Below are positions 1 through 64,000 of a stretch of DNA of 64,000 bases, piece by piece. The first letter of the stretch is position 1; the number at the start of each line of letters is the position of its first letter. This stretch comes from Spirochaetia bacterium (GTDB taxonomy: Bacteria > Spirochaetota > Spirochaetia > SZUA-6 > Bin103). The stretch spans positions 96,001 through 160,000 of the forward strand of contig CBDAOI010000003.1 in the NCBI GenBank assembly GCA_965198005.1, given 5' to 3'. A program made the position numbers and the translations under genes. The notes under the pieces were generated by a model. It ran no database searches. It worked only from the letters and a program-made list of their open reading frames with translations, and had not been told where the DNA came from.

Positions 1-2
1 GC

Positions 3-680
3 GAGTTCGCGGAGCTGTCCGCGTACGTGTTCCTGGTGGTGCGCGCCGCCATCCGCCAGATGCAGGTGGAGAACGCCCTGTACGTCCCGGTCAACATCTC
101 CTACGAGCGGATCCCCGAGGACATCGTGTTCCGCCAGTATCAGGCGCGCTCGCGCAAGAGCAAATTCGCCAAGTACGTCTACGACCACTACTACGCGTTC
201 GTGAAGATGCCGTTCGCGCGCCGCATTCGCGACCAGCGGTCGCGCGTGCTGATCCGGTTCGGCGCGGGGATCCCGGTCGATCGGCCGCTGCGGGCGCGCG
301 GCATGGCGGCGCTGGTGCGGGAAGAGATGGGCAAGCTGATGCGGGTCTACGAGAGCACGCTGGTGTTCGCCTCGCTGAGCGATCGGTATAAGATGGGCCG
401 TGCCGAGCTGGAGGAGCGGGTGGCGGCCAACCTGGAGCGGATCGAGGCCTACGGGCTGGACACGTCGCCCCTGTACACTGCCGACCGCCAGCGCCTGTCA
501 CTGGAGCAGATGCTCGAGCGCACGGCCGCGATCTACAACTTTCCCGACGTTCCGATCATCCCCTCCAAGTCGTACATGACCCTGGAGTACGACGACCGGG
601 AGATCTTCGTGCACCATCCCCACCTCGCCTCCTACTACGGCAACAAGCTCAAGCACATCCTGCAGGACGGCGCCGCGTGA
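3..680 (+). CDS. C-terminal part of a probable glycerol-3-phosphate/phospholipid acyltransferase (PlsB-like); 5' end lies outside the window
   Basis: Frame is open from the window edge. LYVPVNISYERIPED followed by IRFG resembles the PlsB/GPAT block. Stop overlaps the pyrG start (GTGA). Confidence 0.5.
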   Translation, partial: EFAELSAYVFLVVRAAIRQMQVENALYVPVNISYERIPEDIVFRQYQARSRKSKFAKYVYDHYYAFVKMPFARRIRDQRSRVLIRFGAGIPVDRPLRARGMAALVREEMGKLMRVYESTLVFASLSDRYKMGRAELEERVAANLERIEAYGLDTSPLYTADRQRLSLEQMLERTAAIYNFPDVPIIPSKSYMTLEYDDREIFVHHPHLASYYGNKLKHILQDGAA

Positions 681-2809
681 CCTCCGACCGGCGCGCGATC
701 GCCGACACGCTCCAGGGGCTCAGCACGCGCTCCGACCCGGGCGAGGAGTATTCGCCGCTGCCCGACGGGTACGCACCCGGCCGCACCCGCTTCATCATCG
801 TCACCGGCAGCGTGATCAGCGGTCTGGGCAAGGGGGTGTTCTCGGCCGGTCTGGCGTCGCTGCTGGAGGGCCGCGGGTATCGCACCAACCTGATCAAGAT
901 GGACGGCTACTTCAATGAAGATGCCGGTACTCTGAACCCGTACCGTCACGGGGAGGTATTCGTGCTCGCCGACGGCACCGAGTGCGACATGGACATCGGC
1001 ACCTACGAACGGTTCGTGGACAAGGATTTCTCCCAGCACAACATCTTCACCAACGGCCGGCTGGCGCGCCGCATCAGCGAGCTAGAGCGCGGCGGCCGCT
1101 TCTCCGGCTCGGACGTGCAGTTCTATCCGCACGTGACCGGCGAGGTGATCCGCTTCGTGCGCGAGTCGGCGCTGGCGTACCGGGCCGACATCACGCTGGT
1201 GGAGATCGGCGGCACGGTGGGTGACGACGAGGTGCGGCCCTACGTCTCGGCGGTGAGCGACCTCGCCTACCAGGAGGGCGAGGGCAACGTGTTCTTCGTC
1301 AATCTGGCGTGGATCATCGAGGCCTCCCATCTCAACGAGCAGAAGAGCAAGGCGGCGCAGCACGGCACCCAGTTGCTGATGCAGATGGGGATCAAGCCGC
1401 AGATGCTGGTGTGCCGTTGCGAGAATCCGCTGGAGGGCGCCGTGCGGCGCAAGCTCGCGCAGCGCCTGCGGCTGCCGCAGCGCAACGTGATCGACCTGCA
1501 CAATCACGACTCGATCTACGCGGTGCCGGGGCATCTGGCGGCGCAGCAGGTGGACGGCATCGTGCTGGACTACTTCCGCCTGCCGGCGCGGCCGCACCGT
1601 CCCGAGTTCCGGTTCGACGGCTACCTGGGCCGGCTGGCGCGGGCGCGCGCGCCGGTGGTGGTGGGGCTCGCCGGCAAGTACATGGGGCCGCGCGACACCT
1701 ATGCCAGCATCCACGCGGCGCTGGAGCACGCGGGTTGCGCGTGCGGGGCGAAGGTGGAGGTGGTGGACGTGCCCACCGACGCCATCGAGCAGGCCGGCGG
1801 CCGCGACCGGCGGGTGGCGAGTGCCGCGGACTGCCTGGCCGAGCTGGACGGCATCATCGTGCCGGGCGGCTTCGGGCGGCGCGGCTGGGAGGGCAAGATC
1901 GCCTGCATCACGCACGCCCGCACCACCGGGCTGCCGCTGCTCGGCATCTGCTACGGGTTCCAGGCGGCGATGGTGGAGTACGCGCGCGAGTGCTGCGACC
2001 TCGGCGGCGCCAACACCACCGAGAACGAGGCGGGCGCCGCGGCGCCGGTGGTGTGCCTGCTGCCCGAGCAGTACGAGATCGAGGGAGTCGGGGGGTCGAT
2101 GCGCCTCGGCCAACAGACCGTCACGCTGCTGGCGGGATCGCGGGTGGCCGCCCTCTACGGGGCTACCCGGGCGGGTGAGCGGTTCCGCCATCGGTACGAG
2201 TTCAATCCGCTGTACCGCAGTATCTTCGAGGACGGCGGCGTGGTGTTCTCGGGCTGGGCGGCCGGGCAGCCGATCATGCAGGTGGCCGAGCTGCCGGAGC
2301 ATCCGTTCTTCATCGGCGTGCAGTTCCATCCGGAGTTCACCAGCCGGCCGGCGCGGCCGAGTCCACTGTTCCACGGCTTCGTGGCCGCCTGCCTGGAGCA
2401 CCGGCGCGCGGGTGCGGGCGGCGCGGGTACGGGCCGTGCGGGCGCGCGCGGCGCGGCGGCGGTACGGACAGCGGGCGGTGCGGACGGCGGCGACGGTGCG
2501 GGCGCGGCTGCGGCACGGACGGCGGCCGGCGCAAGCGCGCGGGCGGGTGCCGGTGCCGGCCGTGCGGGTACGGACGGTGCAGGCGGCGGCGGTGCCGGCG
2601 CGGGCGCGGCGAGCGGCCGGCACCCGCCGGGTCGGGGGCGGGCGAGCGCCCACCAGGGAAGCGCCGAAGGAAGCGCCGGCGGGGGAAGCGCCCACCGGGG
2701 AAGTGACGGCGCCGGCGCGCTCGGGACGGTGAGCGCCGGCGACGGTGGCGGGGACGGCGGCGGCGCCACGCCGGGGAGCGCGGTGGCCACGGCCGCGGGG
2801 GAGCCGTAG
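677..2809 (+). CDS. pyrG: CTP synthase with a ~135-aa Gly/Ala-rich C-terminal tail
   Basis: GSVISGLGKG, DAGTLNPYRHGEVFV, VPGGFG, GICYG (catalytic Cys), RHRYE and QFHPEF motifs. Confidence 0.96.
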   Translation: MTSDRRAIADTLQGLSTRSDPGEEYSPLPDGYAPGRTRFIIVTGSVISGLGKGVFSAGLASLLEGRGYRTNLIKMDGYFNEDAGTLNPYRHGEVFVLADGTECDMDIGTYERFVDKDFSQHNIFTNGRLARRISELERGGRFSGSDVQFYPHVTGEVIRFVRESALAYRADITLVEIGGTVGDDEVRPYVSAVSDLAYQEGEGNVFFVNLAWIIEASHLNEQKSKAAQHGTQLLMQMGIKPQMLVCRCENPLEGAVRRKLAQRLRLPQRNVIDLHNHDSIYAVPGHLAAQQVDGIVLDYFRLPARPHRPEFRFDGYLGRLARARAPVVVGLAGKYMGPRDTYASIHAALEHAGCACGAKVEVVDVPTDAIEQAGGRDRRVASAADCLAELDGIIVPGGFGRRGWEGKIACITHARTTGLPLLGICYGFQAAMVEYARECCDLGGANTTENEAGAAAPVVCLLPEQYEIEGVGGSMRLGQQTVTLLAGSRVAALYGATRAGERFRHRYEFNPLYRSIFEDGGVVFSGWAAGQPIMQVAELPEHPFFIGVQFHPEFTSRPARPSPLFHGFVAACLEHRRAGAGGAGTGRAGARGAAAVRTAGGADGGDGAGAAAARTAAGASARAGAGAGRAGTDGAGGGGAGAGAASGRHPPGRGRASAHQGSAEGSAGGGSAHRGSDGAGALGTVSAGDGGGDGGGATPGSAVATAAGEP

Positions 2810-4089
2810 TGCCGGCAACCGCGGTGGTGGGCGCCAACTGGGGCGACGAGGGCAAGGGCAAGCTGTGCGACTACCTGGCGGAGTCCTCCGATATCGTGGT
2901 CCGCTTTCAGGGCGGCAGCAACGCCGGTCATACGGTCATCAACCAGTACGGCAAGTTCGCCCTGCACCTGGTGCCGTGCGGGGTGTTTCACACCCATACC
3001 ACCAATCTGCTCGGCGCGGGCGTGGGCGTGAATCCGGCCCTGCTGCTGGCGGAGCTGGCCGAGCTGCAGGCGCGCGGCGTACCCAACGCGCGGGTGCTGA
3101 TCTCCGACCGGGCGCAGGTGGTGCTGCCGTTTCACGTCGAGCTGGACCGCCTGGAGGAGGAACGCCGCGGTGCCGCCAGGTTCGGCTCGACCCAGTCGGG
3201 CATGGCGCCGTTCTACTCCGACAAGTACCTGAAGGTGGGCATTCAGGTGTGCGAGCTGTTCGACGGCGCGCGCCTGCGCGTGCGGCTGGAGCCGTCGCTG
3301 GAGCGCACCAACGTGCTGCGCGAGCACTTCTACGGGGCGGCGCCGTTGCCGCTGGAGCCTCTGGTCGAGGAGCTGGCGGGACTCGGCGCCCGGATCCGCC
3401 CGCTGGTGGTGGACGCCGGCGCCCTGCTGCGCGACGCGCTCGACGCCGGCAAGCACGTTCTGCTGGAAGGGCAGCTCGGCGCGTTGCGCGACCCCGACCA
3501 CGGCATCTACCCCTTCACCACCTCCTCCTCGCCGCTGGCGGGGTTCGCCACGGTCGGCGCCGGCGTCCCCGCGCATGCCATCGACCGGGTGGTGGCCACG
3601 GTCAAGGCCTACTCCTCCTGCGTCGGCGCCGGCCCCTTCACCACCGAGCTGACCGGCGCCTGCGGCGACGAGTTGCGCGCGCGCGGCGGCGATGCCGGCG
3701 AGTATGGCGCCACCACCGGCCGCCCGCGCCGGGTCGGCTGGTTCGACACCGTGGCCACCCGCTACGGCTGCGCCGTCCAGGGCGCCACCGAGCTGGCGGT
3801 GACCCTGCTGGACGTGCTCGGCTACCTGGACGCCATTCCGGTCTGCACCGCCTACGAGGTCGACGGCCGCCAGCTACGGGAGTTCCCGACCACGGCGGCG
3901 CTGGAGCGGGCGCGCCCGGTATACGAGACCCTGCCCGGCTGGAACTGCGACCTCAGCCACGCCCGCCGGTTCGCCGAGCTGCCGTCCCAGGCCCGCGCCT
4001 ACGTGCGCACCATCGAAGCCGCCGCCGCCGTCCCCGTACGCTGGATCTCGGTCGGCCCCCGCCGCGAGCAGTTGATCAGGGTCGAGTGA
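2809..4089 (+). CDS. purA: adenylosuccinate synthetase
   Basis: NWGDEGKGK, GGSNAGHT, EGQLG, YPFTTSS and EYGATTGRPRRVGWFD motifs. Confidence 0.97.
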   Translation: MPATAVVGANWGDEGKGKLCDYLAESSDIVVRFQGGSNAGHTVINQYGKFALHLVPCGVFHTHTTNLLGAGVGVNPALLLAELAELQARGVPNARVLISDRAQVVLPFHVELDRLEEERRGAARFGSTQSGMAPFYSDKYLKVGIQVCELFDGARLRVRLEPSLERTNVLREHFYGAAPLPLEPLVEELAGLGARIRPLVVDAGALLRDALDAGKHVLLEGQLGALRDPDHGIYPFTTSSSPLAGFATVGAGVPAHAIDRVVATVKAYSSCVGAGPFTTELTGACGDELRARGGDAGEYGATTGRPRRVGWFDTVATRYGCAVQGATELAVTLLDVLGYLDAIPVCTAYEVDGRQLREFPTTAALERARPVYETLPGWNCDLSHARRFAELPSQARAYVRTIEAAAAVPVRWISVGPRREQLIRVE

Positions 4090-4129
4090 GGGAGGGGTTT
4101 CGTACCGAACTTCCGAGCGAGCGCACTAC

Positions 4130-5584
4130 CTATGAGACGTGAAGCGGGAAACGAACCCGGTCACGTCCTGTCTCAGCCAGCTCAAACGGCATGCGTAGTT
4201 TCGCCCCTTCCGGCGGTTGCAGATAGTCATACATCGTCGAAAGACCGAGCACGGATTCCCCGTCCTTGTTCGCACGCCAAGTTCCTGCCAGCGGGTAGCA
4301 TCGAAAACACGGCACCATGGATTCTCGGTACCGCATCGTGGTCTCCTTTGCAATCAATATGTCAGCGGGCTCCTGTAACTGAAGGAGATATGGGGAATGA
4401 GTGGCCAGAATGAGCTGACGCATCACGTTTCCATTTCCAATTTGGCTCCCGGTGTCCACGGCCAAGTCCCTCAGAAGCCCCTCCATGGCCGGCAACCGCT
4501 CAGGATGGATGCCGTTCTCCGGTTCTTCGATACAGAGTACCCCCCCGGATTCGGGGTCTTCCGCCAGAATGGCTAGGGCAAGAAAGCGCAGTGTGCCGTC
4601 CGATACAGCACTCGCGGAAAAGTGCTGACCGCCCGTCTCCTCAATCGACAGGGTGAGCAGTTCACGAACGTCATCACGGACCACGTCGACACAGGTTACG
4701 GGAACGAGTTCAGCCAGCCTTGCCGATATGCGCGCGGCGACATCACCATTTTCCCCATCGAACCGCTTCAATCGATTGAGCGCTCCGGCAAGGTGGGCAC
4801 CGTTGTCGGACACGAAAGCGGGGTCTCGTGCGACACGATCCGGACGCCGCAGGGCGCTCGGCTCCAGGGCGAGTAGTCTCCATTTCTGCATTTCGCGGCG
4901 TGCAGCCAGGATCGTTGGTGTCGCTATCGTGCTTGTGGTGCTGACAATCGTTCTGGGCGCCGTGCGGGCTGGGGCTCTCTGCCCTGGTCCCCTCGACCCG
5001 CCGTCTTGATGAACGATAATCTCGGGCGTGTCGTCTTCAGTGATCTCGGTGGAAATATAGCCGGTCTTGGCGAACCGCCGGTTCTTCACGGCAGAGTCTC
5101 GGAATCTCGACTTGGAATGAGGAAAGCGCAGCTTCTTGACGGCATCTCCCTGTCGAATCAACTGAAGCGATTCCGAGTGCAGTTCCAGATCGGAGCCTAG
5201 GCCGTCCGCCCTGGAGTCTCCACCCCTGAGACCGAGTTCTATTTCGTAGCGTAAGAAAGTTGATGTAGCCTGACCCGGGCGTCCGAAGTCATCATTCACT
5301 CGCTGGTCCACCAACATTTCGGCTGCAAGCCGGAACGAATCCTTGTGCAGGTTGTTGCCGCGAAAGAACAGGTCGTCCGGGCGAGCCGTGTTGCCCGTTC
5401 TAGAGCGTACCTGCAGCGCAGCTTCGAGGATGGAGTGATCCGCCAGCAGGGAAAGAAAGTGAATTGCATCGAAAATGTTCGACTTGCCGATTCCGTTCGG
5501 GCCCGCGATACACGTGTACGGACCGAAATCGACCGTAAAGTCGATGAGGTTCTTGAATCCGTCCGCTTCCAGGCGAGTCAGCAT
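4130..5584 (-). CDS. ABC/SMC-like ATPase (AAA_21/AAA_15 type), lower-GC cargo gene
   Basis: Walker A GPNGIGKS, signature SDGTLRFL, Walker B/D-loop IEEPENGIHP and H-loop ATHSP. Confidence 0.85.
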   Translation of the reverse strand: MLTRLEADGFKNLIDFTVDFGPYTCIAGPNGIGKSNIFDAIHFLSLLADHSILEAALQVRSRTGNTARPDDLFFRGNNLHKDSFRLAAEMLVDQRVNDDFGRPGQATSTFLRYEIELGLRGGDSRADGLGSDLELHSESLQLIRQGDAVKKLRFPHSKSRFRDSAVKNRRFAKTGYISTEITEDDTPEIIVHQDGGSRGPGQRAPARTAPRTIVSTTSTIATPTILAARREMQKWRLLALEPSALRRPDRVARDPAFVSDNGAHLAGALNRLKRFDGENGDVAARISARLAELVPVTCVDVVRDDVRELLTLSIEETGGQHFSASAVSDGTLRFLALAILAEDPESGGVLCIEEPENGIHPERLPAMEGLLRDLAVDTGSQIGNGNVMRQLILATHSPYLLQLQEPADILIAKETTMRYRESMVPCFRCYPLAGTWRANKDGESVLGLSTMYDYLQPPEGAKLRMPFELAETGRDRVRFPLHVS

Positions 5585-5650
5585 GTAGGTGCGGTAGCCT
5601 CCGTAGTCGTTAGTGTAGCAGCAATACTATGCACTATCAGGAAACTTGTC

Positions 5651-5771
5651 TCAAAGCGGTGCGCGGGTGGCCCAGGCCCGCGCCTACGTGCCCATCGAAA
5701 CCGCCGCCGGCGTCCCGGTACGGTGGAGCTCGGTCGGCCCCCGCCGCGAGCAGTTGATCCGCATCGACTGA
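5651..5771. repeat. fused degenerate copies of the nudC 3' end (5651-5678) and the purA 3' end (5671-5771)
   Basis: 5651-5678 matches 7034-7061, including the stop position. 5671-5771 matches 3986-4089, including TGA. The two copies overlap at CCCAGGCC. Confidence 0.92.
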
Positions 5772-5780
5772 CGTGCGGCG

Positions 5781-6886
5781 CTACCGGACGCGCGCGATGC
5801 CATGGTTCCTGATCTGGTGCTCAATCACCAGGGACGAGACGCCGAACTCGGTTCCCAACTCGTCAATATCATCCCCATCCACCACCCGTCTGCTTACTCG
5901 GCTCCGCAACCCCGAGGAAGGTGCGAGGAACTCGGCGGCAAAGGCACGATTGCGCTGTTGTCGTTCGGAATGAGCTCTGGTGAGCAACGTATCAGTGTCC
6001 GGTGACAACAGCACTTCAGACAGCGCCCGACAGAAGTGAAAGCGGCGGCGCTCGTCGCTGAGTTGGCGAAATGCAAATGCTGGAGTCCCGTGATCGTCGC
6101 GAGTAATGATCCCGTCCACCATGGCGGGCATACGGTCCGAGTCCAGCCGAGAGGTAGTCACTCTCTCAATCGACTCGGCATCCTCGCCAAGGGCCTCCGC
6201 TATCTCTGGCGTAGTCGGCAATGCAGCTCCGTCCAATCCCAAAAGCTCTCGCAGTTTCCGTGCACAATCGCACCCAAGCTCCCAGGGATGTGTCTCTGTG
6301 CCGATGTAAGGACGAACAGCATCGCCAAGAGACCGGAGCCGGTCCAGCGCAAGGCTATTGTCTCGCTTGGCGTTCGCGATGGTATGCACGACGGAGAACC
6401 AATCCTCGTAGGGACCGTCCGCTACGATCGCCGGCACTGCCTCGTCGAGCAAAGAACCCAGCTTCTCCGCGAGTTCAAGGATCCGACAGCGCATGTCTTG
6501 GTTCAGGGCATACGGATCCCACCCCAGGCCGGCCGCGGTTCTGCAGAACTGTAAATCTTCTTCATCGGCGCTCATAATGGCTTCCCACTCGCTTTGAAGA
6601 TACGTGTCGCGGACCTCCAGCGCTGTCAGTCGGCGCATCACCTGATCGACGAGGCCGGCGCACGTCTCGCGGAACGCGTCGCTGTCTACCCAGGCTATTC
6701 CCTGGTCGAGGAATTCGACGTTGCTCCACTTGAGAAGTCACGAACTGTCTTCGCGCGCCCGTCCAACACGCGGGTAATGATGGAGTCTCCGGCCCGGATG
6801 CACAAAGAGGCCCAGGTGGCGGAGAATTCCGGACCGCTGATCCCTTCCGCATCAACCCAGTCGATCTCGAAACTGAACTCAGGCAT
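5781..6886 (-). pseudogene. ImmA/IrrE (Peptidase_M78)-like protein lacking HExxH, broken by a frameshift or internal deletion near 6733
   Basis: N-terminal MPEFSFEIDWV... frame stops at 6695. A second frame (KWSNVEFLDQG...) continues to RRRFHFCRAL and NRAFAAEFLAP, which are M78-like motifs. Confidence 0.62.
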
Positions 6887-7033
6887 AGAACTCCTCGATG
6901 CCGGCCGGCCACTCGTCTTCGTAGGCAATGACACGTCGGCGGGGCCGCTTGCGTCTGCTGGCACGCATACTCGTCTATGGGACCATACCATGCGACCGGT
7001 TGCAACGGGTAGAACGGGCAGAGTTGCTTATCG

Positions 7034-7963
7034 TCAGCACGGTGCGCGGGTGGCCCAGGCCTTGATCAGGTGGTGGGCGATGGCGATGGGGCCGGGGAGG
7101 GTGAGGCGCGGATTGTTGCCGTCGAGCGCCAGCAGCACCTCGCGGCGGTCGAACCAGCGGACGTCGGCCATCTCCTCGTGGTCCATGCGGATGGTGGTGG
7201 TGGCCGCGTCGGCCAGGCAGCCGATCATGAGCGAGGATGGGAACGGCCACGGCTGGGAGGAGTGGTAGCGCACGTTGCGCACGCGCACGCCGGCCTCTTC
7301 CATCACCTCGCGCGCGACCGCTTCCTCGATTGCCTCGCCCTGGTCCACGAAGCCGGCCAGGGCGGAGTAGATCTTGAGCCGCGACAGCCGGCCGCGGGTC
7401 TGCCCGAGCAGGCAGCGGTCGCGCGCGACGTCGGCCACCACCGTGATCACGACCGGATCGGTGCGCGGGAAGTGCTGCATGCCGCAGGCCGGGCAACGGC
7501 GCACCTGACCGCCGCGCTGCTTGACCGTGGGCTGCCCGCAGCCCGAGCAGAAACCGTACCGGTTGTGCCAGTCGAGGTGCGCTCGCGCCTGGGCCAGGAT
7601 GCCGGTTTCGGGGAGCGCCAGCAGGCTTCCGGCGGTGCGGCAGTCCGTAAACTGCCAGCCGCGCTCGTCGCGGATCCGGTCGAGCGCCGCCTGACAACCG
7701 GACAGATCGACCGCGAAGTGGGCCCGCCCGTCCATTACCCCCAGCAACAGCGGTTCCGCCGCCGGCGCCAGCGGCCGCACCCAGGCGGCGGCGAGCCAGC
7801 CGAGCGCCGCCTGCGCGCCGTCGGTCAGCAGCACCTCCAGGTCGCGGAACGGCAGCCACCGGCTGTCGGGCGCGCGGGCCGCGGCCTCCAGCCAGGCTTC
7901 GTCACGCCGCGCGCGGTCGCCGCGGTCGAGGGGATTGGCAGCAAAGGTGTGTGTAGGGCTCAC
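7034..7963 (-). CDS. nudC: NADH pyrophosphatase (Nudix)
   Basis: Zn ribbon FCSGCG...CPAC, FPRTDPVVI, Nudix box AGFVDQGEAIEEAVAREVMEEAG and SQPWPFPSSLM. Confidence 0.94.
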   Translation of the reverse strand: MSPTHTFAANPLDRGDRARRDEAWLEAAARAPDSRWLPFRDLEVLLTDGAQAALGWLAAAWVRPLAPAAEPLLLGVMDGRAHFAVDLSGCQAALDRIRDERGWQFTDCRTAGSLLALPETGILAQARAHLDWHNRYGFCSGCGQPTVKQRGGQVRRCPACGMQHFPRTDPVVITVVADVARDRCLLGQTRGRLSRLKIYSALAGFVDQGEAIEEAVAREVMEEAGVRVRNVRYHSSQPWPFPSSLMIGCLADAATTTIRMDHEEMADVRWFDRREVLLALDGNNPRLTLPGPIAIAHHLIKAWATRAPC

Positions 7964-8170
7964 CCGTCTCCCACCCAAGTGACGCACAAGCTTGAGTAGT
8001 GTAGCTTGCGCCCCGGTGCGCCCGTATCAACAAGGCATGAAGTAATCTGCGGCGATCTCCATCCCTTTCCGCCGTCTCCGGAAACGCTTCGGGGCCGAGT
8101 ATTACAAGGGCAAGCAGGGTTGTACATACTACGATCTGAAAACGGCTCTCTTAGTCCTTCGGCTTAATGG

Positions 8171-8644
8171 CTAAGGCATGACGGCGGCCCTGTCGACGGA
8201 GTCGCCCTCATTTGTTGGGGAGTCAACTGGAACACAAGCATCACCACGGATTGCGGCGGACCGTATTCGATATCCGACGGTCGCTTCTACGAGCCGAGCC
8301 TTCAGGTCTCTCGATGACGCTTCTTTCGGCACCGGTATGTCGATCACCCTTGCGAAACGGGTAAGGTCCGTCTTTGATTGCAGCATACCGTCGATCAATT
8401 CTACAGCGCGTTCTCTCGTATTAGCCTTTCCCAATGCGTAATTAAGTTGGCTCATTTCTTCATTAGAACAACGATTTGGTTTTTCGCGTCTCTTTGTCTG
8501 TTTATCGGCAGGACGAATCTCTATCTTCAAATCCCCATCCAAGATGCGCTCAACGTCGTCGTCGTTCATCGCTTGAATCTGCTTTGCGAAATGATGCAAC
8601 AGCGCTACAACTTGTTGCTTTACAGATGTCCGTTTGGTCGTCAT
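8171..8644 (-). CDS. hypothetical protein, low-GC islet
   Basis: 157-aa ORF with protein-like composition. Its ATG overlaps the stop of an upstream broken ORF (ATGA at 8641-8644). Confidence 0.65.
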   Translation of the reverse strand: MTTKRTSVKQQVVALLHHFAKQIQAMNDDDVERILDGDLKIEIRPADKQTKRREKPNRCSNEEMSQLNYALGKANTRERAVELIDGMLQSKTDLTRFARVIDIPVPKEASSRDLKARLVEATVGYRIRSAAIRGDACVPVDSPTNEGDSVDRAAVMP

Positions 8645-8958
8645 GCGAGCCTCCGCTCAAACTCGTCTGCGAGTATCTCAATTTCCTGCACCACGATGTT
8701 GTGTGTGAAGTTCGCCACCTGTCGTACGGGGACGCAGCAGCTTTGCAACGGACTGTGGTTGGAATGCCAGGGATACCGCTACTACAGGCATGTGGCCCCT
8801 CGTACTGATCTCGTAGGCAAGAGCGTATACTTGACCTCGGGGTACGGTCAAACGGGCTCACGGCTGGTTGTGGCCACCTGTCGATGTCGGAAGGGTCTTG
8901 CCCCTCCTGTCCCCGTCGGCCGCACTTCGTTCTGTCCCGCGAGGCGCAGATGGGAGAT

Positions 8959-9792
8959 TCATTCGGCGATCCCCTGTGCGCGAAGGAAGGTGAGCACCGC
9001 CGGCCACGGGCGCGGGCAGTCGTTGTGGCCGCACGGCAGGCGCACGGGGGCCGTGCCGGCGGCGCGCGCCAGTTTCTCGGCATGCGCAAACGGAATCACG
9101 CGGTCGCGCGCGCCGTGCAGCACCAGCGTGGGGGCGGCGCCGGAGGCCACGGCCGGGAGATTGTCGAACGGATCGAGCACCCAGGCGCGCGGCAGGAACC
9201 AGGGCATGAGGTCGGCGACGCTGGTGAACGTCGACTCCAGCACCAGCGCCGCCAGCGGCCGCTGCACGGCGAGCGCGCACGCGGCGCCGCCCCCGAGCGA
9301 CCGGCCGTAGGCGACGATGCGCGCCGGATCGACGTCCGGGTGGCGGCGGGCGATGTCGTAGGCGGCGATCACGGTGGCGGTGATCGACTGCCGGCTGGGT
9401 CTGCCGCTGGAGCGGCCGTAGCCGGGGTATTCGACCAGCAGCACGCCGAATCCGGCCGCGGTCATGGGCGCGAACGGCGCCACCCAGTGGTCGATCAGCT
9501 CGCCGTTGCCGTGCAGGTAGATGATGAGCGGAAAGGGAGTGGCCGCCGGCGTGCCGGCGGCGGCGGCCGTCGTGGGCTGCGCGGGCGCCGCCGGCCGCAG
9601 CAGCCACGCCTCGACCGCGTCCTTGGGGCCGAGCCGGAGCCGCTCGCTGCCAGCGGGCAGGTGCGGCGGGCTCGCCGGCAGTGGCGGGCGCGGGTACATG
9701 AACCGCCGCTGCAGCCCGATCGCCGCGCCGACCACGAGCACGACCGCGAGCAGGGCGGCGAGCGGAATGGTGAGGCCGGGGGTCAGGCGCAC
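8959..9792 (-). CDS. alpha/beta hydrolase (ABHD/Bem46-like) with N-terminal membrane anchor
   Basis: YLHGNGE, EYPGYG, GRSLGG nucleophile elbow, HGARDRVIP and GHND motifs. Confidence 0.9.
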   Translation of the reverse strand: MRLTPGLTIPLAALLAVVLVVGAAIGLQRRFMYPRPPLPASPPHLPAGSERLRLGPKDAVEAWLLRPAAPAQPTTAAAAGTPAATPFPLIIYLHGNGELIDHWVAPFAPMTAAGFGVLLVEYPGYGRSSGRPSRQSITATVIAAYDIARRHPDVDPARIVAYGRSLGGGAACALAVQRPLAALVLESTFTSVADLMPWFLPRAWVLDPFDNLPAVASGAAPTLVLHGARDRVIPFAHAEKLARAAGTAPVRLPCGHNDCPRPWPAVLTFLRAQGIAE

Positions 9793-10006
9793 TCAGCGAC
9801 CGGCGATCGCGTCGATCTCGATGCGGTAGTCCTGGGCCAGTCCGGCCTGCACCGTGGTGCGCGCCGGCCGCGGCTCGGGGAAGTACTCCTGGTAGACGGC
9901 GTTCATCTGCGCCGGAGATGAACAGCAACTCGCCGTGGCGGATGGCCGGGGTGTACGGCCCTGCCGGGGCCGGGCCGCGGTCCGAGGTCACCGGTGTCTT
10001 GTACAT
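9793..10006 (-). pseudogene. RidA/YjgF family gene with an internal deletion and frameshift
   Basis: N-terminal PAPAGPYTPAIRHGELLFISG is joined out of frame to C-terminal QMNAVYQEYFPEPRPARTTVQAGL..IEIDAIA. The middle of the fold is missing. Confidence 0.85.
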
Positions 10007-10047
10007 ATCGCGCTCCTGTTGCACCGTACTGGTGGACAGGTTCCAGC

Positions 10048-11349
10048 ATGCCAAACGCCTCCGATCAAGGCCAGCGCGCCATCGCCATCCGGCCGGTCAG
10101 CGGTCCGCTCGACAGTACCGTGCAGGTGCCCGGCTCGAAGAGCCTCACCGCCCGCGGGCTGTGTCTCGCCGCCCTGGCCGCCGGCACCTCCACGCTGCGC
10201 AACCCGCTGTTCAGCGACGACATCCACTACTTCGCGGGCGCGTTGCAGGCGCTCGGCATCGAGGTGCAGGGCGACCCCGCCGGCGGCACGCTGCGCGTGC
10301 ACGGCGCCGGCGGCCGGATTCCCGCCGCCCAGGCCGAACTGTACGTGGGGCTGGCCGGGACCGCGGCGCGCTTCCTGACCGCGGCGCTGGCGCTCGGCGG
10401 CGGCTGCTACACGGTGGACGGGGTGCCGCGCATGCGCGAGCGGCCGATGAACGAGCTGCTGTCGGCCCTGGCGGACCAGGGCGCGCGCATCACGTTCGCG
10501 TACGAGCGGGGCAGGATACCGTTCACGCTGTGCGGGTCCGGTCTGGCGGGCGGCGTGCTGCGGGTGTCCGGCATCCGCAGCAGTCAGCCGCTCTCGGCGC
10601 TGTTGATGGTGGCGCCGTTCGCGCGTGCGGCGACCACGCTGCAGGTGGTGGACGGCCTGGTGCATGCGCCGTTCGTGGCGATGACGGTGGAGCTGATGCG
10701 GCGCTTCGGGGTCGAGGTGGCCGCCACGGCCGGGGACACCTTTCACGTGCGGGCGGGCCAGCGGTACGCGGCCCGCGAGATCGTCATCGAGCCGGACGCC
10801 AGCAGCGCCTCCTATTTCTTTGCCGCCGCCGCGGTGACCGGCGGGCGGGTGACGGTGCCGGGGCTGCGCGCCGACTCGCTGCAGGGGGACATGCGCTTTC
10901 TGGAGGTGCTCAAACGGATGGGCTGTAGCGTGGACCGGGGTCCGGAGGGGGTGACGGTCCAGGGGCCGGGCGCGCTGGCGGGGGTGGACGTCGATCTGAC
11001 CACCATGAGCGACGTCGCGCCGACGCTGGCCGCAATCGCGCCGTTCGCCGCCGGGCCGGTGACGCTGCGCGGCATCGCTCACACCCGCCTGCAGGAGACC
11101 GACCGCGTGCACGCGATGGCCACCGAGCTGCGCCGCATGGGGGTGCCGGTCGACGAGGGCACGGGCAGCCTGCGGATCGCGCCGGCCACGCCGCGCGGGG
11201 TCGCGGTGGAGACCTACGGCGACCATCGCATCGCCATGGCGTTCGCCGTTACCGGGCTGCGCACTCCCGGAATCACCATCCGCAACCCCGGCTGCACGAG
11301 CAAGACGTTCCCTGATTTCTTTGCCCGCTTCGCCGGGCTGCGGCGCTGA
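10048..11349 (+). CDS. aroA: 3-phosphoshikimate 1-carboxyvinyltransferase (EPSP synthase)
   Basis: VPGSKS, GTAARFL, RMRERPM, SSQ, RLQETDR, DHRIAMAF and KTFPDFF motifs. Confidence 0.96.
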   Translation: MPNASDQGQRAIAIRPVSGPLDSTVQVPGSKSLTARGLCLAALAAGTSTLRNPLFSDDIHYFAGALQALGIEVQGDPAGGTLRVHGAGGRIPAAQAELYVGLAGTAARFLTAALALGGGCYTVDGVPRMRERPMNELLSALADQGARITFAYERGRIPFTLCGSGLAGGVLRVSGIRSSQPLSALLMVAPFARAATTLQVVDGLVHAPFVAMTVELMRRFGVEVAATAGDTFHVRAGQRYAAREIVIEPDASSASYFFAAAAVTGGRVTVPGLRADSLQGDMRFLEVLKRMGCSVDRGPEGVTVQGPGALAGVDVDLTTMSDVAPTLAAIAPFAAGPVTLRGIAHTRLQETDRVHAMATELRRMGVPVDEGTGSLRIAPATPRGVAVETYGDHRIAMAFAVTGLRTPGITIRNPGCTSKTFPDFFARFAGLRR

Positions 11350-11430
11350 CCCGGCCGCGCGGGTCGTCCGGTGGTGCGGTGGTGCGGTGGCGGGTGGCGC
11401 GGGTGGCGGGTGGCGCGGGTGCGCGGGCGC
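11348..11430. repeat. hairpin plus GGTGGYGC-type G-rich tandem repeats between convergent aroA and serC
   Basis: GACCC..GGGTC stem at the aroA stop, followed by five GGG runs at 11392-11427. Confidence 0.7.
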
Positions 11431-11436
11431 GTCCGG

Positions 11437-12555
11437 TCAGCCGTGGCGACGCTGGAACTCCGCCATGAAGTCGGCCAGGTGGCGGCAGCTCTCGACGGTG
11501 ACCGCGTTGTACAGCGAGGCGCGCAGGCCGCCGACCGCGCGATGACCGCGCAACCCCACGCAACCGGCCGCGGCCGCCTGTTCCAGAAAGCGCCCCTCCA
11601 GCGCCGCGTGCGCCAGGCCAAAGGTGACGTTCATCCGGGACCGGCTCGCGGGCAGGGCGTGACCGCGGTAGAACCCGCCCGAGCCGTCGACCGCGCCGTA
11701 TACGGTCTCGGCCTTGCGCGCGTTGCGCCGCGCCATCGCCTCCAGTCCGCCGACCGCGGCGCGCAGCCAGCGCGTGACCAGCATCAGGGCGTAGATGGCG
11801 AGCACCGGCGGCGTGTTCAGCGTCGAGCCGGCGGCCGCCAGGGCGCGGTAGTCGAACATCGGATGCAGCGCCGGCGGGCCGCCGGCCAGCAGGGCTCGGT
11901 CGACGATCACCAGCGTCACTCCGGCGGGCCCCAGGTTCTTCTGCGCACTGGCGTAGACCATGCCGTGGCGGTCGACCTCGAGCGGCCGCGACAGGAGGTC
12001 CGACGAGGCGTCGCAGATCAGCGGCACCGGACCGCAGTCGGGCACGCGGTGTTGCTGAATTCCGTGGATGGTCTCGTTCGAGGTGTAGTGGACATAGGCG
12101 GCGCGTGCCGCGCGGCCGTCGTCCAGCACCAGCTCGGCCGCGGTGGGCATGCGCCGGTAGCCGACCGCGGCGCCGTCCCAGAGCACCCGGCCGCGGCCGG
12201 TCAGCGCGGCGTCGTCCAACGCCTTGCGGCCCCAATAGCCGCTGACCACGTACTCCCCGGTGCCGGCGGCGGCGGGCAGTCCCGGCCGCGCGGGGAAGTT
12301 CATGGGGATCAGCGCGAACTGCTGGCGCGCGCCACCCTGCAGGAACAGCACGTGGTAGCGGTCGTCGATCAGCAGCAGCGCGCGCAGATTGGCCTCCGCC
12401 TCGGCGAGGATCGCCGCGAACCGGTCCGAGCGGTGACTGATCTCCAGAATCGAGGCGCCGGCGCCGGGCAACTCCCGCACCGCGGCGCCGACCTCCTCCA
12501 GCACCGGCACCGGCAGCGCGCCGGGGCCGCCGGAGAAGTTATGCAACCGGCTCAT
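11437..12555 (-). CDS. serC: phosphoserine aminotransferase
   Basis: HNFSGGPGALP, EISHRS, LFLQGG, SNETIHG, ASAQKNLGPAG, NTPP and GHRAVGGLRASLYNA motifs. Confidence 0.96.
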   Translation of the reverse strand: MSRLHNFSGGPGALPVPVLEEVGAAVRELPGAGASILEISHRSDRFAAILAEAEANLRALLLIDDRYHVLFLQGGARQQFALIPMNFPARPGLPAAAGTGEYVVSGYWGRKALDDAALTGRGRVLWDGAAVGYRRMPTAAELVLDDGRAARAAYVHYTSNETIHGIQQHRVPDCGPVPLICDASSDLLSRPLEVDRHGMVYASAQKNLGPAGVTLVIVDRALLAGGPPALHPMFDYRALAAAGSTLNTPPVLAIYALMLVTRWLRAAVGGLEAMARRNARKAETVYGAVDGSGGFYRGHALPASRSRMNVTFGLAHAALEGRFLEQAAAAGCVGLRGHRAVGGLRASLYNAVTVESCRHLADFMAEFQRRHG

Positions 12556-12590
12556 GGTGGCGTATAGTACACGCTGGGGGGGCGGACGAG

Positions 12591-13535
12591 TTGACACGTG
12601 ACGCGGACAACGCGAGCCGCCGCCGGGTGCGCCGCCGGGTGCGCCTTCGGTTTCCGGAGGTAGTCCTGCTGGCGCTGGCGGTGCCGCTGTTCACGGCCGG
12701 CTGCAGCATGCAGCAGCTTGCCACGCGGGCGACCGCCGACCTGCTGTTCGACGGCATGGCGGCGCTGAACGCCGAGACCGACCTGGAGCTGGCCGAGGCC
12801 AGCGCCGCCGCCAGCCTCACCCTGGTCGAGGGGGTGCTGCGGCGCAGCCCGGACCGGATCGAGCTGCGGCTGCTGGCCGCGGAGGCTTACGTCGGCTACG
12901 CCCTGGCGTTCGTGGAGCAGACCGCACCCCAACGCGCGGCGGACCTCTACCGGCGCGGGCGCGACCACGCCCGGCACGCGTGGCGGGTGCAGGCGCGCGG
13001 CGACCGCCTGCCGGAACCGGAGGATACGCTGTGGTTCGACCTCGACGCGCTGGAGGGGCACCTCGCGCAGCTCGACGCCCGCTACGTGCCGGTGGTGTTC
13101 CGGACCGCCCAGGGGTGGGGCGGCATGGTCAACAATCGGCGGTCCGATCCGGAGTTGCTGGCCGACCTGCCGGCGATCGCGGCGCTGGCCGAGTTCGTGG
13201 TGCGGCACGATCCGGGCTACGGGTTCGCGGGCGCCCACGCGCTGCTGGGCGCCCTCGAGGCGTCCACCCCGGCCGCGCTGGGCGGTACGCCGGACGCCGG
13301 GCGGGCGCACTTCGAACGGGCCTTGGAGCTGACCGGGGAACGGTTTCTGATGCACCACGTCCTGTACGCGGCCACCTACGCCGTGGCGGTCCAGGAGCGC
13401 GCATTGTTCGACGCGCTGCTGACGACCGTGCGCGCCGCCGATCCGGATCTGCTGCCGGAGCAGCGGCTGCCGAACGCGGTCGCCCGCCGGCGCGCGCAAG
13501 CGCTGGCCGCAGCGGCCGGGGACCTGTTCGAATGA
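12591..13535 (+). CDS. TRAP transporter TatT component (TPR-like lipoprotein)
   Basis: Lipobox LFTAGC, helical TPR-like body with GG...GRAHFERAL, and position directly upstream of dctP. Start codon is uncertain. Confidence 0.8.
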   Translation: MTRDADNASRRRVRRRVRLRFPEVVLLALAVPLFTAGCSMQQLATRATADLLFDGMAALNAETDLELAEASAAASLTLVEGVLRRSPDRIELRLLAAEAYVGYALAFVEQTAPQRAADLYRRGRDHARHAWRVQARGDRLPEPEDTLWFDLDALEGHLAQLDARYVPVVFRTAQGWGGMVNNRRSDPELLADLPAIAALAEFVVRHDPGYGFAGAHALLGALEASTPAALGGTPDAGRAHFERALELTGERFLMHHVLYAATYAVAVQERALFDALLTTVRAADPDLLPEQRLPNAVARRRAQALAAAAGDLFE

Positions 13536-14620
13536 ACGCCGTGCCGGGCGCACGCGCCCTGCGCACGCGCGGCCGCGGCGGTACGCCGGCCTGGCCGCCG
13601 GTCGCGCCGGCCACACGGGCCGTGCTGGTCGTGCTGGGCGCGCTGGTCGTGCTGGCCGGCGGCGCGCTGCCGGCGGCCGCGCAGGGCCCGGAGCTGATCA
13701 AGGTGGCCACGGTGGCGCCGGAGGGGAGCACCTGGATGCAGGTGCTGCGGGCGTACGAGGCGGCGGTGGTGGCCGAGAGCGACGGCCGCCTGCAGGTGCG
13801 GATCTTTCCCGGCGGGGTCGCGGGCTCCGAGGCGGACATGCTGCGCAAGATGCAGTTCGGGCAGCTCGACGCGCTAGCGCTGAGTGGGGCGGGGCTCGGA
13901 TTGTTGGTGCCGCAGGAACGGATTTTCGACAGCGCGCTGTTGTTCGAGAACTACGCGGAGCTGGACGCGATCTACGAGGCGTTCGCGCCCGAGTTGGAGC
14001 AGCAGTTCCGGGAGCGCGGCTATCAGGTTCTGGGCTGGACCGAGCTGGGCCCGATCTATCTGTTCAGCACCAGGCCGGTAGCCACGCTGGAGGAGCTGCG
14101 GCAGCTCCGGTGGTGGGTCTGGGAGGGAGATCCGCTGGCGCGAGCGATCTTCGATGCGTTCGGCGTGGCGCCGGTACCGCTGCACGTGGCGGACGTGCTG
14201 GTCGGGTTGCAGACCGGCGTGATCGACGGCGTGTACGGCCCGCCGCTGGGGCTCATCGCACTGCAGTGGTTCAGCCGGGTGGACTACCGGCTGGATCTGG
14301 CGCTGGGCCACGCCTCGGGGGCGCTGATCATGGGCAGCCGCTGGGAGAAGCTCGACCCGGAACTGCAGGGAATCCTGCTGCGCAATGGCCGCCGCTTCAT
14401 GGTCGAGCTCCGGGACCTCAGCCGCGCCGACAACGCCGCCGCCCTGGCCACGCTGGAGCGGCGCGGCGTCGGCACGGTGAAACCGGCGCCGGAGGCGGCC
14501 GCGCGCCTGCGCGAGCGCGGCGCCGTCGCCCGCCGCAGCCTGGCGCCCGAGCTGTACCCGGTGGAGCTGCTGGAGCGGGTGGAGAGCGCGGTCGCGGCGG
14601 TGCGCGCCGCGGAGCGGTGA
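13532..14620 (+). CDS. dctP: TRAP substrate-binding protein (DctP/TatP type)
   Basis: IKVATVAPEGSTW, FPGGVAGSE and LQTGVIDG motifs. ATGA overlap with the tatT-like gene. Confidence 0.9.
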   Translation: MNAVPGARALRTRGRGGTPAWPPVAPATRAVLVVLGALVVLAGGALPAAAQGPELIKVATVAPEGSTWMQVLRAYEAAVVAESDGRLQVRIFPGGVAGSEADMLRKMQFGQLDALALSGAGLGLLVPQERIFDSALLFENYAELDAIYEAFAPELEQQFRERGYQVLGWTELGPIYLFSTRPVATLEELRQLRWWVWEGDPLARAIFDAFGVAPVPLHVADVLVGLQTGVIDGVYGPPLGLIALQWFSRVDYRLDLALGHASGALIMGSRWEKLDPELQGILLRNGRRFMVELRDLSRADNAAALATLERRGVGTVKPAPEAAARLRERGAVARRSLAPELYPVELLERVESAVAAVRAAER

Positions 14621-15153
14621 ACCGGGCGCTGGCGCTCCTCCGGCGGTGGGACGGTGCGCTGGCGCGGATCGAGACCGGCCTGCTGGCGCTCCTCCTGTTC
14701 GGGTCGCTGGCGGGCGCGCTGCTGCAGATCGTGCTGCGCAACGCCGCCGGCGTCGCTCTGCCGGAAATCGACGGCCTGGTCCGGCGCGCGGTGCTGTGGA
14801 TCGCGTTGCTGGGCGCATCGCTGGCGACCCACCGCCGGGCACACTTGGCGGTCGACCTGGTGGACCAGCTCCCGGCCGGCGGCCGGTGCCGGCGTCTGAC
14901 GCGTGCCGTTACCAATGCCGCGGCGGCACTGGTAACGGCCGTGCTGGTGGTGGCGGCGGTGCGCTTCGTCCGCCTGGAGTCGGGGTTCGCGGGGCCGGCC
15001 GCGGCCGCCGCGGCGGCGGTGCTGCCCGCCGGGTTCGCGCTGATGGCGGCGCGCTTCGCGCTGGCGGCCTGGGCCGGTCTGGTGGGAGCGCCCGCGGGTG
15101 CGCGCGGTGATTCGCCGCTTGGCGACGCGGGGGGCGACCGATCGACGCCATAG
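14617..15153 (+). CDS. dctQ: TRAP small permease
   Basis: Four hydrophobic segments and LWIALLGASLATHRRAHLAVD. GTGA overlap with dctP. Confidence 0.85.
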   Translation: MNRALALLRRWDGALARIETGLLALLLFGSLAGALLQIVLRNAAGVALPEIDGLVRRAVLWIALLGASLATHRRAHLAVDLVDQLPAGGRCRRLTRAVTNAAAALVTAVLVVAAVRFVRLESGFAGPAAAAAAAVLPAGFALMAARFALAAWAGLVGAPAGARGDSPLGDAGGDRSTP

Positions 15154-15176
15154 TCGCCATCGGCGCCGGGGTTGCC

Positions 15177-16463
15177 GTGCTCGCCGCGGTGCTGGGCGGT
15201 GTGCCGCTGTTCGCGGTGATCGCCGGCGTCGCCCTGGCCGGTCTGGCCGCGGCCGGCATCGATCCGGGCGTGGCGGCGGTCGCGTTCAACCGCCTGGGAT
15301 CGATACCGGCCCTGACCTCCCTGCCGCTGTTCACGTTCGCGGGCATGCTGCTGGCCGCGAGCCGGGCGCCGCGCCGCTTTCTGCTGCTGGCGCGCGCCCT
15401 CCTGGGCCACGTTCGCGGCGGCATGGCGGTGATCGTGGTGACGGTGCTGGCGGGGTTCACCGCCTTCACCGGCGTCTCGGGGGTTACGATCATCGCGCTC
15501 GGGGGGCTGCTGTTGCCCGCGGTGGCGGCTGCCGGACGCGCCCGCGACCGGGGCGCCGCGGACCGGCACGGGATCGGGCTGCTCACCGCCGGCGGCGGTC
15601 CGGGGCTGCTGCTGCCGCCGAGCCTGGTGGTGATCGTGTACGCGGTCACCGCGGGGGTGGACGTCGACCGGCTGTTTCAGGCCACGGCGGTCCCGGCGCT
15701 GCTCCTGGTCGCGGCGCTTGCGGCGTACGCAATGGCCGGGTTCGGGCGCGGCCGCCCGGAGGCCGCGCCGGCGGTGCGCCGCCGCTTCCGTTGGCGCCGG
15801 CTGGCGCGGGCCGTGCGGCTGGCGGGATGGGAGCTGCCGCTGCCGGTGGCGGTGGTGGGCGGCATCTACCTCGGCCTGATTACGGTCAGCGAAGCGGCCA
15901 CCCTGACCGCCGCCTACGTGTTCGTGGTGGTGGTGCTGATCCGCCGCGAGATCCGGCTGCCGCACGGCATGGCGGCGGTCGTGCGCGACACGGGGGCGCT
16001 GGTGGGCGCGCTGCTGGTGGTGGTCGGCGCGGCGCTCGCCCTGACCAACGTGCTGGTCGACGCGCTCGTGCCGCAGCGGCTGCTGGCGGCCGTGTCCGCC
16101 AGCATCGACCACCCGCTGCTGTTCCTGCTGGCGCTCAACGGCGTGCTGCTGGTCGCGGGCATGGTGGTGGATGCGTTTTCCGCCATCGTCGTCCTGGTCC
16201 CCCTGATCGTGCCGCTGGCGGCCGCGCTGCAGGTGGACCCGCTGCATCTCGGCGTGGTGTTCCTGGTCAATCTCGAGGTGGGCTACGTCACCCCGCCGGT
16301 GGGCATCAACCTGTTCGTGGCGCGGTTTCGGTTCGGGCGGCCGTTGACCGCGATCTATCGAGCCGCGCTGCCGTTCGCACTGGTGATGATCGGCGCGCTG
16401 CTGGTGATCACCTACGTCCCCGCGCTGTCGCTGGCGCTGCCGCGCTGGTTGGCGGGCGCTTGA
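15177..16463 (+). CDS. dctM: TRAP large permease
   Basis: LPLFTFAG, GLLLPPSL, DPLHLGVVFLVNLEVGYVTPPVGINLF motifs. Start codon is uncertain. Confidence 0.92.
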   Translation: MLAAVLGGVPLFAVIAGVALAGLAAAGIDPGVAAVAFNRLGSIPALTSLPLFTFAGMLLAASRAPRRFLLLARALLGHVRGGMAVIVVTVLAGFTAFTGVSGVTIIALGGLLLPAVAAAGRARDRGAADRHGIGLLTAGGGPGLLLPPSLVVIVYAVTAGVDVDRLFQATAVPALLLVAALAAYAMAGFGRGRPEAAPAVRRRFRWRRLARAVRLAGWELPLPVAVVGGIYLGLITVSEAATLTAAYVFVVVVLIRREIRLPHGMAAVVRDTGALVGALLVVVGAALALTNVLVDALVPQRLLAAVSASIDHPLLFLLALNGVLLVAGMVVDAFSAIVVLVPLIVPLAAALQVDPLHLGVVFLVNLEVGYVTPPVGINLFVARFRFGRPLTAIYRAALPFALVMIGALLVITYVPALSLALPRWLAGA

Positions 16464-16494
16464 GCGGCGCCGGCATCGCGGCGACATTGTAAAG

Positions 16495-17844
16495 GTGACT
16501 GACGCCACCTCCGTCGCCGCCACCCGCGACGTCCTGAGCTATCTGAGCCACTATCGCGGCAGCCTGTTCGTGCTGCGCCTCGAGGACGATCTGCTCGGCG
16601 CGCCGCTGTTCCCGATGCTGGTCAAGGACATCGTGCTGCTGCAGCACGTGGGCATCCAGGTCGTGCTGGTGCCCGGTGCCCGGCATGCCATCGACGCCGC
16701 CCTGGCCGAGCCGGGCGGCTGGGCCGGCGCCGACGCGGAGGCTCCGCTGCCGGCGTCACCGGCCGACGTCGGCGCGCGCCGGATCACGGCGGAGGGCGAT
16801 CTGAAGGCGGTGCAGGCCGGCGCCGCCACGGTCGCCAACGAGCTGCTGTCCCTGCTGACCGAGAGCGGCGCCCGCGGCGCGGTGGGCAACTGGGTGCGGG
16901 CGCGCACCGTGGGCGTGGTCGGCGGCGTGGACTACCACCGCACCGGACGGGTGGAGCGCGTGGACCGCGAGCTGCTGCGCGCGTTGCTCGCCACCGGGGT
17001 GATCCCGATCGTCTCCAACATCGGCTGGAACGCGGTGGGCAAGGCCTACAACATCTCCAGCCTGGAACTGGTGGTGGCGGTGGCGCGGGCGCTGCAGGCG
17101 GCCAAGGTGTTCCTGGTCGGCACCGCGCCCGGGATCGCGGCGGTCGCGTGCCCGGGCGTCGAGCTGGCGGCCCGGCCGGACGGCATCTACTCCAGCGTCG
17201 ACTACCGGGATGCGGAACGGCTGCTGAACCAATGCGGCGCGCAGCTCACGCCCGACGACCGCGCGCTGCTCGGGGCCGCAGTGAGCGCCTGTTCCGGCGG
17301 CGTCGACCGGGTGCACGTGGTGGACGGGCGGCGCGACGGCATCCTGATCGACGAGATCTTCTCGGCCGACGGCGTCGGCACCATGTTCTTCGGCGACCAG
17401 TACATCGACATCGTCCCGGCGCGCGCGGCGCACGTGCCCGAGATCATGCGCCTGCTGCAGCCCCAGATCGACGCCGGGCTGCTGGTGCCCAGAACCGCGC
17501 GCGCGGTGGCCGACGGACTGGACGACTACTCGGTGTACCGCGTGGACGACACGATCCAGGGGTGCGCGGCGCTGCGCATGATCGACGCCGCCACCGCCGA
17601 GATCGAGAGCCTGGTGGTCAACGAAAGCCATCGCGGCAGCGGCAACGGCGCGCGCCTGGTGACCTACCTGCTGCAACAGGCGCGCGCGCGCGGCGCGCGC
17701 CAAGTGCTGGTGCTGACCACCCAGTCCGCCGACTTCTTCATGGCGTTGGGATTCGCCGAAGTCGCCCCGGACACCCTTCCCGGCGCGCGCCCACGCAACT
17801 ACAACCGCCGCCGCAACTCCCGCGTCCTGCGCGCCACGCTTTAG
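16495..17844 (+). CDS. argA: amino-acid N-acetyltransferase (AAK domain + GNAT)
   Basis: KDIVLL, GVVGGVDYHRTGRV, EIFSADGVGTM, C-terminal GNAT and YNRRRNSRV. Confidence 0.9.
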   Translation: MTDATSVAATRDVLSYLSHYRGSLFVLRLEDDLLGAPLFPMLVKDIVLLQHVGIQVVLVPGARHAIDAALAEPGGWAGADAEAPLPASPADVGARRITAEGDLKAVQAGAATVANELLSLLTESGARGAVGNWVRARTVGVVGGVDYHRTGRVERVDRELLRALLATGVIPIVSNIGWNAVGKAYNISSLELVVAVARALQAAKVFLVGTAPGIAAVACPGVELAARPDGIYSSVDYRDAERLLNQCGAQLTPDDRALLGAAVSACSGGVDRVHVVDGRRDGILIDEIFSADGVGTMFFGDQYIDIVPARAAHVPEIMRLLQPQIDAGLLVPRTARAVADGLDDYSVYRVDDTIQGCAALRMIDAATAEIESLVVNESHRGSGNGARLVTYLLQQARARGARQVLVLTTQSADFFMALGFAEVAPDTLPGARPRNYNRRRNSRVLRATL

Positions 17845-17980
17845 CGTAGGAGACCTCCACGCCGCAAGCACAACGTAGCAGTGACCGGCCTTTGTGCCGG
17901 TATGTTACAATTCGCCACGTGACCACAAGCTGGGAGCATACCTGCATAGACCCGCGAGCTGGGCGCCCCGAGGCGCCGGC

Positions 17981-18514
17981 GTGACACCTGATCCCGTCGC
18001 CTTGAATCTCGAGGACCTCGCGAGAGGCATGCTTGGGCTCTCCGTCCGTGTGGGCGGCGCAATGGTTGAGGCGGCTGCCGTCTGTCTCGATGACTGCGGG
18101 CATGGGACGCCGGCGCGACTTACAGTTGACGGCACCGAGCATCGAGTCTATGATTTGATATGGCCGTTGGCCAATGATCAGAGCCGGCGTACGTGGGCGG
18201 ACGAGCAGGAAGCCACTGAGCAAGGTGCGTGTGGGATCGCGATTCTTGTCGTGAGAAGTATTCGGAGTTATGAAGTCCTGGAACGATCGAGGAAGGGAAC
18301 GGGCTTCGACTATTGGATAGGCAAGCCGAACGACATGCCGTTCACGGTAAAATCCAGGCTCGAAGTTTCGGGAATTCGCCGGGGAGACACCCGCCGTGTC
18401 GCAGCTCGCGTCCAGCAGAAGATCCGTCAGATTTCGGTATCCTCCGGACGCCTTCCCGGTATCGTCGTAGTGGTCGAATTCAGCACGCCGTTGGCGAGGA
18501 TGGCAGACCAATGA
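17981..18514 (+). CDS. uncharacterised protein with a PD-(D/E)xK-like motif spacing
   Basis: EATE..A, KGTGFDYW, RLEVSG and QKIRQ motifs. Lower GC than the flanking genes. Confidence 0.7.
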   Translation: MTPDPVALNLEDLARGMLGLSVRVGGAMVEAAAVCLDDCGHGTPARLTVDGTEHRVYDLIWPLANDQSRRTWADEQEATEQGACGIAILVVRSIRSYEVLERSRKGTGFDYWIGKPNDMPFTVKSRLEVSGIRRGDTRRVAARVQQKIRQISVSSGRLPGIVVVVEFSTPLARMADQ

Positions 18515-19665
18515 GCAGCGTACTCGAACTTCATCACAAGGGAATGGAGTGGGCCGAGGAAGGTCAGTTTCAGCTCGACCGCGGGGACCAGTCGGGCGCG
18601 CGGGCATCGTTCCGTAAGGCGATGGAACTTGAACGGGAGGCGGCCTATGCTACCAAAGAAAACGCGGAGCCGGACCGATCGGTGCTCTTCCGTAGCGCCG
18701 GTTCCCTTGCATTGGATTGCGACGAACTGCGGGTTGCCGAGCAACTCCTCGCGATGGGGCTCACCGGGCACCCTCCGGAAGAGATCGCAGAGGAAATCCG
18801 CGATCTCCTGGAGCAGGTTCATTTTCAGAGGCACCTTGAAGTTCGCGGCCTCACGCTGGATGCTACCGAGATGCAGATGTCGATCGCAGGCGATGCGGTC
18901 GGTCACGGTGTAGCAAGCAGCGATGAGTTCGTGACCCGTGTGCGGGCCACCGAGACCCTTGTTCTCCGTACTGTAGAGCGAAGACTTCAGTATCCTTATC
19001 GGGAACGCGGAAGTCCCAAGAACAGGCTGAGAGACAGATTCGGGGTGTTCTTGTCCGTGCCACGAGCCGCGAGTTTCGCCTTCACGCTCAAGCTCGGCCG
19101 GCCGACGGAGCAGACGGATCTTTTTTCCGACGATGAAGCGTCGGCAGTGATCGATGAGGTTCTCGATCTCCTAGAGGTTGTTCAAGAGCGAGACCGAGAT
19201 GAATTGGCTCGTCGAATTCCGGAGCAGCCGTACCTGGTGAACTTCAATGCGTTGGCCAAGAAGATCGCTCCCGACGGCGAAAGGGTATGCATGGTTGGAT
19301 TGACCGCACATCGTCCTGGTCAAACTCGAAGAGTTGCCTTCACAAGACGCCGGAAGGAGCTTGCAAACTTCGTTCCACTCGCTGGTCCACAACCGAGTTC
19401 CGTTGACGCGTCAGACCGTCGCGTCACGGTACGGGGCGTTCTTCACTACGCCAACGTGATCGGTCGTGAAGATACTATCAAACTTGAGGACCAGAACCGA
19501 ACCGTCTATGAGATTCTCGTCCCGGAAGGAATGATGACCGACATAGTGCGTCCACTGTGGGATGACGAAGTGCTCGTGACGGGGCTTCGTCACCGTAACC
19601 GAATCGAACTCGAGGATATTGTCCGCGTGGACGACGCCGGGAGCGAGGCTGGCAGGAATCGCTAA
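18511..19665 (+). CDS. uncharacterised protein: helical TPR-like N-terminus and possible OB-like C-terminus
   Basis: ATGA-coupled to the upstream gene. N-terminus has LELHHKGMEWAE..EPDRSVLFRSAGSLAL. C-terminal beta-rich VTVRGVL..VLVTGL..IELEDI. Confidence 0.75.
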   Translation: MSSVLELHHKGMEWAEEGQFQLDRGDQSGARASFRKAMELEREAAYATKENAEPDRSVLFRSAGSLALDCDELRVAEQLLAMGLTGHPPEEIAEEIRDLLEQVHFQRHLEVRGLTLDATEMQMSIAGDAVGHGVASSDEFVTRVRATETLVLRTVERRLQYPYRERGSPKNRLRDRFGVFLSVPRAASFAFTLKLGRPTEQTDLFSDDEASAVIDEVLDLLEVVQERDRDELARRIPEQPYLVNFNALAKKIAPDGERVCMVGLTAHRPGQTRRVAFTRRRKELANFVPLAGPQPSSVDASDRRVTVRGVLHYANVIGREDTIKLEDQNRTVYEILVPEGMMTDIVRPLWDDEVLVTGLRHRNRIELEDIVRVDDAGSEAGRNR

Positions 19666-19682
19666 CGATCCCGCTGCCGCGC

Positions 19683-20336
19683 TTAGTTGGGAATGGTTTG
19701 TTTAGGCAGTGGCCGGCGCGCTCCGTCGGCTACTCTCGCGACGTGTGCCCCCAACCGCGGAAAGTCGCTGCTCCTGAACAGGCAGGTTACCGGGACCTTG
19801 TATTCGGTCCGCAGCGCGTCAATGGCGCCCTGTTCGCGATCGATGAGCCCCACGATTCCCACGATCATGTTCTTTGCCTCGAGCAATCTTTCGCAAGCAA
19901 GTCCCGTCGATCTTCCCGTCGTCATTACATCCTCCACGACCATGATCCTGGTGCCGGCGGGTTGTTCATTCTCGATGAAATTGCGGGTGCCATGTTGCTT
20001 GCGCTCTGGGCGAACGACACAGCCGTTGACCATCGGATGGCCGCGTTGCGCAGCGAGCTGGATCGTGGCAGCGACCAGGAAGTCGGCGCCGATCGAGAGC
20101 CCGCCGATTGCCGTCGGCGTGTCCTCCAGGCGACTTGCCGCGCTCAGGAACTCCTCGGCGATCAGATTGAGCACCTCGCCTTTCAGGACCGCACGTTTGC
20201 AGTCGAAGTAGAAATCGGACTGCTGTCCGGTGCTCAAGGTGAACGGGCCGCCGGTCTGAAGCAGGCACAGCTCGTCAATCCTGGTGCAGAGCCACTTCCT
20301 TGCCGGCGTCATCCCCCGGTCGCTGTCCTTGCTCAT
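19683..20336 (-). CDS. pyrE: orotate phosphoribosyltransferase-like PRTase (divergent)
   Basis: FTLSTGQQSDFYFD, RPERKQHGTRNFIE and PRPP-binding VVEDVMTTG motifs. Confidence 0.8.
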   Translation of the reverse strand: MSKDSDRGMTPARKWLCTRIDELCLLQTGGPFTLSTGQQSDFYFDCKRAVLKGEVLNLIAEEFLSAASRLEDTPTAIGGLSIGADFLVAATIQLAAQRGHPMVNGCVVRPERKQHGTRNFIENEQPAGTRIMVVEDVMTTGRSTGLACERLLEAKNMIVGIVGLIDREQGAIDALRTEYKVPVTCLFRSSDFPRLGAHVARVADGARRPLPKQTIPN

Positions 20337-20457
20337 CCGGCCCCCCTGCTCCCGCCGGTGGTAAACCGTCACGGCGGCCTTGTCAACCCCGAGCCGGCCG
20401 ACCGGCCGACCGACCGGCTTGCCTTTGGGTGCGCGCGCTTGTTAAGGTCGGTGGACC

Positions 20458-21249
20458 GTGGGAAGCATCGGTTTCATTGGCGGCGGCAACATGGGGTTGG
20501 CGCTGGCCGGGAGTCTGCAGCGCGCCGGGTTGGCGCCGCGGATCGTGGTGTTCGACCGGCTGGCGGTGCGGTGCGCACTGTTTGCGCGCGAGTTCAGCGG
20601 CGTAACCGTGGCCGCCGACGCGGGCGCGGTGTGCGCAGCCGCCGACCCGGTGTTCCTGGCGGTCAAGCCGCAGGACGTGGCGCCCGCGACCGCCGGGCTC
20701 GAAGCCGCCGAGGGGTTGATCATCTCGATCGTGGCCGGGGTGTCGCTGGAGGCGCTCGCGCAGCGCCTGCCGCGCGCCCGCCTGGTGCGGGTGATGCCCA
20801 ATACGCCGTGCCTGGTGGGCGCCATGGCCGCCGGGTTCGCGGTCGGGCCGGGTGTCACGGGCGCCGACCGCGCGCTGGTCGCGGGTCTGCTGGCCGCGGC
20901 CGGGCAGGCGCATGAGGTGCCGGAAGAACAGTTGGACGCGGTTACCGGGCTGAGCGGGTCCGGGCCGGCGTTCTTTGCCCGCCTGATCGAGTGGTTCAGC
21001 GCGGCCGGCGTGCGCCAGGGCCTGGACCCGGCGGTGGCGGGCGCGCTCACCATGCAGACCGCGCTCGGCACGGCGTTGCTGATGCGCGAGCGCGGCATCG
21101 CACCGGGCGACCTGGTGGAAATGGTCAGCTCACCCGGCGGCACCACCGTGGCCGGACGCCGCGAGCTGGAGGCGGGCGCCGTACAGGCCGCGCTCGAGCG
21201 CACCGTGCAGGCCGCCACCGAACGCAGCCGGGAGTTGGGAAGGGGATGA
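20458..21249 (+). CDS. proC: pyrroline-5-carboxylate reductase
   Basis: IGFIGGGNMG, LAVKPQ, RVMPNTP, TGLSGSGPA and VSSPGGTT motifs. Confidence 0.96.
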   Translation: MGSIGFIGGGNMGLALAGSLQRAGLAPRIVVFDRLAVRCALFAREFSGVTVAADAGAVCAAADPVFLAVKPQDVAPATAGLEAAEGLIISIVAGVSLEALAQRLPRARLVRVMPNTPCLVGAMAAGFAVGPGVTGADRALVAGLLAAAGQAHEVPEEQLDAVTGLSGSGPAFFARLIEWFSAAGVRQGLDPAVAGALTMQTALGTALLMRERGIAPGDLVEMVSSPGGTTVAGRRELEAGAVQAALERTVQAATERSRELGRG

Positions 21250-22586
21250 TGCAGGACACCGATTCGGCGGCCGTGCGGGAGATGGCACTCGCCGCCCGCG
21301 CCGCCAGCTACCGCACGGCCGCCGCCACCGAGGCGGCCAAGAACGCCGCCCTGGAACGGATCGCCGCCGGTCTGGAAGCGCAGCGTGAACCGATCCTGGC
21401 CGCCAACCGGGAGGATCTGGAGCAGGCCGCGGCCGCCGGCGTGGCGGCGCCGCTGGTGCAGCGGCTGGCGCTGGAAAAGAAGTTCGCCGGCACGGTCGCC
21501 GGCGTGCGCGACCTGATCCGCCTGTCCGATCCCGTGGGCGCCGTGCAGTGGCGGCGGCAGTTGGACGAGGGCATGGTGCTGGAGCGGGTAAGCGTCCCGA
21601 TCGGCGTGCTGGGCATCGTGTTCGAGTCGCGCCCCGACGCGCTGGTGCAGATCGCCACGCTGTGTCTCAAGTCGGGCAACGCGGTCATCCTCAAGGGCGG
21701 ATCGGAAGCCCAGCGCACCAACGCCGCCCTGTACGCGGTGATCCGCGACGCCTTGGCGGAGGACCCGGCGCTGGCCGGCGCGGTCCACCTGGCGGCCACG
21801 CGCGGCGAGATTCAGGCGCTGCTGGCGCTCGACGAGCTGGTGGATCTGCTCATCCCGCGCGGCAGCAACGAGCTGGTGCGCTCGATCCGCAACGCCACCC
21901 GCATCCCGGTGCTGGGCCACGCCGACGGGGTCTGCCACGTGTACGTCGACGCGGCCGCCGATCCGGCGATGGCGACGCGCATCGTGCGCGATGCCAAGGC
22001 GCAGTACCCGGCGGTGTGCAACGCGGCCGAGACCCTGCTCGTGCACCGGGCCGTCGCGGCGCGCTTCTTGCCGCCGGCGGCGGCCGAGCTGCGCGGCGCG
22101 GGCGTGGAGCTGCGCGGCGACCCGGCGGCCTGCGCCCTGATCGACGCCCGGCCCTGCACCGCGGCCGACTGGGACGCCGAATATCTGGACCTGGTGCTCG
22201 CGATCAAAGTGGTGGAGGACCTGGACGAGGCGATCCGGTTCATCAACCGGCACGGCAGCCATCACACCGACACCATCGTGACCGCCGACCCGGCCGCCGC
22301 GCACGCCTTTCTGGCGCGCGTGGACTCCGCCACCGTGCTGTGGAACGCCTCGACCCGGTTCGCGGACGGGTTCCGGTTCGGCATGGGCGCGGAGGTGGGA
22401 ATCTCGACCAACCGCATCCATGCGCGCGGGCCGGTGGGGCTGGACGGGCTGGTGACCTACAAGTACCGGGTGCTGGGCAGCGGGCAGATCGTGGCAGACT
22501 ACGTCAACGGCACGCGCGCGTTCCACTTCGCGGAGCTGGCGGACGGCGTTGCGGTACCGGGCGCGGCGCCGGTGGCGGCGTCATGA
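21246..22586 (+). CDS. proA: gamma-glutamyl phosphate reductase
   Basis: VPIGVLGIVFESRP, LKGGSEA, CNAAETLLV, GSHHTD and NASTRFADG..GISTNRIHARGPVG motifs. Confidence 0.97.
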   Translation: MMQDTDSAAVREMALAARAASYRTAAATEAAKNAALERIAAGLEAQREPILAANREDLEQAAAAGVAAPLVQRLALEKKFAGTVAGVRDLIRLSDPVGAVQWRRQLDEGMVLERVSVPIGVLGIVFESRPDALVQIATLCLKSGNAVILKGGSEAQRTNAALYAVIRDALAEDPALAGAVHLAATRGEIQALLALDELVDLLIPRGSNELVRSIRNATRIPVLGHADGVCHVYVDAAADPAMATRIVRDAKAQYPAVCNAAETLLVHRAVAARFLPPAAAELRGAGVELRGDPAACALIDARPCTAADWDAEYLDLVLAIKVVEDLDEAIRFINRHGSHHTDTIVTADPAAAHAFLARVDSATVLWNASTRFADGFRFGMGAEVGISTNRIHARGPVGLDGLVTYKYRVLGSGQIVADYVNGTRAFHFAELADGVAVPGAAPVAAS

Positions 22587-23434
22587 CCCGCCTGATCAAG
22601 ATCGGCAGCGGGCTGATCGGGCCGGAGGGACGGGTCGATCACGCGTTTCTCGAGGCGAAGTGCGCCGAAATCGCGGAACTGATGGATGCCGGCGACCGCA
22701 TCGTGGTGGTGAGCTCGGGCGCGGTGGCGGCCGGCATGGAGGTGGCGCAGCGCACCCACCGGCCGATGGAGACGCTGGAGCTGCAGTTTCTGGCCGGGAT
22801 CGGCCAGACCCGGCTGATGAAGTACTACCGCGACTACTTTCACCGGTTCGATCGCCAGACCGCCCAACTCCTGCTCACCCACTACAATTTTGCCACCCCG
22901 CGCGAAGAGCGCACCATCACCCATCTGTTGTTGACCTATCTGGAACGGGGGGTGGTGCCGATCGTGAACGAGAACGATCTGGTCAACAAGGAAGAGCTGG
23001 AGCACCGCGGCCACTTTACCGACAACGACATTCTGGCGGCGCTGGTGGCCGAGCGGGTGCACGTGGATCAGGCGTTGCTGCTGACCGACGTGGCCGGGCT
23101 GATGCGCCGCAAACCTGGCTCGGATACGGTGGAGCCGGACGGCCTGATTCGGACTGTAGAAGCGGTTGACGGCGGCGTGAAGGCGATGGCGCGCGGCGCG
23201 CGCTCGCGCGAGGGGCTCGGCGGCATGTACTCCAAGGTGATCGCCGCCGAGCGCATGACGGCGCGGGGCATCGAGGTGATCGTCGGGAACGGACGGCTGC
23301 CGCTGGCCACGCTGATCGGAGACCCGGCACAGCGCACGTTGTTCCGCGCCGCCGGGCACACCGCGCAGGCGGCGGCCGTGGAGTGGCCGTTGGAGGAAGC
23401 CGGGACTCCGGTGGCGGCGCCGGCGGCGCCGTGA
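22583..23434 (+). CDS. proB: glutamate 5-kinase, short form without PUA domain
   Basis: IKIGS, VSSGAVAAG, PIVNEND, DNDILAA and GGMYSK motifs. Confidence 0.93.
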   Translation: MTRLIKIGSGLIGPEGRVDHAFLEAKCAEIAELMDAGDRIVVVSSGAVAAGMEVAQRTHRPMETLELQFLAGIGQTRLMKYYRDYFHRFDRQTAQLLLTHYNFATPREERTITHLLLTYLERGVVPIVNENDLVNKEELEHRGHFTDNDILAALVAERVHVDQALLLTDVAGLMRRKPGSDTVEPDGLIRTVEAVDGGVKAMARGARSREGLGGMYSKVIAAERMTARGIEVIVGNGRLPLATLIGDPAQRTLFRAAGHTAQAAAVEWPLEEAGTPVAAPAAP

Positions 23435-23585
23435 GCGCGCTGGAGCAGTACCCCGGAGCGGTCGCGGCGGGAACCACGCTCGCGGCCGACGAGGCGCAAG
23501 CGTGCGCGGACGCGGTGTTCGCGGCCGGGGCGGCGGAGGTCGAGCAGGTCGCCGCGCTGCTGCAGGCGCTCGCCACGCCCGCCAG
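23431..23585 (+). pseudogene. N-terminal fragment resembling anthranilate phosphoribosyltransferase (TrpD)
   Basis: GTGA-coupled to proB. GTTLAADEAQACADAVF..EQVAALLQAL matches the TrpD N-terminal helical pattern, then the similarity is lost. Confidence 0.5.
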
Positions 23586-23732
23586 ATCGCGCTCTACCGC
23601 GCGCACACCCCGCCGCCACCGCCTGATCCGCCCGGCGTCCCAAGCCCGCACCAGTCGTTATCCGGCTATCTGTCGGCTATCCGACAAAACTCCTGGTTCT
23701 TCACCGCCGATATCTGCTATACTTTGAAGAAC

Positions 23733-24785
23733 GTGGTAGACAACACATCGGATCAGGGCCGGAGTACGCAGGCCACGCGCGAGTCGCGTGCCCTGCAGGC
23801 GGGGCTGCGGCGGTTTCGGCGGCCGTCATTGGCGAGAAGCGTCGGTCAGATCGTTACGTCATTCGTCCCCTACGTGGTGGGGCTCGTCGCCATGGGAGCC
23901 ATTGCTCAGGTCTCCTACCTGCTCTGCCTGCTTCTCGCCTTACCGACGGCAGGGTTTCTGATCCGCGTCTTCATCATCTTCCATGATGCCGGACATGGGG
24001 CTTTTTTCCGCCGCAGCCGCTGGAATCGCGTGATCGGGTATCTCGCGGGCATCCTCACCATCACCCCGTTCCGGAACTGGACATACGAGCATGCGAGGCA
24101 CCATGCGACCGCCAGCGATCTGGATCGGCGTGATCTCGGTGCCATCTGGACCATGACCGTGAACGAGTTCGTGGCCGCCCCGCGGCGCCGGCGGCTGGCG
24201 TACCGGGTATTCCGCAATCCGTTCGTGCTGTTCTTCCTGCTGGCACCGGTCGCGTTCCTGTTCACTCACCGCATTCCGCGGAGGGGAATGAGCAACCGTG
24301 CCAAGTGGGCGCTCATCTGGAGCAACGTCGGCATGGCGTTGTTCGTGGTGGCAATGTCGTGGCCGTTCGGCTTCACCAGCTTCGTGCTCGTATTCACGCC
24401 GGTGGCCACGCTGGCATCGACTTTCGGAACCTGGCTGTTCTACGTGCAGCATCAGTTCGAGGGGGCCTACTGGAGCCGCCACGAGAGCTGGGACTTCGCC
24501 AGAGCAGCACTCGCCGGCTCGTCCTATCTGGCGTTGCCGCGGGTGCTGCAATGGTTCACCGGCAACATCGGGTTCCACCACGTCCACCACCTGGACCCGC
24601 GCATTCCCAATTACCACCTCGAGCGCGCTCACCGTGCGCACCCGCTGCTGCGCGAGGTGCCGGCACTGCGGCTACGCGACACCCTGCACTGTCTATCGGT
24701 GCGCCTGTACGACGAGGCGACCCGCCAGATGGTCAGCTTCCGCGAGGGGCTGCGGCGCGCTCGTCTGGCCCCGACCGCGGGTTAG
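23733..24785 (+). CDS. membrane fatty acid desaturase (Bacillus Des-like)
   Basis: Three His boxes: HDAGH, HARHH and HHVHH. FYVQHQFE and IPNYHL also present. Start is approximate. Confidence 0.92.
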   Translation: MVDNTSDQGRSTQATRESRALQAGLRRFRRPSLARSVGQIVTSFVPYVVGLVAMGAIAQVSYLLCLLLALPTAGFLIRVFIIFHDAGHGAFFRRSRWNRVIGYLAGILTITPFRNWTYEHARHHATASDLDRRDLGAIWTMTVNEFVAAPRRRRLAYRVFRNPFVLFFLLAPVAFLFTHRIPRRGMSNRAKWALIWSNVGMALFVVAMSWPFGFTSFVLVFTPVATLASTFGTWLFYVQHQFEGAYWSRHESWDFARAALAGSSYLALPRVLQWFTGNIGFHHVHHLDPRIPNYHLERAHRAHPLLREVPALRLRDTLHCLSVRLYDEATRQMVSFREGLRRARLAPTAG

Positions 24786-25044
24786 CTGGCTTGGCTAGTG
24801 TTACTGGCTGACCATCGCAGCCCAGCAGCGGCGCAACGTATCGGTCCACCGCTACGGCATGCCCTGCTTCTTCACGTGTTTTAACGTGTTTTCTCAAAGT
24901 GTGCTCCGTAATCTCTGCCGTCCGTTCGATCAGCTCTGGTACATCTTCAGCGCTCTGAGACTTCAGCAGAGCTGGCAAATACGCCCTCTTCACCTCCAGC
25001 ATTGACCGAAAGCGCCCATCAGTCGTCGCCTTCTCGTTTGCCAT
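24733..25044 (-). CDS. small hypothetical protein in a low-GC islet
   Basis: ATG preceded by GGAGGTG. The ORF tail overlaps the desaturase end. Confidence 0.45.
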   Translation of the reverse strand: MANEKATTDGRFRSMLEVKRAYLPALLKSQSAEDVPELIERTAEITEHTLRKHVKTREEAGHAVAVDRYVAPLLGCDGQPVTLAKPANPRSGPDERAAAPRGS

Positions 25045-25253
25045 TTCGCACCTCCCGAAAATAATTTACGAAGAAGCTCTGGTTGACTTCATGTCAGGTT
25101 GACCAGGGATTCGCCCATCGCTGCAAGATCATTCAGGTTCCGGGAAATATCTGCGTCGGGAAGTAGGTTCTCAAAGACCGTCTTCTTGATGCGATCGCGA
25201 TCGTGGGCGCGTATTGTTTTCGAATCTCCGCGTATGTCGCGCATATCCGCGGG

Positions 25254-26540
25254 TCAGGCGCCGGCGGTGGTGAGGGCGGCGGCGAGGGCGGTGCAGTCGG
25301 CGGGGGTGTGGGCGGTGGAGAGGAACGCCACCTCGTAGCCGGAGGGCGGCAGGTAGAGGCCGCGCTGCAGGAAGCCGGCGTAGGCGCGGTTGAAGCGGTC
25401 GATGGCGGTTGCCTCGATCTGGTGCGGGGCGCGCGGCGGCGCGGAGTCCGCGTAATAGGGCCAGAGGATCGAGCCGCAGGTGACGAGTTGCAGCCGCGAC
25501 GGGGCGGCGGCGCGCACCGCCGTGGCCGCGGCCGCGGCCAGCTCGGCCAGGGAGGTGTACACGGCGGGCGTCTGCAGCTCCTGCAGCGTGGCGATGCCGG
25601 CCGCCACCGACAGCGGGTTGCCGCTGAGCGTGCCGGCCTGGTAGACCGGGCCGAGCGGGGCCAGCTGTTCCAGCAGGCGCGCGCCGCCGGCGACGGCGCC
25701 GATCGGCATGCCGCCGCCGATGATCTTGCCCAGGGTGACCAGATCCGGCTGCAGCCGCTCGGCGGCGACCGAGGCGCCGTAGCGCTGGCGGAACCCGCTG
25801 ATCACCTCGTCGGCGACCACCAACGCGCCGGCGCGGCGCGCCTCGGCGGCGACGTGATCGAGGAACTCGGGCCGCTGCAACAGCAGCCCGTTGTTGGCCG
25901 GAATCGGCTCCAGGATGACCGCCGCCAGCTCGCGGCCGTGGGCGGCGAAGGCGGCGGACACCGAGTCCTCGTCGTCCAGGCGCGCGACCACGGTGGCCGC
26001 GGCGACGGCGGGCGGCACCCCGGCGGAGCTGGCGAGGCCGGTGGTCGCCAGCCCGGACCCGGCCTTGACCAGCAGGCTGTCGTGATGGCCGTGGTAGCCG
26101 CCCTCGAACTTGAGGATGCGCGGCCGGCCGGTCGCCGCGCGCGCGATGCGCAACGCGGTCATCACCGCTTCCGTCCCGGAGCTCAGCAGCCGCACCCGCT
26201 CTGCCGCCGGGTAGCCGTCGAGAATCAGCCGGGCCAGCTCCGCCTCGCCGGCGTGGCAGGCGCCGAACGAGAGGCCGCGCGCGGCCGCGGCCTGCACCGC
26301 CTCCACCACGCGCGGATGGGCGTGGCCGAGAATCAGCGGCCCCCAGGACTGACAGAAGTCGACGTATTCAATGCCGTCGGCGTCCCGGATGCGGCTCCCG
26401 TCGCCGGCGGCGAAGAATACCGGAGCGCCGCCCACCGCACCGAACGCGCGCACCGGGCTGTTCACGCCGCCCACCAGCAGCGACCGGGCGCGCTCGAACA
26501 GGCGCCGGGACTGCGCGCGCCTCGAGTCGTCGTTCATCAT
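25254..26540 (-). CDS. hemL: glutamate-1-semialdehyde 2,1-aminomutase
   Basis: GGVNSPVRAF, SWGPLILGH, SGTEAVM, GGYHGH, DEVISGFR, LGKIIGGGMP and YQAGTLSGNP motifs. Confidence 0.97.
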   Translation of the reverse strand: MMNDDSRRAQSRRLFERARSLLVGGVNSPVRAFGAVGGAPVFFAAGDGSRIRDADGIEYVDFCQSWGPLILGHAHPRVVEAVQAAAARGLSFGACHAGEAELARLILDGYPAAERVRLLSSGTEAVMTALRIARAATGRPRILKFEGGYHGHHDSLLVKAGSGLATTGLASSAGVPPAVAAATVVARLDDEDSVSAAFAAHGRELAAVILEPIPANNGLLLQRPEFLDHVAAEARRAGALVVADEVISGFRQRYGASVAAERLQPDLVTLGKIIGGGMPIGAVAGGARLLEQLAPLGPVYQAGTLSGNPLSVAAGIATLQELQTPAVYTSLAELAAAAATAVRAAAPSRLQLVTCGSILWPYYADSAPPRAPHQIEATAIDRFNRAYAGFLQRGLYLPPSGYEVAFLSTAHTPADCTALAAALTTAGA

Positions 26541-27580
26541 GCTTCCTCGTTGGTCCAGTGCTCCACCGCCGCCGGCGCTGCCGGCACCCCCGGGACACGG
26601 CCCCCGGCGGCCCAGGCGGCGAGCGCACGGTGACAGCCGGCGGCCGAGTCCTCGAGGGTGTAGGCTCGCCACCCGGCGGCATCCGTGCTGCCTGCGCCAT
26701 CGGCCTCACCGGAAAAGCCGAAGTATAGCCGCCAACCGGAGTCGCGGCCGGCCGCCGCGGCCGACTCGGCCGACACGGCGCGGGCGTAAGCGCCGAACCC
26801 GGCGCCGCAGCCGCCGCCGTGCGCCTGCAGCGCGACGCGCTCCAGCGTCACCGCGGTCCGGGTCGGCGCGTGGTCGATGGCGGCCAACAGCGCGGCCAGG
26901 AGCGCGGCCGCGGGCCCGTGCGCGCGGGTCTGGACCGCGATCGCCCCCTGCCCCGGCGCCGGCGGCCACTGCTCCGGCGGCAGCACCACCCGGCGCAGCC
27001 CGTGGGCCGGGTCGTCGCCGGCCGCCGCCAGCCGCTCGAGACCGGCGCGGGCCAGCACTACCGCGGCCACCGACCCGGCGCGGCAGCGGCGGACGCGGGT
27101 AGGGACGTTGCCGCGTAGCGCGGCCACCTCGACGCCGGGCGCGTAGTGGCGGAGCAGCGCGGCGCGCCGCGGCGAGCCGGTGCCGACCGCGGCTCCCGGC
27201 GGCAGGCCGAGCGGCGCGGCGGCGGCGAAGCGGCGCGGATCGATCAGCAGCAGGTCGGCGGCGGGCGCGCGCGGCAGCACCGCGGCGACGACCAGCCCGT
27301 CCGGATCGTGCACCGGCAGGTCTTTCAGCGAATGGACCGCCGCGTCGGCCCTGCCGTCACGCACCGCCGCGCTCAACGCGCTGGTGAACACGCCCGGCTC
27401 GGCGCGCGCCAAGTCAGCCAGCGGCGCCGCCCCGCCGGCACCCTCGTCGCCGCGGCTCGAGACCGGCACGATCCGGCAAACGCCGGCGCCGTGCTCCGCC
27501 AGCGCGCGCTGCACCAGGCGGGCCTGGGCCAGGGCCAGCGCGCTGCCGCGGGTGGCCAGCACCAGTTCCCGCGCCGCCAC
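26537..27580 (-). CDS. hemC: hydroxymethylbilane synthase
   Basis: ATRGSALALAQ, AVHSLKDLP, GTGSPRR, LRGNVPTR, PAPGQGA and GGC motifs. Confidence 0.95.
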   Translation of the reverse strand: MAARELVLATRGSALALAQARLVQRALAEHGAGVCRIVPVSSRGDEGAGGAAPLADLARAEPGVFTSALSAAVRDGRADAAVHSLKDLPVHDPDGLVVAAVLPRAPAADLLLIDPRRFAAAAPLGLPPGAAVGTGSPRRAALLRHYAPGVEVAALRGNVPTRVRRCRAGSVAAVVLARAGLERLAAAGDDPAHGLRRVVLPPEQWPPAPGQGAIAVQTRAHGPAAALLAALLAAIDHAPTRTAVTLERVALQAHGGGCGAGFGAYARAVSAESAAAAGRDSGWRLYFGFSGEADGAGSTDAAGWRAYTLEDSAAGCHRALAAWAAGGRVPGVPAAPAAVEHWTNEEA

Positions 27581-27617
27581 GTTACGCTAGCCCCTCGGCG
27601 CCCGGACGCACCCGGCG

Positions 27618-27722
27618 CACCGCACGCACAGCACCCATTCACTCACCGGGCGCCGCGCCGCACGCACAGCACCCACCTCACGCGCCTTACCCGCCTGATG
27701 CACCTTACCCGCCTGACCCGCC
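27618..27722. repeat. intergenic short direct repeats
   Basis: CCGCACGCACAGCACCCA occurs twice and CCTTACCCGCCTGA occurs twice between bshA and hemC. Confidence 0.75.
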
Positions 27723-28874
27723 GGGCGCCCCGGCAGGTCCCGCCGCGGGCAACCCCAGCACCGCGCGGTACAGGGCCTCGAACTGCGGCACCACCAGCGC
27801 GCTGCTGAAGCGGCGCGCGTGGTCGCGCCCCGCGGCGCTGCAGCGCCGATGCAGCGCCGCGTCGGTCAGCAGCTCGGTGGCGCGCGCGGCCATGCCGTCG
27901 ACGTCCCCGGGGCGCAGCAGATACCCTGCCCCACCATCGGGCACCACTTCCGGAATCCCGCCGGTACGGGAGGCCACCACCGGCACACCGCTCGCCATCG
28001 CCTCCAGCGCCACCAGGCCGAAGCTCTCGGATGCGCTCGGCAGCAACAGCAGGTCGGTCTGCCGCAGGAACGGCGCGACGTCGTCCACCACGCCGACGGT
28101 GGAGACCTGCCCGGCCACGCCCCGCGTGCGCGCCAGCGCCAGCGCCCGGCTCAGGTCCGGGCCGTCGCCCACCAAGGTCAGGTGCGCGTCCACCCGCGCC
28201 CGCACGCGCGCGAAGATCTCGATCACGTCGGCCGCCCGCTTCACCGGGCGGAAGTTGGAGATGTGCAGGATGCGCCGCGGCGCGGATCCCCCGGATTCGC
28301 CTACCCCCGGCCCCGGCTCCGGATCGTGGGCCCTGCGGTAGTGCTCGAGATCGACGCAGTTGGGGATGACCACGATCGCGCGCCGTACCTGAAACGTCTC
28401 GATCGTTTCCTCGCGCAGGTACTGCGATACCGTGGTCACCGCGTCGGACTGCTCGATCGAGAACCGCGTGACCGGATGGAAATACGGCGCCGCCCCGACC
28501 AGCGTCGTGTCGGTGCCGTGCAGGGTGGTCACCACCTTGAGGTTGAGCTCCGGCGCCATCTGGCGGGCCAGAATCGCCGCCGGGGAGAACGGAATCGCGT
28601 AGTGCACGTGCAGCAACTCGAGCCGGTTGGCGGTGGCCACCTCCACCATCTTGGCCGCCAGCGCCAGGGTGTACGGATACTGCTTGAGCAGCGGGTACTC
28701 CTCGGCCTGCACCTCGTGGAAGGTGACGCGCGGCGGCAGCTCGACCAGGCGCAGCGGCACCGAGTAGCTGATGAAGGAGACCGTGTGGCCGCGCAGGGCG
28801 AGCTGCTTGCCCAGCTCGGTGGCGAACACGCCGCTGCCGCCGTGCGTCGGGTAGCAGGTGATACCTAGGCGCAC
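27705..28874 (-). CDS. bshA: N-acetyl-alpha-D-glucosaminyl L-malate synthase (GT4)
   Basis: GITCYPTHGGSGVFATELG, HVHYAIP, TTLHGTD, HISNFRPVKR and ESFGLVALEAM motifs. Confidence 0.93.
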   Translation of the reverse strand: MRLGITCYPTHGGSGVFATELGKQLALRGHTVSFISYSVPLRLVELPPRVTFHEVQAEEYPLLKQYPYTLALAAKMVEVATANRLELLHVHYAIPFSPAAILARQMAPELNLKVVTTLHGTDTTLVGAAPYFHPVTRFSIEQSDAVTTVSQYLREETIETFQVRRAIVVIPNCVDLEHYRRAHDPEPGPGVGESGGSAPRRILHISNFRPVKRAADVIEIFARVRARVDAHLTLVGDGPDLSRALALARTRGVAGQVSTVGVVDDVAPFLRQTDLLLLPSASESFGLVALEAMASGVPVVASRTGGIPEVVPDGGAGYLLRPGDVDGMAARATELLTDAALHRRCSAAGRDHARRFSSALVVPQFEALYRAVLGLPAAGPAGAPGGSGG

Positions 28875-30475
28875 GCTGCCGCCGCCCGCGGGGACACCGC
28901 ATACAGCAGCATCTCGTGCTCTCCCAGCTCGGGGTCGCACGCGGCCAGCAGCGCCGGCACCAGATCGGGCCCGTACTGCGCCAGGAAGTGCGCCAGCGGC
29001 AGGATCCGCTCCTGCGGCCGGCCGCGCGGCCAGACCAGGTCGCGCAGCCGCTGCAGCTCGCGCCGGCCGGCGCCGCGCCGGCTCATCAGGGCGCGCGCGG
29101 TGCGTTCCTCCAGGCGCTCCACCGCCCGCTCGGCGTGGCCCAGGCTGCGGCGCCAGGTGTGGACCAGACTGGGGTCCGCGGCCGTGACCGGTTCCTCCAG
29201 CGGCGCCCACAGCGCCTGCAGACTGCCGCGCAGATGGCCGAACGGAGCACGCGCGCCGGCCGGAATCGCGGCGTCGAACGCCGCGCGCACGGAAAACCCG
29301 GGCCCCACGAGCTGGCCGGGGGCCAGACCGTAGGTCGCCAGGGTCGCGCCGGCGGTGGCCGGCAGCAGCGTATAGCTGCGCCGCGGCACCACCAGCGGCT
29401 GCGGGACGCCGAACAGCTCGTAGACGCCCTTGAGCGCGGCGTGGTAGGCCACCTCGCCGGGGCCGAGGACGGTGGCCACCGACGGCAACGCCTGGTCGGC
29501 CAGCACCGGGCGCAGCGTCGCGTCGGTGGACAGCTTCGTGCCCGGGGGCGGCTGCTCGCCGGCCGCGAGCCGCACGCGCCGGCCGGCCGCGTACCGGAAC
29601 AGGGTTCCGGCCCGTTCCGGATCGACCGGCATCGGGTACCCGCCGGCGCCGAGCGCCGCCCCGGCGCGCTGCAGGACGGCGCGCACCTGGGGACCGGCCG
29701 CCAGCGCGCGCCGGAAGAAGTCGGGGTACAGCGGCCGCAGCACGTGCGGCTCCACCAGCACCAGTCCGCGCTCTCCGAACAGCCGCGCCAGCGTCGCCGC
29801 AAGCGCGTGCGCAAAGCCGGTCCCGCCCAGGGCGAACGCCGCGCGCGCGTAGGCGGTAAAGGCACTGGCGGGCTGGCGCTGGAAGAACTCCTCGGCCGCG
29901 CCGGTGACGGCCGTCACCGGCAGGTCGCTGATCGAGCGTCCCTCCTCCTCCCAGGTGAAGCGCACGCGGCGCACGCTGCCGTCACCGGCCAGGTAGTGGG
30001 CGTGGTTGATCTCGCCCAGGTCGTGGTCCTCGGAGGCCAGCCAGAACACCGGCACGCAACGCCGCCCGAGCTGCTCCTGATAGCGCTCGGCCAGCCGGAT
30101 CGCGCTGATAATCTTGTACAGGGTGTAGCCGGGACCACCCATGAAGCCGGCCTGCTGGCCGGTGTGGACGCAACAGCAGTCGGGCTCGGCCAGCGCCCCC
30201 GCCCCCTCCACCGCGGCCGGCGGCGCCCCCAGGGAACGGTTGTAGGCGGTCAGGGCGGCGGCCAGCGCGCGCCGCGCGTCGCCGGCCGCACCGCGCACGC
30301 CGCCGGCAGCCCACCGTACGCGCGCGGCCGCCGCCACGCTGCCCGCCGGATGGGTGAAGTAGCGATCGGCCCGCCCCGCCAGATAGTCGAGGTAGAAGCG
30401 GCTCTCCCCGTATACCCGGCTCAACGGGACGCGGTGGGATTCGGTCAAGCGCACGGGTTCAACCTGCGCCCGCAC
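28865..30475 (-). CDS. bshC: bacillithiol biosynthesis cysteine-adding enzyme
   Basis: TGQQAG..GGP.YTLYK, PVFWLASEDHD, GPGEVAY and PQER motifs. Overlaps bshA. Confidence 0.92.
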   Translation of the reverse strand: MRAQVEPVRLTESHRVPLSRVYGESRFYLDYLAGRADRYFTHPAGSVAAAARVRWAAGGVRGAAGDARRALAAALTAYNRSLGAPPAAVEGAGALAEPDCCCVHTGQQAGFMGGPGYTLYKIISAIRLAERYQEQLGRRCVPVFWLASEDHDLGEINHAHYLAGDGSVRRVRFTWEEEGRSISDLPVTAVTGAAEEFFQRQPASAFTAYARAAFALGGTGFAHALAATLARLFGERGLVLVEPHVLRPLYPDFFRRALAAGPQVRAVLQRAGAALGAGGYPMPVDPERAGTLFRYAAGRRVRLAAGEQPPPGTKLSTDATLRPVLADQALPSVATVLGPGEVAYHAALKGVYELFGVPQPLVVPRRSYTLLPATAGATLATYGLAPGQLVGPGFSVRAAFDAAIPAGARAPFGHLRGSLQALWAPLEEPVTAADPSLVHTWRRSLGHAERAVERLEERTARALMSRRGAGRRELQRLRDLVWPRGRPQERILPLAHFLAQYGPDLVPALLAACDPELGEHEMLLYAVSPRAAAACA

Positions 30476-30499
30476 ACCGAGCGCCCGGATCGACCCCGA

Positions 30500-30757
30500 T
30501 CAACCGGGCAGGCGCGAATGGGTGCCGTCGCAGAACGGTTGGTTGTCAGTCCGCTTGCACTGACACAGCGCGTAGTTGCGTTGCTCCTCCACGGTGAACC
30601 GGAGCGGCTCGAACGGCGTATCCCGGTGCGATCCGTCGCAATACGGTTGGTTCGCGGAGTGGCCGCAGCGGCACCACCAGTAGCTGCCCGGCTCCAGCTC
30701 GAGCACGGCCGGCATGCGTGCGGCGATCTGCGCCTGCTCCCGACTCGCATCATTCAT
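30500..30757 (-). CDS. tandem CDGSH iron-sulfur protein
   Basis: [17 protein letters not shown] and [17 protein letters not shown]. Confidence 0.93.
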
Positions 30758-30992
30758 CGTCGTGTGGTTACTCCCGCGCAGACTGTACCGAACAAGGCCG
30801 TCGGACTGCAAACGAGGTGCAAACGCGGGGAGCGCGGTTGACTTTTGGCGCCCGAAATCTACATTTAAGGAGTCGGGTAAGGAGTCGGGTTCGCGCTGAG
30901 GAGCGGCCCCTCACATCTCCGCATGTCATCGCCCGCCGCGCCCACCGGATGGCCGCGACGCGGCTGGTGGGGCGGGTATGCTCGGAACAGTC

Positions 30993-32129
30993 ATGCTCAT
31001 ATTTGCACCGAAGGAAACCGAGGCACAGGAACCGCGCGCAGCGGTCACTCCGGAGACCGCGGCCAAGCTCGCCAAGCTGGGAGCCACGGTCGCGGTGGAG
31101 CCGGGGGTCGGCGCCGGCGCCAACTTCATCGACGCCGCCTACGAAAGCGCGGGCGCCGCCTTGCGCGCCGACCGGGCCGCGGCGCTGGGCGAGGCCGACC
31201 TCGTGCTGCGCGTGCGCAAGCCGCCGGCCTCCGAGGTAGGCCTGCTCAAGCAGGGCGCCATCCACGTCAGCTTCCTCGACCCGTTCAATGAGCCGGCGCT
31301 GGTGCAGCAGTTGGCCGCGCAGGGGGTGAGCGCGATCAGCATGGAGCTGGTGCCGCGCTCCACGCGCGCGCAGAAGCTGGACGCGTTGAGCTCGCAGCAC
31401 AGCATCGCCGGCTACTCCATGGTGCTGATGGCCGCCGATCATCTGAAGACGATTCTGCCGATGATGGTCACGCCGTCGGGCACGCTGCAGCCGGCGCGCG
31501 TGTTCGTGATCGGCGCCGGGGTGGCGGGCCTGCAGGCGATCGCCACCGCCAAGCGGCTCGGCGCCCGGGTCGAGGCGTTCGACACCCGGCCGGAGGTGTC
31601 CGAGCAGGTGGAGTCGCTCGGCGCCCGGTTCGTCAAGGTGGACCTCGGCGAGACCGGCCAGACCGAGCGAGGGTACGCCAAGGCCCTCACCCCCGAGCAG
31701 CTCGACAAGCAGCGCGCGGCGATGGCCGCTCGCTGCGCCCAGTCCGACATCGTCATCACCACCGCGCAGCTGTTCGGGCGCAAGGCGCCGGTGGTGGTCA
31801 CCGGCGACATGGTGCGGCGCATGCAGCCGGGCAGCATCATCGTCGACTACGCGGTCGAGTCCGGAGGCAACGTCGAGGGCTCGGTCGCCGGCGAGAACGT
31901 CGACCTGGGCGGAGTGCTGATCATCGGCTACCGCAACATTCCGGGGCGGCTGGCCACCTCCGCCAGCCAGATGTACGCCAACAACCTGTACAATTTCGTC
32001 GACGAATTCTGGGATGCGGACCGCAGTTCGTTGACCCTGAACCGCGACGACGAGATCATCTCCGACAGCCTGCTGACCCACGGCGGCGAGCTGGTCAACG
32101 AGATGGTCAAGAGCATAACCAGCGGCTGA
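30993..32129 (+). CDS. pntA: NAD(P) transhydrogenase alpha subunit, part 1
   Basis: RAQKLDALSSQ, IGAGVAGLQAIATAKRLGA and GGNVEG motifs. Confidence 0.95.
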   Translation: MLIFAPKETEAQEPRAAVTPETAAKLAKLGATVAVEPGVGAGANFIDAAYESAGAALRADRAAALGEADLVLRVRKPPASEVGLLKQGAIHVSFLDPFNEPALVQQLAAQGVSAISMELVPRSTRAQKLDALSSQHSIAGYSMVLMAADHLKTILPMMVTPSGTLQPARVFVIGAGVAGLQAIATAKRLGARVEAFDTRPEVSEQVESLGARFVKVDLGETGQTERGYAKALTPEQLDKQRAAMAARCAQSDIVITTAQLFGRKAPVVVTGDMVRRMQPGSIIVDYAVESGGNVEGSVAGENVDLGGVLIIGYRNIPGRLATSASQMYANNLYNFVDEFWDADRSSLTLNRDDEIISDSLLTHGGELVNEMVKSITSG

Positions 32130-32169
32130 ACGTGCCGTAGCCGTAAGCAGCCAAGATCCGAGGAATCCG

Positions 32170-32493
32170 ATGGAAGCGCTACAACAGTTCGAGTTCCTGT
32201 TCTTCATCTTCATCCTGGCCATGTTTCTCGGCCTGGAGCTGATCCCCAAGGTGCCGTCGCAGTTGCACACGCCGCTGATGTCCGGCTCCAACGCCATCTC
32301 CGGCATCTCGCTGGTGGGCGCGCTGATCACGCTGGACATCAACAACGCGGGCAGCACCCTCACCACCATTCTGGGGGCGTGCGCCGTGGGATTCGCCACC
32401 ATCAACGTGGTGGGCGGCTACCTGGTGACCGACCGCATGCTGGAGATGTTCAAGACCCGGCCGGCGCCTGACAAGAAGGAGAGCGGCGCGTGA
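32170..32493 (+). CDS. pntA: NAD(P) transhydrogenase alpha subunit, part 2 (membrane)
   Basis: LHTPLMSGSNAISGI and NVVGGYLVTDRMLEMF motifs. Confidence 0.95.
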   Translation: MEALQQFEFLFFIFILAMFLGLELIPKVPSQLHTPLMSGSNAISGISLVGALITLDINNAGSTLTTILGACAVGFATINVVGGYLVTDRMLEMFKTRPAPDKKESGA

Positions 32494-33932
32494 GCTTCAT
32501 CACCCCGGTCCTCTACATCGTCTCCGCGATCCTGTTCGTGTTCGGCATCAAGCAGCTCTCCAAGGCGACCACCGCGCGCCGCGGCAACGCCACCAGCGCG
32601 CTCGGCATGCTGATTGCCGTGATCGCCACCCTGGTGGGGCGGGGCTTCCAGTTCCAGTGGATCATCCTCGGCGCCCTGGCGGGAGCGATCGTTGGCGTGC
32701 TGGCCTCGCGGCTGGTCAAGATGACGGCCATGCCGGAGATGGTGGCGCTGTTCAACGGCTTCGGCGGTCTGGCCAGTCTGCTGGTCGGCTGGGGCACCTA
32801 TCAGGTGGTGGCCGACGCGCTGGGCGTGGGCTGGGGGGCTCCGGCGCTGGATGCCGCCAAATCCGCCGAGTTCATGCTGCGAATCGGCGGCAGCTTTTCC
32901 TCCGCCACCATCTACCTGGCGATCCTGATCGGCGGCGTGACCTTCACCGGCAGCGTGATCGCGTGGGGCAAGCTCAGCGGCGCGGTCACCCAGAAGCCGT
33001 TGCTGTTCCCCGGCCAGAACGTGGTCAACTCCCTGATCCTGCTGGCGATCCTGGTGGGCGCGGTGTGGTTCACCGTCAACCCCGACCAGTACTGGATCGC
33101 GGTGGTGGCCACCGCGGTGGCGCTGGTGCTCGGCATCATGTTGGTGATCCCCATCGGCGGCGCCGACATGCCGGTGGTGATCTCGCTGCTCAACAGCTAC
33201 TCGGGATTGGCCGCGTGCGCCGCCGGCTTCGTGATCCGCAACAACCTGCTGATCATCACCGGCGCGCTGGTGGGGGCGAGCGGCATCATCCTCACCAGCA
33301 TCATGTGCAAGGCGATGAACCGGTCGCTGGGCAACGTCCTGTTCAGCGGCTTCGGGGCGGCCGGCGGGTCGACCAGCGGCAGCGCGGTCCAGGGCGAGGC
33401 CAAGCCGATGCAGGCCAGCGACGCCTACTACATCCTGGAGGCCGCCAGCTCGGTGGTGGTGATTCCCGGCTACGGCATGGCGGTGGCGCAGGCCCAGCAC
33501 GCGGTGCGCGAGCTGGCCGAGATCCTGGAGCACAACGGCACCGAGGTGAGGTACGCTATCCACCCGGTGGCCGGGCGCATGCCGGGGCACATGAACGTGC
33601 TGCTGGCCGAGGCCAACGTCAGCTACGACCAATTGGTGGAGATGGACTCGATCAACCCGACCATGGACAAGGTGGACGTGGCGATCGTGATCGGCGCCAA
33701 CGACGTGGTGAACCCGGCCGCGCGCGAGGACCAGGGCAGCCCGATCTACGGCATGCCGATCATCGACGCCGACAAGGCGCGCACCTGCTTCATCCTCAAG
33801 CGCTCGATGGCCAGCGGCTTCGCCGGCATCGACAACCCGCTGTTCTTCCGCGCCAACTCCTACATGATCTTCGGCGACGCCAAGTCCACCGTCGAAGGCC
33901 TGGTCACCGAGTTCAAGGACGCCGTGGCGTAG
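32490..33932 (+). CDS. pntB: NAD(P) transhydrogenase beta subunit
   Basis: IGGADMPVVISLLNSYSG, PGYGMAVAQAQ, HPVAGRMPGHMNVLLAEA and GANDVVNP motifs. Confidence 0.97.
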   Translation: MSFITPVLYIVSAILFVFGIKQLSKATTARRGNATSALGMLIAVIATLVGRGFQFQWIILGALAGAIVGVLASRLVKMTAMPEMVALFNGFGGLASLLVGWGTYQVVADALGVGWGAPALDAAKSAEFMLRIGGSFSSATIYLAILIGGVTFTGSVIAWGKLSGAVTQKPLLFPGQNVVNSLILLAILVGAVWFTVNPDQYWIAVVATAVALVLGIMLVIPIGGADMPVVISLLNSYSGLAACAAGFVIRNNLLIITGALVGASGIILTSIMCKAMNRSLGNVLFSGFGAAGGSTSGSAVQGEAKPMQASDAYYILEAASSVVVIPGYGMAVAQAQHAVRELAEILEHNGTEVRYAIHPVAGRMPGHMNVLLAEANVSYDQLVEMDSINPTMDKVDVAIVIGANDVVNPAAREDQGSPIYGMPIIDADKARTCFILKRSMASGFAGIDNPLFFRANSYMIFGDAKSTVEGLVTEFKDAVA

Positions 33933-34451
33933 CGCTCAGCGCTCCCAACCGGGGCTCCGACCGCCCTCGATGGCATAGACGCCAAGTCCACCGGGGTTTG
34001 ACGGTCACAACGCGTGCGCTACAATGGCTATGCCATTGCGTTCAAGGCGGACAAGTTTCCACCATCAAGGAGCATTTTCAAACTACAACGGATATCGAGC
34101 GCCAGTTGCGTGGTGCCAAGTGTCTGGTAGCCTATTGCCGCGCGATCGGGAGCCACGCAGACCCGTCCACGATAATCCGGCGAACATGCTGAAACTATCT
34201 GCGCCCAACGGGATACTCCAATTCGGAAAGCTGCTGTGACGATTGAACTGCATCGAGCGGAGCCGTATAACGGCTGGTCGCAGGAGTGCGCCGCGCCCTC
34301 GAAAAAACCATCAGGCAGGTACGCAGCCGCTTGGCAGCGGCTCACAATCGCCTCGCCGTGGCACTGAAGGAACACAACCGGGACACCGCCACTGAAGCTG
34401 AACTACCGAGGGCGTCATCTTGAGGAGAGACTGACTCGACTGCGGGGACCG

Positions 34452-34515
34452 GTGCCGGTGATCCTCGTGACCGGGGCCAGGCAGGCCGGCAAGAGCACGC
34501 TGCTGACTCATTTGG
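34452..34515 (+). pseudogene. N-terminal scrap of an AAA_14-type ATPase
   Basis: PVILVTGARQAGKSTLLTHL Walker A, then abrupt loss of similarity. Confidence 0.7.
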
Positions 34516-34858
34516 GTGTAGGTCTCGTATTGAGATTGCAGCGCAGGGGTGACAAAGTGTCACGCAGGGCGGTGCGAGCGCGTGCGACCGCTGACCTCCT
34601 CGGGCGCGTCCGAGCGGGCGCGGGGCGCTCTCCAAAAAAAATCGAAAAATCGCTGTTGAGCGGCGTTTGGAGCTTGACACGGTTTTCACAGCCCGCCTCG
34701 GCCCCGCGCCAACCCACGCCACCATCTCCCGCACAAGCGGCGTAGCCTGCGCTGGAGCGGCCGCCAACGCCAATCCGGCCACGAAACTCCAAAATCGCCG
34801 AACCAAGCCCGCCACCGCCGCCTACGGCCCCGTCCAAAACCGGGTGTACCATACAGCC

Positions 34859-36172
34859 ATGGAAACCGCCATGGAACAATCAGCATCCCGCACGGCGCCG
34901 CCACCGGCCCCCTCGACCTGGATCAGCTCGGCGACCGCCGCGCGCGAGAAGCTGCGCGTCGCCGCCGCCCTGGCCGACCTCAACCACGTGAGCGCCGCCA
35001 TGGCCGGCGGCGTGCTGTCCTATTCGAAGGTACGGGCGCTTTCTCGGGTGGCGACCCCGCGCACCGAGGCGCGGCTGCTGGCGGTGGCGTGCGGCGCGAC
35101 CGCCGAGCAGGTGGAGCGGCTGGTGCGCGGCTGGCGGCGGGTGGACCGGGAGCAAGCGGCGGCCGGCGACGATGGCGCGCAGGTGCGCTTGGCGCGGCGC
35201 GGGTTGAGCCTGCGGGTGGACGAAGACGGGACGGTGGTGCTGCGCGGGCGGTTGCTGCCGGAGGTGGGGGCGGTGGTGCTGCGGGCGCTGGAGGCGGCGC
35301 TGGAGCAGGTGCCGGCGGCGGCGGCGGACGGCACGGAGCGCACTGCCTCGCAACGGCGCGCGGATGCGCTGGGGGTGGTGGCGGAGAGCGCGCTGGCGGG
35401 CAAGCTGGACCCGGGCGCGGCCGGTGACCGCTACCAGGTGACGGTGCACGTGGACGCGGCGGCGTTGGCCGCCCCCGAGACTGCCCGTGAGACTGCCCCC
35501 GAGACTGCTCGCGACATTGCCTCCGACGCGCCGGAGATTTCCGCGGAAACGTGCGCCGGTGCTCCGGCCGCGGCAGCGAGCGCCCCAGGCGGCCGAACCC
35601 GCGGGCCAGCCGGCCGACCATCCCGCGCCAATGCCACTGCGGCGGCAGCCGGCTGCGCGGCCGCTGACGCCGGCGCAGTTTCAGCGGAAACGCGGGGCAC
35701 CGGCCGGACTGCGCCACCGGCGATGCCGGCAGCACCGTGCGCCGCCGGTGAGACTGCCGCCCAGCCGGTCGCACCGCCGGTCACCGCTCCCGTCGCGGAC
35801 GCCCCTGAGCACCCCGACGCTCGTCACCCCGCCGCCGACGCGCAGGTCCCCGCACCGGTGGCACCGGCGCCGGCGGCCGACTCCACCCGCGCCGCCGACG
35901 CGGCGGTCATCGAACAGGCGAATGGCATTCACCTCGCTGCGACCGCAGCCCGCCGCATCGCCTGCGACGCCGGCCGCGTGCTGGTGACACACGCTCCCGA
36001 CGGCGCAGTCCTGGAGGTCGGGCGCAGAACGCGCACGGTGCCGACCCCGTTGCGCCGCGCGCTGGAGGTCAGAGACCACCATCAGTGTCAGTTCCCCGGC
36101 TGTCAGCTCCGCCACTGCGACGCGCATCACGTCGTGCACTGGGCAGACGGCGGGGCGACGCGACTTTCTAAC
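34859..36172 (+). pseudogene. DUF222-HNH endonuclease gene, N-terminally damaged and truncated inside the HNH motif by an insertion
   Basis: AREKLRVA..LSYSKVRAL, RRIACDA and VGRRTR..LRRALEVRD..CQFPGC..HHVVHWADGGAT.LSN. The expected final LC..HH is replaced by IS sequence. Confidence 0.85.
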
Positions 36173-36925
36173 TTCAGACTTCCTGACCTCAGCCGGAATC
36201 AGGTGACACTTTCTGGCGGCGGATCACCGGCCACCTCGTAGACGAGCCTGAGTTCGGTGCCGGGATAGATCGTGCGGGTGGCGTTGAGTTCCTTGATCAG
36301 AGGAGCGAGCATTCGGTCACAGGCGTCGCTGCCGAGGCCCAGAAGCTGGATCCGCAGAATTCCCTTGGCCGGCTCGGGAATGATGTTGGCGGCGGAGGTC
36401 AGCAACGCGCGCAGCAGCCTGCGGGCATTCGGTTTCTTGCCCTGGGCGCTGATCACGGGCGCCATCATCCGGGTCTCCGCGCGATAAGCGATCATCCGCA
36501 CCACGTCCATGAACAGCCGCCCGCCAACGGGAAGGGCGTCCAGCCGGTCCTGCTCCGACAGGTCGCCGGCGCGGACATGGGTAGGGGTGTCGGCCCGCTC
36601 CTGCCTGAGTGCCTCGAGTCGTTCGTCCAGCGCCTGGGCGTCAGCCTCAAGGCGAGTGGTGGTGTCCCGGTTGGGTTCCTTCAGTGCCACGGCGAGGCGA
36701 TTGCGGGCCGCTGACAAGCGGCTGCGTACCCGCCTGATGGTCTTTTCGAGGGCGCGGCGCACGGGGTTCACGACCTGTGCGTCGGGGTCAATCGGATCAA
36801 GGTCATGGGTGGGCAGGGAGTCGAGGTTGAACTGCTCGCGCAGGTACTTGAAGAAGTTCTCCTGCGACCAGCGCGAGAACATGGAGCCGGCGACCTGCTC
36901 CAAGGGCATCTTGTTGCCCGCCAGG
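36173..36925 (-). mobile_element. 3' part and right end of an unclassified (ISNCY-like) transposase element
   Basis: MFSRWSQENFFKY..F.LD and MIAYRAET motifs. Element end reads GGTCAGGAAGTCTGA on the minus strand. The 5' part is replaced by the next transposon. Confidence 0.78.
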
Positions 36926-37063
36926 TGAGATTTCCGGGATGTGGACAAATCCGCCAGTGGGGGTAGGATAGGTTCGTCCGGGAAGCGTTCCGGAGATCAC
37001 GAAAAAAGATAGGGGCCACCGCCAGTACTTACTCCGGGTACAACGGTGACCCCCACCTAAAAG

Positions 37064-37735
37064 CTGGATCATCCTGAACTAGACGGCTTCGACTTTCAAG
37101 CCTACCGCCAATCCCTGATCAGAGAAGGCGGCAAGCGTCCCTGCGTGCTGTGCGGGGAGAGCCATGCGGTGGTGATTCATTGCTACTGCAAACGCCTGGT
37201 GCGGTGCACCGACGGCAGTAATCACCAACACCTGATCGTGGTGATCATCTGTGAGCGGGCGCGGGAAGCGGGCGCCCAGTACACCAAACGCATGCTGCCG
37301 TGGTTTGTGATTCCCGAGTGCAACATCAGGCTCGACCTGGTGCTCGAGCTGCGGAAGAAGCACCCCACGGCCGGCAGCGCGCGTGACCACGGCTACGCGG
37401 TGATCGGCAGTCCCTGTGAGCGCACCATCGCTCGTCATCTGCTGTGGGTGGACGACAACATCGCAGCGATGCTGCTGGAGGTGAACGAGTGGGTGGCCGA
37501 GCTGGCGCCGTTCACCGCCTTGCCACCGGTGCGCGTGGGCGAAGGTGCGCTGGCGCAGTTGCGGCGCTCAGTGGCCGCGCTGGAGGATGCCAGACAGGCC
37601 GCGCTCGGTATCACCGTAGCGTTCACCGTTATCGGCTGCGTTCACCTCGCCTACGTCGCGGAGCGCGCCCGGAGCCCCCCGCCGATTCCATTGAGTCTAG
37701 TATTTCGAGGCGGCTGTTGGTTCGATACCACTTAA
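37064..37735 (+). CDS. DUF6431-like Zn-binding transposon protein
   Basis: PCVLCG..HCY..IIC..MLPWFVIP pattern. Frame is open from 37064 (CTG), so the start is uncertain. Confidence 0.6.
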   Translation: MDHPELDGFDFQAYRQSLIREGGKRPCVLCGESHAVVIHCYCKRLVRCTDGSNHQHLIVVIICERAREAGAQYTKRMLPWFVIPECNIRLDLVLELRKKHPTAGSARDHGYAVIGSPCERTIARHLLWVDDNIAAMLLEVNEWVAELAPFTALPPVRVGEGALAQLRRSVAALEDARQAALGITVAFTVIGCVHLAYVAERARSPPPIPLSLVFRGGCWFDTT

Positions 37736-37760
37736 GCATCCACCCTCAGGAGGCATCAAA

Positions 37761-38354
37761 GTGGATCAACTACTGGTTTCCCCCGACCGTTTGGCGCAGC
37801 TGGAAGAGCTGCTGCTGCTCTTTCATCGGATCTTGACCGAACCGACGCCACCGCCACGCCGCCGCGACTGGTTGCTGGAGCATTGCCGGCGCAGGAGCGC
37901 CGATGAGCGCGATCTGTGGCGTGCCCTGGCTGGCTACCGCAGCAGCGATGCGACGGCGTTGCTGCACGCCGACCACACTCGGGGGTCGATCTTCAGCCGC
38001 CAGGCGGCGCTGGTGCGGGAGAACATTCTGAGCCAGCTCATCGATGCTCCCCAGTGCGTGCTGGGCGGGTTCGATGAACTCTCCCAGCTGCTGCAGCTGA
38101 TCGGCGACCGGTTGCAGTTTCTCTGTGACTGGGTGCTGGAGTTGTTCCTCACTCCCGAGCCGTGGCAGCCGATCGATTCACACCACCTGGAGGTAGCCGG
38201 CGAGGTGCTGCTGCAGAAGCTCGCCGAGGAGGTCGAGCGCCTGCGTGAGCTGTACGCTGAGCAGCCCCGCCTGTCCCTCGACGAGCTCACCAGCGAGTAC
38301 CGCGATTGGCTGTGCCGGCGGGCCGTCGTCGGCGAGCGCGAGGACCTCGAATGA
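37761..38354 (+). CDS. hypothetical helical protein within the transposon
   Basis: AGGAGG RBS. ATGA-coupled to the transposase. Confidence 0.7.
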   Translation: MDQLLVSPDRLAQLEELLLLFHRILTEPTPPPRRRDWLLEHCRRRSADERDLWRALAGYRSSDATALLHADHTRGSIFSRQAALVRENILSQLIDAPQCVLGGFDELSQLLQLIGDRLQFLCDWVLELFLTPEPWQPIDSHHLEVAGEVLLQKLAEEVERLRELYAEQPRLSLDELTSEYRDWLCRRAVVGEREDLE

Positions 38355-39754
38355 GCGGCCCCGACTTCCCTTGGGAGCAGATCCCGGACGCGGCCATGGA
38401 GGCGTTTGACGAACGCCTGCGCTTGGTCGAGATGCTGCTCGACCCGCACATCGGGAACGCCGACAAACGCGCGGAACGCCGGCGCTACTGCGAGCAGCAT
38501 CGGGTTGGGGAGCGCACCATCAGAGGCTACCTCCACCGCTATCGCAAGAAGGGCCCCCGGGGGCTGCTGTTCTACCGGCCGCGGCCCACCTCGCCTCGCG
38601 TCCACGATCCTGGGCTGCGCGCCAAGCTCCTCGATCTGGTCAACGAGCTGCCCACCAGGAGCGTCCCCCAACTGCGCAAGCTGCTCGCCACCGACGATCA
38701 GTTGGGCAGCAAGATCAAACGCATCTCAGATCGCACCATCTACCGCTTCCTGGCCGAGCAGGGTCTCACCCAACAGGTCCGCTACCGCATGCTCGCTGAA
38801 GACTCGCGCAGCTCCTACCGCTCGTTCGAGGCACCGCACTCCCTGGCCCTCCTGCAGGCCGACGCCCGCGACGGCATCTGGCTCGACACCCCCCAAGGCC
38901 GCAAGAAAACCTACCTGTTCCTCTGGATCGACGACTTCTCCCGCAAAATCCTGTTCGGCAAGTACTATTTCGACGAGAAGCTGCCCGCCCTGATGGACAG
39001 CTTCCGCTATTGCGTCCTGCGTTACGGCGTGCCGGTTCGGTGCTACGTCGACAACGGAAAAGTTTACATCTCGCGCCACATGCTGGCCATCCTGGTCGAG
39101 TTACAGGTCAAACGAGTGCGCCACCCGCCCTATCAAAGCTATTGCAAGGGGAAAGTCGAGGCGCTCAACAAGATCATCAAGAACCAGTTCCAACGTGAGG
39201 CCCAAGTCGCCGGGATGCGTACTCTCGATGAACTGAACTCCGCCTTCTGGGCCTGGATGGATCTGGAATACAACGTCCGCGTCCACTCAGCCACCGGCCA
39301 GAGTCCCGATGCACGTTTCCGCGACGGGCTGCCCGCCGACCACCGCCGGATCACCGATCTGGAGACCTTCAACGCCCTGTTCCTGTGGCGCGAACGGCGC
39401 ACCGTCACCAAGTACGGCAGGATCAAGCTGCACGGCAACCAATACCCTGTCACCAGCGTCCCCCATGGCAGCGTCGTCGAGGTCCGCTTCGATCCCTACG
39501 ACCTCGCCCAGCTTGCCATCTACGACCCCGGCGGCGGCCTGCTGGAGACCACCAGCACTTCCAAACAGGTCACCACACAGGTGCCGGCGGTCCCCGAGGA
39601 GTCCCGCGCCAAGCCGCCTGAGGTGTCGGCCGCCGCCCGGGACTACTTCACCCGCCTGCGCGAGCAGCACCACGCCCGGCTTCGCGACCGTAACCAGACT
39701 TCGTTCAGCCAGTTCCGCACTACCCCCAAGGAGCACCACGATGCAGATGCATGA
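38351..39754 (+). CDS. DDE transposase/integrase (rve with Mu-like C-terminal domain)
   Basis: N-terminal HTH, LQADA, YVDNGKVY, KGKVE, YN.RVHSATGQSP and VRFDPYDL. Confidence 0.92.
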   Translation: MSGPDFPWEQIPDAAMEAFDERLRLVEMLLDPHIGNADKRAERRRYCEQHRVGERTIRGYLHRYRKKGPRGLLFYRPRPTSPRVHDPGLRAKLLDLVNELPTRSVPQLRKLLATDDQLGSKIKRISDRTIYRFLAEQGLTQQVRYRMLAEDSRSSYRSFEAPHSLALLQADARDGIWLDTPQGRKKTYLFLWIDDFSRKILFGKYYFDEKLPALMDSFRYCVLRYGVPVRCYVDNGKVYISRHMLAILVELQVKRVRHPPYQSYCKGKVEALNKIIKNQFQREAQVAGMRTLDELNSAFWAWMDLEYNVRVHSATGQSPDARFRDGLPADHRRITDLETFNALFLWRERRTVTKYGRIKLHGNQYPVTSVPHGSVVEVRFDPYDLAQLAIYDPGGGLLETTSTSKQVTTQVPAVPEESRAKPPEVSAAARDYFTRLREQHHARLRDRNQTSFSQFRTTPKEHHDADA

Positions 39755-40506
39755 TCACGTTCGGCAAGCACCTCCAGCCCGCCGACACGTTCCTCTCCGC
39801 CGCCCATCAGGAGGCGCTCTCCCGCCTCTCCTTCGGCGTCGCCGACGAGGATCTCCTGCTCCTCACCGGCCCCATCGGTTGCGGCAAGTCGGTCGCCCTC
39901 GCCGCCTTCGTCAGCGAACTCGACGGCAACCGCTACCGCCCCCTCTACGTCCGCGGCGCCGGCCTCTCGGAAGCCCAGCTCTACAAGGCGATCCTCGATG
40001 AGTTGAAGATCGATCCGCCGTTCTTCGCCGGCCAGGCCAAGCAGCTGTTCTTCAAGACCATCCCCGAGCTGACCAAGAAACCACTAGTCATCCTCGACGA
40101 TGCTCAGGACCTTGCGGCCACCGCCCTGACGGCCATCAAGAACATGGTCAACTTCGCCTTCGACACCAAAAACTCCATCACCTTCGTCCTCGCCGGCCAA
40201 CCCGAGCTGCGCGAGTTGCTCAGATATGCTTCCTTCGCTTCCTTGCGCCAGCGCATCCGTATCTCCTATCACATGCCGGCCATGGCTCTGGAGGAGACCT
40301 GTCGCTACATCGACCACCACACCGTCCGCTGTGGCCGCCCTGCCTCGATCTTCGCCGATGATGCCAAAGCTGACATTCACCGCCACGCCGGTGGTGTGCC
40401 GCGCTTGGTCAACGCCGTCTGCTATCGCTCCATCCTGCACGCCGTCGCCAACGACATCAGCATCATCGACTCCACCAACATCGTTGCCGATGAACTCCAC
40501 GACTAA
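39751..40506 (+). CDS. ExeA/TnsC/MuB-like AAA+ ATPase
   Basis: Walker A GPIGCGKS, Walker B VILDDAQ, LAGQPEL, LRQRI and GVPRLVN. Confidence 0.92.
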   Translation: MITFGKHLQPADTFLSAAHQEALSRLSFGVADEDLLLLTGPIGCGKSVALAAFVSELDGNRYRPLYVRGAGLSEAQLYKAILDELKIDPPFFAGQAKQLFFKTIPELTKKPLVILDDAQDLAATALTAIKNMVNFAFDTKNSITFVLAGQPELRELLRYASFASLRQRIRISYHMPAMALEETCRYIDHHTVRCGRPASIFADDAKADIHRHAGGVPRLVNAVCYRSILHAVANDISIIDSTNIVADELHD

Positions 40507-40624
40507 CCGCGACAGCCGGCACCGCTGGCGTTCGCCGCTGGCGGATACCAGCATCACAGGCTGGCACGCGCTGGCAACCCTGCTTGGCACGGTTTGGAAA
40601 CGGCGGCTGGCTGGAAACACTTTG

Positions 40625-41681
40625 CGGTCGAGGAGCGAATCCTGGGCAGCCTGCCGGTGACCCTTCAGCTCGGCATGATCTCACTGGTGATCGCGCAGGT
40701 AATCGCGCTGCCGGTCGGCATCTACTCAGCGGTGCGCCAGGACACGGCCGCCGACTACGCGGGCCGCACCATCGCCGTTATCGGCCTGGCCACGCCCAAC
40801 TTCTGGCTGGGCATCATGGTCATGATCTTCCCCGCTATCTGGTGGGGCTGGTCGCCGCCGATGGAGTGGGTGCCCTCGCCAAGGACCCGGCGGAGAACAT
40901 CGCCATGTTCATTCATTCCCGAGACGCGCCACGGCGACGCAACCTGTTCGCCGACTTCTTCGTCAGACTGTGGAAGGAAAAGCCGCTCGGCGCCGCCAGC
41001 GGCGTCGTGGTTCTGCTGCTGATCCTGGTGGCGATCTTCGCCGACGCGCTGGCGCCCTATCCGTCCTTCGAGGTGCACCCCGTCGACCGGCTGAGCGGCG
41101 CGACGCTGCGCTACCTCCTGGGCACCGACCAGTTGGGGCGCGACCTGTTGAGCCGCCTCATCTTCGGGGCGCGGCTGTCGTTGTTCGTCGGGCTGACGGC
41201 AACCGCGCTGAACGTCGTGGTCGCGGTCCTGATCGGCGGCACCTCCGGATTCTTCGGCGGCAAGCTGGACCTGCTGGTGCAGCGCTTCGTCGACGCCTGG
41301 ATGGCGTTTCCCGGGCTGCTGATATTGCTGACCGTCATGTCCATCGCCGGCAAGGGACTGCCGCAGATCATTCTCGTGTTGGGCATATCGGGCGGTATCA
41401 GCGGCTCGCGCATAACCCGAAGCGCCGTGATCGCGGTCAAAGAGAGCGCCTACTTTCAGGCGGCAGATGCGATCGGCTGCTCAAAGTTGACCGTGCTCGT
41501 GCGCCACGTGCTGCCCAACATCGCGGCGCCCGTCATCGTCATCTTCAGCATCAACATCGGCGGCGTGATCATCTCCGAGGCCTCCCTGAGCTTCCTGGGA
41601 TTCGGCCTGCCGGTCCACATCCCGAGCTGGGGCGGCATGCTCAGCCGCGAGGGGCGGGTGTACATGGAGATGGCCCCCTAG
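40625..41681 (+). pseudogene. fused fragments of DppB-like and DppC-like ABC permeases
   Basis: dppB middle (LPVTLQLG..ATPNFWLG) is joined near 40915 to dppC (KPLG..LGTDQLGRD..HVLPN), which is truncated at 41681. Paralogous to 49586-51564. Confidence 0.85.
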
Positions 41682-41687
41682 GCTGGC

Positions 41688-42917
41688 TCACGTGGCCAGG
41701 TGCGCAGCCATGCGCTCGACGTGATGGAGAAACAGGTCCGCCGTCCACGAATCGAGGCCTCGCTGCTCACTCAGCGGAAGAAACCGTCGAACATCGTCCC
41801 TCGCCAGCTTCCAATCAACACTCTCGATCTTCGTTCGCAAGGCCTGGAGCAACCACTCGACCGAGACCGCAAGGCGTTTGCCTTGCCACGGGCCCTGTTG
41901 AAACAGTGCGTTACTGAGCAACGCCAAGTCGGGAACCGTCCGGCGTGCCACATACCAGAGGAAGTCGTACCAGTCACGCCCCTTGATGTAGCGGCGGCAC
42001 AGCAGGGCGTGCGTCTTGGTTGCAAACCCGGAGGATAGCGTTTGCGTCGTGATCGGCGCCGTCGTCGGGAACGAGAGATACGAGGTCTCGAAAGACGAAC
42101 CTTGCGGTGGGTTGACGTCGATCTCCAGCTTGATGCTGGATCTTCTTCGAGCTGACGCGTTCGAACGGGAGGTCCAGCGTCACGATGCTGCCGATGGAAT
42201 CCGTTTTGACGAACGCCTTGCGCACGGCGTCCACGGCCTGGTTCTTGTCCTGAATTTCGAACCGCAGCCCTTCCGCTTCGCAATCCGCAGCGATGCGCTT
42301 CAGGTGGGGCTCCCCAGTACGTAGTGCTGCATCAGCTCCGCAAGCATGTCTGTCGCTGAGCTCGGGCAGCGCCGCAATTGACACGCCGCTCAGATCGTCC
42401 AACTCGATCCGTAGCGACTCAAGAACGTACCCAAGACCATCGTGCGGCCACGAAACCGACTTGTTGAGGTAGAGCATGTCAGCCAAGGCGCGCAACGGCG
42501 TGGCCACGAACGCCCACGAGTTGGACCCAAGCTTGACCGCCTCGACGCCGGCCCGCGGTTGTCGTGCAGGAACGCGCTGAAATGAGAACACTCCCAGGTC
42601 CGTCGTGAATGATCGACTCCTCCGCGCGGTGACGCTGCTGACCTGCTGATGGCAAGCGCGGACTCCAGACTGACATGTGACGGCGAATGCAGAAATGCGG
42701 CGACGACAAACGGGTGAAGCTCCGTCCTGCGGTACTCCGGACGCAACGCGTACTGCCCGGGTCTGAGGCGACTGATCTCGCCGTTCGCCACGGCCCGATG
42801 CACCAACAGCTTGCGAGCGCCGTCGGACCCGTGGGGAAAGAGGTTGCCCACCACCGTCTCGTTGAACAGCCCGCCCGGCGGCGCAAGCTTTATTACGGCT
42901 TCCGTCAGCGACTGCAT
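41688..42917 (-). pseudogene. AbiEi/AbiEii-like type IV toxin-antitoxin pair, fragmented
   Basis: Antitoxin SPSHVSLESAL and ATPLRALADMLY. Toxin pieces KGRDWYDFLW and IESVDWKLARDDV lie in different frames. Confidence 0.72.
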
Positions 42918-42974
42918 CGTGCAGACAGGTTACGAAAAACGTAACCTGTCTGCAAGGCAGTCCTTTGGATCAAG

Positions 42975-43541
42975 CCCATCCCTCGACCAGGATCGCCCGA
43001 TCGAGCTGACCAAGAGCGTGCTTGGCCGCGTCGACCGGCTCGATAGCCGGTTGCGCAGCTACGCGACGGTAATGGAGGAGCAGGCGCTGGCGGCCGCGGA
43101 ACGCGCCGCGGCGAAGATCGCCTCCGGCAGCTATCGCGGACCACTGCACGGGATCCCGGTGGCGGTAAAGGACCTGTGCTGGCCGATCACGTACCGGAGT
43201 TCGATGCCACCGCGGTCACGCGGCTGACAGCGGCCGGTGCGGTGCTGCTGGGCAAGCTCAACCTCACCGAAGGCGCCATGGGCGGTTACCACCCGGAGTT
43301 CCCGATCCCCCGGAACCCCTGGGATTCCGGGCGGTGGGCGGGGGCATCCTCCAGCGGCTCCGGCGTGGCGACCGCGGCCGGGCCCTGCTTCGGCTCCCTC
43401 GGCACCGATACGGGCGGCTCGATTCGCTTCCCGGCCGCGTGCAACGGGACGGTGGTCTCAAGCCCACCTGGGGCCGAGTCAGCCGCTTGGCGCCGCCTAC
43501 GAAGCGGCCACCGAGTGGGACAACATGCATCCGGACATCTG
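42975..43541 (+). pseudogene. amidase-signature gene with multiple internal deletions
   Basis: GPLHGIPVAVKDL, GASSSGSGVA..GTDTGGSIRFP and KPTWGRVSR are joined directly to the C-terminal AYEAATEW. Confidence 0.85.
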
Positions 43542-43610
43542 AGCGCCGTCGCCGACGCCTCGGTCGTCGCCGGGGTCCTGGTGGCGATCTTCGCCGACGT
43601 GCTGGCTCCC

Positions 43611-43802
43611 CTATCCGTGCCGCGTGGCGCCAGCAGTCGCGTGTAGGCGGGTCAGGGCCGTGACGAGGTGTTGGTTGAGGCTCACACCCTCGTCTTCGGC
43701 CGCCCCTTCGTGACCGGGAATGAAGGGCATCGGCCACCCGGCATGACCTCGAATAACGTGCCAATCGCTGGCGCAGACGCCGCTTTGGTGTGACGCCGTC
43801 AC
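43611..43802 (-). pseudogene. chimera of a Zn-alcohol dehydrogenase N-terminal scrap and a HicB-like C-terminal scrap
   Basis: SGVCASDWH..PFIPGHEG is fused in frame to AAEDEGVSLNQ. Confidence 0.7.
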
Positions 43803-43832
43803 GCTGGCCGGCGCCCGCCGATCAGCGCGACG

Positions 43833-44190
43833 TCACCTCAGGCCAAGCAGCAATCGCAGACCTTCATCGATCGCCATCAGCTCATCGGCGCTCACCCGAC
43901 CGAAGACCCTCGTAATGCGCCGCTTGTCGACGGCACGAACCTGGTCCACCAGTGCGGACGAGGAGGCTCGCAGCCCGCTGTCTCCCGGCGTCAGCGTCGG
44001 ATAGAGGGCGCCCTCGCCACGGGTCTTGGTGATCGGAATTACACACACCATCGGGAAACGCTGGTCCTCTGTGACCTCTGGATCGGTTACCTCCACGCAT
44101 GGCCGCACGCCTTGCTGCTCATGGCCAAGGGTCGGATCGAGCCGCACACGCTACCTCGAAACACCGCGCCGGGCGCCGGCCCTGGTCGCA
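43833..44190 (-). CDS. mazF: PemK/MazF toxin, probably frameshifted at its N-terminus
   Basis: LDPTLGHEQQGVRP and LVDQVRAVDKRRI motifs. The N-terminal VFRGSV is in a different frame. Confidence 0.8.
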
Positions 44191-44194
44191 CACA

Positions 44195-44488
44195 CTAGCC
44201 TTCGACCCAGCCCTCTCCGGGTATCCAGCGAACGGCCTGGCCGTTCTCCGGGTCAACGAGGTCTTCGTCGCCATCAGGCAGGCCCGCCATCCACTCGCGC
44301 TCACCCGCCTCGGCGAGCGCCTGGCTTTCCGGATGGGGGCTTCGCAGCGAGCGGCGCAGCTCGTCCCGTCGTCGCCTGTCTAGCTCGCGTTGGACGGAGT
44401 GCAAAACGAACTTGCTTCGATTGCGCTCGTGACGGTCGATTTCTCGAACGAGCTCCTCGGGCAGTGTGACGGTGACCCGCTCATTCAT
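44195..44488 (-). CDS. ribbon-helix-helix antitoxin
   Basis: ERVTVTLPEELVREID..NRSKFV, immediately upstream of mazF. Confidence 0.85.
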   Translation of the reverse strand: MNERVTVTLPEELVREIDRHERNRSKFVLHSVQRELDRRRRDELRRSLRSPHPESQALAEAGEREWMAGLPDGDEDLVDPENGQAVRWIPGEGWVEG

Positions 44489-44636
44489 GAAGCATATCCT
44501 CAGTAAGATCGGCCGTTACAACATAACCGTCAACGCGATCTGTCCTGGCTTTGGGACGACCCTAATCAACAGTTCATGGGGTACCTCGGGTGCGCCGCGC
44601 GTCACAGATCCGATAGTCGGGAACTCGGTGTCGCCA

Positions 44637-45644
44637 CTAATCGGCGAACACCGCAAGAATCTGCTCATCCACCCGCTGGAGCGCTTCAACATCGCCGGTC
44701 GGAATCGCGCCGAACATGATCTCTTCTACGCCGGCGTCTGCGAATCGGCCAATCAGATCGATCACCTGGCTCACTGGCCCCGCCGCCGCCTCGATCTGCG
44801 TCGCTTCCATCAACCGCCCACCGTAGTTGCCGTGGTCGCGACTGCTCGCCCGCCGCCCGAGGAACTGCTTGGCGCGCTCGATCTCGGTGGGGTCCTCACT
44901 GATGAACAAGGGCATCAGCAGCGTGCGTTTGATCTCCGCCGGGTCGCGGCCGACCTTCTCGCAGTGGCGTTCGAGCACACCCACCTTGTGGTGGAACACC
45001 TCGAGCGACATGCCGCGACCGGCCCAGCCATCATAGTTGAGCAGGTCGCCATACATCGCCAGCGTACGCAGCGTGCGTTGCTCTCCAGTGCCACCGACGA
45101 GGATTGGGACGTGCGGCTGCTGGTAGCACGCCGGTGCCAACGGAGCCTGCTCCAGGTGATAGTACTGGCCGTTGTAGGTCACCGGCCCATCGGCAGTGAA
45201 CAACTTGCGAATCAACGCACAAGCCTCCTCCAGCCGGTCGGATCGCTCCCGCATCGAGGGAAACTTCCCCCAACCGTAGGCCACGTGCTCGCGGTCGAAC
45301 CAGCCGGCACCGAGCGCTAATGTGAAGCGGCCTTGAGAAGCCTGATCGAGGGTGGCGGCCATCTTCGCCAGCAGGCCCGGATTGCGGTAGGGGTTCCCGA
45401 GCACCAAGTGCCCCAGCCGCAAGCGCTGCGTCATACCCGCCGCCACCGCAACGAGGGTGTAACCCTCGAACGCCGTGCCGCGTTCTCGTTCGATATTCGG
45501 GTCCACCGGATCATCCGACGTCGGCGGCAGGAAGTGGTCGGCGAACCAGAGGCTGTTCCAGCGGCCGGCCTCCATTGTTTCGATCGACGTGCGGATCTTG
45601 GCCCACGTCACCCCGTAGCAGTTGACCTGAACTCCAAACTTCAC
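44637..45644 (-). CDS. LLM-class (luciferase-like) flavin/F420-dependent oxidoreductase
   Basis: LWFADHF, YRNPGLLAKMAATLDQASQGR..LGAGW and PILVGGTGE motifs. Confidence 0.92.
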   Translation of the reverse strand: MKFGVQVNCYGVTWAKIRTSIETMEAGRWNSLWFADHFLPPTSDDPVDPNIERERGTAFEGYTLVAVAAGMTQRLRLGHLVLGNPYRNPGLLAKMAATLDQASQGRFTLALGAGWFDREHVAYGWGKFPSMRERSDRLEEACALIRKLFTADGPVTYNGQYYHLEQAPLAPACYQQPHVPILVGGTGEQRTLRTLAMYGDLLNYDGWAGRGMSLEVFHHKVGVLERHCEKVGRDPAEIKRTLLMPLFISEDPTEIERAKQFLGRRASSRDHGNYGGRLMEATQIEAAAGPVSQVIDLIGRFADAGVEEIMFGAIPTGDVEALQRVDEQILAVFAD

Positions 45645-45789
45645 GGCGCGAATTGTACCGCCACTGCTCGCGGTCGTCAAACTTGACGGGCGGTCGGGCG
45701 CGCTGCGCGGCTGCGCGGCTGCCCCCAGGACTCGCGCATCTCGATCTGTGGATTCGACCTACGTCTGCGGCGCGTCAGCCGCATCCGCT

Positions 45790-46118
45790 CGATACGCTCA
45801 GCGAGGAACAAGTCGCCACGCTGCTCGACGGCAAACCGGTGATCGGACCGTTGCGCGAGATCCAGGAGGCGCGCAACGCGATCAACGCGTACGACCGCTA
45901 CGAATCGTGGGCACCGGGAAGCGCGGGAGACCTGTTGTGCGCGCACGGTGTGCTGATGGACAGACCGCTGGACCACCCCGGCCGCTATCGGCACGGCGGC
46001 ATCGCGGTCGGCGGGGCGGGGGTCGTCCGCCACGTCGCGCCGCCGGCCGGACGCGTGCCCGCGTTGATGGCGGCGCTGCTGCACTGGGTGCGGAGCACCG
46101 GTGACCATCGGCTGATCG
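45790..46118 (+). pseudogene. Fic-family fragment truncated before the HPFxDGNGR motif
   Basis: TLSEEQV..REIQEARNAI.AY..GRYR..HVAPPA..VP.LM..H.LI. Confidence 0.75.
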
Positions 46119-46372
46119 TGAAAACCGGTCGACCGGCTGGCCGTCTTCGATCTCACCTCCGAGCGTGTGCTGCAGTTCCTCGCACATCTTGAAGATGCGC
46201 GGGGCTGCTCCCCGCAGACCCGCAATCAGCGGCTCACGGCCATCTGTTCGTTTGCCCGCTTCGTCGGCAGCCGCAGTCCCGAGCACGTCGAATGGTGCAC
46301 GCAGATCCGTGCTCTGCCCCGCAAGAAGGCGGCCCCCAAGCCGATCTCCTATCTGGAGAAGTCCGAGATCGA
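46119..46372 (+). pseudogene. tyrosine recombinase N-terminal (SAM-like) fragment
   Basis: FLAHLEDARGCSPQTRNQRL.AI.SF..YLEKSEID, typical of RIT-type integrases. Confidence 0.75.
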
Positions 46373-46517
46373 CCGCTGCCGACGCTTCGCCTGCACCCTC
46401 GCAGGTGCCAACGCACGGCTCGCGGAGAAACGTGGATTGGCTGCTCCTTCGTTCCAAGGGACTTTCACCCTCTGTCATATGCCAGTTAGCCTGGCGCTCG
46501 TACCCCAGGCTACCCCC
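46372..46517 (-). repeat. inverted partial copy of the group II intron 5' (domain I) region
   Basis: Reverse complement of about 57286-57432. Only 2 mismatches seen over the ~135-bp core. Confidence 0.92.
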
Positions 46518-46656
46518 GAGGGGCTGGAAGGCCCTCAGCGGGCCGCTGTGAGGCCGACGTGGACGGTGAACGGCCTGCTGCGGACGGCCACATCGCCGGC
46601 GAATGACGGCTCCGGAGGGGCGATGCGCCCGAGTCGGCGCCGCGAGGGGCTTTCGG

Positions 46657-46807
46657 CTGCCGCGGCTGCCCGAACGAAATCTCAAGAAACCTTCAATTCG
46701 CCAGTTTTTCTTTTTGATTTGTTGCCGTAGGGGTGGTATACTAAAAGCCTCAGGTTTGAACGGATGCAAAAGATGGCTGGAAACACTACTCAGCGCTGCC
46801 ACCGGTT
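46657..46807 (+). repeat. copy A of a ~150-bp element: A-tracts, sigma70 promoter and conserved downstream sequence
   Basis: TTGATT(46714)-17-TATACT(46737) with extended TG. Homologous to 55164-55303. Confidence 0.8.
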
Positions 46808-46958
46808 AGGGGCAACGCAACCGGCGTGTCCTACCCTTGCCCATCCCCCCCTCCTCGGAAATCCTTTCGCGGCGGGGGTTGACAAATGGTGGGCCCCCCA
46901 GACTGTCTCTTCAGGCCATTGACTGCCGTTCACCGAGGATTGCTGGGCCGATTCGTGG

Positions 46959-46987
46959 TTGACGTCCACGGGAGCGGAGGTTATGAT
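46959..46987 (+). promoter_or_regulatory. candidate sigma70 promoter upstream of the ABC cluster
   Basis: TTGACG-17 bp-TATGAT. Confidence 0.5.
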
Positions 46988-47167
46988 AGGGTGGGATGCA
47001 GTCAATCGCGACATCGCGACTACATCTGGGTATGGCTGTGCCTCACCTGCGGAGGGCTTGAGTGACCTATAACACGTCAACGCTTATGACACTCTGTTCC
47101 CCTGACAGCCGCTCGCCGAGATTTGCTGAAAATCAGCTCGCGGCGCGCTTGCTTAATGGTGAGGAGT

Positions 47168-47183
47168 CCCCCCCCCCCCCCCC
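47168..47183. repeat. C16 homopolymer
   Basis: Sixteen consecutive C residues in the region upstream of the binding-protein gene. Confidence 0.9.
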
Positions 47184-47560
47184 AGCAAGTATTTGCACGA
47201 GAAGCATTAACACTAGCCATAGCCAGAGCTGGGGGCGCAGCGCGCCGCGCGCCACTTCGCCTGCACCACCGCTCCCTCGACCGCCTGCAAACCACACCAC
47301 CGGCGTTGCCGGCCATTCACCTTCGCTGCGTCGCCGACCCAACGGTCGCGGACCGCGCCCCCCGCGGAGCTTCCGGATCAGGCGCGCGAACGCGTTCTGA
47401 GGAGGTGGCCGATGCAGAACTGATGCACTGATCCCGGACTCCGGGCTGGCGTCCCTCGCTTTTGGGTACCTGCCATTGCAGTGCTTCGAGAGTGGGCGAG
47501 GGATCGGCAGTGGCATCAGCACTCTCAATCCTCTCAAGCATTGAGATCGAGGAGTCAAAG

Positions 47561-49360
47561 ATGCAACACGCAATTGTTCGTACGTTCCTCGCGCTACTGT
47601 GCGGGCTCGTCCTGACTGCCACCGGCCTCTGGGCCAGCGGCGCGGAAGAGGAGCCGGCAGCCGCGATGGAGAAGGAGATGGTGACCGACCCCACTACCGG
47701 AAAACAGGTGGTGGCGCCGAGCTATGGCGGAACACTGACCCTGCCCTACAGGCTTCCAGACATTGCTCCCACTGACCCCTTTTATGACGGTGGACGCCCG
47801 ACATGGTGGATCAGTGGCGTTAATGAGAAACTCGCCTACGCGAACTGGGCAATAGATAGGGACGAATTTGATTTCAGTTCTTATTACTACCCTTTTAACG
47901 TCATGACAGGGAACCTGGTGGAAAGCTGGGAAACACCCGACCCACTAACTATCGTCTTCCACATCCGCAAGGGCGTTTACTGGCACAATAAGGCACCGAT
48001 GAACGGTCGGGAGCTGACTGCCGACGATGTCGAGTTTAACTTTCGGCGCATTAAGGGTTGGGGCAAGGAGGGAGTTCCTTTACAGCAGTTCGACATATTC
48101 CGCATGCCAGTCGAATCGATAACGGCCACCGACAAATGGACGGTCGTCGTCAAGATGGAGCAGCCATCCCTCGATGCAGTGCCCTCTTTTACAACCGGAA
48201 CCATGGCTTTTATATTACCCCCCGAGGTAATCGAACAACACGGCGACTACAAGGATTGGCGGAACATGGTCGGCACCGGGCCCTTTATGCTGACTGACTT
48301 AGTCGAAGGCGTCTCTAGGACCTATATCAAGAATCCTGACTACTGGGGCCACGACCCAAAGTACCCGGAGAACCGCTTGCCCTATGTTGACGAAGTAAGG
48401 CATCTGTATATGGGAGACGAAGCAACACTGCTCGCCGCCCTACGCTCGGCCAGGATTGACATGGTACATACTTCCGGGGGCATGTCCGTAGGATCCATTG
48501 ATACGGTACGGAGCCTCCAGCGGACCAATCCAGAACTCCAGGCGGGCCCTTTTTGGGTTTACAATAATAGCTCTGCTTCTATGAACACGCGCAACCCGCC
48601 CTTTGACGACATCAGGGTACGCCAGGCCATGCAGATGGCACTGGACCGGGAGACGATCAACGAGACTTACTATAGCGGTCTTGCGAAGCCAACACCAACG
48701 GGAGTCATCGGAGATAACCTTAAGGGATTTTACGTCCCGTTTGAAGAGTGGCCCGAAGAGGTCAAGAAAACCTATAGGTATGACCCGGAAGGGGCGGAAG
48801 CATTGCTTGATGCGGCTGGATATCCGCGCGGTGCGGACGGCGTTCGATTTAAGACCACCTATGTTTTGCGTGGCATTTTTGATATAGGCATTATAGAAGT
48901 ACTTGCCGGCTACTGGGATGAAATTGGCGTTAATGTAGCGATTACTCCATATGACAGTCCGACTTGGCAAGCCCTTGTAACAGACCACTCGTATGAGATG
49001 GCCACCGGGGCCGTGAACGCGAGTCTTACCCCTGCCGCAGTCATGGGCTGGTATAGCTGGGCTGCGAAGGGTTTAACGCTGGAAACGGCCGGCGGAGGTG
49101 CGCCGGAGTTGGACGCTGCCCATGATGGCTTTTTCGCCGCTACCACCGTTGAGGAGCAGCAGAAGTTCGCCAAAGACTACGACATGTTTATAATACGGAA
49201 TCAGTTTAATGTAATGGGTCCTAAAGCTCCAAGTTTTCAGTTCGCGCATCCGTGGGTGAAAGGTTGGAACGGTGAAGCCAACATGGCCAACTGGAACGAT
49301 TATATGATCTTCGCCCGCTTTTGGATCGACCAGGATCTGAAGAAAGAAATGGGGTTTTAG
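47561..49360 (+). CDS. ABC transporter substrate-binding protein, family 5 (peptide/nickel)
   Basis: Signal peptide, IRKGVYWH..NGRELTADDV, GTGPF, KNPDYW and PFDDIRVRQAMQMALDR. Confidence 0.93.
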   Translation: MQHAIVRTFLALLCGLVLTATGLWASGAEEEPAAAMEKEMVTDPTTGKQVVAPSYGGTLTLPYRLPDIAPTDPFYDGGRPTWWISGVNEKLAYANWAIDRDEFDFSSYYYPFNVMTGNLVESWETPDPLTIVFHIRKGVYWHNKAPMNGRELTADDVEFNFRRIKGWGKEGVPLQQFDIFRMPVESITATDKWTVVVKMEQPSLDAVPSFTTGTMAFILPPEVIEQHGDYKDWRNMVGTGPFMLTDLVEGVSRTYIKNPDYWGHDPKYPENRLPYVDEVRHLYMGDEATLLAALRSARIDMVHTSGGMSVGSIDTVRSLQRTNPELQAGPFWVYNNSSASMNTRNPPFDDIRVRQAMQMALDRETINETYYSGLAKPTPTGVIGDNLKGFYVPFEEWPEEVKKTYRYDPEGAEALLDAAGYPRGADGVRFKTTYVLRGIFDIGIIEVLAGYWDEIGVNVAITPYDSPTWQALVTDHSYEMATGAVNASLTPAAVMGWYSWAAKGLTLETAGGGAPELDAAHDGFFAATTVEEQQKFAKDYDMFIIRNQFNVMGPKAPSFQFAHPWVKGWNGEANMANWNDYMIFARFWIDQDLKKEMGF

Positions 49361-49479
49361 TAATCGCATCGTAGTACAACTGATTTGCGGTCCCGCAGCC
49401 CGCCCGTGGCGAGCCCATACTGCGTAGGCGGTGAGCGGGGCGAAACTGATGCAGCCAGGCGGGTAGCAACTGGTAAACG

Positions 49480-49514
49480 GTGGGATGGCGGCACAAGTCT
49501 GCCATCCCACTTTC
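49480..49514 (+). terminator. hairpin between the binding-protein and permease genes
   Basis: GTGGGATGGC...GCCATCCCAC followed by TTT. Confidence 0.6.
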
Positions 49515-49585
49515 AATATAAGAAACCGCCGATACATACAGGGAGGATAGAGATTCACTTTTAAACCAATGCTGAGGTGTATGAC

Positions 49586-50587
49586 ATGAGAGCCTATATC
49601 ATCAGGAGGGTATTGCTGATCATCCCCACCCTGTTCATTTTGACCGTCCTGGTCTTTCTCTCGGTCCGCTTCATCCCGGGTGATGTAATAGACGTAATGG
49701 CCAGCAGGTTGGACCATGCGATGGCCGCGTTTGACCGTGAAGCTGTTGAGCGTGCGCTGGGATTAGACCAGCCTGTGTACGTGCAGTATGGACGCTGGAT
49801 AGGAGTTTTGCCGACCCCTGACTGGGTTACCGGTGAGTCCCACTTCAAAGGTCTCCTCCAGGGCAACCTTGGCCACTCACTGGTTGGCGGCGGTTACGCG
49901 ATAGGGGAGAGGATAGTAGATAGATTGCCGGTTACCTTCGAGCTCGGGGTGCTGGCTATCCTCATCGGCCTGGTCATCGCGCTGCCGGTGGGCATCTACT
50001 CGGCGGTGCGGCAGTACACCGCCGCCGACTACGTGGGACGGTCGGTCGCCATCATGGGGCTGGCGACGCCCAACTTCTGGCTGGGAACGATGGTGATGAT
50101 CTACCCGGCCATCTGGTGGGCGTGGGCGCCCCCGATGGAGTGGGTCCCGTTCGCCGAGGACCCGCTGGGCAACCTCGGCATGTTTATCATCCCCAGCCTG
50201 ATCCTCGGGACCTATCTGTCGGCCAGCACCATGCGCATGACGCGCACCATGATGCTGGAGGTGCTGCGCCAGGACTATATTCGCACGGCCTGGGCCAAGG
50301 GCCTGCTGGAGCGGTCGGTGATCCTCCGACACGCCGTCAAGAACGCCATCATCCCGGTGGTGACGCTGGTAGGTATGCAGCTGCCGATCCTGGTGGGCGG
50401 TTCGGTCATCATCGAGAACATCTTCAACCTGCCGGGGCTGGGACGGCTGATGCTGGATACGCTCACAGACAGGGACTACCCGGTCGTCTCGGGGCTGAAC
50501 CTGTTCTTCGCCACGGTCGTGGTCTTCGTCAATCTGCTGACCGATCTGCTGTACGCGGCGCTGGACCCGCGGATTCGCTACGAATGA
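49586..50587 (+). CDS. ABC permease, DppB/OppB-like
   Basis: YIIRR, LPVTFELG, EAA-loop region QDYIRTAWAKGL and DPRIRY. Confidence 0.94.
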   Translation: MRAYIIRRVLLIIPTLFILTVLVFLSVRFIPGDVIDVMASRLDHAMAAFDREAVERALGLDQPVYVQYGRWIGVLPTPDWVTGESHFKGLLQGNLGHSLVGGGYAIGERIVDRLPVTFELGVLAILIGLVIALPVGIYSAVRQYTAADYVGRSVAIMGLATPNFWLGTMVMIYPAIWWAWAPPMEWVPFAEDPLGNLGMFIIPSLILGTYLSASTMRMTRTMMLEVLRQDYIRTAWAKGLLERSVILRHAVKNAIIPVVTLVGMQLPILVGGSVIIENIFNLPGLGRLMLDTLTDRDYPVVSGLNLFFATVVVFVNLLTDLLYAALDPRIRYE

Positions 50588-50616
50588 GCCGGGCCGATGG
50601 ATGACGGTGGGTGACG

Positions 50617-51564
50617 ATGGGTGACGTATCCCGGCTGACGCCGGCCGGCGCCGAGCCGGTCGCGGGGGCGGCTGCGACTGGGCAGACGGGGCTGAGGAAG
50701 TTCTTCGGGCGGCTGGTGCGCGAGCAGCCGCTGGGCACCGCCGGCGGCATCGTCATCCTGCTCCTGGTGCTGGTCAGCATCTTCGCCGATTCGCTGGCGC
50801 CCTATCGCTATCAGGAGATCCACCTGCGCGACCGCCTGCAGGGCTCTTCGGCGCAGTACCTGCTGGGCACCGACCACGCGGGGCGGGACTTCCTGAGCCG
50901 CCTCATCCACGGGGCGCGGATGTCGTTGACGGTGGGACTGGCCGCCACTGCCCTCACCGTCGTGGTGGCGGTGCTGATCGGCGGCACCACCGGCTTCATC
51001 GGCGGTCGGCTGGACCTGATGACGCAGCGCTTCGTCGATGCCTGGATGGCGTTCCCGGGGCTGCTGTTGCTGCTCACCATCATGTCGATTGCCGGCCGCG
51101 GCATGCTGCAGATCATCATCGTGCTGGGCGTGTCGGGCGGCATCCCGGCCTCGCGGGTGGTGCGAGGCGCCGTGCTGGGGGTGAAGGAGAACGTCTACTT
51201 CCAGGCGGCGCAGGCGATCGGCAGCTCGCGCCGGGGCTCGCTGCGGCGCCACGTGCTGCCCAACATCGCCGCGCCCATCATCATCATCTTCAGCATCAAC
51301 GTCGGCGGGGTGATCATGTCGGAGGCGGCGCTGAGCTTTCTCGGCTTCGGCCTGCCAGCGGACGTGCCGAGCTGGGGCGGGATGCTCAGCCGCGAGGGGC
51401 GGCGGTACATGGAGGTCGCGCCTCATCTGGCGTTGTGGCCGGGGCTGTTCCTGACCGTGGTCGTCTACAGCCTCAACATGTTCGGCGACGCGGTGCGCGA
51501 CCTGCTGGACCCCCGCCTGCGCGGCCGCCTCGGCCGCTACGGCGCCGGCCGGCACACCACCTGA
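50617..51564 (+). CDS. ABC permease, DppC/OppC-like
   Basis: LGTDHAGRD, HVLPN, EAALSFLGFG..PSWGGML and GDAVRDLLDPR. Confidence 0.94.
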   Translation: MGDVSRLTPAGAEPVAGAAATGQTGLRKFFGRLVREQPLGTAGGIVILLLVLVSIFADSLAPYRYQEIHLRDRLQGSSAQYLLGTDHAGRDFLSRLIHGARMSLTVGLAATALTVVVAVLIGGTTGFIGGRLDLMTQRFVDAWMAFPGLLLLLTIMSIAGRGMLQIIIVLGVSGGIPASRVVRGAVLGVKENVYFQAAQAIGSSRRGSLRRHVLPNIAAPIIIIFSINVGGVIMSEAALSFLGFGLPADVPSWGGMLSREGRRYMEVAPHLALWPGLFLTVVVYSLNMFGDAVRDLLDPRLRGRLGRYGAGRHTT

Positions 51565-51602
51565 CAGCGACTGCAGAATGGCGGCCGAACGGGTCCGCTT
51601 GA

Positions 51603-52841
<1,239 letters not shown>

Positions 52842-52848
52842 GCAAGGA

Positions 52849-54165
52849 TCACCAGTCTCCGAGCAGCCAACTGGCCGCGGATGCCCAATTGACGCGAGCG
52901 GGCAGCCGCCGCGGCGGGGAAGGGTCGAGCGTGACCAGCCAGCGGGTCGCATCCGGGTACGCCTGACCGCCCGCCTGCAGGGCGCGCAGTTCGCGTTCCC
53001 AGGTCGCGTCCTCGGCGGTTTCGAGACATACCTGGACCAACAGCGGAGGGTTCCCGGCGCGGTGAGCGAAGAAGTCGACCTCCCAGCCTTCGGTGGTGCG
53101 CACGTAGGAGACTTCCCAGCCGCGTCGTTCCAACTCCAGCAGGACGGCGGTTTCCAGGGCACGGCCGCGGTGGCTGCGACCGCTGCGCGCAAACAGGGAG
53201 ATCAGCCCGGGGTCCACCGGATACGCCTTACGGGGATTGACCATGCGCCGCCGCTCGGAGGCGGCATGCAGGGAGACCGTCCGCACCAGGAAGGCATCCT
53301 CCAAGTGGCCAAGGTACTGGTGCAGGGTGTCCTTGCCGACTCGCACGCCCTGCGAGCGCAGGGTGTCGTACTGCTTGTTCACCGAGAACGCTCCTCCGGG
53401 GTTGGCCAGCAACTGTCGCTGCAACCAACGCAATGCGAGCGGATTGGTCACCTCGTACCGCTCAATCACGTCGCGCAGCACGGCCACGTCGACATAGCCG
53501 GCCAGCAACGCCGCGCGGTCTCTCGGCTCCGCGCCCTGCGCCTCGGGAAAGCCCCCTTCGACCAGGTAGCGCTGCAGCCGCTGATGCAGCACTGCTGCCG
53601 CCGGCCCCGTCTCCGGCAGCGGATGCGGCGGCTCGTCGCCGGCGTGGCGAAGCGTTTCCCGGAAACTGAAGGGATGGATCAGCACCTCCATCGCCCGGCC
53701 GCGCAAGCTGGTCGCGACCTCCCGGCTCAGCAGACGGGCAGAGGAGCCGGTGACGAACACCTGGATGCCGCCGGTATCGATGAGCCGACGCACCAGCCCC
53801 TCCCACCCCGGAACGTATTGCACCTCATCGAGATACAGGGTGGCGCCGTGGTCCCTGCCGGACCACTGCGGAAAGCGGCGGGCGTGTTCTTCGAGCAGCC
53901 AGCCGAGGTCGGCGACGGTGATGCCGGTAAGGCGCTCGTCCTCGAGCAAGAGCAGCAATTGCGATTCGCCGGGCGCGCCGGAGTGCAACCGCCTGGCGCG
54001 ATGCTCAGCGAGAAACGAGGTCTTGCCGCTACGACGCATACCGATAACGGCAAACGCCTTGCCGGAAATGGCGGGAAGCCGCACGTCGCGTCGCGTAAGG
54101 TGCGGCGGTGGGACGGTCAGGGACTCGTCAAGCTTGGCCCGGAGGAGGTTACGGGAGGTTGTCAC
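52849..54165 (-). CDS. ATP-binding protein (AAA_14 + DUF4143, C-terminal PD-(D/E)xK-like)
   Basis: GMRRSGKT, LDEVQ, TGSS, GGFPE, K.Y..DPG, LETAV and EVDF..QV. Start is approximate. Confidence 0.9.
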   Translation of the reverse strand: MTTSRNLLRAKLDESLTVPPPHLTRRDVRLPAISGKAFAVIGMRRSGKTSFLAEHRARRLHSGAPGESQLLLLLEDERLTGITVADLGWLLEEHARRFPQWSGRDHGATLYLDEVQYVPGWEGLVRRLIDTGGIQVFVTGSSARLLSREVATSLRGRAMEVLIHPFSFRETLRHAGDEPPHPLPETGPAAAVLHQRLQRYLVEGGFPEAQGAEPRDRAALLAGYVDVAVLRDVIERYEVTNPLALRWLQRQLLANPGGAFSVNKQYDTLRSQGVRVGKDTLHQYLGHLEDAFLVRTVSLHAASERRRMVNPRKAYPVDPGLISLFARSGRSHRGRALETAVLLELERRGWEVSYVRTTEGWEVDFFAHRAGNPPLLVQVCLETAEDATWERELRALQAGGQAYPDATRWLVTLDPSPPRRLPARVNWASAASWLLGDW

Positions 54166-54492
54166 TTTGCCAGTGACAATATCTATTAGATTTGTCCCCT
54201 TGTAAAGGTAAATTACTCCGTCACCCCCAATGCCCGGCGCCGCTCTTCGTCCCGTGCATCGAAGACCGGCTCGGCATCGACCTCGTACGCGCACAGGGTG
54301 AGCGGCTGCATCGGCCGGCCAAACGGCTGCGCTTCGCGGATGGCGACGAGCGGGGCGAGCGAGGTGTAGAGCGCCGGCACGCCGCGGCGGTTGGATCACT
54401 CGGCGTCAGCTCCGGCAGCGCACCGAAGCGCACCGATCATCTGCTTGCCGGAACGCGCGGCGGTCGCTACCATCGGATGAGCGAGCGTACCC

Positions 54493-55117
54493 ATGGCCGA
54501 AGGCAACGAACACCGCGACCCCGCAGGAGATCTGGGAGATTCTCCGCGAGGTCTCCGCAGTGCAGCAGGAGACCGCGCGCCGCATGAAGGAGACCGATCA
54601 ACTGCTCAAGCAGCAGGCACGGGCCGCCAAGCAGCGCATGGACAAGCTGGAGGAGATGTTCAACGGGCAGTGGGGCAAGCTGATGGAGTCCCTGGTGGAA
54701 GGCGACCTCGTAGGGCTGCTCCAGCAACGGGGCATCGTGGTGCAGCACACGGTAACCAACCCGCGGCAGAACTACGGTGAGCGGCGCTGGGAGTTCGACA
54801 TCGTGGCTGTCAACGGCGAAGAGGTCGTGGTGGTGGAAGTCAAGACCACTCTCAGGGTGCCCGACATCGATCGGTTCATCGCGCGGTTGAACGAGTTTCC
54901 GGACCTGATGCCGGAGTACGCTTCGCGCCGGATCTACGGGGCGGTTGCTTATCTGAAGGCGTACCAGGAGTCGGAGGTGCGAGCCGAGCGGCTGGGTCTG
55001 TTCGTGATTCGCGCGACCGGCAGCAGCGCCAGCATTACCAACCGGGAGGGGTTCACGCCGCGCACGTTCGGCCACCGGAACCCGGCACCCAGCCGCCAAG
55101 CGGAGCGCTCCGGCTGA
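54493..55117 (+). CDS. coiled-coil + PD-(D/E)xK protein (DUF3782-like), apparent 1-bp frameshift after the ATG
   Basis: EIWEIL..QETARRMKETD..WGKLMESLV and EFDIVAVN..VVEVKTT. ATG at 54493 is out of frame with the body. Confidence 0.72.
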
Positions 55118-55163
55118 CGTCAGCCCCGGCGGGTCGGCCGTGGAGTGCGGAGGAAAAGTGCGC

Positions 55164-55303
55164 CTGCCGCGGCTGCCCCGAAAAAATCTCAAAAAAATCC
55201 AATTTGCCGGTTGACTTGTTGGCGTAGGTGTGTTAGGGTAGTGTCTCGGGGTTGAACGGATGAAACAGATGGCTGATAACATCACTCAGCACTGCCACCG
55301 GTC
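55164..55303 (+). repeat. copy B of the ~150-bp promoter-containing element
   Basis: TTGACT(55211)-17-TAGGGT(55234) with extended TG. Downstream TTGAACGGATG..AGATGGCTG..ACTCAGC.CTGCCACCGGT is shared with copy A. Confidence 0.8.
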
Positions 55304-55459
55304 AGCGCCCCCAAACCGACGCCCGAGGCGTCGGCCCGAAGGGCCGCGAAGCGGGGGGCCCATCCCACCGATACGCTCGGACCTCGTCGGCAATGCCGAC
55401 AAGCTCCTAGCGCCACCGCTGCGTCCCCCTGTACCCTTTATAGAGATTAGATAGTTCGC

Positions 55460-56850
55460 CAGGGACTGCTAGAATCCCAGGCGGGCAAGGCAGCCTACCG
55501 GGAGCAACCTTGAGCCCCCCGCGCCGTAGAGCGCCCGGGGGGGACATGTGCCCCGGTAGGAGTGCCGCGATGGATACCCAGTGAGGAGCTTCCCACCGGG
55601 CGGGGCCCGGCGTGGTCATGTAAGAAACTGTTGTTTCTTAGGAGTAGTGCCAGGTGGGAAGGTGCCAGGAGCACCGGAGCACCAGAGCACCAGTACAGGG
55701 GTGGAACGACATCGTGGCAGCCGAGCTCCACAATCTCGGGAGGTGACAGGATGTCAACCGAACAGACCGAACAGTGGTTCGTGGGTATCGATTGGGCGAC
55801 CCAGCAACATCAGATTTGTGTGCTTGAGGATGACGGCGCGGTGGTCGCGGAACGGCAGGTGGCCCATAGCGGCGCCGGCATCGCCGACTTGTGCGCATGG
55901 TTGCACGAGCTATCCGGCGGGCACCCGGAGCGCGTGCACGCGGGGATCGAGGTGCCGCATGGCGCGGTGGTCGAGATGCTGCTGGAGCGGGAGGTGCAGG
56001 TGTACGCGATCAATCCGAAGCAGATGGATCGATTTCGTGACCGGTTTACGGTGGCCGGCGCCAAGGATGACCGGCGCGACGCGCGGGTGTTGGCAGACTC
56101 GCTGCGCACCGACCGACGCAGCTTTCGTCAGTTGCAGGTGCAGGCACCGCCGGTGATCGAGTTGCGGGAATGGTCGCGCCTGACTGCCGAGTTGCAGGAG
56201 GAACGCAACGGGCTGATCAATCGCATGCGCGAGCAACTGCGCCGCTACTACCCGCAGCTGATCGAGCTGGGCGGTGACCTCGGCGCGGGCTGGGTTCCGG
56301 AGTTGTGGGAGAAGGCTTCGACGCCGGCGGAGGCAGCGCGGGTCCGGAAGGCGTCGGTCGCGGCCATCCTGAAGCGCAACCGCATCCGGCGCCACGCTGC
56401 TGCCGGTGTGCTGCGCATCCTGCGGCAGCAGCCTCGACGAACTGCTGGCCGAGATTGTGGCCGACGACGACTCGGGTGAACCAGAAGAGCAGCGTGACGC
56501 CGTCATCCTGCGTTCGATGCCCGGTGTTGGTCGGATCGTGCTCGCCACGCTGTTCGCGGAGGCCTCACAGCCTGTGGCTGAGCGAGACTACCGCCGGTTG
56601 CGGATTCTGACCGGGGTGGCGCCGGTGACCAAGCGGTCGGGGAAGAGTTGCCAGGTGAGCATGCGCCGGGCCTGCAACCAGCGGCTGAGCAACGCGATGT
56701 ATCACTGGGCGCGGGTGGCGATCCAGCACGATCCGGTGAGTCGGGAGCGGTATGCGGCGCTGCGCGCGCGCGGGCAGCGCCATGGCCGGGCGCTGCGTAC
56801 GGTCGCGGACCGGTTGCTCGCGGTGGCGTGCGCGATGCTGCGTGACCGCA
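55460..56850 (+). mobile_element. IS110-family element: long 5' non-coding end plus recombinase (ATG 55751) broken by a deletion/frameshift at ~56430; right end lost
   Basis: DEDD domain VGIDW, GIE and KDDRRDA. C-terminal SMPGVG and GVAPVTKRSGK (catalytic Ser region). Confidence 0.88.
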
Positions 56851-57122
56851 CGGAACGACAACGGCGCTATCGAGAGCGCCGCAAGGCAGCGCAGCCCCGG
56901 GTGCAGTACCGCAGGCCGCAAGACCGCAAGTCCCGACCGCAGCGCTGGCAGGATGCGGTAGGCACCCTGCTTGACCTCCAGGGTGAGTATCAAGCGTGGC
57001 TCGACCACTTGCCCGACAGTCTCCAGGAGTCCGCGCTCGCACAGCGGCTGGAGGCGATGTGCGGGCTTGATCTTGCCGAACTGGAGAGCGTCGAGCCGCC
57101 GCGCGGGTATGGGCGCGACTGA
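56850..57122 (+). pseudogene. fragment of a small hypothetical protein fused to the IS110 C-terminus
   Basis: ERQRRYR..SRPQRW..EYQAWLD.LPDSL..PPRGYGRD is unrelated to IS110 sequence. Confidence 0.55.
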
Positions 57123-57273
57123 GGGGGGCTCTGCAGCCCGCACCTCACGTCGTTCCTGACCTGCAAGCGCTGATCAGTGCCGGTCTCGGATTGATGTTCG
57201 AGGTGGCACACGGGAGCCGGGGTGGCGGACCGCGCGGTGTCAGCGGTGGTAGGAAACGGCTTTGACGGGCATT

Positions 57274-59221
57274 TTGCGGGATTCCGGGGGGTGCCCTGGG
57301 GTATGAGCGCCAGGCTAACTGGCATATGACAGAGGGTGAAAGTCCCTCGGAACGAAGGAGCAGCCAATCCACGTTTCTCCGCGAGCCGTGCGTTGGCACC
57401 TGCGAGGGTGCAGGCGAAGCGTCGGCAGCGGTGCGTGCGGGCAGAGTTATGGAGCGCCGCAAAATACGACATCCGGAGTGCCGAGATTCTGTACTCGGTC
57501 GAAGGCAACACCGGTCGAGCCAGTATGGTGAGGACCGACCGGGCTCCACGGCGTCGAAGAACTCAGGCACGTACGTACGTCATATACCGGGACCTGGGAG
57601 GTCTTCGGGTCGTCCCGGCGGGTCGTCGCCGGGACCGCGGAGGGAAGGCGTGAGGCTGGACCGAAGATGAACGACCCGAAGAAGTCGGACATGGGCATAG
57701 TAGCGGCGAAGCCGGCGAACAAGGGAGCGCAAGCGACTGCGGAGACGGTGGAGCGAAGGCCCATGACCAACGGGAATTCGCAAGGTCAAAGCACGGGCCG
57801 GACGCAGAGTCGGGCAACCGTGACACAGGCGGCCGAGCGGATACGGCAATTCGTAAAGAGAGAACCGCAGGAGAAACTCACTGCGCTGCTGCACCACGTG
57901 ACGCCGGAAGCGCTGCAGGTGGCCTATTTACGCGCTGAAGCGCGAAGTGGCCCCGGGGGTGGACGGGATGACGTGGCGGGAGTACGAGACGGGGTTGGAA
58001 GTGCGCTTGCACGACCTGCACCGGAGAGTACACACAGGAGCGTACCGAGCGACCCCGGTACGGCGGGTCAACATCGACAAGCCGGACGGAGGCACACGAC
58101 CGCTGGGGGTGGCCGCGCTGGAGGACAAGATCGTCCGGAAGGCCGTGGTGGATGTGATCCTGACACCGATCTATGAGGAGGAATTTCTCGGGATCAGCTA
58201 TGGGTTTCGACCGGGGCGAGGGGCACACGATGCGTTGGACGCACTGGCCTACGCCATCGAACGGCGCAAAGTGAACTGGATATTGGACGCGGACATTCGC
58301 GGCTACTTCGATTCGATCTCGCGGGACTGGTTGATCAGATTCCTGGAGCATCGGATTGGAGATCGGCGGGTGCTGCGGCTGATAAAGAAGTGGCTGCGCG
58401 CTGGGGTACTGGAAGAAGGCCGACAGATCGACGCGGGGCGGGGTACAGCGCAAGGGTCGGTGATTTCACCGATGCTCGCGAATATATACTTGCACTACGT
58501 GTTGGACCTGTGGGTCACCAAGAAGTGGCGGCCGCAGGAGGCGCGCGGAGACATGATCATAGTGCGCTACGCAGATGACTATGTCGCCGGGTTCGAGCAT
58601 CGTGACGATGCGGAACGCTTCCTGCGGGAACTGAAGGAGCGATTCAGAGGCTTCGAGCTGGAACTGAACGCCGACAAGACCCGACTCCTCGAGTTTGGAC
58701 GGTATGCCGAAAGGAACCGCCGAGCACGTGGGGAAGGGCGACCGGAGACGTTCGACTTTCTGGGTTTCACGCATTATTGCAGGAAGGACAGGAAAGGACG
58801 CTTCGGGCTGGGGCGGAAGCCAATTCGGAAGCGGATGAATCGTACGCTGAAGAGGATCAAGATCGAGCTCCGCAGACGCATGCATGATGACGTGATGGAA
58901 ACCGGGCGCTGGCTGGGACGGGTACTGCGCGGATGGCTCAACTACTACGCGGTACCCACCAGCTACCGCTACCTGCATCGATTCGTGTGGCGTCTGCGAG
59001 GAATCTGGACAAAGATTCTACGCCGGAGGTCCCAGAAGGACCGATTCTCCTGGGCTTGGATGCTGGCAATCAGCATCGAGCTGTGGCCCCAACCCCGAAT
59101 CGTACACCCATGGCCGGACCGGCGATTTGCCGTCAACCACCGAAGGTAGGAGCCGGATGGTTTAACGACCACGTCCGGATCTGTGCGGGGGGCGTCGGGT
59201 AACCGGCGTTCCTACCGCGAC
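57274..59221 (+). mobile_element. group II intron (5' end approximate, TTGCG at 57274)
   Basis: Domain I GGGTGAAAGTCCC, domain V GAGCCGGATG..CACGTCCGGATCTGTGCGGGGGG and domain VI ending CCTACCGCGAC at 59221. Confidence 0.9.
57667..59149 (+). pseudogene. ltrA: group II intron reverse transcriptase/maturase without endonuclease domain; frameshift near 57930
   Basis: LLHHV in one frame, then APGVDG, RPLGV, SYGFRPGR, DADIRGYFD, QGSVISP, RYADD, FDFLGF and GWLNYY in another. Start is uncertain. Confidence 0.9.
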
Positions 59222-59690
59222 CGCTGAACGGCAACCCCCCGCAGTCCCCAGATCAACTTCGTGCACTACCGCATCGTACGGGCCGGCACGACCACCTATC
59301 AAAACGCCTGGGTGACCGACTTGGTGCCCACCGCGGACAGCGTAGCGCGGATCGTGCGTGCGGGACGGGCACGCTGGAAGATCGAGAACGAGGGGTTCAA
59401 TACGCTGAAGCGCTGAAGCGCTGAAGAACCAGGGCTATCACCTGGAGCACAACTTCGGCCACGGTGACAAGTACCTGTCGGAGGCGTTCTTCGTGCTCAA
59501 CCTGCTGGCCTATTTCATGCACCAGATATTCGAGCTGGTGGACGGTCTGAATCAGCAGGTGCGGGCTGGGTTCGGGTCGCGCCGGGAGTTCTGGGGCGCG
59601 GTGCGTGCCACGTTCCGGCTATTCCTGATCCGGTCGTGGGACCAGGTGCTGGTGCGGATGAACTCGCCGCCGCAGCCGCTGTCCGGGTAG
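59222..59690 (+). pseudogene. 3' fragment of an ISNCY-like transposase, frameshifted by a triplicated 8-mer
   Basis: WVTD..GRARWKIENEGFNTLK / NQGYHLEHNFGHG, with (CGCTGAAG)x3 at 59403-59426. Confidence 0.82.
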
Positions 59691-60056
59691 CCGCTCCCTG
59701 GGGAACTGAACCTGCTCCCTGAACGATCCCTGACTGGGGCTGCGGCGCAGGTGTGCCGGCGGCGCGCGGGCAACCGGCCCCGAAGGGCCGATCGCCGCAC
59801 CGCGCCAGCCCGCGGCATCGGCCGAGCGGCGGTGGCTGACGGTGGTCAGGTCATCGCACGGGGCTGCATGACGGTGGCTAAATACGTCACCTGCAATCAG
59901 TTACAGAAGTTCTGCCGGGTCGGACCGTGCGTGCATTCACTCGGTGGGCCAACAGGTGGGCATGGTCGCGTTTCACACACTCGGAGGGCTTGAGCTTATG
60001 ACAGGGCTTGCGATCTCGCCCTCAAGACTTTTCTGTAACCTTTCGGCCCCCAATGT

Positions 60057-60210
60057 TGCTATACTGTTTATGGTGCTTTGCCGTTTACCGAGACGTGAGC
60101 GGGGGCTCTGCCGGTTTGCCGGCGCACAGGAGGTGAAGATGATACTGAAAGAACCGTAGGCGCGCGCGGCGTGAGCGGGGGTGAACCCGCCGAGTCACAC
60201 GCCGCGCGCT
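60057..60210 (+). promoter_or_regulatory. extended -10 promoter, SD-led minigene (MILKEP) and long hairpin upstream of the binding-protein gene
   Basis: TGCTATACT at 60057-60065, AGGAGGTG at 60128, ATG at 60139 to TAG at 60159, and a 12-bp stem 60162-60173/60198-60209. Confidence 0.55.
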
Positions 60211-60328
60211 TCACCAATCGGCTCGGACTGGCCGTCCGCGTTGCGGGCGTCGGAGTAGCCAGGGAGCGGCACGTCGCTCCGCAATACTCTCAAAATCCAA
60301 AATCCAAGCAAGGATAAGGATACTGACG

Positions 60329-62098
60329 ATGATCAAAACCATTTTTGGAATGACCTTCGCGATTGCGTTGGTCCTGGTGCTGACCGCAACCGGCCTCTGG
60401 GCCGCTGGCGCAGAAGAGGAGCCGGCAGCCGCGGCTGACAAGACGTATGTCACCGACCCCACCACCGGGAACGTGGTGGTGGCGCCGGAGTATGGCGGGA
60501 CCCTGACCTTCACCAAGCGTGGCTGGCCAGCGAATACGGACACCTTGGCCGGTGGGAGGTGGGCGTCCCAGTTGGTCTTTGCCGTGCTGGATAAGCCGGC
60601 TATCGCGGACTGGGCAATCGACAGGGACACATATGCGTTGCATATGCCCTGGCCACCTATAGAGTTCCTGAGGGGCTCACTGGTGGAGCGTTGGGAGCAG
60701 ACCGACGACCTCACCATTATCTTCCACATCCGCGAGGGCGTGCACTGGCATGACAAGGCGCCGATGAACGGTCGAGAATTAACTGCGGATGATATCGTAT
60801 TCAACTATCACCGTATGCTGGGTCTGGGCAGCGGCTTCACCGAACCAAGCCCCCAGCTGACGGCTCAACTTGCTCCGATCAAAGTCGAATCGGTAGCAGC
60901 TACAGACAGATACACGGTTGTCTTCAAGCTAAGCGAGCCAAACATTGGGGCTCTGCTGGGCCTCGTCGACGACGAAACCGCCTATATGTATCCCCCCGAG
61001 GTAATCAAGGAACACGGCAACGCTAATGATTGGCAGGTCTTGGTCGGAACCGGGCCCTATGAGCTGGTTGACGTGGTCGAAGAAAGCTCGGCGACATGGA
61101 CCAAGAATCCCGACTACTGGGGATACGACGAAAAGTACCCGGAGAACCGCTTACCCTATGTTGACGAATTACGGGCCCTGATGATGCCGGAAGTGGCGAC
61201 GATGATCTCGGCAATACGCACACGCAAGGTTGATATTTCAGCGCGGATGAGTGGAATTGTCAACCAGACACATAGCCTCCAGCAGACCAACCCCGAGATT
61301 CAGGCGTTCACGGTCTACTTCAGGTCGCAGGAGTCGTTTGGTGTGAACGTTCAAAAGAAACCTTTTGACGATATCAGGGTGCGCAAGGCATTGCAGATGG
61401 CACTGGACCTCGAAACAGCCAACTCCGCTTACTTCAAGGGTCTGGCAGAAATGACACCTGTTGGGAGAAGCCGGTTCCCGGGGCAATTCGTTCCGTTCGA
61501 AGAGTGGCCCGAAGAGGTCAAGAACGTCTTTACCTATGATCCGGAAGGGGCAGAGGCGCTGCTGGATGAAGCCGGATATCCTCGTGGCTCGGATGGCATT
61601 CGATTCAAGACCACGTTGAAATGGATAGAATCGTTTGATGTGGGCTATGCGGAATTGGCCATTGGATTCTGGCGCGAAATTGGTGTTGACGTAGAGCTTG
61701 AGCTCATTCCCGGTGTCGAATTCACTCCTGTCACGGGTGATAGGGATTACGAAATGGTCACCAGCATAACGGCAAACCTCAGCCCGGGATACATCCACTA
61801 TTCCGACCGGTTCAATTGGAACACAGCCAACCCACAAGACCCGTGGTATGAAGCGAAGGTCGAAGCCGCCGACGCGGCTAGCTCGCGCGAGGAGCTGCAC
61901 GCACTGGCTCGCGAGATGGACCTGTATGCGAATTCAAGGTTCTGGACCATATGGGGGGGTATGGCCCCGCAGCTTGTCCTGGCGCAGCCGTGGGTGACCG
62001 GATATAACAGTGAACTGAACCTGGGAAGCGGTCAGTATTGGCTGCAGTACGCCCGCATGTGGATTGACTCAGCGCTGAAGAAAGAAATGGGTTACTAG
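60329..62098 (+). CDS. ABC transporter substrate-binding protein, family 5
   Basis: Paralog of 47561-49360 with the same motifs (VTDPTTG, NGRELTADD, KNPDYW, PFEEWPEEVK). Confidence 0.93.
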   Translation: MIKTIFGMTFAIALVLVLTATGLWAAGAEEEPAAAADKTYVTDPTTGNVVVAPEYGGTLTFTKRGWPANTDTLAGGRWASQLVFAVLDKPAIADWAIDRDTYALHMPWPPIEFLRGSLVERWEQTDDLTIIFHIREGVHWHDKAPMNGRELTADDIVFNYHRMLGLGSGFTEPSPQLTAQLAPIKVESVAATDRYTVVFKLSEPNIGALLGLVDDETAYMYPPEVIKEHGNANDWQVLVGTGPYELVDVVEESSATWTKNPDYWGYDEKYPENRLPYVDELRALMMPEVATMISAIRTRKVDISARMSGIVNQTHSLQQTNPEIQAFTVYFRSQESFGVNVQKKPFDDIRVRKALQMALDLETANSAYFKGLAEMTPVGRSRFPGQFVPFEEWPEEVKNVFTYDPEGAEALLDEAGYPRGSDGIRFKTTLKWIESFDVGYAELAIGFWREIGVDVELELIPGVEFTPVTGDRDYEMVTSITANLSPGYIHYSDRFNWNTANPQDPWYEAKVEAADAASSREELHALAREMDLYANSRFWTIWGGMAPQLVLAQPWVTGYNSELNLGSGQYWLQYARMWIDSALKKEMGY

Positions 62099-62114
62099 GC
62101 GATAGTTCAATACT

Positions 62115-62170
62115 GGCAGCCCGTTCCCGGCTGCTCCAAGGACGTCCTTGGGCGGTTGGGACGGGCTGTC
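62115..62170. terminator. long GC-rich palindrome after the binding-protein gene
   Basis: GCAGCCCGT..CCAAGGAC/GTCCTTGG..ACGGGCTGT. Confidence 0.6.
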
Positions 62171-62208
62171 TTGTTGGACGAAGTGGCTAAAGAAGAGAGG
62201 CGTGTGAC

Positions 62209-63171
62209 ATGAGAGCCTACATCATCAGGCGGTTATTGCTGATGATCCTCTCACTGTTTCTCTTGACCATCCTGGTATTTCTCTCGGTGCGCTTGCTCCC
62301 CGGAGATGTCATAGACGCAATACTGAGTCGGATGATGGAAATATCAACGGTGGGGACGATTGACCGGGAAGGACTCGAGCGTCAGCTGGGATTGGACGTG
62401 CCTGGCTACGTACAGTATGCGCGCTGGTTGGGCGGGATTCTCCTACGCGGCAGCCTTGGCGAATCACTGATGGGTCGAGGGGCGGTGGAAGAGCAGATAA
62501 TCAGTAGACTACCGGTCACCCTTGAGCTTGGCCTCCTGGCAATCGTGATCGGGCTGGTGATTGCCCTGCCGGTAGGCATCTATTCGGCCATTCGCCAGGA
62601 CACCGCCGCCGACTACGCGGGGCGCTCCATCGCCATCATCGGCCTGGCAACGCCTAACTTCTGGCTGGGCATTATGGTCATGGTCTACCCGGCAATCTGG
62701 TGGGGCTGGTCGCCATCGATGGAGCTGATTCCTTTCTCTGAAGACCCGGTGGGGAATCTGGGTATGTTCCTCATTCCTAGCCTGATTCTGGGGACAGCCT
62801 CGGCAGCCGCCATCATGCGGCTTACCCGCACCATGATGCTGGAGGTGCTGCGGCAGGACTACATTCGCACCGCTTGGTCCAAGGGGCTCCGGGAGCGGGT
62901 CGTGATTATCCGGCATACCATCAAGAATGCTCTGATCCCAGTGGTTACTCTGATTGGCCTGCAGGTGCCGATCCTGGTTGGCGGCTCCGTCATCATGGAA
63001 AACATCTTCAACCTGCCGGGAGTAGGTCGTCTCGCCCTGATCGCCCTCAATGACAGAGACTTCACGATGGTCGCCGGAGTAAACTTGTTCTTCGCAGCCT
63101 CGGTTATGGGGGCCAATCTTATCACCGACCTGTTCTATGCCTTCCTGGATCCCAGAGTTCGTTACAAATAG
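62209..63171 (+). CDS. ABC permease, DppB/OppB-like
   Basis: YIIRR, LPVTLELG, QDYIRTAWSKGL and DPRVRY. Confidence 0.94.
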   Translation: MRAYIIRRLLLMILSLFLLTILVFLSVRLLPGDVIDAILSRMMEISTVGTIDREGLERQLGLDVPGYVQYARWLGGILLRGSLGESLMGRGAVEEQIISRLPVTLELGLLAIVIGLVIALPVGIYSAIRQDTAADYAGRSIAIIGLATPNFWLGIMVMVYPAIWWGWSPSMELIPFSEDPVGNLGMFLIPSLILGTASAAAIMRLTRTMMLEVLRQDYIRTAWSKGLRERVVIIRHTIKNALIPVVTLIGLQVPILVGGSVIMENIFNLPGVGRLALIALNDRDFTMVAGVNLFFAASVMGANLITDLFYAFLDPRVRYK

Positions 63172-63187
63172 GGGAGAATCATCAAGT

Positions 63188-64000
63188 ATGAGTGAGCACA
63201 GGAGACGTGCCGGGCTCGCTGATTTCCTTCTCAGGCTGGTCAAGGAGAAGCCACTGGGCACTATCGGCGGGATTATCGTATTGGTATTGATTCTCGTGGC
63301 TATCTTCGCGGATGCTCTGGCTCCCTATGAACATTATCAAATGCACCTGATAGACCGGATGCAGGGCTCATCAGCCCGGTATCTGCTCGGTACCGATCAC
63401 CTGGGGCGAGACTTCCTGAGCCGAATCATCTATGGGGCCCGTATTTCACTGACGGTCGGTCTGGCCGCGACCGCTCTCAATGTCGTAGTCGCTGTACTGA
63501 TAGGCGGCGTTTCAGGATTCTTTGGTGGTAAAGTAGACCTCGTGGTGCAGAGGTTTGTCGATACCTGGATGTCGTTCCCCAGTCTGCTCCTGTTGTTGAC
63601 CGTAATGTCCGTATTGGGGAAGGGTTTAGTCCAGATAATAGTCGTACTTGGGGTATCAGGAGGCATCGGCAGCTCGAGAATAGTCAGAGGCGCCGTTATC
63701 GCAGTAAAAGAGAATACCTATTTTCAGGCGGCGGAGTCGATTGGCTCTTCCAAGTGGCGAGCCTATATCCGACACGTGCTGCCCAATATCGTGGCTCCCG
63801 TAATCATCATATTCAGCATCAACATAGGGGGCGTGATCATGTCTGAGGCTGCTCTGAGTTTTCTTGGATTTGGATTGCCACCGGGTATACCGAGCTGGGG
63901 AGGCATGCTCAGCCGGGAAGGGCGTCAATACATGGAGGAAGGGCCATGGCTGGCTCTCTGGCCAGGGCTCTGCCTGACGATTCTCGTCTACAGTCTGAAC
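63188..64000 (+). CDS. ABC permease, DppC/OppC-like (runs off the window end)
   Basis: ATG at 63188, then KEKPLG, LGTDHLGRD, HVLPN and PSWGGML. Confidence 0.92.
   Translation, partial: MSEHRRRAGLADFLLRLVKEKPLGTIGGIIVLVLILVAIFADALAPYEHYQMHLIDRMQGSSARYLLGTDHLGRDFLSRIIYGARISLTVGLAATALNVVVAVLIGGVSGFFGGKVDLVVQRFVDTWMSFPSLLLLLTVMSVLGKGLVQIIVVLGVSGGIGSSRIVRGAVIAVKENTYFQAAESIGSSKWRAYIRHVLPNIVAPVIIIFSINIGGVIMSEAALSFLGFGLPPGIPSWGGMLSREGRQYMEEGPWLALWPGLCLTILVYSLN

Follow-up and report, generated by a model that had tools for sequence, protein, structure and literature searches.

We analyzed the interval between purA and nudC within a 64,000-nt stretch of a Spirochaetia bacterium genome (C3:96001-160000; hereafter the window), taken from a metagenome-type assembly of four contigs with 90% completeness and 3.3% contamination. 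Two cargo units lie in tandem in this interval, separated by a fused copy of the 3' ends of both flanking genes. An earlier note had described this layout, and ORF, Pfam and repeat comparisons confirmed it. The features are as follows, in window positions:

2809-4089, plus strand: purA (adenylosuccinate synthetase), intact (Pfam PF00709, E = 4.6e-155)
3986-4089, plus strand: resident repeat copy in purA, the last 104 nt of the gene
4090-4141: spacer of 52 nt from the purA stop codon to the edge of unit 1
4130-5584, minus strand: unit 1 cargo, HEC-01A-like ABC-type ATPase ORF, intact (484 aa) and orphaned
4142-4162, minus strand: remnant of the HEC-01B/TOPRIM partner, located by alignment to homologous loci
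5585-5650: spacer of 66 nt upstream of the ATPase
5651-5678, minus strand: nudC', a 5'-truncated copy of the nudC 3' end (28 nt)
5671-5678: microhomology CCCAGGCC (8 nt), common to both parents, at the illegitimate join
5671-5771, plus strand: purA', a 5'-truncated copy of the purA 3' end with its own TGA (101 nt)
5781-6886, minus strand: unit 2 cargo, ImmA/IrrE-like (M78) relic
5781-6641, minus strand: ImmA-like ORF inside unit 2 (Pfam Peptidase_M78, E = 3.8e-06)
6879-6968, minus strand: relic of a small upstream gene in the same operon as the ImmA-like gene
6969-7033: spacer of 65 nt from unit 2 to the nudC stop codon
7034-7987, minus strand: nudC (NADH pyrophosphatase-type Nudix), intact (Pfam NUDIX, NUDIX-like and Zn_ribbon_NUD)
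7040-7061: resident 22-mer copy in nudC

The joint between the two units

Alignment of the purA 3' end (3986-4089) with purA' (5671-5771) gave 92 matches, nine mismatches and one 3-nt gap, with TGA at the end of both. For nudC, positions 7040-7061 recur exactly over 22 nt at 5657-5678, and TCA, the reverse complement of a stop codon, stands in register at 5651-5653 and 7034-7036. Beside these 22 identical nucleotides, the last sense codon differs at all three bases, nudC' reading ..AWATRAPL* and the resident nudC ..AWATRAPC*. The TCA of nudC' could be a coincidence, and the same bases fall in a promoter-like hexamer. The single sigma-70-like consensus match upstream of the ATPase (minus strand, 5654-5626) carries no weight, since two such sites were found against 1.0 ± 1.0 expected. 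Other repeat families in the same 5.3 kb are GC-rich, 14-42 nt long and 64-94% identical. Judging from these comparisons, a chance origin of the purA and nudC repeats can be excluded, because the other repeats fall far short of a ~91% match over 101 nt or an exact 22-mer, both of which adjoin a stop codon.

The two copies overlap in the octamer CCCAGGCC (5671-5678), which is flanked by T and C in purA and by G and T in nudC, the neighbouring bases being different on either side. The proposal that the ends of purA and nudC are truly fused at an 8-nt microhomology is therefore supported, the octamer being common to both tails. An interval end fused to an interval start with 8 nt in common is the geometry that would be expected of a second copy added in tandem. 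G+C content is 72.7% in the junction, matching the native composition, and 57.8% and 60.1% in the flanking units. Cargo and spacers of the two units are unrelated right up to the stop codons, only the gene tails being repeated, which points to two versions of the interval and not to one version duplicated; likewise, no similarity was found between the 4090-4141 spacer and the flank of the purA copy.

We checked the junction against Logan short-read contigs (k = 31) from three runs (X2, X3 and X7) of two studies, of which one possibly yielded the assembly. Contigs of X2 and X3 cover 4508-5758 with zero differences, while X7 provides overlapping contigs at 4508-5100 and 5078-5758, the second of which crosses the junction with one difference. 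On the unit 2 side, coverage extends over 5732-7074 in a contig of X3 and over 5732-6935 in one of X7. Contig depths are alike over the ATPase, the ImmA unit and the flanks (14-17, 11-20 and 8-21 in the three runs). The metagenome-type assembly and the presence of many related organisms in the same samples (hundreds of contigs at 85-95% likeness) might suggest that an assembly artefact has stitched together two strains living side by side. However, the parents have only 8 nt in common at the join, which is too short for any assembler, the k = 31 contigs of three runs and two studies cross it with zero or one difference, and both cargo genes also appear to be present in the sole sister assembly that protein look-ups revealed. 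We consider an artefact extremely improbable, and the junction is not an assembly chimera, since independent contigs from two studies cross it at even single-copy depth.

Decay of the cargo genes

The unit 1 ATPase matched Pfam AAA_21 (6.1e-27) and AAA_15 (1.1e-15) and, over residues 1-406, the PADLOC model HEC-01A (PDLC04184; E = 4.3e-95). HEC-01 was described as a candidate defence system consisting of an ABC ATPase and a TOPRIM protein (Payne et al., bioRxiv 10.1101/2024.01.29.577857), and, by the account in that preprint, the one published trial found it not to protect against the phages used. Homologues of the ATPase with 72-73% identity occur in Gammaproteobacteria and Vicinamibacterales MAGs. 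In 19 of 20 homologous loci (≥45% identity), the ATPase is followed by a partner gene that matches PADLOC HEC-01B at 1e-25 to 7e-22, and homology to HEC-01 loci begins at about 4142. Unit 1 thus resembles HEC-01 in an ATPase that matches HEC-01A and whose homologues precede HEC-01B, but differs in the deletion of the B gene: the adjoining TOPRIM partner is absent except for ~7 codons (..DRVRFPL) joined in frame to the tail of the ATPase ORF, with ~200 codons gone.

Unit 2 corresponds to a two-gene ImmA/IrrE-like operon with an internal deletion in both genes. Homologues of its M78 gene encode 436-448 aa; residues 1-51 of these align to 6886-6734, and the match to residues 120-435 is in a different frame, at 6737-5787, 68 codons having been deleted out of frame. 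The gene accordingly no longer encodes a full-length protein with N-terminal and M78 domains, a protein that measures 430-468 aa in most of the 119 other relatives listed. The small upstream gene, whose homologues encode 122-133 aa and matched nothing in Pfam or PADLOC, has kept residues 1-15 and 119-131 alone, still in frame. As far as these alignments tell, both cargo units are decayed relics and not working defence. The phrase 'stacking of defence-type genes' used in the earlier note was thus overstated, with unit 1 lacking its partner and the unit 2 genes internally deleted.

Allelic origin of the copies and possible routes to the joint

The changes previously listed for the purA copy (CCC>CCG, CGC>CGG, AGG>CGC, V>I, E>D and a 3-nt gap) are all present, but A>T, A>G and I>S had been omitted from that list. 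The argument from codon-biased changes does not hold statistically: three changes are synonymous versus six non-synonymous (pN/pS 0.71, P = 0.43), and neutrality is not rejected. Seven differences between purA' and purA could be polarized with outgroups about 20% diverged. The copy holds the congener state at five of the seven, where the resident is derived, so that the resident purA tail counts five derived changes and purA' two plus the indel. Under in-place neutral decay, the copy should change faster; for two or fewer of seven, the probability is 0.23 when both evolve at one rate, falling to 0.013 when the rate of the copy is threefold. By this measure, purA' does not look like a resident duplicate decaying in place. 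The G and the terminal D of purA' also occur in the nearest other purA found, P0123 (85% identity). The idea that the purA copy is an allele from a related lineage gains support from the congener state at these five of seven sites, few as they are. The last nudC codon, altered at three of three bases beside 22 identical ones with a stop retained, likewise speaks for allelic copies.

Among 101 aligned bases, purA' is identical to the resident at 92 and to seven congeners at 74-84. Similarly, the lineage-specific CGGTGCG (..RAP) is common to nudC' and the resident nudC, while nine congeners have ..REQ. Since purA' is nearer to the resident than to the congeners and ..RAP appears in both nudC ends, the second version of the interval would have come from close kin. 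Among the genomes searched, purA stands next to nudC in this lineage only: the adjacency was found in none of eight purA-downstream regions from seven congeners and in none of 59 metagenome loci, and nudC lies at least 0.8 Mb from purA in the five congeners with both genes on one contig. No single-unit haplotype (purA-ATPase-nudC or purA-ImmA-nudC) appeared among the congeners, the 59 metagenome loci or the sister assembly, and we therefore infer the existence of two haplotypes from the scar alone.

Tyrosine and serine recombinases were searched for with PF00589 and PF00239. None of the 46 PF00589 matches and not the single PF00239 match in the genome falls in the window, and the nearest match on the same contig is >370 kb away. 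The suggested lack of a nearby integrase thus held for both families. At least three other genes in the same genome have a displaced 3'-end remnant beyond inserted cargo:

rtcB-vapBC-rtcB': remnant of 70 nt, 94% identity
epimerase-cargo-epimerase': remnant of 95 nt, 98% identity
glyoxalase-9.5 kb-glyoxalase': remnant of 186 nt, 99% identity

None of these three stretches contained a PF00589 or PF00239 match, and a fused fragment of the opposite flank was found beside none of the three remnants. The rtcB remnant keeps a congener residue (D) at which the working rtcB is derived. These additional remnants fit a recurrent one-ended process.

The best reading, which we hold to be on balance the probable one, is additive recombination between close-kin versions of the purA-nudC interval through one homologous crossover and one illegitimate join at a microhomology. 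Two such versions would have existed, one with the HEC-01 remnant and the other with the ImmA-operon remnant, and DNA carrying one of them would have entered a cell holding the other, presumably in this order and on a linear substrate. At one end, homologous recombination, presumably RecA-dependent, would have taken place in the flanking purA or nudC. Both genes flank the units intact and either could have served as the homologous anchor; which of them did cannot be told because the product is symmetric. The other end, lying within the tail of the opposite gene, would have been joined illegitimately at CCCAGGCC. With a homologous crossover at one end and an illegitimate join at the other, the incoming version would be added and not exchanged, and the old 3' end would come to lie downstream, truncated at its 5' side and joined to the likewise truncated tail of the other gene. 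Such an event would be an additive integration of the homology-facilitated illegitimate recombination (HFIR) or 3'-end displacement type, and its product is most likely a recombination scar without a function of its own.

The circularization that the earlier note invoked is not needed for this outcome, as a linear fragment yields an identical product through a single homologous and a single illegitimate crossover. A circle consisting of purA end, cargo and nudC end, closed at CCCAGGCC and followed by a single Campbell-type crossover in the purA tail (~100 nt) or nudC tail (22-28 nt), predicts exactly the structure seen, and direct repeats lie around both unit 1 (21 nt exact plus ~100 nt at 91%) and unit 2 (22 nt exact); the three other remnants are equally compatible with circles bearing a gene tail. 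We nevertheless regard this route as unlikely. It takes two rare steps, circularization at a microhomology and a crossover on 22-100 nt of imperfect homology, versus one hybrid event; the joints listed for contigs of four runs include neither a circular junction nor an empty site; and the rtcB, epimerase and glyoxalase remnants lack a fused fragment of the opposite flank. The geometry of the junction is also that of a tandem-duplication joint, as would arise if unequal illegitimate exchange at CCCAGGCC had duplicated in place the segment from the purA tail through the nudC tail, after which one cargo was replaced or differentially deleted and the copies drifted. Other illegitimate deletions in the region, namely the truncated B gene and the two internal deletions, agree with such a history, which is nonetheless improbable: the units have the gene tails alone in common, with spacers that differ as far as the stop codons, no fewer than three additional precise events would be required, the constrained resident purA tail is more derived (five changes) than the supposedly neutral copy (two plus an indel), and all three nudC' differences sit in one codon.

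Still less credit can be given to templated filler DNA of an MMBIR-like kind, in which repair of a break or deletion between the units copied 22 nt of the nudC tail and, at CCCAGGCC, switched over to the purA tail. The two templates are no more than 1.7 kb from the junction and the switch point has a microhomology, but the copy would start out identical to purA, so that its nine substitutions, five of them resident-derived, need a later allele replacement, and template switching does not predict that purA' ends at its stop codon with the nudC' stop in register. Integrase-borne islands are classically recognized by a copy of the target 3' end beyond the insert, and 46 tyrosine-recombinase matches exist in the genome, from which the units might be taken for small non-autonomous integrative elements whose gene tails are read as att sites by a recombinase encoded elsewhere. 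Against this highly improbable alternative stand the lack of a recombinase in the window or at the three other remnant loci, the use of four target genes with unrelated repeats of 22-186 nt, the decayed cargo, and the fact that no inverted-repeat core was seen.

Relation to known systems

At tandem-duplication joints formed at microhomologies, the end of a segment is fused to its start at a few common bases. The two units here are not copies of each other and have only allelic gene tails in common. In integrase-borne genomic islands, the att repeats are duplicated 3' ends of tRNA or protein genes, and successive insertions stack in tandem. With these islands (hotspot survey: PMC10121019), the locus has in common a copy of the target gene's 3' end beyond inserted DNA, but no recombinase was found, the joint holds both flanking tails, and repeats vary in length and sequence between loci.

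Additive recombination of close-kin intervals comes closer to HFIR, which is described in PMC6382021 as joining at 3-10-bp microhomologies beside a homologous anchor and has been observed in the laboratory in competent Acinetobacter, Streptococcus and Pseudomonas (de Vries & Wackernagel 2002; Prudhomme et al. 2002; Meier & Wackernagel 2003, as cited in PMC6382021). The likeness lies in a putative homologous anchor with an illegitimate join at a short microhomology (8 nt here, within the 3-10-bp range) and in foreign DNA added without a site-specific recombinase; the allelic differences, small in number, agree with DNA from another genome. Here, by contrast, the proposed event is read from a natural scar in an uncultured lineage, and what was added would be another version of the interval already present, leaving both flanking tails fused. 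HFIR has also been put forward to explain the arrays of orphaned 3' regions found at T6SS/Rhs loci (Kirchberger et al. 2017, PMC5361080; Jackson et al. 2009, cited therein). As outlined in PMC5361080, at T6SS effector-immunity, Rhs and CDI loci an incoming module with its anchor in a conserved 5' portion displaces the earlier 3' end, along with its companion gene, downstream. Both settings show orphaned 3' remnants together with stacked cargo. T6SS, Rhs and CDI loci are, as presented there, polymorphic toxin genes whose variable 3' ends are the cargo, whereas here the tails belong to housekeeping genes (purA, nudC, rtcB and others), measure 28-186 nt and accompany unrelated, decayed accessory cargo.

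Few natural examples of one-ended integration by homology plus microhomology are known outside polymorphic-toxin loci, and the purA-nudC joint is unusually readable: the crossover is located to within 8 bases, and the fusion of both flanking gene tails implies a source genome with the same gene order for the added DNA. At least four loci in the genome (purA/nudC, rtcB, epimerase and glyoxalase) agree with a tail-displacement route. We tentatively raise the rather doubtful generalization that in this lineage accessory cassettes (defence, toxin-antitoxin and similar) habitually carry a replacement tail of a conserved gene and insert by tail homology without a recombinase, displacing the old tail and cargo downstream. 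Such an additive route would first stack cargo behind housekeeping genes and later bury it there; circular intermediates closed at microhomologies are a possible vehicle. For defence-island mining, the locus urges caution, both 'defence-type' genes at purA-nudC being relics. Our results suggest that additive recombination among close kin, and not replacement or integrases, builds small accessory islands behind housekeeping genes, and that these islands are then left to decay.

The fused block between purA and nudC

The interval between purA and nudC carries two cargo units separated by a short block with the base composition of the host.

Features of the purA-nudC interval (window positions)
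2809-4089, + strand: purA, intact flank
4130-5584, - strand: AAA_21/AAA_15 ATPase gene, unit 1
5651-5771: native-composition block of 121 nt, fused gene ends
5781-6641, - strand: ImmA/IrrE-like ORF, unit 2
7034-7987, - strand: nudC, intact flank

The block is composed of a 28-nt repeat of the nudC 3′ end (nudC') and a 101-nt repeat of the purA 3′ end (purA'). nudC' is exact over 22 nt (5657-5678 = 7040-7061) and keeps the stop triplet in register, with all three bases of the last sense codon changed. purA' (5671-5771) aligns to 3986-4089 with 92 matches, nine mismatches and one 3-nt gap, and TGA ends both. The two fragments overlap in CCCAGGCC, which is present in both parent genes. The block has 72.7% G+C, close to purA (72.4%) and nudC (72.6%) and above the two cargo units (57.8% and 60.1%). 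Repeat alignments and the shared CCCAGGCC thus bear out the layout described in the earlier note; the purA' substitutions it listed are correct, but three amino-acid changes (A>T, A>G and I>S) were missing. Rfam searches of 3800-9000 returned no matches, and promoter and terminator scans gave chance-level hits only.

A chimeric assembly, raised earlier as a possible source of this arrangement, was checked against Logan contigs (k = 31) of sequencing runs from two studies, one of them possibly the source of the assembly. Contigs of runs X2 and X3 cover 4508-5758 with no differences, and an X7 contig (5078-5758) crosses the junction with one; further contigs span 5732-7074 (X3) and 5732-6935 (X7), while run X1 yielded fragments only. 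Within each run, contig depths are similar across both units and flanks. Because the parents have just 8 nt in common where they meet, an assembler could not have made the join, and the junction is real DNA. Among the joints listed from these contigs, which cannot show absence, none linked single-unit forms. A sister assembly (contig of 1,028,537 bases), consulted through protein look-ups only, has purA with one changed residue. Exact and cluster look-ups found its ATPase to be identical and its truncated ImmA-like ORF 99% identical, so both cargo genes coexist there too. Between the two assemblies (proteins P0241, P0122 and P0245), 3/285 residues differ in the ImmA-like relic, 1/426 in purA and 0/484 in the ATPase; relaxed constraint on the relic would fit these very small numbers.

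Decay of the two cargo units

The ATPase of unit 1 matches the PADLOC model HEC-01A (E = 4.3e-95). Across 20 loci of other genomes whose ATPases are at least 45% identical, 19 (two of them partial) have a gene of ~210 aa directly 3′ of the ATPase gene. All three partner genes scanned match HEC-01B, one of them also weakly matching DUF4276. At its end, the ATPase ORF of the window continues into about seven partner codons (4142-4162), all that is left of that gene, and the purA stop lies 52 nt beyond this remnant. HEC-01 has been described as an ABC ATPase plus a TOPRIM protein, a pair that gave no protection in the published phage test (bioRxiv 10.1101/2024.01.29.577857).

Proteins of the ImmA-like family are mostly 430-468 aa long. 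Residues 1-51 of the homologue correspond to 6886-6734, whereas residues 120-435 correspond to 6737-5787 in a different frame, so 68 codons are missing between the segments. A gene of 122-133 aa and no known family precedes the ImmA-like gene in the loci read (L052, L053, L055 and L056); its counterpart in the window keeps residues 1-15 and 119-131 only, at 6968-6879. The proposed stacking of defence-type genes is physical only: adjacency was confirmed, whereas working defence was not, as the ATPase is orphaned by the loss of HEC-01B and both genes of the ImmA operon carry deletions. The cargo on both sides of the joint is defunct.

Origin of the copies and formation of the joint

purA' is nearest to the resident purA, with 92 of 101 aligned bases shared versus 74-84 for seven congeners, and both nudC tails end in the lineage-specific ..RAP, nine congeners having ..REQ. 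Together, these affinities suggest that a second version of the interval came from close kin. We polarised the nine purA' substitutions with the seven congeners as outgroup. At five sites (4028, 4035, 4078, 4080 and 4086) the copy has the outgroup state and the resident purA is derived; 4041, 4046 (I>S at an invariant I/V position) and the 3-nt deletion are derived in purA', and two sites are ambiguous. The G and terminal D of purA' also occur in P0123, the nearest other purA found (85% identical). In nudC', three differences in one codon beside 22 identical bases agree with this polarisation. The earlier argument from codon bias, by which purA' would stem from a functional allele, fails (pN/pS 0.71, P = 0.43). 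An allele search in 5.8 billion proteins returned the window's own purA and the one-residue variant of the sister assembly, with the next best at 85% identity, and none of the purA matches found contains the full purA' C-terminus.

Since the joint fuses the end of the interval to its start, a second interval copy appears to have been added in tandem. Allelic gene tails are all that the units have in common, which makes two interval versions in close relatives the simplest history. These versions would have existed before joining, with a single homologous crossover within purA or nudC on one side and, on the other, a single illegitimate join at the shared 8 nt. The product is symmetric and would be the same for an ATPase unit that entered through a purA anchor and for an ImmA unit that entered through a nudC anchor. 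On the sequence evidence, we lean towards this combination of homologous crossover and microhomology join. Its logic fits homology-facilitated illegitimate recombination, described as joining at 3-10-bp microhomologies (PMC6382021), and likewise matches a displacement model put forward to explain strings of orphaned 3′ regions at T6SS and Rhs loci (PMC5361080).

The circle proposed earlier, in which a unit of purA end, cargo and nudC end closed at the microhomology and then recombined in, yields the same sequence as observed but needs two rare steps, and we consider it unlikely. The remaining explanations become progressively less likely. Tandem duplication in place with later cargo swaps is improbable: a duplicate evolving neutrally in place is expected to accumulate more changes than the parent gene under constraint, yet it is the resident purA that carries more derived sites than purA'. 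The 5-versus-2 split is a matter of small numbers, with P ranging from 0.23 to 0.013 by assumed rate ratio. Templated filler synthesis of the block is more doubtful still. A recombinase acting in trans ranks below it; as the earlier note had stated, no integrase is nearby, neither tyrosine nor serine recombinases matching in the window and the nearest on the contig lying >370 kb away. Given the spanning contigs, an assembly artefact is the least credible. The earlier interpretation is thus partly supported and the observation itself confirmed; an active cassette system was rejected in favour of a recombination scar with defunct cargo.

Lineage context and displaced tails elsewhere in the genome

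The source genome comprises 4.89 Mb in four contigs (C1-C4). Its overall G+C content of 65.8%, versus 72-75% in housekeeping genes, points to much accessory DNA. Congener purA proteins are 80-81% identical in eight genomes and 68% in another (G002). Downstream of congener purA lie native-composition genes and then aroA, 2.1-7.2 kb off; nudC is absent from the 12-13 kb downstream of purA in seven congeners and located elsewhere in nine, at least 0.8 Mb from purA in five genomes with both genes on one contig. None of 59 metagenome loci with nudC relatives (best 75% identical) has purA or cargo within 9 kb. The purA-nudC neighbourhood therefore seems special to the source lineage among the genomes and metagenome loci searched.

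Several neighbouring features were also recorded. Between nudC and an alpha/beta-hydrolase gene, 8000-8850 forms a third insert of low G+C (52.6%, with a minimum of 46%); its ORF (8171-8644, - strand, 157 aa) lacks Pfam and PADLOC matches, and an exact copy of the protein occurs on a 1,069-base JGI metagenome contig. Upstream, a CTP synthase ORF (677-2809) runs on beyond its GATase domain, with Pfam matches stopping at residue 570 of 710, into a Gly/Ala-rich C-terminal tail of ~140 residues with DNA up to 86% G+C; its end coincides exactly with the start codon of purA. One congener (G001) has two near-identical purA copies on its single 7.0-Mb contig, C1:291782-293056 (-) at ~0.29 Mb from the start and 6993945-6995219 (+) at ~12 kb from the end; an inverted duplication of large size, or else an effect of assembly, could account for them.

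A genome screen for downstream repeats of gene tails, up to 20 kb away, was noisy and yielded 904 local direct repeats and 72 matches, with 48 listed and 26 left after orientation filters. Five loci inspected by eye gave three further clear cases of the displaced 3′ ends sought in the earlier note.

Displaced gene tails elsewhere in the source genome
C2:682061-684211 (L199, 595-2717): rtcB, vapBC-like pair, rtcB' (70 nt, 94% identical)
C3:1049748-1055719 (L198): epimerase gene, ~4.7 kb, epimerase' (95 nt, 98%, with stop)
C4:451476-461598 (L200): glyoxalase-family gene, 9.5 kb, remnant (186 nt, 99%, own stop)

rtcB' retains the congeners' D (Asp) where the working rtcB has A, and the epimerase and glyoxalase remnants are 5′-truncated copies of their own gene's 3′ end. 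The three stretches contain no recombinase match, and none of the remnants has a fused opposite-flank fragment.

At rtcB, the pair consists of a small ORF without Pfam family (L199:1887-2177) and a PIN-domain ORF, with a CACG repeat at the rtcB' junction. The epimerase insert encodes STAND-like AAA_16/AAA_22 ORFs, and broken SDR fragments beside epimerase' follow the order of an intact SDR-epimerase pair. Accessory genes behind the epimerase and glyoxalase genes include AAA-ATPase_like/PDDEXK_9 pairs, GNAT and SDRs. A candidate at C3:212833 was rejected as two full-length paralogues. At C3:876695-883070 (L197), a full luciferase-like monooxygenase gene is preceded, 5.4 kb upstream, by a C-terminal fragment of such a gene, the last 105 nt being 97% identical and the geometry unlike that of the other remnants; the stretch in between holds toxin-antitoxin pairs (MazF-like and Gp49/HTH) and a Borrelia P13-like gene. 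The 904 direct-repeat pairs (40-600 nt, within 20 kb) make local repeats dense in this genome, where tyrosine recombinases account for 46 further matches, many of them clustered in threes.

The sequence at purA-nudC is best read as a natural scar of recombination, clean and unusually informative, and of a kind already known. The displaced tails support a recurrent, one-ended additive process that would operate in this genome. They are also the basis for a bolder and rather doubtful reading, that accessory cassettes in this lineage may habitually travel with the tail of a conserved gene and insert by homology without a recombinase.
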